A program made the position numbers and the translations under genes. Positions 1 through 64,000 of a DNA stretch of 64,000 nucleotides are shown in pieces. The DNA comes from Octopus bimaculoides (Eukaryota), in assembly GCF_001194135.2 (NCBI RefSeq), contig NC_068986.1, positions 11,404,959-11,468,958 of the forward strand. The letters run 5' to 3'. Each line of letters opens with the position of its first letter. The stretch's first letter is position 1. Below the pieces are notes generated by a model. The model was not told the DNA's origin and ran no database searches. It was given only the letters and a program-made list of their open reading frames with translations.

Positions 1-732
1 TTGTTGCCATTATCTTAATGTAGGTTGCCACATTGATCCTAAGACCTTGTGGAAAAAGTGAGGAGGCATGAGATAGCTCTCATTGCTCGAAAACCATCAC
101 AGACAATGAAAACTTGTGCATAATAACTGGGGACTTTAGTGGGGCTGGCATAGAGCCATCTGTCATTCCTCCTGTTCACTTGTCATAGGAACCAGAGCAT
201 GTCAAGCTCCTCAGAGTGCATGAATTTGTGCAGTAAATGCTTTGACTGGGTCACATGGTTCTCCCAAGTCTTATTGGATATGAACTGTCCCCCTTTTGTT
301 AATAAGAGATTTGTGCCTGATCTCTGTGCACCACATGTCTAATTGTTGACTCTGTTACATAGAAATGATTGGTAGTGGTCCTTATTGACTTGCTAGGATT
401 CTCATTGATGATGTCTGACTGTTGAGAATGCTTTTTCCTTTTGGTCACAGAAGACATATTCCTGCCAAAGGTTAGCTCTTTTCTAATCTTAAACACAAAG
501 GGCCTGGTGACATTTAAGAAGGTTGCAATCTCAGAATCAGTCTGGTTACCAGCTAAGGTGATGAGAATGTTATGCCTTGTCATCCGCATTAAGATTTGAC
601 CCTTCCATGTTGGGGGCTGAAGAAAAAAATGTTTTTAATAAAAACAAAAAAACAAAAATAGGGGATGTTTAACATTTGGGCCACTTATGGTTCTTAAAAT
701 GTCTTGTTTCCAAATTGCTGAGATATCCTGTG
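1..732 (-). mobile_element. Degenerate Tc1/mariner-superfamily transposon (maT/DD37D-like), 5' part, runs off the window start
   Basis: Minus-strand translation gives MTRHNILITLAGNQTDSEIATFLNVTRPFVFKIRKEL...RKKHSQQSD...ENPSKSIR...STIRHVVH. Across stops and frameshifts it continues GGQFISNKT, MLWF, VNRRNDRWL, MPPHFF and NVATYI, all typical of this family. CAGGATATCTCAGCAATTTGG at about 730 resembles a CAGGGTG-type TIR. Confidence 0.8.
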
Positions 733-1759
733 CCTATGCATGCAGAGAGAGAGAGAGAATAGGTGAGAAAGGATTCAGAAATTTAGGTAGTTACCTCCGA
801 TAGCATTCTTGCAAGCATTGGCTATCTGAATGTGTATGAAGCAAAAATTTTACTTTCGTACTAACTGAAAACTTTCAAGTTGTGGAGTATAAATAATAAG
901 TCGTGAATAAAGTTGTTGGAATTACATTTGTTCCACTGCAACATATGGGTGACAAATCAAATATGCATTCTTCATGTGTGTATGTGTTAGTATGCACTGA
1001 CATTGTTTTATTTTTGTTTGGAAAACTAACTGAATAATAGAAACATTTAAACACATCACTAATCTTTTGTGTTATCTGTTCTTCTCATTTGATGTAAGTA
1101 AAAATATAATAAATCCACTCAGAGAATCTGTTTCTGAGTCAAGTATAATAGACAATTTGGCAAAATGTTTTGGTCATTGAGACTCAGTTAATTAATTTTA
1201 ATTATATGACTTGAACAAATAATTGATTAAAGAAAAAAAAGAAAATGAAGCAACTTAACATGTCACTGGTGTAATAATGGTGTGCATAATGGATACTTTG
1301 TAATTTTTGCAAAACATGGCTCTTGGCTAATTCTTGTTGTAGGAGACAATTTTTTAATGTAATTTTATTGGACTGAGTTAAGTATATAACTTAAGTTCAT
1401 GGTTATTTGAATATTAGAGCTAATTATTAGCTGTTATTTACAGCTTTTTAATGTTCCAAATGTTTGTTATCAGCCAAGTATCAATGTCGTGAATTGATAG
1501 TGAAAGTATATTTTGTGGGAGTTTGTAAAATGGTGTGTGTGTGCGTGCGTGCATGCATGCGTGTGGTGAGATTGATTTGGTCGAGAGAGGTATTAATTGT
1601 TGCATATAAGAGAGTTTACTGCAATTCGGAAATTGGGTGAGAATGAATGACACAAAGTGATAAAGAAGAACAAATGTCTCCTTGTTTGGTGATTGATTTA
1701 AGGTAGTTATTATTAGTTTGTTGTTTGTGATAATCAATGACATCGCATGGTAGAAGACG

Positions 1760-1947
1760 ACTGGGCATTGTGTGTCCGGCGGTGGCCAATCAGTCCAATG
1801 TATGCTTGGGAGGCTCTGCTGCAGATGGGGCACTGGTGTTGTGTTGGGACTTAAGACAAGGGGTTGGCTCTGGACTTGTGTAGTTTGCATTTTCTTTCTG
1901 CTCTTGCAATTTTGTTCTGTTTGAGGTAGTTACCGATATAGGTGCAG
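1760..1947 (-). mobile_element. RTE (BovB-like) LINE 3' end remnant
   Basis: Minus frame reads QNKIARAERKCKLHKSRANPLS*VPTQHQCPICSRASQAYIGLIGHRRTH, matching the C-terminal CPxC...IGLxxHxRTH motif of BovB-like RTE ORFs. Confidence 0.7.
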
Positions 1948-2305
1948 ATGTAGCTGTGAGAGTAAGAAGTTTGCTTCTTAATCATGTGGATTCAGGTTCA
2001 ATCTCACTGTACAGCACCACAGGCAAAGTGTCTTCTATAAACCTGGACCAAACAATACTTATGAGTGATTTTGATAGATAGAAACTGTGTAGAAACCTGT
2101 TGTACATATAGTGTGTGTTTGTGTATCTTGATGTTTACCCCTCATCCCATTGGTGGACAATGGGTGTTGGTTTGTTTATGTCCCTGTAGCTTAATGGTTT
2201 GGCAAAGAAAACAAAGTACGAAGTTTAAAAGTCAGCACTTGAGTCAATTTGTTCAGTTAAAACCCTTCAAGGTGGTGCCCCAGTTTGGCCACAATCCAAT
2301 GGCAA
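1941..2305 (+). mobile_element. tRNA-derived SINE, family A (degenerate)
   Basis: Decayed A/B-box head, GGCAAAGTGTCTTCTAT core and (GT)n linker; similar to the 3041-3432 copy. Confidence 0.65.
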
Positions 2306-2699
2306 AAAGACTGGTCCATTCTTTGTTTTCTGATCTTAGTGTTAGAATTTCTTGATTTCTGTTTAGAGAATTTAAAAAATTTTTTTTATCTTGTTAACAA
2401 AGATTATGTTTCTTCTGCTGAATTTTAATTCTTTAGGAATGGCAGTTTTTGTTATTTTGTTGTTTTTTTTCTTTAAATTGATTGACATGTGGAATATTAT
2501 GTTGTTATGGTTACCTTCATTGTTCTTATTTCAATTTTGTAATTTGCCAGAATTTAGCAGAACATTTCCAGACAATTCTTCCATGTAGAATACGTATTTA
2601 TATATTTAGAAAACAAACAAACAAAAACTGAAATTATTGAATTATTATCAGTCAGAAATATTCAGATTGTTCTCAATTGTTAAATCAATTTAGCTTTTC

Positions 2700-3013
2700 A
2701 CTCATTTCAGTCATTAGGCTGTGTGGCCATGCTGGGGTACCACCTTGAATGTTTAGTCGAATGGATTGACCCCAGTACTTATTCTATCAGGTTTTTTTTT
2801 TTTTGCCAAACTGCTAGGTTATGGAGATGTAAACAAACCAACACTGGTTGTTAAGTGATGGCAGGGCTCAGACACAGGCACAAAGACATACGTATACATA
2901 TAAGGGGCTTGCTTTGGTTGGCCCAAGACACTCGCCCAAGGTGCCACACAAAGGGACTGAACCCAGAACCACGTGGTTAGGAAGCAAGCTTCTTACCACA
3001 CAGCTATGCCTGT
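2700..3013 (-). mobile_element. tRNA-derived SINE, family A
   Basis: Reverse complement of the 3041-3432 copy; the head lies at the right end. Confidence 0.8.
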
Positions 3014-3040
3014 GCTTATTTATAGAAAAAAATAAAAAGT

Positions 3041-3194
3041 GGCTGTGTGGTAAGTAGCTTGCTTACCGACCACATGGTTTTGGGTTCAGTCCTACTGCGT
3101 GGCATCTTGGGCAAGTGTCTTCTACTATAGTCTCGGGCCAACCAAAGCCTTGTGAGTGGGTTTGGTAGACGGAAACTGAAAGAAGCCCGTTGTA

Positions 3195-3237
<43 letters not shown>

Positions 3238-3432
3238 TTGTCCCCCTAGCATCGCTTGACAACTGATGCTGGTGTGTTTATGTCCCCCGTCACTTAGTGG
3301 TTCAGCAAAAGAGACTGATAGAATAAGTACTAGGCTTACAAAGAATAAGTCCCCAGGGTCGATTTGCTTGACTAAAGGCGGTGCTCCAGCATGGCCGCAG
3401 TCAAATGACTGAAACAAGTAAAAGAGTAAAGA
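3041..3432 (+). mobile_element. tRNA-derived SINE, family A, near full length
   Basis: A box (GGCTGTGTGGTAAG), B box (GGGTTCAGTCCT), GGCATCTTGGGCAAGTGTCTTC core, (TA)n(TG)n linker and GAAACAAGTAAAAGAG tail. Dozens of related copies occur in the window. Confidence 0.85.
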
Positions 3433-3593
3433 GAGTGAAAAGGCAAAATAATATTAAATTTGACTTTTGTCACCTTTTATGGTTATAAAAAAGAAGGGCT
3501 ATCATTGTATCCTTAAACAATGCCCTTGATTCTATTTATGTGATGCAGCGTAGGAAGTGGGGGAATCATTCTGATTATTGAATCATTTGACAA

Positions 3594-3823
3594 TTAACCC
3601 TTTTGATACCAACCTGCCTGAAACCATCTCTGGTCCTGTAATACAAATTTCTTGTTATAAAGTGATCCAAATTAAAACCTTGCTTTCAGATTTCATTTTA
3701 ATTTATATTTCAAACATCAGCTTGATAATGACGAAGTTATTTACTAAATTCTTTATTTTTTCCAAAATCATTTGAAGCTAAGGCATTGTTTTTTTAAAAG
3801 AAATGTGGTAACAAAAAGGTTAA
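3594..3823. mobile_element. TTAA-flanked MITE, family E (piggyBac-like ends)
   Basis: TTAACCCTTTTGATACC...GGTAACAAAAAGGTTAA terminal inverted repeats. Related copies lie near 9290-9510, 14960-15172, 33570-34000, 48010-48238 and 63270-63490. Confidence 0.65.
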
Positions 3824-4452
3824 ACGCTCGTTAGAAATGCTTGAATTTGAAGAAGCATCTATCCAAAGTTGGTATTTATTGAAAAGAAAAAAATAGTTGT
3901 AGGAAATGTTTTTGTATTGTCTGCCATATTTCTGCTAAAATCACTGCTTTTGTTTCGGTTAATTTTGAAAGTAATGAATTCACTGAATTTGTCATTAAGT
4001 TGGTGTTTTGAAACACAAATTAACATAAAATTTTGATGGAAGATTTTAATTTAGATGACTTTAAAACAGGGAATTTGCATCATAGATAGAACTAGGGCAG
4101 TCTCTGGTGGGCTGGTTTTAGTTCTTGTTGCTTGCTCTTAGCTAGCAACAGAAATGGTAGAATCATTCAATAACAAAGTCTGGCATTTATTTATTTATTA
4201 ATTTTTTTTTTGTTTTTGTTTTTGGGAATGGTGCTTATAAGACAATCTTTGTGGAGTCCTCTGCAGTGACATTTACCCTGTGAGATTAGTAACACCCAAA
4301 GATGTGTATTTGATAAAGCTAGAAGTGCATTTAACCCAACCTTCAGCAGTAGTCATTAGCTCAAGCAACAATAATTTTTGTTATTACTTGCTAAAATTAT
4401 TGTCACTGGTAGCAGCAGCAGTAGTAGTAGTAGTAGTAATCTTTGTATAAAA

Positions 4453-5155
4453 ATCATCATCATTATCATCATTGTTTAATGCCTGCTTTCCATGCTGGCA
4501 TGGGTTGGACGGTTTGATTGAAAACTGGCAAGCAGAGGGGCTGCACTAGGTTCCAATCTGATTTGACAAGATTTCTATGGCTGGTTGCCCTTCCTAATGC
4601 CAACCACTCTGAGAGTGTAGTGGATGCTTTTTACGTGCCAGTCAGACGGCACCGGTATCAGCCACAACTCTGATTTCACTTGGTTTAAGAGGTTTTCACA
4701 AGCACAGCATATCGCCCAATGATTGACGGGTGCTTTTAACGGCCCAGCTATGTGACACTGGCATCAGCCATGACTACGATCTCACTTGGTGTGACGTCAC
4801 TGCCTCCATGAGTCCCAACACACAGACAGTGCCACTAGCACAGGTGCCAGTTAGATGGCCATGACTACGATCTCACTTGGTTCGACAGGTCTTCACAAGC
4901 ACAGCATATCTCCCAATGATTGAAGGGTGCTTTTACTGGGCCAGTTACATGACACTAGCATCAGCCATGACTACGATCTCACTTGGCTTGGCGGGTCTTC
5001 TCAAGCACAGCATATCTCCAAAGCTCTTGGCCGTTTGCCATTGCTTCTGTGAGGCCCAACATTTGAAGATTGTGCTTCACCACCTAATCCCACATCTTCC
5101 TGGGTTTACCTCTTCCACAGGTTCCCTTCACTGTTTGAGTGCGACGCTTCTTCAG
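4453..5155 (-). mobile_element. RTE LINE 3' end with tandemly amplified ORF-end/3' UTR unit and (GAT)n tail
   Basis: Minus frame reads KGTCGRGKPRKMWD*VVKHNLQMLGLTEAMANGQELWRYAVLEKTRQAK*, followed by repeated ~105-bp units and the family tail shared with 20307-21119. Confidence 0.75.
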
Positions 5156-5689
5156 GGTTAATGTTTATTTTAGAGATAGTCTTAAAAAATCATTAAGCTT
5201 ATATTAATCAACAAATAATAATTACTGTGTTAAATATTTTAATGCTTATGGTTTGTATTTTTTTTTTGGGGGGGGTTAAAATAGGGCTGTACCAAACTTC
5301 TTTTTTTTACCATTATATTATCAGTATGGAATCTAAAATAAGAGTTATTTCTCTCTCTAAAAATACCTAATTAAACTACAAAAATAAACATCTGTTCAAC
5401 AAATTTGCATGGCAAGTAACAAACTAAAATATTGTAGTTTTGCTTTTTAGCATGTTTTTTTTTTAATATTTTCTGTAGTGTTTTTTTTTCTTCATATGCT
5501 CAACAAAGACAAATATTGCTTGTTCAGATTTTGTGCTGTGTTCCATATTTATCTTGAAATTGTATGAAACAATGTTATTTTATAATATTTGTTACATTGC
5601 TACTATATTTACAGTAACGATGATTAGTAACTTATTTCACTTTCCAGCCTTTTTTACTATCTTCTCTTAATAATAATGATGTAACAATC

Positions 5690-5952
5690 ATTTTTTTTAA
5701 TTGCCATTTTGTCCCTGTCCACATGGGTTGGACAGAATTTGTTGAAGCAAATCTTTCAATGGTCAGATACTCTTCCTGTTTACTGACCTTGACTTTTTTC
5801 CAAGTAAGAAAATATTTCCCCATGGCCAGGCATCTGTTCACCAAAGAGTGGAAATGAAGGACACTGCTTGTATGACAGTGACACTCGTTTACAACTATTT
5901 CATGATGTCAAGGCAAAGTGATGCTAACTTATCATGCACGCACGCACACACA

Positions 5953-6013
<61 letters not shown>

Positions 6014-6165
6014 CTATGCAATATGGGCTTCCAGCTTGTACCAAATCCACTCCCAAGGCTTTGGCTAGCCTGATGCTTGTCTAATATATCATACAGAGGA
6101 ATTGAACCCCAAACCATGTAGTTGGAATGTAGGTTTCTCAAGCACATCACTACGCCTACATGCAT
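5690..6165 (-). mobile_element. Family A SINE variant ending in an RTE-type tail
   Basis: Family A head, (TG)n, a GGGAAATATT...CTTGGAAA body and a CCCATGTGGAC...TTAA tail. Similar copies lie at 14455-14940, 18030-18320, 21695-21985, 26105-26470, 32040-32430, 36293-36600, 37375-37765, 46255-46535, 51500-51910 and 61930-62245. Confidence 0.65.
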
Positions 6166-6574
6166 AATAATGTATTTGTAATATGAAGACTTCCAATTGC
6201 ATATTCCTCTCTCTGATTTTATATTGGTGATAGGGATCAGTGTTATGAATTTTTCTACACAATGCTTACCATTTTAAATGTTAAGGACTTGTTTAAATAG
6301 TATTTATTTTCCAAGTAAAGAAAATCTATTAAATGTCAATGTAGATTGCCTGCCAGGTATAAACAGGAAGTGAATTCCAATCTTACTAGCAGCAAAATTA
6401 GGCAAATATAATAAATTTTTTTCAAAACAAGAAAATTCAAGTATTCTCTTCTCTTAAAAAGAGAGAGAGAAAATTGATTTTTTTTTGTTTGTTTTAAATT
6501 TTTATCACTAAATAATCAAAGTCAGTATCTAAAAGAATTTATAAGGCTTTATAATATCTTTTATCTTGAGTGAT

Positions 6575-6890
6575 GGTACATGGCTCAGTGGTTAGAGCAT
6601 CATGAGGTAGTGAGTTCGATTCCAGCACCAGACTGTAGAACGCAAGACACTTTATTTCATGTTGCTCCAGTTCACTCAGCTGTAGAAATAAGTTGTGATA
6701 TCACTGGTGCCTTGCTTTATTGGCCCCTTTGCCTTTCCCTTGGATAACATTGGTGGCATGGAGAGGTGAGGCTGGTATGCATGGGCGATTGCTGGTCTTC
6801 CATAAACAACCTTGTCCAGACTTGTGCCTCAGAGGGTAACTTTTCAAGTGCAATCCCATTGTCATTCATGATCAAAGGAGGTCTTTATCC
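6575..6890 (+). mobile_element. tRNA-derived SINE, family G
   Basis: TGGCTCAGTGGTTAGAGC A box, GAGTTCGATTCC B box and GCAAGACACTTTATTTCATGTTGCTCCAGTTCACTCAGCTG central domain. Confidence 0.7.
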
Positions 6891-7062
6891 TATCTTTTAC
6901 ATGTTTCTATGACCTTGCTGGAGCACTGCCTTGAAGAATTTTTAGTCGAAGGAACCAACCTCAGTACCTTTATTTTTAAGCCTGGTAACTTATTCTATCA
7001 GTTTCTGCTAAGTTACAGGGACCTAAACACACCAGCATTGGTTGTCGAATGGTGGCAAGGCG

Positions 7063-7093
<31 letters not shown>

Positions 7094-7243
7094 CTTTTTT
7101 CTATTTCCGTCAACCAGAACCATGTGGCTGGAAGCAAGCTTTTTACCACAAAGTCATGCTTCCCTCCCCTCTTTGTACCCCTTACTCTGTCCAGTTTATG
7201 TCTGTGTGAAATAGATGCAGGGAAAGGGTAATAATAATAATAA

Positions 7244-7885
7244 CAACAATAATCTTTTCTGCTATGAGCACAAGGATAGTTGATCACATCGACCCCAGTA
7301 TTTGGCTGGTGCTTAATTTATCGACCCTGAAATGATGGAAGCAAAGTTGACATCGGTAGAATTTGAACTCAGATTGTAAAGATGGACAAAATGCTCCTAA
7401 GCATTTTGCCTGGCATGCTAACGGTTCTGCCAACTTGCTGCCTCAATAATAACTTCAGCACAAGGCCAGCAATTTTGGAGGAGGAGCTAAGTCGATTACA
7501 TCGACCCCAGTACTCAACTGGTACTTATTTTATCAACCCCGAAAGGATGAAAGGCAAGGTCAATCTCAGCAGAATTTGAACTCAGAACATAAAGACTGAC
7601 GAAATGGTGCTAAGCATTTTGCCCAGCATGCCAACAATTCTGCCAGCTTACCATTTTGTTGACAATAATAATAATAATAATAATCCTTTCTGCTAAAAGC
7701 ACAGGGCTTGAAGTTTTGGGGGGAAGGGACTAGTTAATTACATCAACACCAGTGTTTTACTGGTACTTAATTTATCGACTCTGAAAGGCAAAGTTGACCT
7801 CAGCGGAATTTGAACTCAGAATGTGAAGATGGACAAAATGCTGTGAAGCATTTTCCCTGGCATGCTAATGATTTTGCCATTCACT
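7244..7885 (-). mobile_element. Three tandem copies of tRNA-like SINE family B
   Basis: Repeated CGACCCCAGTA...TTTATCGACCC(T/C)GAAAG...GGCAAAGTTGACCTC...GAATTTGAACTCAGAA...CTAAGCATTTT units separated by (AAT)n. Confidence 0.8.
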
Positions 7886-8467
7886 GATGATGATAATAAT
7901 AATAATAATAATAATAATAATAGTAATAATAGTTCATATTTGTTTCACAGAAGGAAAATTAACCTTCTTGCATAAATTATTGTGAATGTGAATTTCATCT
8001 TAATTATTGTACAGCAATATTGCTCTTAGAATATTATTAGATCCACTCAAGCATGACAAACTGGACAATAAGTTGATGATGGTGGTGGTGGTGGAAGCTG
8101 GGATTGAATTCATCCATATTGAATTTCCCTGCCATCACTCCTTTATCATTTCTTCCCACCTCCCATCATGCTGTGTGTGTAAAACAAGGAAAGGCATCAG
8201 ATTTATCTGGATTCACTCCTCCACCAACACCCTCCCTCCCTTTCTTTCTCTACCCCTTCTTTCCTGTACTAATCTTTGTAGCTGTCCATCACTTCCTCTC
8301 TTATTCATCACTCATCCTTATGACTATCCTACACTCTCACAGCCTGTCTTCTTCCTATCATTCTATGCCCCACCCCCACTCGATACCACTCCTGTTTTCT
8401 ATGCAATCTCCTCAACAACAACCAAAATGTAGCTGCCTATCTTACATTCTCCTCTGTCACTCTCTTG

Positions 8468-8504
<37 letters not shown>

Positions 8505-9592
8505 GTCACTCATGTCGCTTTAAATGAACAGAATCAGTGATAGTGAGATAGAGAGAGAGTGAAGGCCTTTTAGTTTTGCTGTAGTCAAAAGGACCTCTCT
8601 GGTGCTAATATGCTGATAAAATGCATTGGGTACATTCTGTAAAGTATTTGGTGAGTGAAAGGAGACAACATAGACTAGAGGAGGCTCTTTAGTCTTGCTG
8701 AGTACACAACCCCTTTTGTGCTGGTGCCCTGATGAAGTACATCTGGTACTCTCTGTAAAGTGTTTGGTGTTTAAGGGTAGTACTCAATCCTGTCAAAAGT
8801 GGAACCAACAAACAATATTGGTCCAGACTTGCCCGGGAAGGGAATCAATTTCAAATTGGAACTAACTTAGAGTGTAATGGCCCATCCAGTGGATGTTAGC
8901 ATGGAAGGTGGATGTAAAATGATGATGATGGTGATACTGATAATGACTTCTTGTCACTAAATCCCTTCAGTTAATTTTCACTAAACCTTTGAGACCATGC
9001 TGGATTACTGCCATAGAGGTCAGCTTGAGACAAAAATGTCTTTACACAAAAATATATAATTTTGGGAAGAAAGAAAAATTACATCTTTTTTACTTTGATA
9101 TTCAGCCAATTTATCAGGTAGAAATGGAAGTAATCATGATGATGATGGTGATGGTGATAGCAACAGTTTGACTCTCGAGTTTCAAAAGTACATAAGTCAC
9201 ACTGCAATCAATTTGAATTGAGTGCTTTTGGCTGCAGTGTCTTCAACTGCTTTCATTTCAGTCTATTGGATTATGTAAAGTTTATCTCTTTTAATACCAA
9301 CCCACCTGAGACACCCCCCCCCCCCGCCACTGGTTCTATGATACAAACTGCCTATTTAAAGTGATCTAAATTAAAAACTTCCATCAAAATGTCATGTTAA
9401 TTCGTGTTCCAAACACCAGCTTTAATATCAAGAGTTATTATACTAAACTCTTCATTATTTTCTAAATTAAAATAAGGGCAGTGCATTTCATGGTCATGAA
9501 AGGGTTTAAATAAATGACCATTCCATTAGGCAATGTTTGTTCTGTACATTATTTATATTTCACAGATATTTTTCCTCATCTTATTTGTTGTT

Positions 9593-9638
9593 AACACAAC
9601 ATTTCGGCTGTTATACCCTCCAGCCTTCATCAGGTGTC
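9593..9638 (-). ncRNA. Minimal type-I hammerhead ribozyme motif (C15.2>U variant)
   Basis: Reverse complement reads GACAC CTGATGA A GGCTG GAGGGTATAA CAGCC GAA ATGT T GTGTT. Confidence 0.5.
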
Positions 9639-9685
9639 TTGGGGAAATTTTGAACCTGGGTTCTCATTCCTAAGGTATTTTTCAA

Positions 9686-9726
<41 letters not shown>

Positions 9727-9944
9727 TCACTGCTTGGAATCAAACTCAGAATCTCGGGGTTAGTAGCCCACGTTCTTAACCACTATGCCATATGCCCATG
9801 GGTGTAGTGGTTAAGAGTGCAGGCTACTAAACCCAAGATTCCGAGTTTGATTCCAAGCAGTGATCTGAATAATAATAGTAAAATAATATTAATAACATTG
9901 AAAAATAACTTAGGAATGAGAACCCAGGTTCAAGATTTCCCCAA

Positions 9945-9990
9945 GACACCTGATGAAGGCTGGAGGGTATATCAGCGGAACCGTTGTGTT
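9945..9990 (+). ncRNA. Minimal type-I hammerhead ribozyme motif, probably inactivated
   Basis: GACAC CTGATGA A GGCTG GAGGGTATAT CAGCG GAA CCGT T GTGTT; two substitutions at core-flanking positions (11.1 and 15.1). Confidence 0.45.
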
Positions 9991-10727
9991 AACAACAAAC
10001 AAGATGAGGACAAATATCTGTCAAATGTAAATAATGTAAAATAATTCCTCATCTCTTTAATATAGAACTGTATTGTTTGTTCTGGTTTTGTTGAAAGGTA
10101 GTTGTAGAAACATCTGAGCAACTTCTGAAACAATAACATAAAAATTACATGGAATATAAACAATATTTTATAGGAGGACTAAATGTCTTCTCATTTTATA
10201 CAGCTTCTTTACATATCAATTATCATGGTTTTCTTGACAATTTTATTCATTTTGAAGGTCAACAAATTTTTTAAATACCTTTTATTTTTCAATGATAATG
10301 TTTTTATCCCCAACTTATCTGTTTTCTTTTTTCATCTTCCTCCCTTGCAAGTTTGTTTACACAAACACCAGGAAAATCAATTATCATTGACAATCATCAT
10401 CACCAAGACAAGGTGAACCCTGGTGGGAGTTCCTAAATCGAAATCCCTTCTTGACTAAGCAACCAAGCTTATCCTCCCACCTCTCAATTGTTTTGCCATT
10501 TGTGCAAAATATACCTCACTGAAGAGGTGTAAATAAGACTGAAACAAATCCATTGGCATTTTCTGTATTTTCAAAAAATTTCAATTAATTGCTCCCAACT
10601 ATGGTCACCATACAGTGTTTGAAATAACTGTGGATCTCAAAACAATCCAGTGAAGCTACAACTTCAGCTAGTGGGGAAAGTCTGTAAAAGTTAAGACTCT
10701 ACTTCCGAGAATGAAGGCAGGAAAGAT

Positions 10728-11060
10728 ATGCCCGTAGCAAACTTTGACATTGAAAGTTACACAAACACCACTGCAGTGTTAAAGATCCCAACATCGCCAT
10801 CAGAATTTTGTAACAGCTTAAGTTTCAAGGGTCCACAGCTCTTCAATATCCTCTTGAAAAGCCTGAGAGATCAACACAGAGTGGGTGTAGGTGCCTCTTC
10901 AAAACGAAACTGGTTCTCCCTCTGTCAAGAGTTCCAGATCAACCTATCTTGCAGCAAGAAAGGCAAATGAGGGCAGCAACATCAAACTGCTTCCATACAC
11001 CAGATGCCACATATCAGAAGTTTCACAGTGGTGCTGCAGTGTGGCTGCAGCTCTCAAGTG
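10728..11060 (+). mobile_element. CR1/L2-group LINE 3' end remnant
   Basis: KIPTSPSEFCNSLSFKGPQLFNILLKSLRD, then after a frameshift FKTKLVLPLSRVPDQPILQQERQMRAATSN; this matches the NSLxxxGPxLFN...FKxKLD...VPDQP C-terminus of these LINEs. Confidence 0.7.
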
Positions 11061-12782
11061 GAAGAGTATTTCAGTTTTTTTTAATTTTAAATACCCCCCA
11101 AAGGGTCTTGCTGTCTCTGAAATGCACAAATAATCCCAGTTTTCACTACATTACATGCCTGAAAACTTACTCTACTCTGTATATGTGTATTCTCTGTTTT
11201 GATGAATTGAAATTGTATTTGAACATGTCTTTGGGAGAGAGAGAGAGAGAGACTATGATTTGTTTTCCATTCTACTTGAAGAATGGCAAAAGAAAATAAA
11301 ATGAATATTCAAATAAGCTTCGGAGCCAACAAGGCCACCGCTACATATCTATTTGATATGCTAGAAATAGTAACCAAATCCACTTCAAATCACACTCTTA
11401 TAGTCTTCAATGAAGGTAACTGGGAGGAAGAGTAGACAAAATGTATTAAAACAGATCATGTCTGAATAAAGAGAGGATTGTCATGGCTGGAATGGTTTTG
11501 ATCATAGATCTGCTCAATGAACGTTGATCTGGGGGTTAAATAACAACAATAGAGACTCTTTTTTTGTTTTTCAATTTCTATCTCTTAATTATATTCTCTC
11601 TGTATGTAATTCTCGCAATAACGTTAAAAGAAAAATTGGCAACAGATAAATAATCTCCTTGTTGAAATTCCATCATTTCTTGACCAATATAATTTTCTTT
11701 CTTTCTCAAACTTTCTTTACATACATGACATTAGGCGGGGGGGGGGGGGGAATTCTTGGCATGTTTACAAACACATCGACAATGGTGGTGGTGGTGGTGG
11801 TGGTGGTGCTGCTGCTGCTACTACTACTACCTACAGGCATCACCATTCTCTACTGTTACTACTTCTGGTACCAAAACCAGTTCTCTTGTGGGTGTGCCAT
11901 GAATGTATATAGCATATGAGTTAGTATCGCTTTATTTCCCTAATGCTCTTGGGTAAAAGCATTAGTGCCACAGCTGCACCCATCTAATTTAACAGCAGGA
12001 AATTAGTCAATATAAAAACTCTGTTGAAAATGAGATGGTATTCTTTGGTGCCTCTTAGATTGGTTTTTGACTTGCACCTCTCTTGAGTCGTCAGTATTTA
12101 ATGTCCACTCTTCCATATTTGTATGGGTCAGATGGAATTTGTCGAGGTACATCTTCTATGGCCAAAAATGCATTACCCCCTCACCACCCCTCACTGGTTT
12201 CCAAGTAGTAGTTCTTCAGTCGCTGGACATATTTTCATGGAAGAGAGGAAATGAATGACATCATTCATAAGATGATGTTCATTTCCAGCTATTGCATAAT
12301 GTCATGACACGGACACAAGGATTCACATGTGCATGCACACGCATGTATGTGTGCATACGTATGTATGTGTGCATGCACACACACACGCATATGTATGTGT
12401 GTGTGCATGTATATAAATATCATCATAACTCAACGTCCTTTTTCCATGCTGGTATGGGTGGACAGTTTGACAGCTGGCAAGCTAGAGGGCTGTTTTTTGC
12501 ATGGTTTCTATGGCTGGATGCCCTTCTTAATGCCAGCCACTTTACAATGTACTGTTTGCCTCTTACATGGCACACATGCACGTGCACGTGCGATGGGCTT
12601 ATTTCAGTTTCTGTCTGAAAAAGTCAGAAAATCACAATTCCTGCTTTTCTTCTTCAGTGAAGCCAGTAAGAATGGTAGCATGGCTTTGTCATACCAGCCT
12701 GTGGGATGAATGTATATATTTTCTCTTGATTCTTAAAGTCAAATAAACACATATGAAGAAATACTGATAATGACAATGACAC

Positions 12783-12883
12783 TATTATTATTATTATTAT
12801 TATTATGCTTATTATTATTATTATCATTATGCTTATTATTATTATTATCATTATGCTTATTATTATTATTATTATTATTATGC

Positions 12884-12929
<46 letters not shown>

Positions 12930-13108
12930 CATTATCATTATCTGAAACTCTGCCAAATCAGACTGGAGCCTGGTGTTGCCATCCGGTTTCACCAGTCCTC
13001 AGTCAAATCGTCCAACCCATGCTAGCATGGAAAGCGGACGTTAAACGATGATGATGATGATGATGATGATCATTATGCTTATTATTATTATTATTATTAT
13101 CATTATGC

Positions 13109-13139
<31 letters not shown>

Positions 13140-13159
13140 GCTTATTATTATTATTATTA

Positions 13160-13194
<35 letters not shown>

Positions 13195-13195
13195 T
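12783..13195. repeat. Compound (ATT)n/ATC/ATGCTT microsatellite interrupted by a 5'-truncated RTE tail (12941-13060)
   Basis: The same TTATGCTT(ATT)n unit occurs on both sides of GAAACTCTGCC...GGACGTTAAACG(ATG)n. Confidence 0.85.
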
Positions 13196-13590
13196 GCTGT
13201 CAGAATCATTAATGCACCGGGCAAAAATGCTTAGTGGCATTTTGCCCATCTTCACATTTTGAGTTTGGATGCTGCTGGGTGGACTTTGCCATTCATCCTT
13301 TCAGGGTTGATAAAATAAGTACCAGTTGAGCCCTGGGGTCAATGTGACTCATCCCCTTGTACGTATAGTAGAAAGGATTATTTATCATCATCGTTCAGGT
13401 GAAAAGCTGGTAGGATTGTTAGAATGTAGACCCAGAAGAAATGCCACTAGTTTGAAATTCTTCTGAGGTCTTCTCTACCTTTCTTTTGAGGTCGATGAAA
13501 GAAGCACCAGTTGAATGATGGGTTGGTTTAATTGATTAACACCCCTTCTCTAAAATTTTGAGCCTTGTGCCTCTTGTAGAAAGGATTATT
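13195..13590 (+). mobile_element. Two tandem degenerate family B SINEs
   Basis: AAATGCTTAG...TTTGAGTT...GACTTTGCC...GATAAAATAAGTACCAGTTG motifs occur twice. Confidence 0.6.
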
Positions 13591-14680
13591 ATTTTTATCA
13601 TCAAAATTTAACTTCCCTCCTTATAATATCTAAAATTGCAATATTTTAAAATGGAAAGTAAAAATAATGAATTTTAATATTTTCAAAAAATTACATATAA
13701 ACTCTCTTTGAAGAAATTAATGATAACATTAAATTTTAATAATTATTTTAATGCCTTCATTACTGCAAAGAAATCAATATCAAGAATTTTGAAATATCAA
13801 TCACTAATGAAAAATTAGTTAATAAGTTGGAATTGTTTATCTGTAATATCTTATAATTTAGCTTTGGGTAGTTAATTAGATTGCAATTAAATAGAAACTT
13901 GTGCTTCATTAAGATAGTTCCTTAAAAGGTTAAAACCTGTGGAAAAGTTCAAGTCTTCTCAGATGGAAGCTAAACCAAACAGAATTTAATGGAGAAAGTC
14001 TTTTACTACATATCTACTGTCACCATCAATTTGGTGGTTTCCCATTTTTCTATTTAGTCTATGATTCAGAAGCCATTTCAAAGCTACATGTTTTTAAATA
14101 TAATGGCAAAGATACTCTCAGGATTATTATTTTTTTTTGTTCTCTTTGTTTATTTTTGGCAAACATTTTATTAAAAAAAAAAAAAAAGGTGTACTCAACA
14201 GCATTGGAGGTTTATATTTTTGGTTGCAAAGTTTTCTGTTCTCGGCTTTTACTACAACTTCATCGTGAACTTTCAAGAGAAGTTAGACATCATTCATTAT
14301 TTCCATTTTACTTTCAATAAATGTCTTCCTTCTGTTTTCTTCTTTCGCAATATTTTTCATTCAATTTTCAGTACTAACATACATGGGCTCCTTAATCAAA
14401 TTTAAATACTTTCATATGACAACATAGTATCATGAGGTAAACCCTGTAGTTATTATCATCATCATCATCATCATCATCAGTTTAACTTCCATTTTCTTAT
14501 GCTTGCATGGGTCAGTTTATTGAGGCAGGTTTTCTGCAGCTGGATGCCCTTCTTTTTTCCAACTAGGGTAAATATTTTTCCATGGCCGGACATGTTTTCA
14601 GAGAATGTTGGAAATGAATAACAATGCATGTGTAACATTGAAATTTAATTATAGCTACCATGCATCATCAAGATAAAGGC

Positions 14681-14743
<63 letters not shown>

Positions 14744-14748
14744 CTCTT

Positions 14749-14787
<39 letters not shown>

Positions 14788-15251
14788 TGATTGCTTTCTT
14801 TCATTTTCCATCCACTCACAAAAGTTTGGTTGGCTCAGGGTTATAGTAGAAGCCACTTGGCAAAGGTGCCACATGATGGGACTGAACCCAAAACCATGTG
14901 ATTGAGAAGCAAGTTTCTTACCACACAGTCATGCCTGCATCTGGTGTTGTGTTGATTCTTTTGTTACCATCTTTCTGTTGAAATGCACTGCTTTTGTTTG
15001 TATAAATTTTGAAAATGATAAAGAATTTAGTAAAATAACTTTGCCATTATTTATGTTAGTGTTTAGAATATAAATTAACATGGAAGTCTGATGGAACATT
15101 TTAATTCAAATCATTTTAAAACCAGAAGTTTGTGTGTCCTGGAACTAAGAAGTGGTCTCTGACAGGGTTAAATATTATCATCTGTATATTTTCTTAGATT
15201 TTCACTTTTTGTGTTGTGTCACCTAACCAGGCTGGCATAGTTCAGTCATAT

Positions 15252-15725
15252 TTAACCCTTTAGCATTCAGATTTCTCTCTCTCAAATGTGATGCTTATGT
15301 ATTCACATTGTTTGGAATTAATCAGGCATTATGTCACAGCTTTGAGATTCCAATGATGTGATTGTTTGTTTTTAGAATGAAATTGTAGGGTTGGTATGAG
15401 AGGCTGGATCTGGCTAATTTCAACATAAAGCAGTTAGGATATCTGGGCTGGATATGGCTGGTGTAAATATTAAATTATTGAATTTTTATTGCTGGTTCCT
15501 AGGAAGGACTTGATACTTTTGGAAGGGTATTCCTTACAGGTGTTTGGTCTAGAGGTTAGCGTGTTGCACTCATGATCGCAAGATTGTGGTTTCATTCCCC
15601 AGATAAGGAATCTAAACCAGCATAGAGAAGATCCCTACTATTCTACCTATTTTGTGGCCAGCTTCAAGAGGAAACAGGTAGAGTATTTGGGCCGGATATG
15701 GCCAGTTTAATTGCTAAAGGGTTAA
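15252..15725. mobile_element. TTAA-flanked MITE family D, composite with a passenger segment
   Basis: TTAACCCTTTAGCATT left TIR, a decayed internal right end, a linker, a tRNA-like head and a second right half ending ATTGCTAAAGGGTTAA. Other D copies lie near 33667-33860, 37010-37229, 38318-38545, 41688-41790 and 43640-43858. Confidence 0.6.
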
Positions 15726-17309
15726 AGATTTATGTATACCAATGGGAAGGTTTGGTCACTGGTTGTTCTTTCCAAAATTAACACAAGTAATAATTAGTTT
15801 CTCGCTCACAGAAATCCAATAACAATGAATTTTGTCTTCAATTGTAGTCGTTTCACCATTTATAAATGCTGCTCTGCTTGATTTCCTTTCTATTTAATAT
15901 CAAACGTACAAAAATACTGTCATAATTTTCAGTGTATTAGTTCCAAGTAAGTGTATTATGGTTTTGTTATTTGTCCCCAACCACCGCCATTGTAATTCCA
16001 GAAATGATGCTGTTGGCTGCACACCAGTAGTGGAACTGGTTCTTTGGCTTTTAAGTCAACTGCTCAGTTAACAATGAAAATCTCGTATTTTATTGGCCTT
16101 TGATAATCAATAATCTCGGACATAATTATGATAATTAAAATTCCTGTCTCTGTTTTTGCATGTTAATCTATTTCCTTTCTTGCTGCTACAAGAACTGGAG
16201 AAGGGAATTATTACATATAATGGAGTATCTCTGACCTAAAATGTAGCTAAATAAGAATTAGAAATTATATTTACTAGAATTGACATCTTGTTGAATGTTA
16301 GCATCGAAAGGAAAAAAAAAAAACAAATATACTATTTTTAGTACTTACCAAACGACCTTTCCTTTCGAGCTTAGATTGTAGTTTACACTTGATGCACTTT
16401 GTCCATCTATACTTCTATTTTCAGTTTGGGACTTCATTTTTTTCCCCACACCCTCCAACCAGAATATTCCTTAACTTTGTCAGTTAATGTTTCAGTGTCA
16501 TCAATAACTGTTCATTCATAACTCTACTCTGTCGTCGTCATCATCATCATCATCACCACCATTTAGTGTCAGTTCTCCTTGCTGGCATGGCTTGGACAGT
16601 TTGATGGGAGCTGGCAAGTCGGAGAGTTGCACCAGGCTCCAATTATCTGTTTTTGCATGGTTTCTACAGCTGGTTGCCCTTCCTAATGGTAATTACTTGG
16701 TATTTTTTTTATTATCTCACCCCCATTAAAAAATTGGGTTATCTCCCCCTGTTTTATGAAAAATTTATAACAAATCATACCATTCCTATTGAGGAGGCCA
16801 AACATCAACAATGTGCTGAAGTATTGAATCAAAAGGATCTTAAACCTTTTTAATCCAATCTCTTGTCAACTCATAAACTCAATTTTTTAGTGGGGAGATA
16901 ACCCAATTTTTTAATGGGGGTGAGATAACCAAAGAATACCAATGACTTTACGGTGTGTACTGGATATTTTTTACATGGCACCAGTAGTATTAGTTATGAT
17001 ACAGTGGAAGTATACTTTTATCATTGAGTGTAACATCAGCAACTATGTCATACATACAGACAATAATTATAATTTAACTTGCAGCAAATTTCTTAGTGTT
17101 TATACAAAATGATGAAATGAATGCTAATTTTCAAAAGAAAAATATTCGTTTCCTTAAAGTAAGATTAAATAAAACAAATTTCTCAATAAATATATGTTGT
17201 TCTTTTTCTAATATTTATGAGCATAATGGCAGCCTAACCCATCGGAAACACATTTTTGCAAAAATTTCATTAAAAATATGTGTATTGTTCAGAAAGAGAA
17301 AGTTATAAG

Positions 17310-17387
<78 letters not shown>

Positions 17388-18553
17388 ATGTAAAGCGTGA
17401 CTAGAAAATAAAACAACCAACATTTATATTGGTTATTATTATAACATGGAGCTAACATATTTGATAGAATAAATCTCTGATCCAGAGAGAAATTCAAGAG
17501 TTATTTATTTATTTTTTCTTTGATAGCCATCACTCCTTGATCTCAGCTGTATTACAACTGATCAAGTAGAAGAATATTTCGCTGTGCTATATTAACATCT
17601 CCAGCAGTTTACAAATGGTTTTCCTCTGCTTTTTTTAACTAAAAACAACATTGAGGAAGAAGAAGAAAAAAAATCTATAAGGCCAGATAAATATTTGATG
17701 AGAAACTTAGCCAATCTGTCATTTTATTTAGTTTGGTTAATTTGTCAAACAATTTCTTTAATTGTGTATTCAATGTCACTTAACTTTTTGTTGTTGTTTT
17801 TTTGCATCATTCAGTTAGTCTTTTTTTTTTTTTTAAACTTTGATTACACTGCTTCTCAGTTTTCAATAATAATTTTTATTTTTAAATTTGATATTTTTGC
17901 TATTCTTATAAAAAATCTACACTGCTGTTGTTAGATCCTCTTCAAATATTTCTGACTTCTGTTGTGGAAAAAAATGGATGTTAAAAACAATGATAATTTC
18001 AATTGATTACAAACAAATTCAGTTTGGTCCCACGGTGCTACACCTTGGGCAAGTGTCTTTCTGCCATAGCCTTGGGAGTGGATTTGGTAGATGGAAACTG
18101 GAAGAAGCCTGTCATGTATATGTATACGTGTACCTTTGTTTTGACATCATGTGATTGATGGTTGTAGTCTTCATTGTAAAACATGGGGGAAATATTAACT
18201 TTGTATGGAAACGGGTATGGGTTGGTGACAGGAAAGGCGGCTGTTAAAAGACTGCTTCAATGAATTTCATCTGACTCCTGCAAGCATGGAATAGTGGACT
18301 TTAAATGATGATGATGATGATTTTACTAAATTTTTCATTATTTTCAAAATTAATTGAAAGGAAGATAATGTATTTTAATGGAAATATGATAACAAAAAGT
18401 TAATTTTATTCTCATCTTCTTATATCAAATACAGTTTTCTCGAACTTCTGTTCAGAAATCTTTTTTCAAAATATTTCTATCAATCTGAAACAAGATATTT
18501 TCTTTTTACATATATATATATATATGTATTTTTATTTTTATTTTCCATTTCAG

Positions 18554-18658
18554 ATATGCCTTTATATGGATTATGTCCAACGAAGGATGAGCTTTACCTG
18601 GTCGTATGTGATACATGTCACCTTGTCATCAAACCACAGGCCTTCTCAAGACATTGCG
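18554..18658 (+). CDS. ATXN7: Internal exon of an ataxin-7 (Sgf73) homologue: N-terminal zinc finger of the SAGA deubiquitination module
   Basis: Pyrimidine tract plus CAG acceptor, 105 nt, GTAAGT donor, phase 1-1. It translates (D)MPLYGLCPTKDELYLVVCDTCHLVIKPQAFSRHC, aligning from recall with human ATXN7 [35 protein letters not shown]. ATXN7 cannot be separated from its ATXN7L1/L2 paralogues here. Confidence 0.93.
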
Positions 18659-18744
18659 GTAAGTCCTTTTTCAGTTCCCCTCTCGCTTTTTCCATCTCTC
18701 GCCCTAAAAAAGCTTTTAGTGTTCATTGATTGATGGATATTCAA

Positions 18745-19170
18745 ATTTTTCTCCCCGCCCCACTTCCTGTGTATTTGTTGTTACTTCATAAGAGTACAAG
18801 TCCCTACTATTCTCCAAAGAAAAGAGGAGCAGATGGGTATTCCCCGCTCCCGAGAGAGAGAACATTCCGGGTCCCTAGCCGGATAGGCCTCCTCAAGTTG
18901 AACTGAGTTTTTTCACTCCTAGCAGATAACACCATTTCACCATTCAGGTGACAACCCTCCAACCCCATCCTGCCATCCAGCGTCCCCCCTTCCATTGGTG
19001 GATGAGAGTTCCTGATGGATTTGACCCAGTCACTGCATACACCATCTTGTAGAAGACATCTCACAGAGATGGAGACTGACTGGGACTCTGCTTGATGGGT
19101 CGCTCCAGGAGGACCTGGGAGGAATATACTGACAAATGGTGAATGTTGCATCATGCTGCACTGACTGATG
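18745..19170 (-). mobile_element. RTE LINE 5' fragment (start of the AP endonuclease domain), decayed
   Basis: Minus frame FNLRRPIRLGTRNVLSL resembles the LRRPxRxGxWNVLSL start of RTE endonucleases; stops follow. Confidence 0.55.
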
Positions 19171-19695
19171 CCCCCCCCCACACCTGATCTGTTAATGTTT
19201 GGTAAAGATTTTCTGAAATTAGGTTTTTTTGACATTATTACATTTTAAGATTTCATATGATAAGTAATATTATTAGCTGCACTTGTTCAAAGGTTGATAT
19301 CAGTATTACATAGAAGCAGAGGCAAAATATTTCAATGGGTGGCATTAATTTGCTAAGTTGGATTAGTACAGATTAGTTAGACTAATGTTGAATGCATCGG
19401 GTTTCTATAATTTAATTAACTCTTTCTTGTGCTTATACTTCTTCGAAATATGAGGAAGAATTTGAATGCAGTGTGTGTGTGTTTATGTGTATAATTTTAC
19501 ATATAATGAGCATGATAAAATTATATCTGTATGTAACCAAAACTCAAAGCAACCTTTTGGGTCAATTTAAAATGATAAATTTGATATATTTTAATGTAAC
19601 TGTCTTACAGTTTTATATTTAAGAGATGAGGAATTATGTACATTATTTAAATTATTTACATTTGACAGATATTTGTCCTCATCTTGTTTGTTGTT

Positions 19696-19741
19696 AACAC
19701 AACGTTTCCGTTGATATACCCTCCAGCCTTTATCAGGTGTC
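19696..19741 (-). ncRNA. Minimal hammerhead motif, inactivated (G8>A)
   Basis: Reverse complement reads GACAC CTGATAA A GGCTG GAGGGTATAT CAACG GAA ACGT T GTGTT. Confidence 0.4.
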
Positions 19742-19975
19742 TTGGGGAAATTTCAAACCTGGGTTCTCATTCTTAAGGTATTTTTCGATATTGTTGTTCT
19801 TATTATTATTATTCAGGTCACTGCCATATGCCCGTGCACATATGGTGTAGTGGTTAAGAGCGCAGGCTAACCCCAAGATTCCAAGTTTGGTTCCAGGCCA
19901 TGACCTGAATAATAATAATAACAACAACATCAAAAATACCTTAGGAATAAGAACCCAGGTTCGAAATTTCCCCAA

Positions 19976-20021
19976 GACACCTGATGAAGGCTGGTGGGTA
20001 TATCAACCGAAACGTTGTGTT
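19976..20021 (+). ncRNA. Minimal type-I hammerhead ribozyme, core intact; predicted cleavage after U20016 (GUU)
   Basis: GACAC CTGATGA A GGCTG GTGGGTATAT CAACC GAA ACGT T GTGTT: 5-bp stem I, stem II with one mismatch, palindromic ACGU stem III. Confidence 0.62.
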
Positions 20022-20306
20022 AACAACAAACAAGATGAGGATAAATATCTGTCAAATGTAAATAATGTAACTGTTTTATTCTTCAATTTGAATATCATCT
20101 TTGCTCAAAACACACAGCTGAGTGTTTCCAAATCATATTCACTATGATCACCTCTGCCCCTATTTACTGTTTCTATCTTTAAATGTAGGTTCTCTTCATT
20201 GTCACTCCAACTCTCCAATCTTTCGCATGTTAAATTGAAGGATTACTCAATACATTTAGTAGAGTATAAATTATTCTTTAACAAGAAAAGTATTGTTAGT
20301 GACTGA

Positions 20307-21119
20307 CTGCGCTGGTATGGTCATGTGGTGAGAATGGATTAGGATAGCTCTGTGAAAAAGTGTCACACCCTAGCGGTTGAGGGAACCTATGAAAGAGGTA
20401 GAGCTAGGAAGACCTGGGATGAGGTGGTGAAGCACGACCTTCGAACATTAGGCCTCAACAAGGCAATGACTAGTGACTGAGACCTTTGGAAATATGCTGT
20501 GCTTGAGATGACCCAGCAACCATCTATGCCAGTGGTGTAACCAGCCCACTTATGCGTGCCTTTCTTTCATTGGACACTAAACCCTGCTTGCGAAGACCTG
20601 TTGAAACAAGTGAAATTGAAATCAAATTCGCTGACATGGCCGTTTACAGCACCACATGACTGGCATCCGTGCTGGTGGAACACTAAGAGCACCATCCGAG
20701 CATGATCGTTGCCTGAGCTACTGACTGGTTCCCATGCTAGTGGCATGTAAAAAGCAACATTCGAGCGTGATCGTTACCAGCGTTGCCTTACCGGCACTTA
20801 TACCGGTGGCAAGTGAAAAACAACATTTGAGCAAGGTCATTGCCAGTGCCGCTGGACTGGCTCCTGTGCAGGTGGCACTTGAAAAACACCATTTGAGCGT
20901 GGTCATTGCCAGTACCGCCTGACTGGCCCTTGTGCCGGTGGCACATAAAAGCACCCACTACATTTTCAGAGTGGTTGGCGTTAGGAAGGGCATCCAGCTG
21001 TAAAAACTCTGCCAGATCAGATTGGGGCCTGGTGCAGCCTTCTGGTTCGCCAGCCCTCAGTGAAACCGTTTAACCCATATCAGCATGGATAGCAGACGTT
21101 AAACGATGATGATGATGAT
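20307..21119 (+). mobile_element. RTE LINE 3' end: ORF C-terminus, minisatellite-bearing 3' UTR and (GAT)n tail
   Basis: LRWYGHVVRMD*DSSVKKCHTLAVEGTYERGRARKTWDEVVKHDLRTLGLNKAMTSD*DLWKYAVLE, then about five ~63-bp repeats and the AGGAAGGGCATCCAGCTG...GACGTTAAAC(GAT)n tail. Confidence 0.88.
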
Positions 21120-21216
21120 CTGTGGAGTGGTGTGATAACTCTGTACACGCTTCTAGTATTATATTATCCCAAAATCTTAAAATGGGTATACATTTTTACC
21201 CTTTCGTTTGATATGT

Positions 21217-21512
21217 GGACAGAAAAAGTGCTTTAAGGACACATTTAAAGCCTTATTGAAGAGCTTTGAGATCAACCCTGACACTTGGGAAAGGCAAGCA
21301 CAAGACTGCCCTCTCTGACAAGGCTGCACCAGCAGAGGTGTTCTATGTCTTATGAACAGAACAGGATTGCTCAGAGCTCAGAGCCAACTCCTTGCCTTTA
21401 GCCCCAACAGACCATCAGTAAAGCACGCATCGGACTGATTGGTCACAGCCGGACACACCATGCTCAATATTCTTCACCCATGTGATATCCTTGGTCATTG
21501 TCATCAATGGAC
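21217..21512 (+). mobile_element. RTE (BovB-like) LINE 3' end remnant
   Basis: GQKKCFKDTFKALLKSFEINPDTWERQAQD, and after frameshifts ARIGLIGHSRTH. Confidence 0.78.
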
Positions 21513-22007
21513 TGGAGCAGCACGAAATCAAGTGTTCTTACTGAAGAACACAAGGCAATGTTCAGACCAGAAGTTGAAGCCACAATCAAGTGGTTGTGAG
21601 TGCAGCCCCATAACCACTTGGCCACAAAGCTTCATTGTGTGTCAAAGAAGGGTAATTGGTAATTGTGTTCTTTCATCATGCTTAGTATGGAAATAAGGAA
21701 TGGCTGTGTGGTAAGAAGTCTGCTTCTCAGCCATTTGGTTTTGGTTCTGTTTCATGACAAATGTTACTCTGAGCAAATGTCTTCTACTACAGCCCCAGGT
21801 TGACCAAAGCCTTGTGAAGACAGAAACTGAAAGAAGCCCATCATAAATACATGTGTGTGTGTTTTACCTACTTGGCATCATGTGATTGTTGTAAATGAAT
21901 CGGCCATATAGTGTCATTCATTTCCAATATTTTGTGGAAAAAACATGTTTGTTCATGATGAAAGTGGATGTTAAAATATGATAATGTCGATGATAAACCC
22001 TGTAGAT

Positions 22008-22165
22008 CAGTAGTTCTGAACTGCAGCTCACAGGGCTGCATGCAGCTCTTGAGCATCTTTCCGGCAGCCCCCAACAGTCTTCCCTCTTTCAATATTGGTG
22101 CAGCCCTTTAAAAAACATCAAGGTTTTGGATCTGACCTGGATATTAAAAAGGTTGAGAACCACTG
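22008..22165. mobile_element. hAT-type MITE
   Basis: TIRs CAGTAGTTCTGAAC / GTTGAGAACCACTG. Confidence 0.5.
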
Positions 22166-22199
22166 CTATACAGGTTAAATCCTAGTGCAAGATGATGAT

Positions 22200-22280
<81 letters not shown>

Positions 22281-22797
22281 TGGAAGTTGTCCCAATCAGA
22301 ATGTACTAATTTCAAATATAAACACAAATGATGAAATCCATACTTTCTTTCGTAATAATTCATCTCAGAAATATAAAGAAATAATTCTATAAATAGGTAA
22401 AAGTTAAACATTAGTGTTTGTTCTTGTAAGACTTAGAAAATTCTCAGCATAGCTTTGTCAATATTATCAGGTATGCCAAATTACATTCAGCAAGACAGCA
22501 TATATCAGACACTGAAGTATCTTAAAATCATGAATATGGATGATAGAAGTGGTACATTTGGTTTTTCCTTTCTTTCTCTCCCCACTCACTATTATTCTGC
22601 TATTCCTGCTGTAGTTTTTAAAAGTATATCTTAATTAAATTTACTTAATGCATAAAGAGTGACATCAACAATATTGGAGGTGGTGAAGAACTGGTTAAGG
22701 TAGGGGAAGACTCGATTAATGAGATATTATCAGTTTAGGTAAAAAACAAACAAACAGACAAACAAACAAAAAGGAAAGGCAAATAAAACCTTTGCGA

Positions 22798-23315
22798 ATG
22801 AAAAAGGAATTCAATATTCTTTTCTACTCTAGGCACAAGGCCCAAAATTTTTGGGGAGGGGGTCAGTTGATTAGATCGACCCCAGTACACAACTGGTACT
22901 TAATTTATCGACCCTGAAAGGATGAAAGGTACAGTCGACCTCGGTGGAATTTGAACTCAGAACATAAAGACAGACAAAATACCACTAAGCATTTGGCCCG
23001 GCGTGCTAACATTTTTGCCAGCTCGCCACCTTTAATGAATTCAATATTGTCNNNNNNNNNNATGAAAAAGGAATTCAATATTCTTTTCTACTCTAGGCAC
23101 AAGGCCCAAAATTTTTGGGGAGGGGGTCAGTTGATTAGATCGACCCCAGTACACAACTGGTACTTAATTTATCGACCCTGAAAGGATGAAAGGTACAGTC
23201 GACCTCGGTGGAATTTGAACTCAGAACATAAAGACAGACAAAATACCACTAAGCATTTGGCCCGGCGTGCTAACATTTTTGCCAGCTCGCCACCTTTAAT
23301 GAATTCAATATTGTC
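22798..23315. other. Exact 254-bp tandem duplicate around a 10-N gap (unmerged contig overlap); contains a family B SINE
   Basis: 22798-23051 equals 23062-23315; N at 23052-23061. Confidence 0.85.
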
Positions 23316-23610
23316 ACCAAATATTTTTCCTTTGGGATAATACTGAACAGCTGTGTTAATTAATTATATTGATTTACTCATTTTTTTAACATGAGATAAA
23401 AAGGAAGGAATTAAATTAAAACAAAAATGAATAAATGTTTTACTAAAAAACAAAAACTAAGTGAAAAGGTATATAGGAAGGTTTTGGTAGATAATGTTGT
23501 TTAAAAGTTTTGAAGAAATGTTAAAATGATCAAGAAGGAAGAATATTTTAGTGCAATATGTTGCATGTATGTGCTTCCATAACTTACGAGCTATTTATCT
23601 ATACACACGT

Positions 23611-23657
<47 letters not shown>

Positions 23658-24150
23658 CACTCTTGTACATTTATATATGCATGATGGAACAAAATAGTAT
23701 GATTGAAAAAGTACATAAGAATGATTTGAGATCATATGACAATAGAAGAAATACATATCTATAATTCAGTGTTATATTTATAGCAGGGACATATAATATT
23801 ATGTTTAAAATAAAAAGAAAGCTACAGAGGGAAGCTAAAGAGTCGGTAGAGGCTGTTCTCGATTATTGATTAAAATCTGTAACATACATGAGAAAGATTT
23901 GCTGGCCAGGTGCAAAATTATTCAGAGAGAGAGAGAGAGAGAGAGAGGCGGGGTAAGAGGGAGTATGTTGGTAGTCACTATGAAGTTGTTGTCTCTTTCA
24001 TTCGCTTTGTTTTGTATCTGTGAAAGTTGACAGTGCTGCCATTTATATTATGAATTTTTTCCTTCCCTTGTAAGTCCTCCAGAAAGTAATTTCAGAGTTG
24101 AGGTTCCATCTGAGATTGCAAGTTGCATGGTGCTGTGTTTTAAAAAACAC

Positions 24151-24537
24151 NNNNNNNNNNNNNNNNNNNNNNNNNNNNNNNNNNNNNNNNNNNNNNNNNN
24201 NNNNNNNNNNNNNNNNNNNNNNNNNNNNNNNNNNNNNNNNNNNNNNNNNNNNNNNNNNNNNNNNNNNNNNNNNNNNNNNNNNNNNNNNNNNNNNNNNNNN
24301 NNNNNNNNNNNNNNNNNNNNNNNNNNNNNNNNNNNNNNNNNNNNNNNNNNNNNNNNNNNNNNNNNNNNNNNNNNNNNNNNNNNNNNNNNNNNNNNNNNNN
24401 NNNNNNNNNNNNNNNNNNNNNNNNNNNNNNNNNNNNNNNNNNNNNNNNNNNNNNNNNNNNNNNNNNNNNNNNNNNNNNNNNNNNNNNNNNNNNNNNNNNN
24501 NNNNNNNNNNNNNNNNNNNNNNNNNNNNNNNNNNNNN
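24151..24537. other. Assembly gap (others at 25222-25231, 30035-30518, 42644-43394, 60200-60244)
   Basis: Runs of N, mostly bordered by microsatellites. Confidence 0.99.
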
Positions 24538-25190
24538 CTCCTCTTCATCATCATCATCATCATCATTATCCCTGCCACCACCATCATCATCACCACCACC
24601 ACCATCTAATATCTTTGTTCTTTGCTGACATGGGTTAGAGGGTTTGATAGGATTCAGTGGGTCAGAGGACTGCATTATGCTCCATGGTTTCTCCTGCTGC
24701 ATGTTCTTCCTAATGTCAACCGCTGTGCTTTTTTTTTTTTATTCCACCAGCACTAGTGAAGTTGCCATGCAGGTTGAGGCTGTGTGTGTGTGTATGTGCA
24801 TCTGCCTTTGTGTTTGTCCTCCCCATCAATTGATACTCACAGTTGGTTTGTTTATAACCCTGTAACCTAGCAGTTTGGCAAAAGAGACCAATAGAAAAAG
24901 TACCAGGCTTTAAAAACAAAGGCAAGTTCTAGGATCAATTTGTTTGGGTAAAACTTCCTAGCTGGTACCCCAGCATGGCTGCAGTCCAATGACTGAAACA
25001 AGTAGAAGATAATAGTTGTGTGGTTTAGCTTCGATGACATGTTTCTCCTTTAGAGAAAAGAGAAAAGAAATTCTTGGAAAATTGATGCAAATTAATGCAG
25101 GCATTTAAATAATAATTATCTATCATTTGTTTATATATAGTTAACATATATATTAATAGTTTCCATCATAAAGAATTAGAGTATTGTGTG

Positions 25191-25221
<31 letters not shown>

Positions 25222-25231
25222 NNNNNNNNNN

Positions 25232-25269
<38 letters not shown>

Positions 25270-26907
25270 AATTACTAAGTAAAGACAAAGGGCATAGCAC
25301 TTCAACTCTTTGTGTGATATTATTTCAACAATGGCACTTGATAGCTACATAACAATATTTATATGTATTACTAACGGTGCATATATTTTATGTGCTACAA
25401 GTAATATATTTCCTCATTTATTTTAAATAGTAAATTTTAATTGCGCTGAATATATTATGCTTTACATAAAGTTATACACTGGTTAAACTTGATGTGTTGA
25501 TAATACGTAACGTGATAAATTATCAAATTTTTGCCTTGCCTAAATGAATCTGATTTGATGAATGGATTTTAACGTAGGAGATAGATATAACAACTAAATC
25601 AGTATGCACTTGTGATGACAATGATGACGATGGTTTTAGAATCGGTTTCTTGCTTCTGTATTGATTCATTTGTCAGGCAGAAGTGGCTGTGTGGTAAGAA
25701 GCTTGCTACCCGACGACATGGCTCTGGGTTCGGTCCCACTGCGTGGTACCTTAGACAAGTGTTTTCTATAGCTTCAGGCTGACCAAAGCTTTGGGAGTGG
25801 ATTTGGTAGATGGAAACTGAAAGGAGCCTGTCGTGTGTATGTATGTATGTATGTATGTATATATATATATGCATATATTTGTGTGTGTCTGTGTTTGTCC
25901 TTCCACCATTGCTTGACAACCGATGTTGGTGTGTTTACATCTCTGTAACTTAGCAGTTCGACAAATGAGACTGGTAGAATAAGTACCAGCATGGCCACAA
26001 TCAGATGACTGAAACAAGTAAAAGAAAGAATAAAAGAATATATTAATTTCTGATAACAATTGTGAAGCTGTTGGTGTGTTGTTATGATATTTGCTTCCCT
26101 ACCCTACAGTTTTAGGTTCAATCCCACTGCGTGGCACCTCGAGAAAGTATCTGCTATCATAGCCTTGGGTTGGTTGAAGTCTTGGGAGTGAATTTGATAG
26201 ATGAAACTGAAAGAAACCTGTCTTTTGTGTGTGTGTCTGTGTGAGGCTGTGTGTGGTAGTTGTAAATGAGTTCCACTGTTATACAAGAAGTGCCATGCTT
26301 TCATTTCCAGTCTGCTGTAAAAACGTGTCTGAGCGAGGGAAAATATTACCTCGCTTGGAAACAGGCGAGGGTTGGTAACCGGAAGGGCATCCAGCTGTAA
26401 AAACTCTGTTTCATTAAAGTCCATTCAACCCATGCAAGCATAGAAAAGTAGATGTTAAAATGGTGTTGATGAATTGTACCGTTATTAAACAAATTTCCCT
26501 GTCATCAGAATTTTGCTTCTTCTCATAGAATGAACATCTGTTTACTTGCAACTGCTTAAAGTCTATGAATTCTTTAGTTGTTATGAATCCTTCTCAGTTT
26601 ACTGTCACTTCACCAGAAGCAAATCAGAAAGAGATGAAGTAGACCCATCCATCATTTCATAAATGAATGCTGCTATTTATTATCTTCACATTTTACTTAG
26701 AAACATTTCAGAAGAGCAAATTAATGTTTTCTAAACAAATTGTTTTATATAGAATTTTTAGCAGTAGTTTTTTTTTTTTTATATCTACTTTGGAATTTAA
26801 TTAATGATTAATGACTTAATATCCTAATTTAATTTATCTTTAAGATTGCAATTGTTGTTGAATTTTACCTTCGTCAGTTGCCTTCTAATAATATTGTCAG
26901 TAAGGAA

Positions 26908-27135
26908 AGGTACATGGTCTAGTGGTTAGGGTGTTGCCCTCGTGATTGTAAGATCATGATTTCAATTCCTGGACCAAGCAATGCATTGTGCTCTTGAGCA
27001 AAACACTTTACTTCACGTTGCTCCAGCTCACTCTGCTCTAAATGAGTCTCCCTGTGATGGACTGGTGTCCAGTTCAGGGGGGAATATTGTGATTGACCTC
27101 TGCCACTTAAGATGCCATGGAAACCAGGCAACCAA
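26908..27135 (+). mobile_element. tRNA-derived SINE, family G
   Basis: TGGTCTAGTGGTTAGGGTGTT head, TTGTGCTCTTGAGCAAAACACTTTACTTCACGTTGCTCCAG central domain and GATGGACTGGTGTCCAGTTCAGGGG. Confidence 0.7.
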
Positions 27136-28520
27136 TGTTAGAAGTCCTGGAATATGAGACAGAAATGTCCAGGGACTACCTTATTGTCAGTAAAATATGG
27201 GTGTCTGGGAGTCATAAAAATGGCAATTCTATAATAATAAATGTGAAAATGAATTTCTGTGTGTCAGTGTGTCACACTTTAACTCCCCGCCCTCTCTCAC
27301 TATTCAATGACACTTCTATTATTCCTCATGTTGCGGTGAGAGTAATAGTAGGCATAGAGACGGTGAGGGCAGTAGTAGATTGATGGTTGTGATGGTAATG
27401 GGGTGATAGTAATAGTATGAGCTGTAGTTGTGATAGAGGCGATGATGGTGCTGGTGGTGGTGGCAGCTGAGGTGGTCAGAGATGATGGTGATAGTAAGCA
27501 ATGTGAAAGTGGTGATGGTTGTGGAGGGGAAGGCGGCAAAGTCAAAGGTATTGATGGTGGTGGCATGCGAAGTCTGAATGTTGTGTGTATGGCAGCTGTG
27601 GTGGCAATGGTACTGGTGATGGTTAAAAACAATCAACAGAAAAAGAGAGAGAGAGAGAAAGAAAGAGGTTAGATAGAAAAAAAAATTGTACTGACCCCTG
27701 AATGGGAAGACATTCTATAGAAGAAGATGCTTGCCCAAGGTGCTTTGCAGTGAGACTAAACTTGGAACCATGTGGGTTGGAAGCCACCATCTTAGCTTAC
27801 AATCATGCCTGCACCTATGAGAATAAAAATAATGTAAAATGATTAAATAGCAAAATAACAATGGTGTTTGATAAAGTAATGTTTTATAGTGGAATTGATA
27901 AAGAGGTTAACTGTGTTTGAAATCTTAGAAGGATTATAGTAGAACAAATTGAATTGTCATTTAAAAAAAAAAATTTTAATTTAAGGAAGAGATGGGGGTT
28001 AAGTCTATTGCAGTGATCTCCTAACTTCCTAAAGTGATTAAACACTGCAGAGTGACTGCCACTTGTCTCCTCAGGAAAGGTGTTGATGTTACAGTTGGCT
28101 GCACCCAACCAGCAACCAACCAACCAACCACCCACTACATGTAGCTAATCTGATTGTTGACTAACCTTCAAAGACATTTGTTAATGTGATTCTCCATCAA
28201 GCAAAAGCACTTTTAGGTTTTTAGGCAAGCCATAACTTTGTTTATTTGAGTCCACCTGAATCTAAAAATTGGTTCTACTCCAACATCAAGATTAATTGGT
28301 TAGTCTCAGGAAGGACTCTTTGTAAAATAGTTACAGCATAATTATGTTGACTGTCCACACTGTCTCACATACTAGAAAGAATCATTACTGAAGGCTGGTT
28401 TGGATGTCATGTTTCTTACAGTTGCTTGAGAGACATTATTTTACACACACACATACACACACACACACACACTCACACGCGCGTGCATGTGTTTATCTAT
28501 CTATCTGTCTGTCTGTATCT

Positions 28521-28590
28521 CTCTATCTCTCAATTGATCTCTCTATCTCTCAATCGATCTCTCTATCTCTCAATCGATCTCTCTATCTCT
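28521..28590. repeat. 20-bp minisatellite, 3.5 copies
   Basis: Unit CTCTATCTCTCAATCGATCT. Confidence 0.9.
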
Positions 28591-30644
28591 CTATGTCTCA
28601 CATTTATTTTTTACTTGTTTAGTCATTAGACTGTTGCCATTTCTGGGGCACCACCTTCAAAAATTTTGGTCTGATGAATTGGCCCCCAATACCTATTTAT
28701 TTTTGTAAAGCCTGGTACTTGTTCTGTCGGTCTCTTTTGCCGAACCACTAAGTTGCAAGGATGTAAATGCACCAACACTGGTTGTCAAGTGGTGGTGGGA
28801 GACAGACAGGCACACATATGCACACACACGACAGGCTTCTTTCAGTTTCCATCAACCAAATCCATTCACAAGGCTTTGGTCAACTCGAGGCTATAGTAGA
28901 AGACACTTGCCTAAGGTACCACACAGTGGGACTGAACCCAAATCCATGTGATTAGGAGGCAAACTTCTTACGACACAGCCATGCTTGTGCATATCTACAT
29001 ATATATAATCATTGTTTAATATCTGTCTTCCATGCTGTCAACAGGATCCACGAAACTAGGGGACCATGTTAAGCTCCTGTGTCTTTTGACATGGTTTCTG
29101 TGATTGAGTACCCTTCCTGATGCCAGACATTTTACAGAGGGCACCAGCACCAGTAAGGTCACCAAGTAACCTACAAGGCAAGGCTCCACGCAGATGAGTG
29201 GGTGGGTGCAGTATTGGAGGAGACAGCTTGACGCCAAACTGTTTAGTTACAGGGACATAAATTAACCAACACCAATTGTCAAGTGGTATGCAGGGGACAC
29301 ACGGACACACACATGGCAGGCTTTTATGTCATTTCCACCTACCATATTCACTTACAAGGCATTAGTTGGCCTGGGGCTATAATAGAAGACTCTTGCCCAA
29401 GGTGGCACACAGTGGGACTAAAACCAAAACCATGTGGCTGCAAAGTAAGTGTCTTAACCACGCAGCCATCCTTATGCTTGCAATCTTTAAAGATAGACAA
29501 GGATCTGTCTATTTACAATTTTGTGTATTTGGTAGTTTTATTTTATTCTTTATTTTTTTTAATCCACTTTTTAATAAAGAACTGGAGCCAAACCTAATTT
29601 CTTAGACCTTGATACTTTGTTATCATTGTGCAGGATTCTTGAATATTAATTTCTGAAATGTTTTTGACAAATACTGCACATATTTACACATTCTTGGTCA
29701 CTTCTACAAACATAGGAATTGGCATGAATCCAGTTCTTTCTTGATTGCAAGAACACCCCTCCCCCCACTCTCTTTCTTTCCTTCTGTCTAGCTCCTCACC
29801 TTTCTCTCTCACTAACTCACTCCCACTTTCTCTTTCACCCATCTCTCCCCTCCTCCTCTTCCTCTGCCTTCCTCTCTCCCCACTCCTTAAACTGTTCTCT
29901 TTTCTGTTTTGGTCACATTATTTCCCTCCTTTGTTTTGAGGCGAAAATTGTAGAAGTTGCAATAGAAATTTTATGGAAGAAAAATTATTTAAAGTTGCCT
30001 CTTCCTCTCCCTACCGTTTTCCTTTTTTATGGTCNNNNNNNNNNNNNNNNNNNNNNNNNNNNNNNNNNNNNNNNNNNNNNNNNNNNNNNNNNNNNNNNNN
30101 NNNNNNNNNNNNNNNNNNNNNNNNNNNNNNNNNNNNNNNNNNNNNNNNNNNNNNNNNNNNNNNNNNNNNNNNNNNNNNNNNNNNNNNNNNNNNNNNNNNN
30201 NNNNNNNNNNNNNNNNNNNNNNNNNNNNNNNNNNNNNNNNNNNNNNNNNNNNNNNNNNNNNNNNNNNNNNNNNNNNNNNNNNNNNNNNNNNNNNNNNNNN
30301 NNNNNNNNNNNNNNNNNNNNNNNNNNNNNNNNNNNNNNNNNNNNNNNNNNNNNNNNNNNNNNNNNNNNNNNNNNNNNNNNNNNNNNNNNNNNNNNNNNNN
30401 NNNNNNNNNNNNNNNNNNNNNNNNNNNNNNNNNNNNNNNNNNNNNNNNNNNNNNNNNNNNNNNNNNNNNNNNNNNNNNNNNNNNNNNNNNNNNNNNNNNN
30501 NNNNNNNNNNNNNNNNNNCAAAAAGGCTGTACAGCCAGACATTTATATGTATATATATATATATATATATATCTAGTGTATATGTATGTATATATGTGTA
30601 TATATATATATATATGTGTATATATGTACATATATACATATATA

Positions 30645-30935
30645 TAATCATCATTGTTTAACGTCCGTTTTCCATGCTCGCATGGGTTGGACGGTTTGAC
30701 TGAGGGCTGGCAAGCCAGTGGGTTGACCAGGCTCCACTCTGATCTGGCAAGGTTTCTACAGCTGGATATCCTTCCTAGCACCAACCACTCCGAGAGTGTG
30801 GTGGGTGCTTTTGATGTGCCACCGACACGGGAGCCAGTTAGGCGGCACTGGCATCGACCACATTCAGATGGTGCTCTTTATGTTTCACCGGCACAGGAGC
30901 CTGTCTGGGTCATTGGCTTCGACCACGTTTGGAAA
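30645..30935 (-). mobile_element. RTE LINE 3' UTR and tail
   Basis: Reverse complement of the 20940-21119 tail, with CpGs partly retained. Confidence 0.75.
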
Positions 30936-33900
30936 TCGACGTATATATATTTATATGTGTGTGTCTGTGTTTGTCTCTCCATCATCACTTTACAACTGAT
31001 GTTGGTGTGTTTATGTCCTCGAAACTCAGCAGTTCGGCAAACGAGACTGATAGTGTAAGTACTAGGCCTACAAAGAGTAAGTCCTGGGGTTGATTTCTTC
31101 AACTAAAGACATTGCTCCAGCATAGCCACAGTCAAATGACTGAAACGTGTCAAAAAAAAAATATTAGATTTGATAGAATAATGTGAATACTAAAGGTTTA
31201 AATATTCTTATGAAAACTAAGAACTAATGAAACTAAACTATAATTCTAGGAATATGTCTTCATTTCTATGGAAGCTGTGTTTCTAATACTAAGTTATTTC
31301 CTATAAATTATGACTGTCTCTGTATTGTATTATTGATAGCCACATTCTGCCTGCAAAGCTTAAGTAAAATAAAAACGATTTGCACAGATTGTTGCAGCAA
31401 GTGCTACTCGAGTTGTTTTTCTTTTCAGCTTCAGCTTTTTTAACAGTGAAGCATGAGAGGTAGCACTTCGTAGAAGCCAGTTGCTTACTTTGCCATTGGA
31501 TTAGCATTACAAAATTCTAGTAGAGCTTTTGTGAAGTAGAGGAAATTAAATAGATGCAGGCATGGTTGTGTGGTTAAGAAGCTCACTTTGCAACCACATA
31601 GTTTTGGGTTCAATCCCACAGCATGGCACTTCTACTATAGCCCTGGACTAACCAATACCTTGAGTAACTATAGAAGCCCATAGTATATGTGTGTGTGTGT
31701 GTGTTTGTACTCTTCTGCTTGTCAACTGGTATTGGTTTGTTTATGTCTCTTTAAATGAGCAGTTCAGCAAAATAGACTGATAGAATAAGTACCAGACTTT
31801 AAAGAAGTGCTAGGATCAATTTGAATAAAACTGCTCCTTTGAAATGAGTCGCTCTACGTCTTTTAGCTTCACATGATTGCATTAAGTATACAGAACCCCC
31901 AAGGACAAAGATCAAGAAGAATCTACAAATGTAGAGCTGGCACCCTCATCTAGTTAAACTGCTTAAAATTATCAATACCAGTGTTACTCTGTATCAAATT
32001 ATAGAAAAAGTTTAGTGTTGTATATTTTTTTTTTTACAATTTCGTTACCATCATTTGCCTACAAGGGTCGGATGGAGTTTATGGAGGCAGACTTTCTATA
32101 GCCAGATGTTCTTGTCGCCAACATTCACCCATTTCCAAGCAAGGTAATATTTCTACATGGTCAAACATGTTTTCACAGAATATTGGAAGTGAACAACACT
32201 GCTTGTATGACAGTGATGTCAAAATAAGGAAAAAACATGTACACACACATGAGTATGCGCACGCACACGTGTGCGTGCGTGCATGGCTTTCAGTTTCCAT
32301 CTAATAAACCCACTTTCAAGGCTTTGGTCAGCTCTGAACTATAGTAGAAAACACTTCTACCGTAGTATGACCCAGTAGTACCTTATGGGAAGCGAACTTC
32401 TTAACTATGCAGCCACATCTGTGCCTATTCATCCAACTGTTAAACACTCATCAGACAGACTGATGAAATAAGCAAACTCCGACCATCTGACCATGTGGTC
32501 CAGTGATCTAGCACCTTAATAATTACATTGTATATTCAACGAATTATAGTAGTTAATGTCACCTGCTTTTCAACCCTTTATTGGTTTTGTCTTCTTATTT
32601 CCTTTGCATTACGTTCTTCCTTATATAATGGTTATTGTATCTAATAAAGTGTAGTGGTGATTCTATTGAGTTTTGATTCCTAGTTTTGGTTATTTCGCTT
32701 GATCTATGTCACAAAAGCCTTTCTTTATCCCAATTACTTCTTCTCTAAAAATGATCTGTACATTATCATAAGATGTAAATAGGATTCATCTGAAATTGTT
32801 TGTGGGAAATGAAGTGATGTGTGTAGGGGGCAGACTGCAAGAGGAGGCATGTGTCAACTTTGAAATAGTTTAATGACTTTGAACAGCGAAAGGGCCAAAC
32901 ATAAAAGTGGTATAAGGTTCAATGGGGGAAAGAAATGGGTGTAACAAAGTTTGACTGTTGTTGATTTAAGCATTCCATGTATTTGAATATCTTTTTATCT
33001 TCAAACAGCAGACAAATAAATCATAAAAGTTTCAACTTGTAAATTCTGTAAATCTATCTACTTTTGAGTATTTTTATCAGTTTGGTACCAATTCTTGTTA
33101 CTTTCACTCACTTAGAAAGATACTGATATGATACTTAAATTTTGCTTAATTGGATCTGTTTCTGTTCTTCCAAAAAATGTTGTCTTTCTTTAATCCAAAC
33201 AGGTGTAACACTTATTGGGTTTGTGCACCATTATTACAAAGTTCGCTTAGATAAGTCTTGACTTCTTTGTCAAGCCCAAGTATATAATTTCCTCATAACA
33301 TAGTCTAGAGTTAAAGCAGTGTTGTACAAATGTAGATATTCATCTACAATTCAATAATTCTTTTTTCTTTTTTCAAATATTCTCTTTTGTTAAAACAAAT
33401 AGCAGAATAAAACAAGTCTGTCTGTGTGTTTACATCAGATGTTTAGCAATGTGCTACAACTAAGATATAATCGTTCTTGGGAACCTGAGCCAATGTACAA
33501 ATGTTCTTTTGGTATCTTTTCTTGTTAAATGAGATACCCTACGAGTTAAGATATCCAGTTTGCTTGAGCCCTTTTGATACCAACTAGCCTGAGACTATTT
33601 CGTTTATGATACAAATTACCTGTTTTAAAGTGATCTAAATTTCACCAAAGCTTAAAGTTATCATTAACGCTTTAGCATTTAAACTAGTCATATCTAGCAC
33701 TAATATTCTATTTGTTTTATGTTCAAACCAGCCAGATTCAACCTCTCAAATTACCCTACAATGTCATTCTTGAAATAAATGATTACGTCTTTGAAATCTC
33801 AAAGCTACAAGATAATCCATGATTAATTCAAAACAATGTGAATAAACAAGCATTACAGTTGACGAAAGGTTAATTTATGTTCCAAACACCTGTTTAATAA

Positions 33901-34164
33901 CAACAAAGTTGTTTTACTAAATTCTTCATTGCTTTGGAAAATTAATTGAAATAAAACACATTTATTTCAACAGAAACAGGGTAGTGAAATGATTAAACTA
34001 CATTTTGAACAGAATTCTTGCCGTAACCATCTTTAGTAGGTAAAGTTTAATATTTAAAGGGTGTGGTTATCTTTAAAAAGGGTTGCTTTTGAAAGGGCTA
34101 CTATATTGAAGGGAAACTTTATACATTGAAGCCTGTTTCCCACTTTAATAATAATAGATAATAA

Positions 34165-34915
34165 TAATGATAATGCATCAAATTTTAGCACAAAGTCAGC
34201 AGTTTTAAGGGGGTGGAATTAATTGATTATATCAACCCCAGTACTTGACTGGTACTTTATTTTATTGATCTTGCAAGGATGAAAGGTAAAGTTGATATCA
34301 GTAGAACTTGAGCTTGGAACATCAAGTGTTTGAAGAAATACCACCCACTGAGCATTTTGTCTGATTCACCAACTATTCTGCTAGCTTACTTCTTTAATCA
34401 TGATTATAATAAGTAAATAATAATAGTAACAAGGTGGTGAGCTGGCAGAAATGTTAGTGTGCCAGGTGAAATGCTTAGCAGTAGTTTGTCCATCTTTATG
34501 TTCTGAGTTCAAATTCCACCGAGATTGACTTTGCCTTTCATCCTTTCGAGGTCGATAAATTAAGTACCAGTTGCATACTGGATCGATCTAATCGACTGGC
34601 CCCTTCCCCCAAAATTTCAGGCCTTGTGCCTAGAGTAGAAAAGGATAATAATGATAACAATAATAATAATAATAATAATGATGATGATGATGGTTTTAAA
34701 TTTTAGCATAGGGCTAGCAGTTTTTGAAGGGAGGGAGAAGTCAGTTATATTGACCCCCCCCCCTCCAGTACTTGACAGGTACTTATTTAATCAACCTTGA
34801 AAAGATGAAAGGCAAAGTCAACCTTGACAGCATTTGAACTCGGAGCATAAATCTGGCCAAAATGTTGCCAAGCATTTTGTCTGGTGTGCTGACGGTTCTC
34901 TCAGCTTTTGCTGCT
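34165..34915. mobile_element. Three family B SINEs in minus/plus/minus orientation
   Basis: Plus copy 34431-34650 (AAGGTGGTGAGCTGGCAGAAA...GTTCTGAGTTCAAATTCC...TTGTGCCTAGAGTAGAAAAGGA) flanked by reverse-complement copies. Confidence 0.8.
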
Positions 34916-35936
34916 TCATAATGAAAATAACAATGTCATCTTTATGTCAAAAAAAATTTTCAAGTAGGTGTCAGCTGTCTACATGGAGCAAACACTGGCA
35001 TTTGATTGATACATAAAATTGTTTGATTATTGAATGTCTTTCTTGTTTCCAGCCTCTGAATACTGGGGCTTGAGATGCAACAGATTTTAGCCATTGCTCA
35101 AAAATTACAAAGGTTGTTATAGACCCTTCATTTAACATTTGTTTTTGTAGTACTAAGTTGTTTTGGTAAATCTCACCCACCCAATATGATGTTGGCAGTC
35201 TATTGCAAGTATCCCTTTCTGTTACTATTTGGCTCCTATTTTTTTTAGGAGAATTAGAAGTATCTTCTCAACACAAAATTCCTGCTATTGAATATCAATT
35301 TATGATATTGATCTCTTCGTCTATAAATCCTATTCTATTTTGCTGAGAGTCATGATAAGACAAACGCAGAATCATCACCATTGTTTTAATGTCCACTTTT
35401 GCATGCTCCATGGGCTGAATGGAATTTGTCCAGGCAGCTTTTCTATGGGTGGATGCCATTCCTGTCACCAACCCTCGCCTATTTCCGAGTAAGGTAATAT
35501 TTCCCCATGACCAGATTTGTCTTGGAAAATTGGAAATGAAGGATGTTGCTTGCATGACAGTAACACTTGTTACTGCATAGAAAAGAAGTGTATCAGATAA
35601 TAAACCTGGAATAATTAGACCAACGGGCCTTGTTCAGTAGGAGTGTCATGAGTGGGAGATATGGTTTAGCTCTTTATCTTGTTAACTGTTCTAATTTGTA
35701 ATGTCATAAGTAAACAGTTCCTACATGTAATCTGTTTAAAAAAGGGTTATTATTTATTGATCTCAAATTTGTAGACTTTTCATATGAATGGTTTGTTGTA
35801 GGTTTTCTCATATCTCTCTAGTTTTATGCTATTGATTGTTACAATGTTGGTTGTGGTATGGTTCAGAAACCACAGAAGATCATGTGTACATAAGCAACAC
35901 ACCTCTCTGGAAAATACACATGCAACACAATACACA

Positions 35937-35977
<41 letters not shown>

Positions 35978-36925
35978 TCGCGTGCGCGCACACATACACA
36001 CAAATGATGTGTGTAATTGACACTTGAAAGACTAGGTTAATGATGGAAAATTTCCACAACCCACTTAGATTGAGAATGTTAAAGTTATCCTCTGAAATCA
36101 ATTCATGAGAAAATTAAGTTCTTTTAGAATGAAATGTCTTCATTGCTTCCAGAAGACTTTATCCTTTCATCATCATCCTTATCATCATAGTCATTTAACA
36201 TCTCTTTCACGCTGGCATTAGTTGGACAATTTGAGTTACATTTTTGTGTGAATTTTGTTTTAATCACTTTGGACCACTTTCCTCCATTTTAGCCTTGTGA
36301 GTGGATTTGGTAGATGGAAACTGAAAGAAGCCTGTTGTGTGTGTGTGTGTTTGTACATGAGAGTGAGTAAGTTTGTGTGTGTTTTGTGTCTTCTCGTTTT
36401 GACGTTGCATCATAGTTGCCATTGTTTTACAAACAGTGTCATTCGTTTCCAACATTCTGTGAAAACCTGTTTGGCTGTAAGGAAATATTGCTTTACTTGG
36501 AAGCAAGTGTTGGTGATAGGAAGGGCATCTGGCTCTAGAAATCTGCTTCAGTAAACTCCATGCAAGCATGGAAAAGTGGTTATTAAAACGATGATGATAT
36601 CCAAACTACAGGCCATTGAGTTAGCAGAATTGGAAGGTTTTTGCAAGATACTTGGTAACCCTGTTGGTGCCACGTAAAAAGCACCCAATACACTCTGTAA
36701 AGTGGCAAGTGTTGGGAAGGGCATCAAACTGTTGAAACTATGCGGAAACAGACAACAGAAACTGGTGCAGCCTCTGTCAAACCACCCAACCCATGCCAAC
36801 ATGGGAAACAGATGTTGAATGATAATGATGATGAACGATGATTTAGTCCAATCTTTCTGCATTCTAAGTTACAATCCGAGATGCATTGAATGTATTTCAT
36901 CTCACTGTGTCTCATAGAGTATCAG

Positions 36926-36956
<31 letters not shown>

Positions 36957-38317
36957 GGTAGATTCAAATTGAATTTACTCCTTCCTCTTTGCAAAATTAG
37001 CTTTGTGCTTAACCTGTTATTATTCAGATTGCTCTGTCAAATGTACTCTTTGTTTATTTATATTTGAATTAATCATGCATTATCTTGTAGTTCAGAGATT
37101 TCAGTGATGTGATTGTTTAGTTTTAGAATGACATTTTAAGGTTGAGGTGAAAAGCCAGATCTGGCCAGATTCAGCATACAAGTTACATATTGTGGCCAGA
37201 TATGGCAGGTTTGAATGCTAAAGGATTAAGCAAAAGAAATATATATATTTCGAAAATCAATCTAATGATGAAAGCATTAAGGCTAATTGATCACCTTGTT
37301 ATACTCCCCTAATTGCTTTTATCCAACTGCCAAAACATTATGTGCCTTTATTGTCACCTGTATGTTCATTGTAGTCATCATCATCATCATCATCATCATT
37401 TTAATACCTACTTTTCCATACTTGCATGGTTCAGAATTTGTGTCAGATTTTCTCTGGTCAGATCCTCTTCCTGTTGCTCTTACCTGTTTCCAAGCAAGGT
37501 AAATATTTCCCCATCACCAGACATTCTCACAAAATAGTGGAAATGAATGAAATTTATTTACAACAATCAGATGATGTCAACACAAAAGAAACACAGGCAT
37601 ATGCACTCTAGCACATACATACACAAGCTTCTTTCAGTTTCCGACTATCAAATCCTCTCACAAGGCTCTGGTTGACCTGATACAAGAGAAAAAAAAACAC
37701 TAGCCCCGAGTGCAATGCAGGGGGCTGAACCCAAAGCCATGTGGTTGGGAAGTTAGCAAGTCTTAAATATTTATTCAGTTTCTTTCGAACAAAGATAAAA
37801 ACTGAAAAAAAAAAAGAAAGGCAATAGCGAAACAAAATTGTTACAGAAAAAAGAAGAAAAAGGGAATCCTGTCATACACACACAGAGACACAGTTACTTT
37901 GCAATAGATTTTGTTTTAGGTGTCAGCAGCCTTAATAATTAATAGTACAAAACCCTGACCACATATGTATTAAAAATTTGCGTTTACATTTATTAATTTC
38001 TTTTAGTTAGAATTGATTAAAATGGTTCTTTTAGTTAAGTCGGAGAAAGGTTCAAGCAGGTGCACATCAAATTGTCATATTTTAGTTTCGTCTATCACGG
38101 TTCAGAGTTTAAAAACTTAGGTCAACATTATATTTTCTGTCTGGCTCTAAATAACTAACTTTGTTGTGTTACCAATTACTGAACTTTGCTTTGTTTTATT
38201 ACTATTTGTATTTCTTGGTGGAACTGGTTTACAAATTTCTCTTCAAAATAATCATCTTGCTATCATCACATTTTTGACATTATCATATGCCATCTATATA
38301 TCGGTAAGATTTGTTAT

Positions 38318-38850
38318 TTAACCCTTTAGCATTCAGATTACTCTGTCAAATGCAGTGCTTATTTATTCACATTGTTTTGAATTAATTATTTATTATCTCG
38401 TAACTTCAAGATTTCGATGATGTGATTGTTTATTTTTAGTATGACATTGTAGGTTAGGTGTGAGAGGCTGGAAGGGAACAATTTGAGTGTAAAAGACATA
38501 AAATAGTTGGGCTGGTTATGGCTGGCTTAAATGTTGAAGGGTTAAATTTTTTATTGTTGGTTCCTAGGAGAGACTTGATATTCTTGGAAAGGTATTTCTT
38601 ATAAAGGTTTGGCCTAGAGGCTACGGTATTGCATTCACGATTGCAAGATCATGGTTTCAATCCCCAAATCAGGAATCTAAACCAGTTGAACTATACCTGT
38701 TTTATGTTCAAACTGGCCAGATCCAGCCTTTCACACCTACCCTGCTATGTCATTCTAAAAACCAATATTCACATCATCAAAATCTCAAAGCTATGAGATA
38801 ATGCATGATTAATTTAAAACGAATAATATTAAGCATTACATTTGACAGTA
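38318..38850. mobile_element. Family D MITE plus the same passenger as 15252-15620, followed by an inverted D fragment
   Basis: TTAACCCTTTAGCATT...AATGTTGAAGGGTTAA, then the linker and tRNA-like head ending AGGAATCTAAACCAG. Confidence 0.6.
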
Positions 38851-39161
38851 AAACAATTGTGTATAGCATGAAAATATAGTTTCATAATATTACTTATTAA
38901 AATAGCAATTAACAGAGACACAACTTTATTGCTGTTTGTGTGTTTACACTGAGGATCCTCATACTTTTACAAAACATTTGTAAATTCCTGTCTTTTACAT
39001 CTCTTGCATCACTTGCTATTTCAAACCTAATAAATATTAGTTGTGGCCAGAAATGACCTTCTAAGCTGTCTCATTGACTCATTACATTTTATTAAAGGCT
39101 GCTGCAAACATTTTATATTATACTTATTAGCTTGGGGAAATCATTGGAACTAGAATGGTGG

Positions 39162-39192
<31 letters not shown>

Positions 39193-39407
39193 GGTTGTGG
39201 TGGTGGTGGTGGAAATTATGGGTGTGGTGGTGGTGGTGGTGTTCTATTTTCCTCTTTTAGTTTGTTTGTATAAAAGTTTGTGAATTTAGTCGCTTCCAGG
39301 AATTGCTGAAACACTTATATGGTTGGCTACATTCCTTATAAGATGTTCAAACTCGGTATCTTAACTATGTAGCCATTTGCTTATTTTGTTCTTTGTTTAA
39401 TGTCTGT

Positions 39408-39456
<49 letters not shown>

Positions 39457-40264
39457 TGCTGGCACAGGTTAGATGGGGACTTAATTAAGGCAAGATTTTA
39501 TGAGCGTATGTTCTTCCTGTCACCCATCCCTACTTGGTTTTCAAGTTGGGGGATTTTTATTTTGTTTCCAATTCCACAGTTTTCTGAAAGCCCAGAACAA
39601 TTTGGTTGTAATGTCATCTCTGAAAATGAATACCATGTCACAGTTTCACTCAACTGCTGGCAAGTGATGCAGTAGAATATAAATATTCATGCACATGCAT
39701 GCACACACACACACACACACAATGGGCTTCCGTACAGTTTTCATTTACTAAATTCACGCACATGGCATTGGTCAGGCTGGAGCTGTGATTAATTGCTCAA
39801 GGTGATATGCAGTGGGACTGCCCCTGTTGTGCTGTGATGCAAAAGACAAGTATTAACAAAAAGTGTGAGTCTTCATTATAAACAAAAATATAAATTTGTA
39901 AAAAGGTGTTGTCATAATTTTGAAAACATCTCTTGCAAACCTACCTACCTATCCAGCTGTCCATGATTCTCTGCCCTTATTCTCTCTTTCTGTACCTTGT
40001 GAATACACCCAAACACATCATCTCTATCCTCCCTTCTCCCTTCCCAGCTGGAGAAACTCCTGGAATGGGCTCTGCTCCTTGGAACTTTAGGTTTACCCTC
40101 TTTTAACATTCAAACCTGTTGCAATTTATTTCACTACATTTTCCTACTCAAGCCTTGTCTTGAACCCTCTCCCCTCCCTCTCTTACCCACCATCTCTTTG
40201 TTTTTATTGTTGTTTCATCACCACCACCAGTTCTTCCCCCACCCATCCAGTATAAAATAACTAG

Positions 40265-40470
40265 GGATATGTTGGCAGTTTTGCATATCACCATTCTTTT
40301 CAACCCTATGTCACATTGAGTATGATGTTTTTCCTTCCTCAAAGTGTCATCTTGGATGTCTTTCGAATGGAAATTGAGTGTAACCTTGACAACTTGATCC
40401 TCTGTCATCTTCAGTGTGGTGGCCGAATATTCCACCTTATGTCTTCTTTGGTCGTCTATCAATGTGTACC
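40265..40470 (-). mobile_element. Highly decayed RTE LINE C-terminal remnant
   Basis: RRHKVEYSATTLKMTEDQVVKVTLNFHSKD loosely follows the RRxRWxGHxLRMxEDRxxKxxLxWxPxG motif. Confidence 0.35.
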
Positions 40471-43413
40471 ATTCACTATCAGCACACATTGATCTTTGTC
40501 TATAATTCCCAGCTGCTTTCTCATCTCATTAGCACTCTGACTTTTATGCAAATCTATGTCACAAATTCAAATTAATGCTATTCATTCTTGGTCATTTCTC
40601 TCCTGTCTTCATAGATCTTCCATGTTCATTGACTGCATGCCATGGTCATGCTACAGCACAATTATTACACATGTTAGAGTAACTATAGTTGCTAATAATA
40701 ATTCTCTCCTTTTTTTGTGTGTGTGTGTGTGTGTCATTCATGTTTTGCATCTCTGTTTAAACACATCAAGTTTTACTCAAACTGCTTTATTGCAAGAATC
40801 ACAATTCATACAGTTCCTTCCTTCCTTCCTTTCTTGTATTATCTTTTCAAACCCTTTAACCCAGCATTAATTTCACCAAAGTCTTTCTGTTTTTAGACCC
40901 TTATTGGATGCAGAAACAGGATGAAGCACATTTTGTGTTTGTGTCATCACAGTGTTGTATTAAAATAGTGACAGACTCTGTTGATTATCTTTTAGCCTTT
41001 TTACTTGTCTCAGTCATTGTACTGTAACCATGCTGGAGCACCACTTTGAAAGGTTTTAGTTGAACAAATTGACCCTAGTACTTATGGTTTTTTTTTTTTA
41101 AAGTCTGGTATTAATTTTATTGGCTACTTTTGTTGAGCCACTATGTTATAGGGCTGTAACAAACCAACACCAGTTATCAAGTGCTGGTGAGGATCAAACA
41201 AACAAACACACACGCATGTGCGCGCTGGGTTTCCTCACAGTTTCTGTTTACCAAATTCGTTCATGAAAGCATTAGTGGTTGGCATTAGCAAGGGCATCCA
41301 GCTGTAAAAACCATGCCAAAACAGACAATTGGAGCCCAGTGCATCTCCTGGCCATACCAGCTCCTGTCAAACCCATGCCAACATGGAAAACAGATGTTAG
41401 ATAAAGATGATGATGATGACTCACAAGGCATTGGTTGAGCCGGGGTTATAGTGGAATATACTTGCGTAAGGTACTGCACAGTGGGACTGAACCCTAAATT
41501 ACGTGGTTGCAAAGCAACCTTCTTAACCACAGCCATAGCTACATCTATTGTAGCAGTTTCAAAAATGAACTTTAATCTTCTGTGAATACTGACTTCTCAC
41601 TTATAGCACAAAGACATGTAAGAAATAAGTAATTTAAACCAAACTCTGTACATGCTCTGTAACTATTTTATTAGCCCCATAAAAGATTAACCCTTTAGAA
41701 TTCAGATTAGTCTGTCAAATTTAATACATATGTATTCACATTGTTTTGAGTTAATTCAGCATTATCTTGTAGACTCGAGATTTCAATGATGTGATTCTTT
41801 TGCTTGTTTCAGTCATTAGACCGTATGTGCATATACAGTCATTAGGGGCTCTACCTTGAAGAATTTTTAGCTGGTCAAATCAACCCCAGTACTTATGCTA
41901 TTGGTTTCTTTTGCCAAACTGCTAAGTTACAGGGACGTAAACACACACACACCAACACATGACGAGCTCTTTTCTACCAAATCCACTCACAAAGCTTTGG
42001 TTAACCTGAATCTATAGCAGAAGACACTTGCCAAAGGTGCCTTGCAGTGGGACTGAACCTGGAATCATGTGGTTGGGAAGCAAGCTTCTTACCACCCAGC
42101 CACATCTGATATTGTACATTTTGTGTGAGAGGCCAGTTTGAACATAAAACAGGTAGAATATCTGGGCTGGATATAGGTTGGTATAAATGCTAAAGTGTTA
42201 GAATAATTTCCAGATGGAATGGGGGCTAAATGGTAGTGCAAAACGCTTAATATGGTGTTCCAGTAGTTTTTGTTATCATGCTGTTTTCACAATATTTTTT
42301 GAGATAAAAATGTTAAATTAATATGAGCTTCCTTCTTAGAATATAATGAAATAATAACGTTATTCTTATTTTAAACTCATTTACATATTTTCAACTAGCA
42401 AAACATTGAAAGTATTAAGTCTTCGGTATATTCATGTGTGCAATGTAATAAGCCCAGTTTCTAATATAACCATCGTGAGTGATGCTTCTGTATAAAACAT
42501 GAGCAAAAAACTGCTGCTAATAGTTTAAAATCCATCAAAGAATGGATTTTTTTTTTTAACACACACACACAATGTCTCTGTATCAGCTCATGTACCCAAA
42601 TGCTGACACAAATGTATATAGGTATATATATATATATATATATNNNNNNNNNNNNNNNNNNNNNNNNNNNNNNNNNNNNNNNNNNNNNNNNNNNNNNNNN
42701 NNNNNNNNNNNNNNNNNNNNNNNNNNNNNNNNNNNNNNNNNNNNNNNNNNNNNNNNNNNNNNNNNNNNNNNNNNNNNNNNNNNNNNNNNNNNNNNNNNNN
42801 NNNNNNNNNNNNNNNNNNNNNNNNNNNNNNNNNNNNNNNNNNNNNNNNNNNNNNNNNNNNNNNNNNNNNNNNNNNNNNNNNNNNNNNNNNNNNNNNNNNN
42901 NNNNNNNNNNNNNNNNNNNNNNNNNNNNNNNNNNNNNNNNNNNNNNNNNNNNNNNNNNNNNNNNNNNNNNNNNNNNNNNNNNNNNNNNNNNNNNNNNNNN
43001 NNNNNNNNNNNNNNNNNNNNNNNNNNNNNNNNNNNNNNNNNNNNNNNNNNNNNNNNNNNNNNNNNNNNNNNNNNNNNNNNNNNNNNNNNNNNNNNNNNNN
43101 NNNNNNNNNNNNNNNNNNNNNNNNNNNNNNNNNNNNNNNNNNNNNNNNNNNNNNNNNNNNNNNNNNNNNNNNNNNNNNNNNNNNNNNNNNNNNNNNNNNN
43201 NNNNNNNNNNNNNNNNNNNNNNNNNNNNNNNNNNNNNNNNNNNNNNNNNNNNNNNNNNNNNNNNNNNNNNNNNNNNNNNNNNNNNNNNNNNNNNNNNNNN
43301 NNNNNNNNNNNNNNNNNNNNNNNNNNNNNNNNNNNNNNNNNNNNNNNNNNNNNNNNNNNNNNNNNNNNNNNNNNNNNNNNNNNNNNNNNNNNNNGTGCCT
43401 ATAGAAGAAAAGA

Positions 43414-43466
<53 letters not shown>

Positions 43467-44867
43467 TCTTTATGAATTTCAATAAAAGGCTTTGCAGCAG
43501 TTGACAAGGGAATGGAATCACTTTTTAAAGAAATAGTGATTTAGTAAGTCAAAACCTTCTAGTCAACAGAAACGAGTTTGATTAAAGATCTGAGAGATGA
43601 GAGTGACTTATAAGTGGTGTTGATCACCAACCATAGTTGAACCCTTTAGATTACTCAGTCAAATGTAAGACTATTTATTCCCATGGGTTTGAATTAATCA
43701 TGCTTTAGCTTATAGCTTCAAGGATTTTGATCATGTGACTATTTATTTTTAAAATGACATTGTAGGGTAGGTGTGAGAAGCCAGATCTCTTGCCAGTTAG
43801 AACATAAAGCAAGGTCAGATATTTGTGCCGAATATGGCTGGTTTAAATGCTAAAGGGGCCTTTCAAGAGAGAGGGGAAAAGGCTTTTAAGAAATGTGCCA
43901 TGCCACTTCTTTTCAGTCTTTGCGAATGTTTGTTTGAAGAACATTATTGTTATTATTTACTTCCTTAACTCCCTACTGTGCATTGTTATATAATATATCC
44001 TGTTATGTTACTGCTCACTATCAGAGGGATCAGTGATAAGGACAAGGAAGAGGAGAATAAGCGGTGTTTTTATAAGAAAAGGCCATGTGGACTGATACAA
44101 GATGGCTATTGGCTATGAGCTTGCACCATGTCCGGGAGTATGTGTAAAAGAATCTAGTTTCGAAGGACAACAATGAGTAGAATGACTAATTATTTTGTAA
44201 TATAGTTCCTTTAATAAGAATGGAAACATTTCTTTTCTCCTTCCTTTAACAACTCTTGTAGGAGAGATAATGAATTTGTTGATTGGTTGTATTGTAACTA
44301 AAACTATGACATAAAGTATATAGAATCGGCCATGCTGGAGCACTGCCTTTAGTCAAAGAAATTTACCTCAGGACTTATTCTTTGTAAGCCTAGTACTTAT
44401 TCTGTTAGTCTCTTTTGCTCAGCTGCTAGGTTACAGGACCATAAGCACACCAACATCGGTTGTCAAGCGATGGGGGGGGGGTGCACGACAAACACACACA
44501 CAAGCACGCGTGATAGGCTTCTTTCAGTTTCCATCTACCAAATCCGCTCACAAGATTTTGGTCTACTCAAAGCTAGATAGTAGAAGACACTTACCCAAGG
44601 TGCCACACAGTGGGACTGAACCCAGGACCATGTGGTTGGGAAGCAAGCTTCTTACCACTCAGTCACACCTGCTTGTGTGTGTGTATATATATATATATAT
44701 AAACAATATATGAGTATATGCATATATATGTACATGTATGTACACACCTTCATCTACATGTACATATAGATACATAACTGGGTACATGACGTGGCAAAAG
44801 AACATGGACAAAATGATAAACAAAGTACAACAAACAAGCAAGCCACATAGAAACATCTCCTTCATCA

Positions 44868-44904
<37 letters not shown>

Positions 44905-47900
44905 GCATTCTGCCTTTAGTAGACATACTGTACTACTTTTACTGTCCTATTAAGCTTTATAAAAAATTTTGAAAAATAGGATTGACTAATTAAGTCTTGT
45001 TTTGTTTTCTTTGTTTTGAAATTAGATATTTACTAGTGTTTGTATTTTAATATCAGTTGTCTAAACAGGCTGTTGATCTTTTAACAAATTTTAGGACTTT
45101 GAAAATATGTCAATTCAAAATTTACTCCTAAACAGATTTCTAAGTATAGTTGGAATGTTTCTTGTCTGAAGGGCTCTTCATTTAAGTTGTGACTATAAGC
45201 AACACTTTATATTAACTTTAAATCATTAAAAATCAATTTGGAATGTTTTGGAGTCTGTTCAATATTTTATTTATGAAAAATTGTACTGCTCCATCTCTTT
45301 AAAAAAATAAAAGGGTGTCTTATTTTGTCTTAACTTGTAAGAAAATGTTAAGCTCTCATTCAGCATTTACTGAAGATTGTACAATTAGTAGACAGAACCT
45401 TCATCTCTGATTCATCAAACTATGATACTACCAACTCTGACTTCTGTCTGTAATTAAACTAAATCAAATATTTCTTATATTGATTGAAATCATACAACAT
45501 ATATGGCCATCAGGAATTATCCAGCTATTTTTTCGTACCTGAACCCATTTAAAGTTATGTTAATTAACAATGTGCCAGCAGTGTTTATTCTTCATACCAA
45601 AGTTTACTATTGGTATACCGAAAGATTTTTACCAGCACTGCATTTGTAAATTAATTTAATACACAAAATAGTTTTTACTGTCATTTATTATACGACCTCA
45701 CTGGGGACAACAAAGGAAGAATTGACTGGACACTGTGCTTTCTCGTTAAGTATTTGGCTTCTAACGAGGATATAATAAACGAGAAACTGTGGTGTTCAGT
45801 CGGTTCCTCTTTTACTGTCGACATAACTAAACAAATATTTACAATTGTTCTCATGTATCTAGTAAATTTAATTAGATTATATATTAAATTTACAAACACA
45901 GTGAAGGCTAAAATCTTTAGATTATTGCCTTTAGTAAACTTCAGTATCGCCTATAGTTTAGTCAAATTGATTAGATTAATTAATTAATTAACAAATGCAG
46001 TGACAGCCAATTCTTTTGGTGTAGTCGCTATTAAACTTCAGTTTGTTAGTATAGACTATAGCTTGGCTGCTTGTCGTTTTTCATATTATTTATTAAAGAA
46101 GTTACCAGCAGTTTTGCACAAAACAAAAATAATGAAATTAAAAAAAAAACATGAAATAGTTTTATCAAAAAGCCCATAAATTGAAAAAATGTAAAGAAAT
46201 AATCTGTAGAAATATTACGAGAGGAAAGATTATCTTCCACTACACTCCTGGTCTGACCAAAGGAATGTGAGTGGATTTGGTAGATGGAAATTGAAAAAAA
46301 GTGTGCGTGCATGTGTTGAGATCATGTGATGGTTGCAAACATGTATCACTGCCATACAAATGACATTTGTTTCCAATATTCCTGAAAAAACATGCCTGAC
46401 CATGGGGGGAAATATTACTTTGCTTGGAAGCAAGTGAAGGTTAGTGACAGGAAGAGCATTCCGCCATAGAAAATCCATCTCAACAAATTCCATCTGACCC
46501 ATGCAAGCATGGAAAAGCGGATGTTAAATGATGATGTTAAAAATCAGAAAGGCACCTCTTTCTTTAACAGTTCAAAAATCTAAAGTACATCAAAATTAAA
46601 AGCTTCTTAACAAATGACCATTTTAGAAGAAATACATTCAATCAGATACATAACCCCCCACCCCCTCATTTTTGTTTATAATTATATTAGTATTTGAAGA
46701 GTTTATTCCTGTAGCATTAATCAAAGAAACATATCTAATTAGAACGGAGGTTAAATTAACAATCCAAATTCCAATATTTTCTAAGTCTTATTCTTAGAAA
46801 CACAATCGCTTCTATCAAATCCTCATTTATGCAAAACCCTTAAATCTGATTTGATTATTCTTCAGCACAGAAAACAGTCAAATTATTATCTGTGAAATTG
46901 GAAATAATTGTCACTTAGATGTTGTTGGTGCATTTTTACTAATTCCAACTCTCACAATCCAATAATTGCTTTTGACTCCGACATTGTGTCTGTCTTTGAT
47001 TCTTACAGCCCTGTATTTACTCTTTACCAAAGACTCTTGAGATATTAAGTTTATCTGAGTTTCAAATATGTGACTTATCATCAAAGCCACTGCCATTGCC
47101 TCTATCTTTTCATTTAATATCTTCATTGCCATCATCATCATCATCATCATAGTTTCCAGCATCAGCTTCTTTTCTGTCCTTAGAATTATCTTAGGTTGAA
47201 ATTTACCTCCTCACTCACCATCTCTGCTATTTTATCTCTTTTCATAAGCTCTATCCTTGTCATCTTCATTACCATCACAACAATTCTTTTTATAACAGCT
47301 GCTTCCATTTTGCAACCATCACCACCATCACCACCAGTCATCCACGTCCTTTTAACATATGTTCATCTATTTCTATGTATATTCCTTCACTTGCATATAT
47401 TGACAAACAACACTATAAGAGAAGACATTTGGTTATTTCCACTCTTGTCCTGTTGTCTTTTATAGATGATCGCATTACAGAGTAAGAGAGAGAGAGATTT
47501 ACTTAATTCTATTCTGATGATGGTTATAGAATCAGAGAAAATGAAACGTTTATGTCCAACCTCTAATAATGCTGTTTGTTAAAAAAAATAAAAATAAATA
47601 AAAATGTTTAATTGTGGAATGGAGGACAGCTTCTCTCCTAAAAAGCATCAAATTGATGGATGATGAATATCTGACATCTTCCATATTCAGTGCAAAAAAT
47701 AAAAATAGTGCTTATTCTTTATTCATTTTATTTATTTATTTATTTAGAATATTATTGGCAAAATGGATTTACAAATCCACAAATTATCAAGTTAGTATGG
47801 CAAAAGCATCAAGAGTGTTTGGCAGCACTTTCTGAAATTGTCAAAATAGATTTATGATTAGTTGCTGGTGGTAACAGAAAAATTAGTTGAAGAATACAGA

Positions 47901-49369
47901 TGAGATTCTTAATTGGAAAGGTGACTGATCTCTATGACTAAAGTTTCAGACATTTTTTATTTCCATTTTACCAAATGGAAATAAGTTTTGGAAGAACACA
48001 GATTCTTCATTTAACCCTTCCATTACCATATTTCTGACCAAATACACCCTGCCTCCGTTTCATTTAATTTTAAAAGTAAAGAAAAATTTAGTAAAATAAT
48101 ATTGTCATTATCAAACTGGTATTTGCAACATAAATAAACATTTTGGTGGAAGGTTTAAATTTAGATTTCTTTAAAACAGGAAGTTTGTGTCTTAGAACCA
48201 GGGGCTGTCTTGGCAGGATTAGTACCAAAAGGGTTAAATTTGCTACTGAAGGAATATGTTTTTCAACTGATTAGCCCTTAATGAAGAATTTAGTAAATCA
48301 GCTTTGTCATTAATAATCAGGTATTTGGAATATAAATTAACATGGAATTTTGATGGAAGTTTTTAATTTAGATCCCTTTAAAACAGGAAGTTTATATCCT
48401 AGATTCAAAGCTGTCTTGGGCAGGTTAGTATTAAAAGACTTAAGTAAAAATGACAGGTGTATGAAATGAAATTGTGTGTTGCTTGTACCTTCCTGGTGTC
48501 TTACGTAAGTGCTGGACATTCCGTATCAGCCAATGCAGGTGATTGCTCTCTTGAACTACTGATAGACAAAAACTACAACTGACCATCTGAAGTTCATGGA
48601 TTCCAGCACTTACATTCCATATGTCTTTGGCTCTGAAGAAGCAATATAGCCAAATAGATATGGTATTAGCAGAGATCATTGCTTCACATCCATTGCATGC
48701 ATTTTCTTATTGCCTCTTATCACCCCCCTTTTTTTTCCTTGACTGATTTCTTTTGTCTTCTCCCTTAGACATCAATCACACTGCTTCCTTTTGTTTATCA
48801 TTTGCTTCATTAGCCTCTCCTCTCATTCCCGACCACCTGTTACCTACCTCTCGCACTTCTATCAACTCATCCACCAACACTTCCTGACTCCAATTTTCTA
48901 TTCACTCTTATACACATCTCCTGTACATTGCGTGTGTTTGTGTGTAGGGGAGGGTCAATAAAATAAGCACTGGGGCTGATGTAATCAACCTCTCCTAAAA
49001 CTGCTAACCTTGTGCCAAAATTTGAAACCATTATTATTATTATTATTATTATTATTAAGGTAGCAAGCTGGTAGAATTGTAAGTGCAATGCATAAAATGC
49101 TTAGCACTATTTCTTCAGACTCGCTACATTCTGAGTTCAAATGCCACTCAGGTCAACTTTGCCTGCCTGTCTTTCTCCCTTTCCTTTCCTTCTTTCTTTC
49201 CTTCCCTTCTTTCCCTTTCTTTTTCTTTCTTTCTTTTTCCTTTCAAAACTCTAGAAAATATAGGTACCAGCTGAGCACAGGGGTTGATGTAATCAGCTTG
49301 CTCTTCCCTACAAGATTGTTGTTGCCCTTGTACCAAAATAAAAAGCATTCATATTATCATTACATCTTC

Positions 49370-49690
49370 ATGGTTTTGTTGTCAAACACAAGTGAAACAA
49401 ACCTTTGATCTGACTGACACTTGATTAGAATATTTCTGGAAGAAATGCTTCTGTAAATTGCATAAACTCCTCTTTTGACAATCTGATTAGTCTCTACCAT
49501 TGCACCTCTATCAAATTAAGGACCCCCGAAGAAAATGCTACAGGTTTATCATATTGTAATAATGTTTCATCAAGAACATCTGTTCCCATAGTAAAAGACA
49601 AACCATCGTTGATGAATGTCTACAGTAGCCTGTTAAATATCATTCTTAAAGGATTTGATATATTTTACAGCATCTTCATATGGGAGGGAA
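49370..49690 (-). mobile_element. Possible decayed Ty3/Gypsy RNase H remnant
   Basis: DGLSFTMGTDVLDETLLQYDKPVAFSSGVLN loosely resembles DAS..GAVLLQ.GKPVAFASR.L; interrupted by stops. Confidence 0.25.
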
Positions 49691-50082
49691 AATTATCCCC
49701 CAATATTTAAATTAAAACAAAACTACTAACATAATTAATTTTAACAAACAATAAAATGTAAAAATAAATAAACTAGCTACCATATAAATCAATTAGCATT
49801 TCACTACCATTTACCTTTAAGATAGTAACTATACCACGTTAACTATATATATTAATAATAATAAAGCAAATAAATCTTCATATTTCGAAAAACTAATATA
49901 CATCAATGGTTTGATTTCCAAAGAGTCCCTTGTACTTTAGCTTTCAAAACTTGGCATAAAGCCACCTGTTCCTCTCTCAAATATACTCCTTTTTTTCTTC
50001 TTCTTTACTTTGTCTTGCAAGTTATTATGTAACACGACTAATGCTAGTGTCACAAACAAAAAGTACCCAATACACTCTAAAG

Positions 50083-50392
50083 CAGGGGTTCTCAACCATT
50101 TTTTATCTGTGGACCCCTTTGACTACTATTTTATTCTGGTAGGGACCCCCCCCCCCCAACCATTATATGTTTAAAAACTTAGTTTTATGGAAACTTCTTT
50201 CAAAATTCCTGTCTTGTTTTTTGCACATAAAATGTTAGAGAAAAAAATCTAGCTGTTTCTTGCAATACATATGTCTAAAGTAAAAAATGTTTTCAGGGGC
50301 CCCTTAAAATACCATTGTGGATCTCCAATTTACTATTTTGTTGTGTGCCCCTCCTCCCCCAATCTTATATGAACCCTGGTTGAGAACCACTG
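50083..50392. mobile_element. hAT (Charlie-like) MITE nested inside an RTE-tail repeat
   Basis: TIRs CAGGGGTTCTCAACC / GGTTGAGAACCACTG; imperfect 8-bp TSD CTCTAAAG / CTAGAAAG; the host repeat resumes on both sides. Confidence 0.75.
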
Positions 50393-53300
50393 CTAGAAAG
50401 GGCATCCAACTGTAGAAACAATGCCAAAGCCAGCATTGGTGTCTGTTGTAGCTCTGTTGTGCACTGGACGCTGTCAGACCATCCAACACATGCCACCATA
50501 GAAAACGGATGTTAAATGGTGATGATGATGATGATGATGATACAAATGGTATCATTTGGCATAGTAAGCCAAGTGCCTGTTGTAATTCTTTAGAGGTGTA
50601 GATTGCGCTTTGAGAGGTCAAAAGTATTCTAGAAGTGGATGTAATTTTCATGTGAGATTAAATAAGCTAAGAAATTATATTTTGATGCTTTAAAGAAATT
50701 CAGAATGTTGGTATCAAGCACCTATATTATTCCACCACAAACTAAGAGAAATAAATAAAATAAAAATCATTCCGGTATGAATAGGAACCTTTGAAGTTTC
50801 CTTTTGTTGATAAATTCATTGATGCCTCAGTGAAGTATTGATACAAACTCCCAGCTGCTTTGGAAAGCTGTTGTTGGTTTTCACAGGTCTTATACAAACT
50901 TGATATAATAAGGGTTACTTCGATCACTAGTTTTGCTACAATGTTTTATATCTGGATAAAGGATGAAGCAGATCATCTTCTATAGGGAACTGGGGGAGCT
51001 TCAAATTCTGTATAATAATTATCTACACAGATGAGTTTTATTTTTTTAACTGGACTTGCCAATAACAACCAAAATCTGTGAATGCCATGGTGTTTTACTT
51101 GTTTTTGTGAGAACATCTCTTACAAGTTTTGAAATTTCTTGTACAAATTGGATGAAGTTTATTGAAGTGTATTTAATACAGCCAGATGTCCTTCCTGTTA
51201 ACAACCCATACCTGTTTCCAAGCAAAGTAATATTTCCTCATGGCCAGATACAGTGAATGGCACTTCTTGGATACACTGAATTCCAACTCTCATGCAATAT
51301 CAAGACAAGGAGACATGCACACAGTGGGCGTCTTTCAATTTCAAAACTTTGATTGGCCTGGGGCCCAAGGTACCATGCAGTGGGACTGAACCTGAAACCT
51401 TGTAGTTTGGAAGCAAACTTCTTAACCACACAACCGTGCCTGTGCCCCTCTAATTCTGCAAATTCTTGATTTTCTGTTTTCTTTGGGTTTTTGAAATAAT
51501 CATCATTTAACATACATTCTTCCATGCCTACATGGGTCAGATGGAATTTGTTTAGGCAGATTTTCTATGGCTGGATGCCAACCCTTACCCATTTTCAAGC
51601 AAAGTAATGTTTTCTCCATGGCCAGACATGTTTTTTCTACAAAAGATTGAAAACGAATAATGTCACTTATATGACAATGCCTTTTGTTTACAACTTTAAT
51701 ATCAAGTGAAGGGCTCATGCCTGCATGTATACATACACATGCGCGCACACACACAACAGGCTTCTTTCAGTTTCTATCTATTGAATTCAATCACAAGGCT
51801 TTGGTTGGCCTGAAGATGTAGAAAACACTTGCACAATGGAACTGCACTGCACAGTTGGACAGAGCCTGAGACCACATGGTTAGGAATCAAGGTTTTTAAC
51901 CACACAACCATCTCACATAGGTAAAAACTGTTGGATCTATATTTTATTGGTAGCCATTCCAGAATTTATCAAAAGTTAAGAAGTGATAAGAAACTCTCAA
52001 GAGAGCTAATCAGCAGAAGGTCTTCAGGGGAGAATCCCCAACTCAGACAAGTGTTTCAGCCTTTAACTTCCTACATTCTGAGGAGGCTAGGCCACATCCA
52101 GGTCATGATTCTTGGGTACTTTTTTGCTGGCTGACACTTTTTAGCCAGTTGGATATTAGAGGCTTGTGCATTTTAACTGCCTCTATTATAAATATCTATT
52201 ATAAATGTTAGCTTTTTTTGGTCTAGCTTATCTTGTCCATTTGGATTCAGCAATTGATAATTATTAAACTGATGAAATCATTGTGATAATATCAATATTC
52301 TTCAATCAACTTTAAAAGATTCATATATTATTAACACCTGCCATGACTGGTGTGTTAATCAGGAGAGGTAAGAGCCATAACTGTTATATAGTCAAGAAGC
52401 CTTAAACATAAAACTATTTAATGCTTTAATTTTACACTGTCTCTTAATTTTCACTAAAAAAAAAAAATTGTGACATACTAGAATGGAATATACTCACGCT
52501 GTCATGCTAAAATACTTTGTCCCTAAGAGTTCATTACATTGTTTATTTGAAGAGGTATTATGACATAACTATATAGTGAAATAATCCCAGATAAAACTCT
52601 TGTCTCTAATATTGGATACATCTTATGTTAAGGAATCATCACAGATCACACAGCGACTCACTTCTTGAAAGAAAAGAATAGAGAGAAAGAAAGAAAACTC
52701 CAGACTAATGTTGTCATAAACAGATTTTTCACATAACTTCCCAACACTCTTCTTTGTCGTTGCTCCTCCTCCCGTTTGATCTGTTAACTCTTAACTCTCT
52801 TAGGTCAATCCCGACTGCCTTGATCTATGACTTATTTCAAGTATTACTGCCTGCATTGTCATCAACTAATTGTAATGTCACTCATTTCACTTCGTCGCCC
52901 TCACATGTTCTTCATATATCTTGAATGTCTTATAATCAGCTTGTGCTGTCTTATTGCCAGCCACATTATCTTCCTTCTTCAAACTTAAGTCTCTTTCTCA
53001 TTCACTTCCTACATTTAGCAGATCATATTTCTCTTAATCCTCTCTGGCTTTTACAGTTTTTCTCCTTCCAATTACCAACTTAACATGCCTGACACTGCTG
53101 CACTTCTGACATATTTAACATATTGTAGTCCTTTTTAGATAAACAAAAAAACTCTGCTTCTCTAATTCATATTAGGACATAGTCATATAAGTTATCTGTT
53201 GATCTTTCAAATGTTGGTTTTACTTGTAGTCATTTGAAATATCGTTACATTTTCCTCCCCCCACTGGATGCACTGCTTACATGCCCTGTCTCTGCTTTTT

Positions 53301-53833
53301 CTTGCATTTATTTATATGTTACTAAGGGAATGAAGGTTGAAACCACTTTATAACCTTGCCATATTGTTCCCACCCACTCAGTTCAAGCCAATTCTTCCAT
53401 TTGCAATCGTCACTTGTTTTTACACTGAGGACTAGGCATCTACATTTATTAGATAAGATAAAGTTTTCTTTTTTCTTTTTTATAGAAGCTGAAGATAAAG
53501 TAGAACCCATCTAAATAGACATTTAGCTTACTGTTTTGTAAAGAATAATGGGGGTGGGGGAAGAGAAAATACCTATCTTAAACATTAAGTTTACTGTTTT
53601 GCAACAACCAATTTCATTTATAACTCGGCTCTTGACTCTAAATAGTTTCTCAACAGCTGTTTCACTGGCAGTATAACAATGATGCTGTCAGGGTCATTCA
53701 CCAAAACCAAACAAGGAAAAATGATCATGGATATGAAATGGACTAGACTAAATAATCATACCAATGATGGTGCTCCAGCATGGCCACAACCCCTGGTTGA
53801 AGCAAGGAAAATTATGTGTGCATGCACACACAC

Positions 53834-54943
53834 AGATATGTTTAGTACACTCTGTAAAGTGGTTGATGATAGGAAGGGTACCCAGCTATAGAAAACACTG
53901 CCAATGTAGACATTGGAGCTTAATGTTGTCCCCAAACTCATTGGATCCTACAAAACCACTCCATCAGCACAGAAGGAAGATATTAAATGGTAAAGATATG
54001 TACATATATATCTACAGGGTGATTCAAAATTTCCGCACAGGAAAAATTAATTTTTCTATAGAAAACAGTTTTCAAGATTTTGATAAGTGTAACACATCCC
54101 AGCCACTACTGTCCTCAGTTCTAGTCCAAACCAAATTAGTAGCACCTATCAAAGTCCCAGGTATGGGTCAACTAGCACATTAAGGCCTGCCTGCCTGTGG
54201 AGACTATCATGTAGAAACTTTCATGGTTCAACAGAAAGGAAGTTTGGCTGCAGCAATGCATTGGAGAGAGATCAAAGTAAGGCAAATAAGACATCTTGGT
54301 CATCCACTGCCCCCATCCCCAGTCGCCTTGACCTGGTCTTGCCACTGGTTACAGACAAGAGAGTGAGGTTGGTGGTGTGCAACCCTTCTTCACTTTAAAG
54401 CTACCACTCATCCCTAAGGAGGACTAGATTGTCCTCATCATTCTTAAGGACGAACATGTGTGTGTGTGTGTGAAAAGTCACCATACAACAGGCTCTATAT
54501 GGTTACCATTGTTTTGAATACACATTGTAATACGTTTACCCCACTCATTGTAATCTTGTAATAGCACATCTAGTGGTACGTGTGCAAATGAGTTGGTGAT
54601 GCGTTCCTTCAAATGATTTATGTCTTTTATGTTTCCGCGATACACCATGCCTTTCAAACGCCCCCAAAGATAGAAATCAAGAGGGATCAGATTAGGGGAT
54701 CTTATAAACTGTTTTCTATAGAAAAATTAATTTTTCCTGTGCGGAAATTTTGAATCACCCTGTAGATATATATGTACATATCTTTACCATTTAATATCTT
54801 CCTTCTGTGCTGATGGAGTGGTTTTGTAGGATCCAATGAGTTTGGGGACAACATTAAGCTCCAATGTCTACATTGGCAGTGTTTTCTATAGCTGGGTACC
54901 CTTCCTATCATCAACCACTTTACAGAGTGTACTAAACATATCT
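53834..54943. repeat. Perfect 238-bp inverted duplication with a 634-bp spacer
   Basis: 53834-54071 is the exact reverse complement of 54706-54943 by my base comparison; the ORF track also shows the same peptide on both strands. Confidence 0.92.
54478..54764 (-). mobile_element. Internally deleted Tc1/mariner element: TIR joined to the transposase C-terminus
   Basis: TA-CAGGGTGATTCAAAATTTCCG end, then SPNLIPLDFYLWGRLKGMVYRGNIKDINHLKERITNSF and, after a frameshift, KRITMCIQNNGNHIEPVVW* (SPDLxPLDFxLWG motif). Confidence 0.8.
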
Positions 54944-54949
54944 TTATGT

Positions 54950-55311
54950 ATGTGCGCGCACGCGCACACACGTGTATAAAGCATGTACATATGTATACAC
55001 GTAACCACTCAAACGCACGCATCGGAGTAATAGCCCTTTATTTCGCATAATGTGGGCTGGCCAAACACCTAAACATTAATATTTATTAACACATATAAAT
55101 AAATATATTCTGATCTCCAGAAAAGCAAAAATGATATATATATAGATAAAATAAATTTTTAGTTTTCCGAAATTACTCGGAGAATGAAAATTGAAAATTC
55201 TATGGAAAATCATCATAAATGCAAAACTGGATGTAATGAAATCTCTTTGTTGCCGTTAAGAGCATATGCAAAATAAAATAAATAAATAAATAAATAAATC
55301 AAAGAGAATGA

Positions 55312-55346
<35 letters not shown>

Positions 55347-56914
55347 ATATATATATATTCTGTTTTCTAAGAAATAATGTAAAAATCTTATTTGATTTTG
55401 TTTTCTGCGCCTTGTATAGGTCTCTCTTTCTCTCTACCATCTAATATAATCTCCTTCACATCCATGTTGCCTGATCGGAACATTGCTTCAGCCTCGGTAT
55501 ATGACTGGAACTTTATTTTATTATATCGATCCCAAAACGTTTAAAAAGGCAAAGCTGACCTCGGCACCTTTTGTACTCAAATAACAAATGAAGATTTTGT
55601 AACTCATCACTAGCTTTCTCTTGCCTTTATCTACATCCATTGTCATGTGCTTCCTTATCTTTAGAAATTCTAAAAATAACGTGGAGTTCTTTAATTGCAA
55701 ATTCTTTCGATTGCATCTCGGTGTTGTTATCTTTTTCTATCTTGGTGGTCTCTCTCATCCTATTTATGCATGTTGCAGCTCTGAATTTAAAATGTCTTCA
55801 TCGTTGAGGCCTCCACTTCATGCAAAATCAATGCAATTTACCTTCGTTCTGTTCTACACATTCCCAGGTGTAAACAAACCACATCGACTTATGAATGCCA
55901 CGACCATCTAAATTTAGATTGAAATCTTAATTTTTTTTCGCCGTCTGTTATGTAAGCCACAATCCATATCATCTATATAACCACCATTTTAAATGATTGT
56001 TTTGTTTTGTTTTCCAATTAGGCGGGATATTTGGTTACTGCAATAATATCATCCACATTTCCATCTTACCCCCTCCCCTAAATCCCAATATGTATCCCTG
56101 GAGGTGTGTGTGTGGGGGGGGGACTGTTTCGTTAGTTTCCACTTCGCTTTCGTTTTCTTTACATTTTCATTGGACTGCTTGCAAACAGGTGTGTGTGTGT
56201 GTGCGTGCGCTGGACAGCGCAGTAAATGAGATTCATGTGCGCAGTATTCGCAAGCGCAATAACAGAGGTATTTCACCATATTTTCGCATGCGCGCGAGCG
56301 TGTTTTACACACCACAAATACTTGTGTGTATCGGCTGAAGACCCTGTGCACCCCACATGCAAAATTCAGTCTAGGAAGGGAGTGATTGATTCGACCAAAA
56401 TAAAAATATTAATCCCTATGATATTGAGTCCTTTTTTTTTTGTCCGGTGATATTAGTTCCCTTTTTTTTTTGTCCGGCAATCAACACTAGCAGATACATG
56501 CATGCATGATATGTACCAACCCATCTGGAGCAAAGTATGGCTGAACTTCGGTTCCTAGGGATAGAACGCAAATCCTTAATTCATACTTAAAATGATCGCG
56601 ATATCTAGAACCATAGAAATCCGCAAGACTTAAAGGATGAACAAATCAAGAGATTTTGCTTCACAATCTTGCTACCAAGCAGGTGGCCGGTCAAAATTTA
56701 TTCTAAACTAAAAGGAGAACGAAAACATATACACAAACACACACACAGAGAATGGTCGCTGTAGAAAACTTCTGTTTACTATATTTCTTTAAATGAATTT
56801 TGCTTAGCCGTTGTGTCAGATACGTATCTCCCGGGAAATATATAGATTGAAGAAAATCGAGAAAAATAGAGGTAGAATTTCTGATTTGTTGGTTCAAGTG
56901 TATTTCTGTAATTG

Positions 56915-56962
<48 letters not shown>

Positions 56963-57539
56963 CGACAAGAATTTTGACAGATAAGTAGAGCTTGAGAGAG
57001 TGGCAGTGTTGACGGAATATCAAGAGATGTTACTCTCTCTCTTCTAATACTATAATATACATGTTAAATATGTTATCAGTTACTTATAACAAGACAGTTA
57101 TCAAACCATTTCTACAACTGGCGTGCAAATGAAACCACCGTAGGCATTAAAAGCGAGTATCTGCCATTTGTAAACTGTATTTAAAAACTAAACTACTGTT
57201 CAGATCTCACGATTAGAGGGAGAGAGAGAAGCTTGTTGTTTACGAGAAGGTTTTAATGACCTGCTGCTGCTGTTACTACTACAACTACAGCCGCTACTGC
57301 TGTTACTACTATAACAATAGACGTCTTCTGGTTTTTCCTTTCCCCACCACCAGCTCCAATAAAAACTAGTCCGACCATTTGAACTTGCTACAGCTGCCAG
57401 GATGTACAACATGCAGCTGCACGAACCGACGATGACAGGTCGGTTTCGATGAGGGAGAAGGAAAGAGAGAGTGTGAGAGAGAAAGCGAGGCAGTGTGAGG
57501 GGGGAGGTTCCTTGTTCTATTTGTCAGTGCTTATGTATG

Positions 57540-57570
<31 letters not shown>

Positions 57571-57603
57571 CTGCTCTTATTACCAGATCTGCTGCAATCA
57601 TCA

Positions 57604-57650
<47 letters not shown>

Positions 57651-58577
57651 GTTGTTGTTAGTATTAGCGTTAATGATTGACACTAGGCTGTCAGTTGCTT
57701 TGGCTCTGTTCTTATTACTACTACTACTACCACCACCACCTCAAATACTATTACTACTACTACCATCACTACTGCTACTACTATTACTACCACTAGTTTC
57801 ACTCAAACATGGCGGATTGCTTTTGCTGATGTGCTGCAGTAGGAGAGCACCACCACAAGCAGCAGCATGTGGTAAATGCCTTTTCCTTTTTTTTTTTTTT
57901 CTAAACTCCCCTTAAAAAAAAAAAAAAAAAAATTTATATATTACATAAATATATTGTTATATTATTTCTTTATTCCCGATTATTGTTTATTGTTTTGGAA
58001 CCGTGTACCTTTCAGAAATATCTTTGTAAGTCCAAGCAGTCATTCACATAGCAATGCACATCGCCCGTTCGTTGGGTTTTGTGCAGCCCCGGTGGTCATT
58101 CGTTTGTTACTCGATTGCTCTCCCTACCTTGGCTCAACACATCATCAAAGACGAACAACAACCACACCACCACCACCACCACAATATTGTTAATAATACT
58201 GTTATTACTGCTGTTGCTGGATCTGGAACACTAACTGCTCCAGGGATGTGTCCTTTGCTGTCCATGTCGACAATCGTGATGTTACCAAGAGAATAGATAA
58301 TGGCTCAGGCGTTACTACATCTGATGAGCTGTTGTCATTTTCATTAGCTTGCTGCTATTGCTCAACTGGATTTATTTTCATCGCTATCACCTCTGTGTTA
58401 ACCCCGTCAGGATAAATAATCTTTACAACTACTGCTACTACAAGCCCTAATTCCCACACTACTATTTATACTACTACTATTACTATTACTATTATTACTG
58501 CTGCTATACGGAGTTCTTTCTCTAGTGTTAGTTACTACTATGAGGTAGGTAGTGCTGGCTTTCGCGTTTATTTGTCA

Positions 58578-58615
<38 letters not shown>

Positions 58616-58838
58616 ACTCATCATATTACGCGGGTCACACATTAATTAGTATTATGCTAAATATTTTTATTAATTTTTTTAATCAACAAAAAAAAAAATG
58701 TGCCTTTCATTATTGTTGGTATTGCTGTTGTTGTTTAGTTGAATCTACAACGAATACAAAGCGAATAGTTGTAGGGATGGTTCAGATCTCCAATTGCCGA
58801 CCTTTTTAATTCATTTCTTTAAGCCACACATACACATG

Positions 58839-58870
<32 letters not shown>

Positions 58871-60244
58871 ACCATGCAACATATTCATACACACATATCC
58901 ACAATCAAAAGCGATAGTGATTTGTTGTATCGGACTAGAAATACGAGCAGACATTGGTAGCAACCGTTACGCATGCGTGTGTGAATATATGTAAATTGCA
59001 TGCTGACATGTGTCTACAAAGGTATACACACACACATACACACATACACGCGCCCCCCCCCGCGCACGCACAAACACGCACGCACACATCGTCATGTAAT
59101 AATGGAGGGCACTGTGTTGTGAAAATTCAATTAAATGCCTTCAACATAATAATGACCACTCGCCCTTACTTGAAATTTTTTCACGTATTTTTATTCCCCC
59201 CCCCTCTCCCCCCACTTTTTATCTTCAACACTTCAAACATATTTTTGTAAAATTTATTTATGGTTGTTTTTTTTTAAAGCTTAATTTCTTTAAAAAAATA
59301 TTTTATCACGATGGCAACCATCGCCGTCGTGGTTCTGGTTAGGGGAGAAAAAAGGCATTTTTATTTTATCTGCCGTTATTTCTTCCGTTTTCTTTGAAAT
59401 GGAAACACATGTCTATGTATTTATAACGATCGATGGTAGAGTTGTTGGTGATGGAAAAGACTAAATCTCTTCTCCACTAATGGTTATATGCTGTTGTTGT
59501 TATTATAACATAGATCTTGGTATTGTTTTAAAATGGACTGTTTTTAAGTCTTAAATAATTCAGGCGCTGCTCTCATTATATTTACATGTTCGTGTTTGTC
59601 TGCAAGTCGATTTACATCAGATTTTTCGACGGATCTCAACTGCAATCCCCGCTACATTTAATATATTTATACACCAGTCATGACTGCACCCTTTTATATC
59701 GTATCTATTTTACTCGAATCTTACGTATTAGGGGGACCTAATTCACATTTTTAGGTTAATTATTTTGATTAATTGTCATTGAATTACCTAATTATTCATT
59801 CCATAAATCTATTTTTCTCTTTTTTCAATGAGAATCGGTTTTGAATATAAAACCAAACATCTAATTTTTATGGTGAGAGAATTACTGAGAGAAAATTCGG
59901 TCAATATCTCGATTTATTTGTTGTAAATATAAATCAGTGTTTGGACATCGTTTTAGATATTTATAAATCTGTTATTATTTTTCAATTAACTGATTGAAAC
60001 ATGAAATTGAATACTTTACCAATGCTCATTTCAATGTCAACATATAACCCATTTATTTCATTTGAAGTGAATCCCGATCATTTTATTTATTTATTTATAT
60101 TTTTAATTAATCCGAAGATTAATCGGTGATGGATGCCTTCTTTATACTCCTTAGTTGCCTCGCTGGTTTTATATTTTATGAAAGCTCAATCACATTTATN
60201 NNNNNNNNNNNNNNNNNNNNNNNNNNNNNNNNNNNNNNNNNNNN

Positions 60245-60278
<34 letters not shown>

Positions 60279-60650
60279 CATATACACACGATTGGTCGCA
60301 CGAACAGTTACGATGTTTTTTCACGCTTTCTGTACGATGCATTCGAGAAATGATTGCAAACATTTGAACTAACTGGTGATTTGATTACAGATGTTATTAC
60401 TCAGAGTATAAGGACGGAAATTGAAGTGATTGTTGGTCTGAGTAAGTTGAATTTCTGATAGTCTAGAACTGAGAAAAGAAACGTCTGCAAATCTCAATGT
60501 AATGTAATATTCTTCCAACAACATCCACAGCGTCCAGCCAGACTGGCGGGCTGCATCATATCTCGCAGACATTGAAGGGAACTCCTTTAAAACGAATAAA
60601 CATTATGCAACAAGTTGATCGGTTTAACAAGGATATTTGGCAAACTTCCC

Positions 60651-60681
<31 letters not shown>

Positions 60682-62300
60682 CACTACTAATTAGTAGTAA
60701 TTATTTCTAATAATCAGATACTGTATATTAGTACGCAGATTCCTGGTTTTACTTGTAAACTTTGGTAAACCCGTGTAATCGTGAGACTTAAGATAACTTA
60801 TTTGGGTTTACATTGCAAAAGCGAGGACGAACATTTAAGATTTTTAATGTTAAGTTGATAAACTCCACTAGTTAAAAGCAGTTGTCTAGGTTTGTTATAA
60901 AACTCTCCTGCTTACCTTTTTATTGGTGTTTATCAAGTTCTTCCACAAGAAATCACACAAATGATATTAATTACATGATTTGAAGTTAGCATCTGTAGAA
61001 TAAAATTAATTCTATTCTTTAAACACACACCCCTAGTTTCACCGTTTTTGAAAAAACAAAAAAAAAAACCAAAACAAAACAAAACAAAGAAAAAGACACC
61101 CTAATCTTAATATATTTAAATGAATGAACAGGAGACTGGCTTTTTCTTTTTATTTCATCGGCTCCAGGCTAAAAATAGTTTAATGTCTATCCTTATCCTT
61201 GATTTTTTTTTAAAGACATCTCTTTTATAGGTGAAAATTATACAAATAAAATATAGATATTTGATAGAATGTTTAGAGATACCAATATTTTCTGGAGTAT
61301 AGTTGGTGTACACACACACACACAAATTGTATTTGGCGATTGCGTTTGAAACGGAAGGAAGCAGCAATAAAATGGGGTGGCGGGTACATCAAGCAGATGA
61401 AGGTATATTAATATATTTAATGATTGGTGAGTGTTTTGTTGCATTCCAGGGGAATTCCCTTAGAACGAAACAGTAAGAGTCACCTCGCAGTAAAGAAACA
61501 GTAAATTTGTGTGTGTGTGTGTGTGTCCCCACTTCGCACACAATATTCAGTATGTTTATAAACACTCATACATGTATACATTTGTGTGTGTGTGTGTGTA
61601 TGCACATACACTGTCACATATATATAATTCCGAATCATTCTATTTAATCATAAATGCATGTATGTGTGTGTATATCAAATACCATTTTTCAGAGAAACTA
61701 TTTTTGATATGCAAACCACCAAGGAAAGAAAACTGCAATTCATTCATAAAATCGCTAGTTGCTAAAGGAAGTTACGTTTGGACGTAGTTTTTATGCATAT
61801 ATTAAAATATGCCACAGATCAGTAGCATATGCATTAATTTAATTTTTTTATAGTGCCTCAAATATGTTCGGCTTAAACCAGTAGACACTGGCAACTAAAC
61901 ACTTTAATTTTGCAACGGTGTGTGTGTTGTTTTTAATGTCTGCTTATCCATGCTGGCTTTGGTCAGAAACATTTTCTGCTGCTGGATGTCCTTCCTGTCA
62001 CCATCTGTCACCCGTTTCCACGTAAAATAATGTTTTCATGGCAGATTGAAAATGAAGGACACTACTTTTTAACACTGCAACAAGAAGACACCCACATGCA
62101 CACACGCACCCGTTTTCTTTCAGTTTCTGTTTACCAAATTCACCCACAGGGCTTTGGTCGATCCAAGTCTATACCAGAAGACACCTGCTCAAGGTGCCAT
62201 ACAGTAGGACTAGACCCAGGACGAAATGGTTTGGAAGCAAGCCCATTAACCACACACACACACACATACACACACATACACACACACACACACACTTAAT
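54950..62300. promoter_or_regulatory. CpG-retaining, promoter-like region
   Basis: CpG is visibly frequent here (9 in 56221-56340) but nearly absent from the preceding unique DNA. Motifs include NRF1-like CGCATGCGCG (56285-56294), YY1-like AAACATGGCGG (57805-57815), GA tracts and several strong splice donors. CpG o/e was not computed. Confidence 0.5.
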
Positions 62301-62429
62301 AACTTAATATTTCTATATAAGTTTTCCTATCTACCCTAATTTACACTAGTAAATTCAAAAGTAGTGTATGAAGAAACAGCGTTAGAAATCTTATGAAATT
62401 ACTCCAGTAAAAAGGACAAACTCGCATCC

Positions 62430-62437
62430 AACCTTTT

Positions 62438-62491
<54 letters not shown>

Positions 62492-62754
62492 TAAATAAAT
62501 AAATAAAAGTATATTAAAAATATATATATAATATATATATATAAATCTTTTAAAAATATATATATATATAAAAATCTTTTTATATGTGTATAAATCTTTT
62601 TAAAAATATGTATATATAATAAACCGTTTAAAAAATATTTATATAAAAGTATATATAATATAAACCTTTTAAAATATAAAAGTATATATAATATCTAAAC
62701 CTTTTTAAAAAAGATATAGAAAAGTACATCATATATAATATATAAACTTTTTAA

Positions 62755-62755
<1 letters not shown>
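62430..62755. repeat. (TA)n, (TAAA)n and a degenerate ~25-30-bp AT-rich tandem repeat
   Basis: Recurrent TATATATAAA(T/C)CTTTTTAAAAA units. Confidence 0.75.
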
Positions 62756-62795
<40 letters not shown>

Positions 62796-63699
62796 ACGCA
62801 TTCATCTGGTGAAGATTCACTTTATACTTAATATCAAATGTATATATTGTAATATTTTTTATATTGTAGTTTCTGCATTATGAAAGTTTGGTTAATTTAT
62901 ATAGGAAATGTGGTCTCTTGTTTTGACCTTGCAACAATTTTTGCAAAATCTTTTATGTTATTTTTGGGTGTATTCAACTTTAAGTTAATAATCAATAAGC
63001 CAGTGAACTATAAACAAATGAAGGCAAGTTTAATTGCAGCTAGTGTTTAAGACAAAACATAATATTTAAAATAGCATTATACTGTTAACTGCTCATCTAT
63101 ATATATATATATGATCCTCAGCATTAAGGATCCTCACACCTTAACTAAATGGAATTTCTCTCATTATTAGAGAAACAGCAAAAATTTTGTTTTAAGTTTG
63201 TTTTTGTTGACTTTGGTGACTTTTCACCAATTTTGGTTGCTTCTATCGTTCGTCTGGCCCTTTTAATACCAATCTGCTTTAGGCCAACCCTGGTTCAATG
63301 GTACAAAACTTTGTGATCTAAATTAGAACATTCCACTAAAATTTCATGTTATTTTGCAAACAATTAATAATAAAAATTGTTATTAATTGTTTGTAAAATA
63401 ATGTGAAAATTTTTTTTTTCTTTCTAAATTCTTTATATTCCAAATTATTTGAAACAAAGGCAGTTTATTTCAACAGGAATTTGGTAACAAAAATGTTAAT
63501 TCTTTTCCTCTTACTTTGAAATGGTAATTTGGGTTACCATTTGAATTCTTGCAAACTCTTGACTCCTGGATTGTGCTTTATAATTTCATCTCACTGGCTA
63601 AAACCTGCAATAATTTCTGTTCCATAAATTTTTTAGAATATATGCATATGTGAGTGGAGTGGAGTGGATGTCTTCATGAATGGATGTGTGCATGTGTAA

Positions 63700-63868
63700 A
63701 CCATATTTGCTTGTGTATAAGTTACACCCCTTATTTAGTGCTATATCATGGTACAAATTCTTTTTCCATCATAGTATTAGCTTTGCTCCATGTATAAAGT
63801 TGCACCCCAGTTTTTTTCAGTAAAAACAAGTACAAAATATGCAACTAATATTCAAGTAAATAAGGTTA
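63700..63868. mobile_element. pogo/Tc2-like MITE, decayed
   Basis: Imperfect TIRs ACCATATTTGCTTGTGTATAAGTTACACC / TATGCAACTAATATTCAAGTAAATAAGGT, plus an internal GTATAAAGTTGCACCCC repeat. Confidence 0.45.
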
Positions 63869-64000
63869 TTTAGCCGATTTCTAATATTCTAATCCCATAG
63901 TTGTTTAGAAACAGTTGAAATAGCTAAATGCTCATCTTCATTCATATTTAGTCTCTAAAATAATTCTCCTACCGTCTTTTTTTTATATATATTTTTTTTT

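Follow-up and report, generated by a model that had tools for sequence, protein, structure and literature searches.

The window analysed here, a 64,000-nt stretch of Octopus bimaculoides DNA, is an AT-rich draft sequence (35% G+C) with six N gaps, dense in short repeats. Two palindromic elements, each composed of arms arranged head to head, were found at 9545–10073 (copy 1) and 19606–20070 (copy 2), and these are the only copies within the window. The features of the two loci are as follows (coordinates, strand, description).

9534–9544, no strand: left target-site duplication of copy 1, TGTTTGTTCTG, an exact 11-nt match to 10074–10084
9545–9798, minus strand: short (tail-less) arm of copy 1, 254 nt, with the head at the palindrome centre, followed by (AAT)n, body and the 3′-end ...AAATAATGTA
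9799–10073, plus strand: long arm of copy 1, 275 nt, with the head from 9799, followed by (AAT)n, body, stem-loop and tail
10074–10084, no strand: right target-site duplication of copy 1, TGTTTGTTCTG, the exact 11-nt repeat
19592–19607, no strand: left direct repeat of copy 2, TAATGTAACTGTCTTA, its last 2 nt lying within the long-arm terminus
19606–19833, minus strand: long arm of copy 2, 228 nt, with tail, hammerhead motif and a shortened head
19834–20070, plus strand: short (tail-less) arm of copy 2, 237 nt, with a complete head
20063–20078, no strand: right direct repeat of copy 2, TAATGTAACTGTTTTA, its first 7–8 nt lying within the short-arm terminus

The initial annotation had described two head-to-head arms at both loci, with direct repeats bounding the whole palindrome, and this arrangement was confirmed at 9534–10084 and 19592–20078. 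The asymmetry and polarity reported there were likewise found: at both loci one arm ends at ...AAATAATGTA and the other is 34–40 nt longer, the long arm lying to the right of the centre in copy 1 and to the left of it in copy 2. In copy 1 the inverted arms comprise 9545–9701/9882–10038 (157 nt, 93% complementary) and, closer to the centre, 9709–9785/9805–9881, while those of copy 2 comprise 19647–19785/19932–20070 (139 nt, 94% complementary). At the palindrome centre the arms start at the same nucleotide with no spacer, CCCA abutting TGGG in copy 1 and GCCCG abutting TGCAC in copy 2. The head of the copy 2 long arm has kept its first 12 nt and has lost approximately 48 nt between two GCA repeats. 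Since the similarity of the two copies stops exactly at the element termini (TACATTATTT... on one side, ...AACTGTA on the other), they are independent insertions. A segmental duplication with shared flanks, raised earlier as a possible objection, was ruled out, as the flanks are unrelated and the loci are dissimilar outside the element.

Matching end 11-mers occurred in 87 of 2,000,000 trials with random 440–540-nt segments of the window, which gives the chance rate for the duplication of copy 1. The direct repeat of copy 2 reads TAATGTAACTGT[C/T]TTA and matches at 15 of 16 positions between 19592–19607 and 20063–20078; its presence had been recognized correctly in the initial annotation, while the length given there (13 of 14 at 19593–20077) was slightly too low. 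Because it shares 7 nt (TACATTA) with the end of the short arm and 2 nt (TA) with that of the long arm, the true duplication of copy 2 falls in the range of 7–16 nt. The reported variability of duplication length was thus borne out by the window (11 nt in copy 1, 7–16 nt in copy 2), and also by the related loci described below (8–10 nt in L012, 5–7 nt in L006, none seen in L004). As the direct repeats bound the whole palindrome, the latter is the deposit of one insertion event.

Anatomy of a single arm

One arm is a SINE-like unit of ~240–275 nt, which consists of a tRNA-like head, an (AAT)n run, a hammerhead body, a stem-loop and an optional tail. These parts were located as follows.

9780–9790, minus strand: A box TGGCATAGTGG in the tRNA-like head of the copy 1 short arm
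9736–9746, minus strand: B box AGTTTGATTCC of the copy 1 short arm, with 2 mismatches
9844–9854, plus strand: B box in the tRNA-like head of the copy 1 long arm
9688–9722, minus strand: (AAT)n run of the copy 1 short arm
9868–9895, plus strand: (AAT)n run of the copy 1 long arm
9593–9638, minus strand: minimal hammerhead motif of the copy 1 short arm, core intact (GACAC-CUGAUGA-A-GGCUGG..CAGCC-GAAA-UG-U-U/GUGUU)
9945–9990, plus strand: hammerhead motif of the copy 1 long arm, mutated (A15.1 to C; C11.1 to G)
19696–19741, minus strand: hammerhead motif of the copy 2 long arm, mutated (G8 to A; C11.1 to G)
19976–20021, plus strand: hammerhead motif of the copy 2 short arm, core intact, palindromic CG, one C.A mismatch in helix II
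10002–10010/10046–10054, plus strand: stem-loop of copy 1, AGATGAGGA/TCCTCATCT, with a 9-bp stem
10039–10073, plus strand: tail of copy 1, a 34–35-nt extension in one arm only; the same tail occurs in the related loci L004, L006, L007 and L012
19606–19646, minus strand: tail of copy 2, ~40 nt, in the long arm only

The head starts with TGGGCATATGG, and its A box differs from TRGCNNAGTGG by 0–2 mismatches across the arms. In the copy 1 short arm the B box starts 44 nt downstream of the A box, which is the spacing seen in tRNAs. Other SINE families present in the window have heads of the same tRNA-like type, which can be aligned to that of the element. Neither ARAGORN nor Rfam called a tRNA in the element head at default thresholds, such calls being obtained only when the thresholds were relaxed. 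Runs of four T residues are absent from the sense strand of every arm and occur nine times on the antisense strands; the T4-free sense strands would fit transcription by RNA polymerase III from head to tail.

The body reads GACAC-CUGAUGA-A-GGCUGG...CAGCC-GAAA-C-G-U-U, followed by GUGUU. All four window arms have helix I (GACAC/GUGUU), the CUGAUGA box, helix II and the GAAA box, along with one additional base separating position 9 from 10.1, the 15.2–16.2 pairing, U16.1 and U17, and all four lack helix III; helix II has the G10.1–C11.1 pair, with C11.1 changed to G in the long arms. Minimal hammerheads of Penelope-like elements (PLEs) were described with the same properties, that is, no helix III, a conserved G10.1–C11.1 pair, a palindromic 15.2–16.2 pair, an extra base after CUGAUGA and a helix I of 4–5 bp, and pairs of them on opposite strands, 100–700 bp apart, were reported (Cervera and de la Pena 2014). 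The copy 1 short arm agrees with this description in every respect, its 15.2–16.2 pair being a U.G wobble. Both short arms have kept an intact catalytic core, and two mutations are present in each long arm.

When the window was searched with a hammerhead pattern, two matches were obtained, in the two short arms only, with none in 100 shuffles, and a stricter custom descriptor of minimal hammerheads matched once, in the copy 1 short arm, vs no match in 200 shuffles. Across 13 related sequences the helix positions paired in 77.7% of cells vs 22–49% in slid controls, and the covariation in the helices amounted to one compensatory pair, which is not above the shuffles. The hammerhead structure is accordingly based on the motif match and not on covariation, and the body is regarded as a predicted ribozyme. 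The Rfam hammerhead models gave no match in 9500–10100 at E-values up to 10, nor in the related loci at E-values up to 1, which is expected because the motif has no helix III. This motif, present in every arm and absent from the initial annotation, provides the strongest link to PLEs.

The 3′ part of the arm contains the hairpin AGATGAGGA/TCCTCATCT, which had been placed correctly at 10002–10010/10046–10054 in copy 1 and whose two halves pair in the folds predicted for the two long arms. Its folding energy in the long arms is ordinary (z about −1). The loop holds 9–10-nt tandem units, and the tail-less 3′-end maps inside it, at 10038; the terminal stem-loop is a plausible, putative recognition signal. 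The 3′ termini of the element are ...AAATAATGTA or ...ATATAGAACTGTA, and no simple-repeat or A-rich terminus occurs.

Related copies and the inherited unit

To collect related copies, a profile search was run exhaustively with the arm's open frame as the query, and it yielded 37 short ORFs. The majority clearly represent copies of the element's module in translation, while the weakest few look like chance matches. The related contigs come from sequencing-run assemblies (SRR11869384-94) and one ENA assembly, and the O. bimaculoides copies are supplied by the window alone (n = 2). The related loci are 71–81% identical to the window arms, and the following ones were informative.

L012: an inverted ~75-nt arm with tail, an 18-nt filler and a full-length tail-less arm starting with GGGCATATGG; duplication ATAAATAG(TA)
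L006: an inverted ~55-nt arm that bears the tail and directly adjoins the head of a tail-less arm of full length; duplication AGAAA(CA)
L004: two inverted arms that each carry the tail, one of them cut short within the CUGAUGA box; no duplication seen
L003: a tail-less arm, for which no inverted partner was detected by the profile search
L011: a 129-nt tandem array of the module (2.7 units, 98% matches) and, placed head to head with it, a tRNA-headed copy in inverted orientation

Among all arms ending inside a contig, the 3′-end lies either after AAATAATRTA or ~35–45 nt further on, after ATATARAAC(TGTA). DNA pattern scans with two conserved blocks of 20–28 nt matched no viral contig and no metagenome contig, and gave one chance match in an archaeal CDS. 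The sole match of a word-index protein search with the arm ORF was an O. bimaculoides gene model in which part of the element has been exonised, a protein search with a chimeric six-frame query gave no match, and the window ORFs had no entries in the protein collection. The element was absent from a non-octopus contig reached through a mariner-like fragment. The window ORFs no shorter than 78 aa gave no match in a Pfam scan, either to reverse transcriptase and endonuclease domains or to any other, and when L011 was examined for a PLE ORF, a reverse transcriptase fragment alone was present, which looks LINE-like by motif reading.

The initial annotation had proposed that a hairpin element of ~530 nt is mobilized in trans by a Penelope-type RT/GIY-YIG enzyme. 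On this reading the fold-back dimer would itself be the heritable master, and its hairpin transcript would be copied in its entirety by the enzyme. This proposal gains some support from the window: the two copies share one architecture, their zero-spacer junctions lie at an identical 5′ nucleotide, the tail is borne by the same arm in each, and one site separates long from short arms alike at both loci. Among the four window arms, however, grouping by locus is seen at five informative sites and grouping by arm type at only one (C11.1 in the short arms and G in the long arms at both loci), and under a dimeric master each of the five mirrored substitutions needs two parallel hits; at least one of these five may be a case of parallel CpG decay. 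The arms of one locus differ at 9–10 of ~148 positions, which equals the sum of the changes private to each arm, so the arms were near-identical at insertion, as would be expected if both had been copied from RNA of one source lineage.

The related loci also speak against a dimeric master, because the inverted partner measures ~55, ~75 or ~90 nt or is full length, within one duplication, and one arm has no detected partner. Moreover, both putative RNA polymerase III promoters face away from the centre and T4 terminators lie on the antisense strands; since both tRNA-like promoters point outward, a hairpin RNA could not be transcribed from either of them. Taken together, the variation in partner length, the sites grouping by locus and the outward promoters indicate that the mirror copy looks like a product of integration and not like its template. 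A heritable, mobilized hairpin of ~530 nt was consequently not upheld and is considered unlikely, while the other part of the earlier proposal, the link to Penelope, is well supported by the variable duplications, the one-sided tail, the hammerhead motif and the inverted partners. We concluded that the palindrome is the unit deposited and the single arm is the unit inherited. The arm itself is probably a non-coding retroposon with a SINE-like 5′-end and a 3′-end resembling a PLE repeat, whose mirror copy is built at integration. Several observations count against this interpretation. Both window copies are full length and two-armed with the same junction, which a dimeric master also explains, and the C11.1/G site groups by arm type at both loci. 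Further points are the lack of a reverse transcriptase or endonuclease match in the window ORFs examined, the small number of copies from this genome (two), the weak covariation of the hammerhead helices, the failure of the Rfam hammerhead models to match, the rejection of the head by tRNA finders at default settings and the ordinary folding energy of the tail stem-loop.

An ordinary tRNA-derived SINE dependent on a LINE, with inverted pairs formed by twin priming, snap-back synthesis or nested insertion, would account for the tRNA-like head and the variable duplications. The 9–10-nt tandem units near the tail-less 3′-end also recall some LINE and SINE tails, and the window is packed with SINEs and contains other head-to-head SINE pairs. 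Twin priming, however, never yields a mirror-image duplicate of the same segment, and the other head-to-head pair, at ~2700–3425, has a 37-nt spacer and arms that are just 85% complementary, as expected for independent insertions. Since, in addition, the 3′ terminus of the element is neither A-rich nor a simple repeat, and the one-sided tail and the minimal hammerhead are features of PLEs, we regard dependence on a LINE as very improbable. Derivation from a cut-and-paste DNA transposon, in the form of a MITE or foldback element bounded by extended terminal inverted repeats, is close to refuted: the long inverted arms, the TACA...TGTA ends recalling TA-flanked Tc1-type ends and the 9–11-bp duplications that would suit a Mutator-like element are outweighed by asymmetric termini with the tail at one end only, by the pre-existing 11-nt and 9-nt direct repeats that a TA duplication would need exactly at both sites, by grossly unequal related arms and by duplications that differ by locus (11; 7–16; 8–10; 5–7; none), so that both the Tc1-type TA duplication and the Mutator-type MITE were ruled out by the asymmetric ends and varying duplications, and the terminal inverted repeats with a fixed duplication that the initial annotation had named as a counter-indication were not found.

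A model of integration

For a single arm deposited together with its mirror copy, the following course of events is proposed, based in part on published work on PLEs. RNA polymerase III would transcribe one arm from head to tail. The reverse transcriptase/GIY-YIG endonuclease of a PLE, acting in trans, would then make a cut in each strand of an AT-rich target, the two cuts being separated by a few to ~16 bp. Synthesis of cDNA would start at either of two internal sites of the RNA, just before or just after the tail; two such ends were observed, and their meaning is interpreted here as alternative start sites. The cDNAs primed from the two target strands would run toward the 5′-end of the RNA and become joined head to head, giving one copy and an inverted partner, full length or 5′-truncated, with a single target-site duplication around both. 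At the two window loci both cDNAs would have reached the 5′-end of the RNA, resulting in near-perfect palindromes with essentially no spacer. Self-priming is an older alternative for the origin of the inverted partner and is equally compatible with the present data.

PLE insertions in the literature carry a 30–40-bp tail at one end and an inverted, 5′-truncated copy placed head to head, with palindromes at the junctions, and their duplications measure 8–10 bp or are absent. In vitro, purified PLE enzyme cleaves the two strands of the target, extends each of them and starts reverse transcription at two adjacent internal stem-loop sites, the tail being the stretch between them. PLE repeats alone suffice for mobilization in trans, and Penelope families are abundant and were recently active in an octopus genome. 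By analogy with these insertions, the one-sided extension of 30–40 nt is the published Penelope "tail", and the published signature of Penelope insertion is matched by four traits in combination: a variable inverted partner, a tail on one side only, a duplication that varies in length or is lacking, and a minimal hammerhead. More tentatively, the zero-spacer full pairs may possibly be what a dimeric Penelope enzyme leaves behind after target-primed reverse transcription carried out symmetrically on two strands; each cDNA would be extended as far as the 5′-end of the RNA and would then template the other.

The integration of PLEs is poorly understood, their inverted and tandem ends being the main puzzle. 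An element of ~275 nt whose insertions preserve all junctions (the two 3′ start sites, the joint between the heads and the target duplication) would be a convenient natural read-out of the mechanism, and if the two-strand reading is true, it would be a compact natural substrate for studying how PLEs build inverted and tandem repeats. It would also mean that a SINE driven by RNA polymerase III depends on a Penelope-like element and not on a LINE. The element also suggests that, among the many "unclassified SINE" sequences of octopus genomes, some may rely on Penelope enzymes instead of LINEs. Full inverted pairs transcribed within host genes would fold into ~250-bp dsRNA, which, speculatively, could be relevant to the heavy A-to-I editing of this animal.

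Comparison with known systems

The element shares with PLE insertions and their pseudo-LTRs the head-to-head inverted copy, the palindromic junction and the 30–40-bp tail at one end, as well as the variable or absent duplication, the AT-rich targets and the minimal type-I hammerhead in the repeat. It differs from them in that the window copies have no RT/GIY-YIG ORF and no direct (tandem) repeat, and in that its 5′-end is a tRNA-like head and not a PLE promoter region. The tRNA-like head with its putative A and B boxes recalls tRNA-derived SINEs; however, the definition used in SINEBase needs a LINE partner and a simple-repeat tail, while the 3′-end and the insertion architecture of the element are PLE-like.

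SMalpha and Sjalpha of Schistosoma are, like the octopus element, short, non-coding, dispersed and SINE-like, carry a type-I hammerhead and are linked to PLEs. They belong to another host phylum, and, compared by description, the SMalpha hammerhead is canonical, with a short helix III, and is recognized by Rfam-type models, whereas that of the octopus element is minimal. The animal (non-LTR) retrozymes are likewise non-autonomous, hammerhead-bearing derivatives of PLEs, and the homologous module forms a tandem array in L011. Retrozymes are, however, defined by tandem arrays and circular RNAs, while each window copy consists of one inverted pair whose head is of the RNA polymerase III type. Short non-autonomous Penelope elements were also noted in butterflies. 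Judged by these analogies, the closest relatives would be the schistosome SMalpha/Sjalpha and the retrozymes, with the pseudo-LTR insertions of PLEs also near. The element can thus be viewed as a cephalopod example of the PLE-dependent, hammerhead-bearing, SINE-like retroposons, a kind that is already known and of which it is a new member.

Open frame of the arm

In two of the four arms of the palindromes, one sense frame is uninterrupted over 78 and 98 codons (window 9808–10041 and 19851–20144, plus strand), although the sequence is AT-rich. The same arm frame serves as coding exon sequence in the O. bimaculoides gene model P0001, named dystrobrevin beta isoform X1. Much of the conservation of this frame reflects the hammerhead core.

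SINE pairs and clusters in the window

Among the tRNA-headed SINEs of the window, the most abundant one forms a head-to-head pair at about 2700–3425, where an A-rich spacer of 37 nt separates the copies and the heads are just 85% complementary. These two copies look like neighbouring insertions that occurred independently of each other, and as a pair they contrast usefully with the palindromes, whose arms have no spacer between them. Another SINE-like family is represented at 34146–34920 by three copies in head-to-head and tail-to-tail orientation, which are 74–77% complementary and terminate in an (AAT)n run. The element studied here has a similar (AAT)n run internally, so its head plus (AAT)n may formerly have been a simple SINE on its own.

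Further repeats, transposon remnants and assembly gaps

The following features were also recorded in the window:

299–589, minus strand: 96-aa ORF, cut off by the window start
16704–16748 and 16892–16936: inverted repeat with 45-nt arms, 93% complementary, separated by 143 nt
53816–54078 and 54699–54961: inverted repeat with 263-nt arms, 97% complementary, 620 nt between them
23052–23061, 24151–24537, 25222–25231, 30035–30518, 42644–43394 and 60200–60244: six runs of N (assembly gaps)

The ORF resembles the helix-turn-helix portion at the N terminus of a Tc1/mariner-type transposase; it gave no Pfam match at E up to 0.01. The 263-nt arms bracket a C-terminal remnant of a mariner-like transposase (54478–54726, minus strand), and the whole structure may be either a long-TIR Tc1/mariner element with an internal deletion or a local inverted duplication. 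The 45-nt inverted repeat could be a small MITE. Microsatellites adjoin most of the N runs, close to which repeats may be misassembled.

Tandem hammerhead array at a related locus

The homologous hammerhead module is tandemly repeated at L011, a related locus from an ENA assembly:

ERZ21867824 contig ctg121048l, L011 9736–10379: 129-nt tandem array (2.7 units, 98% matches) and an adjoining inverted copy

The inverted copy has its own tRNA-like head, and together with the array it forms an arrangement like that of retrozymes.
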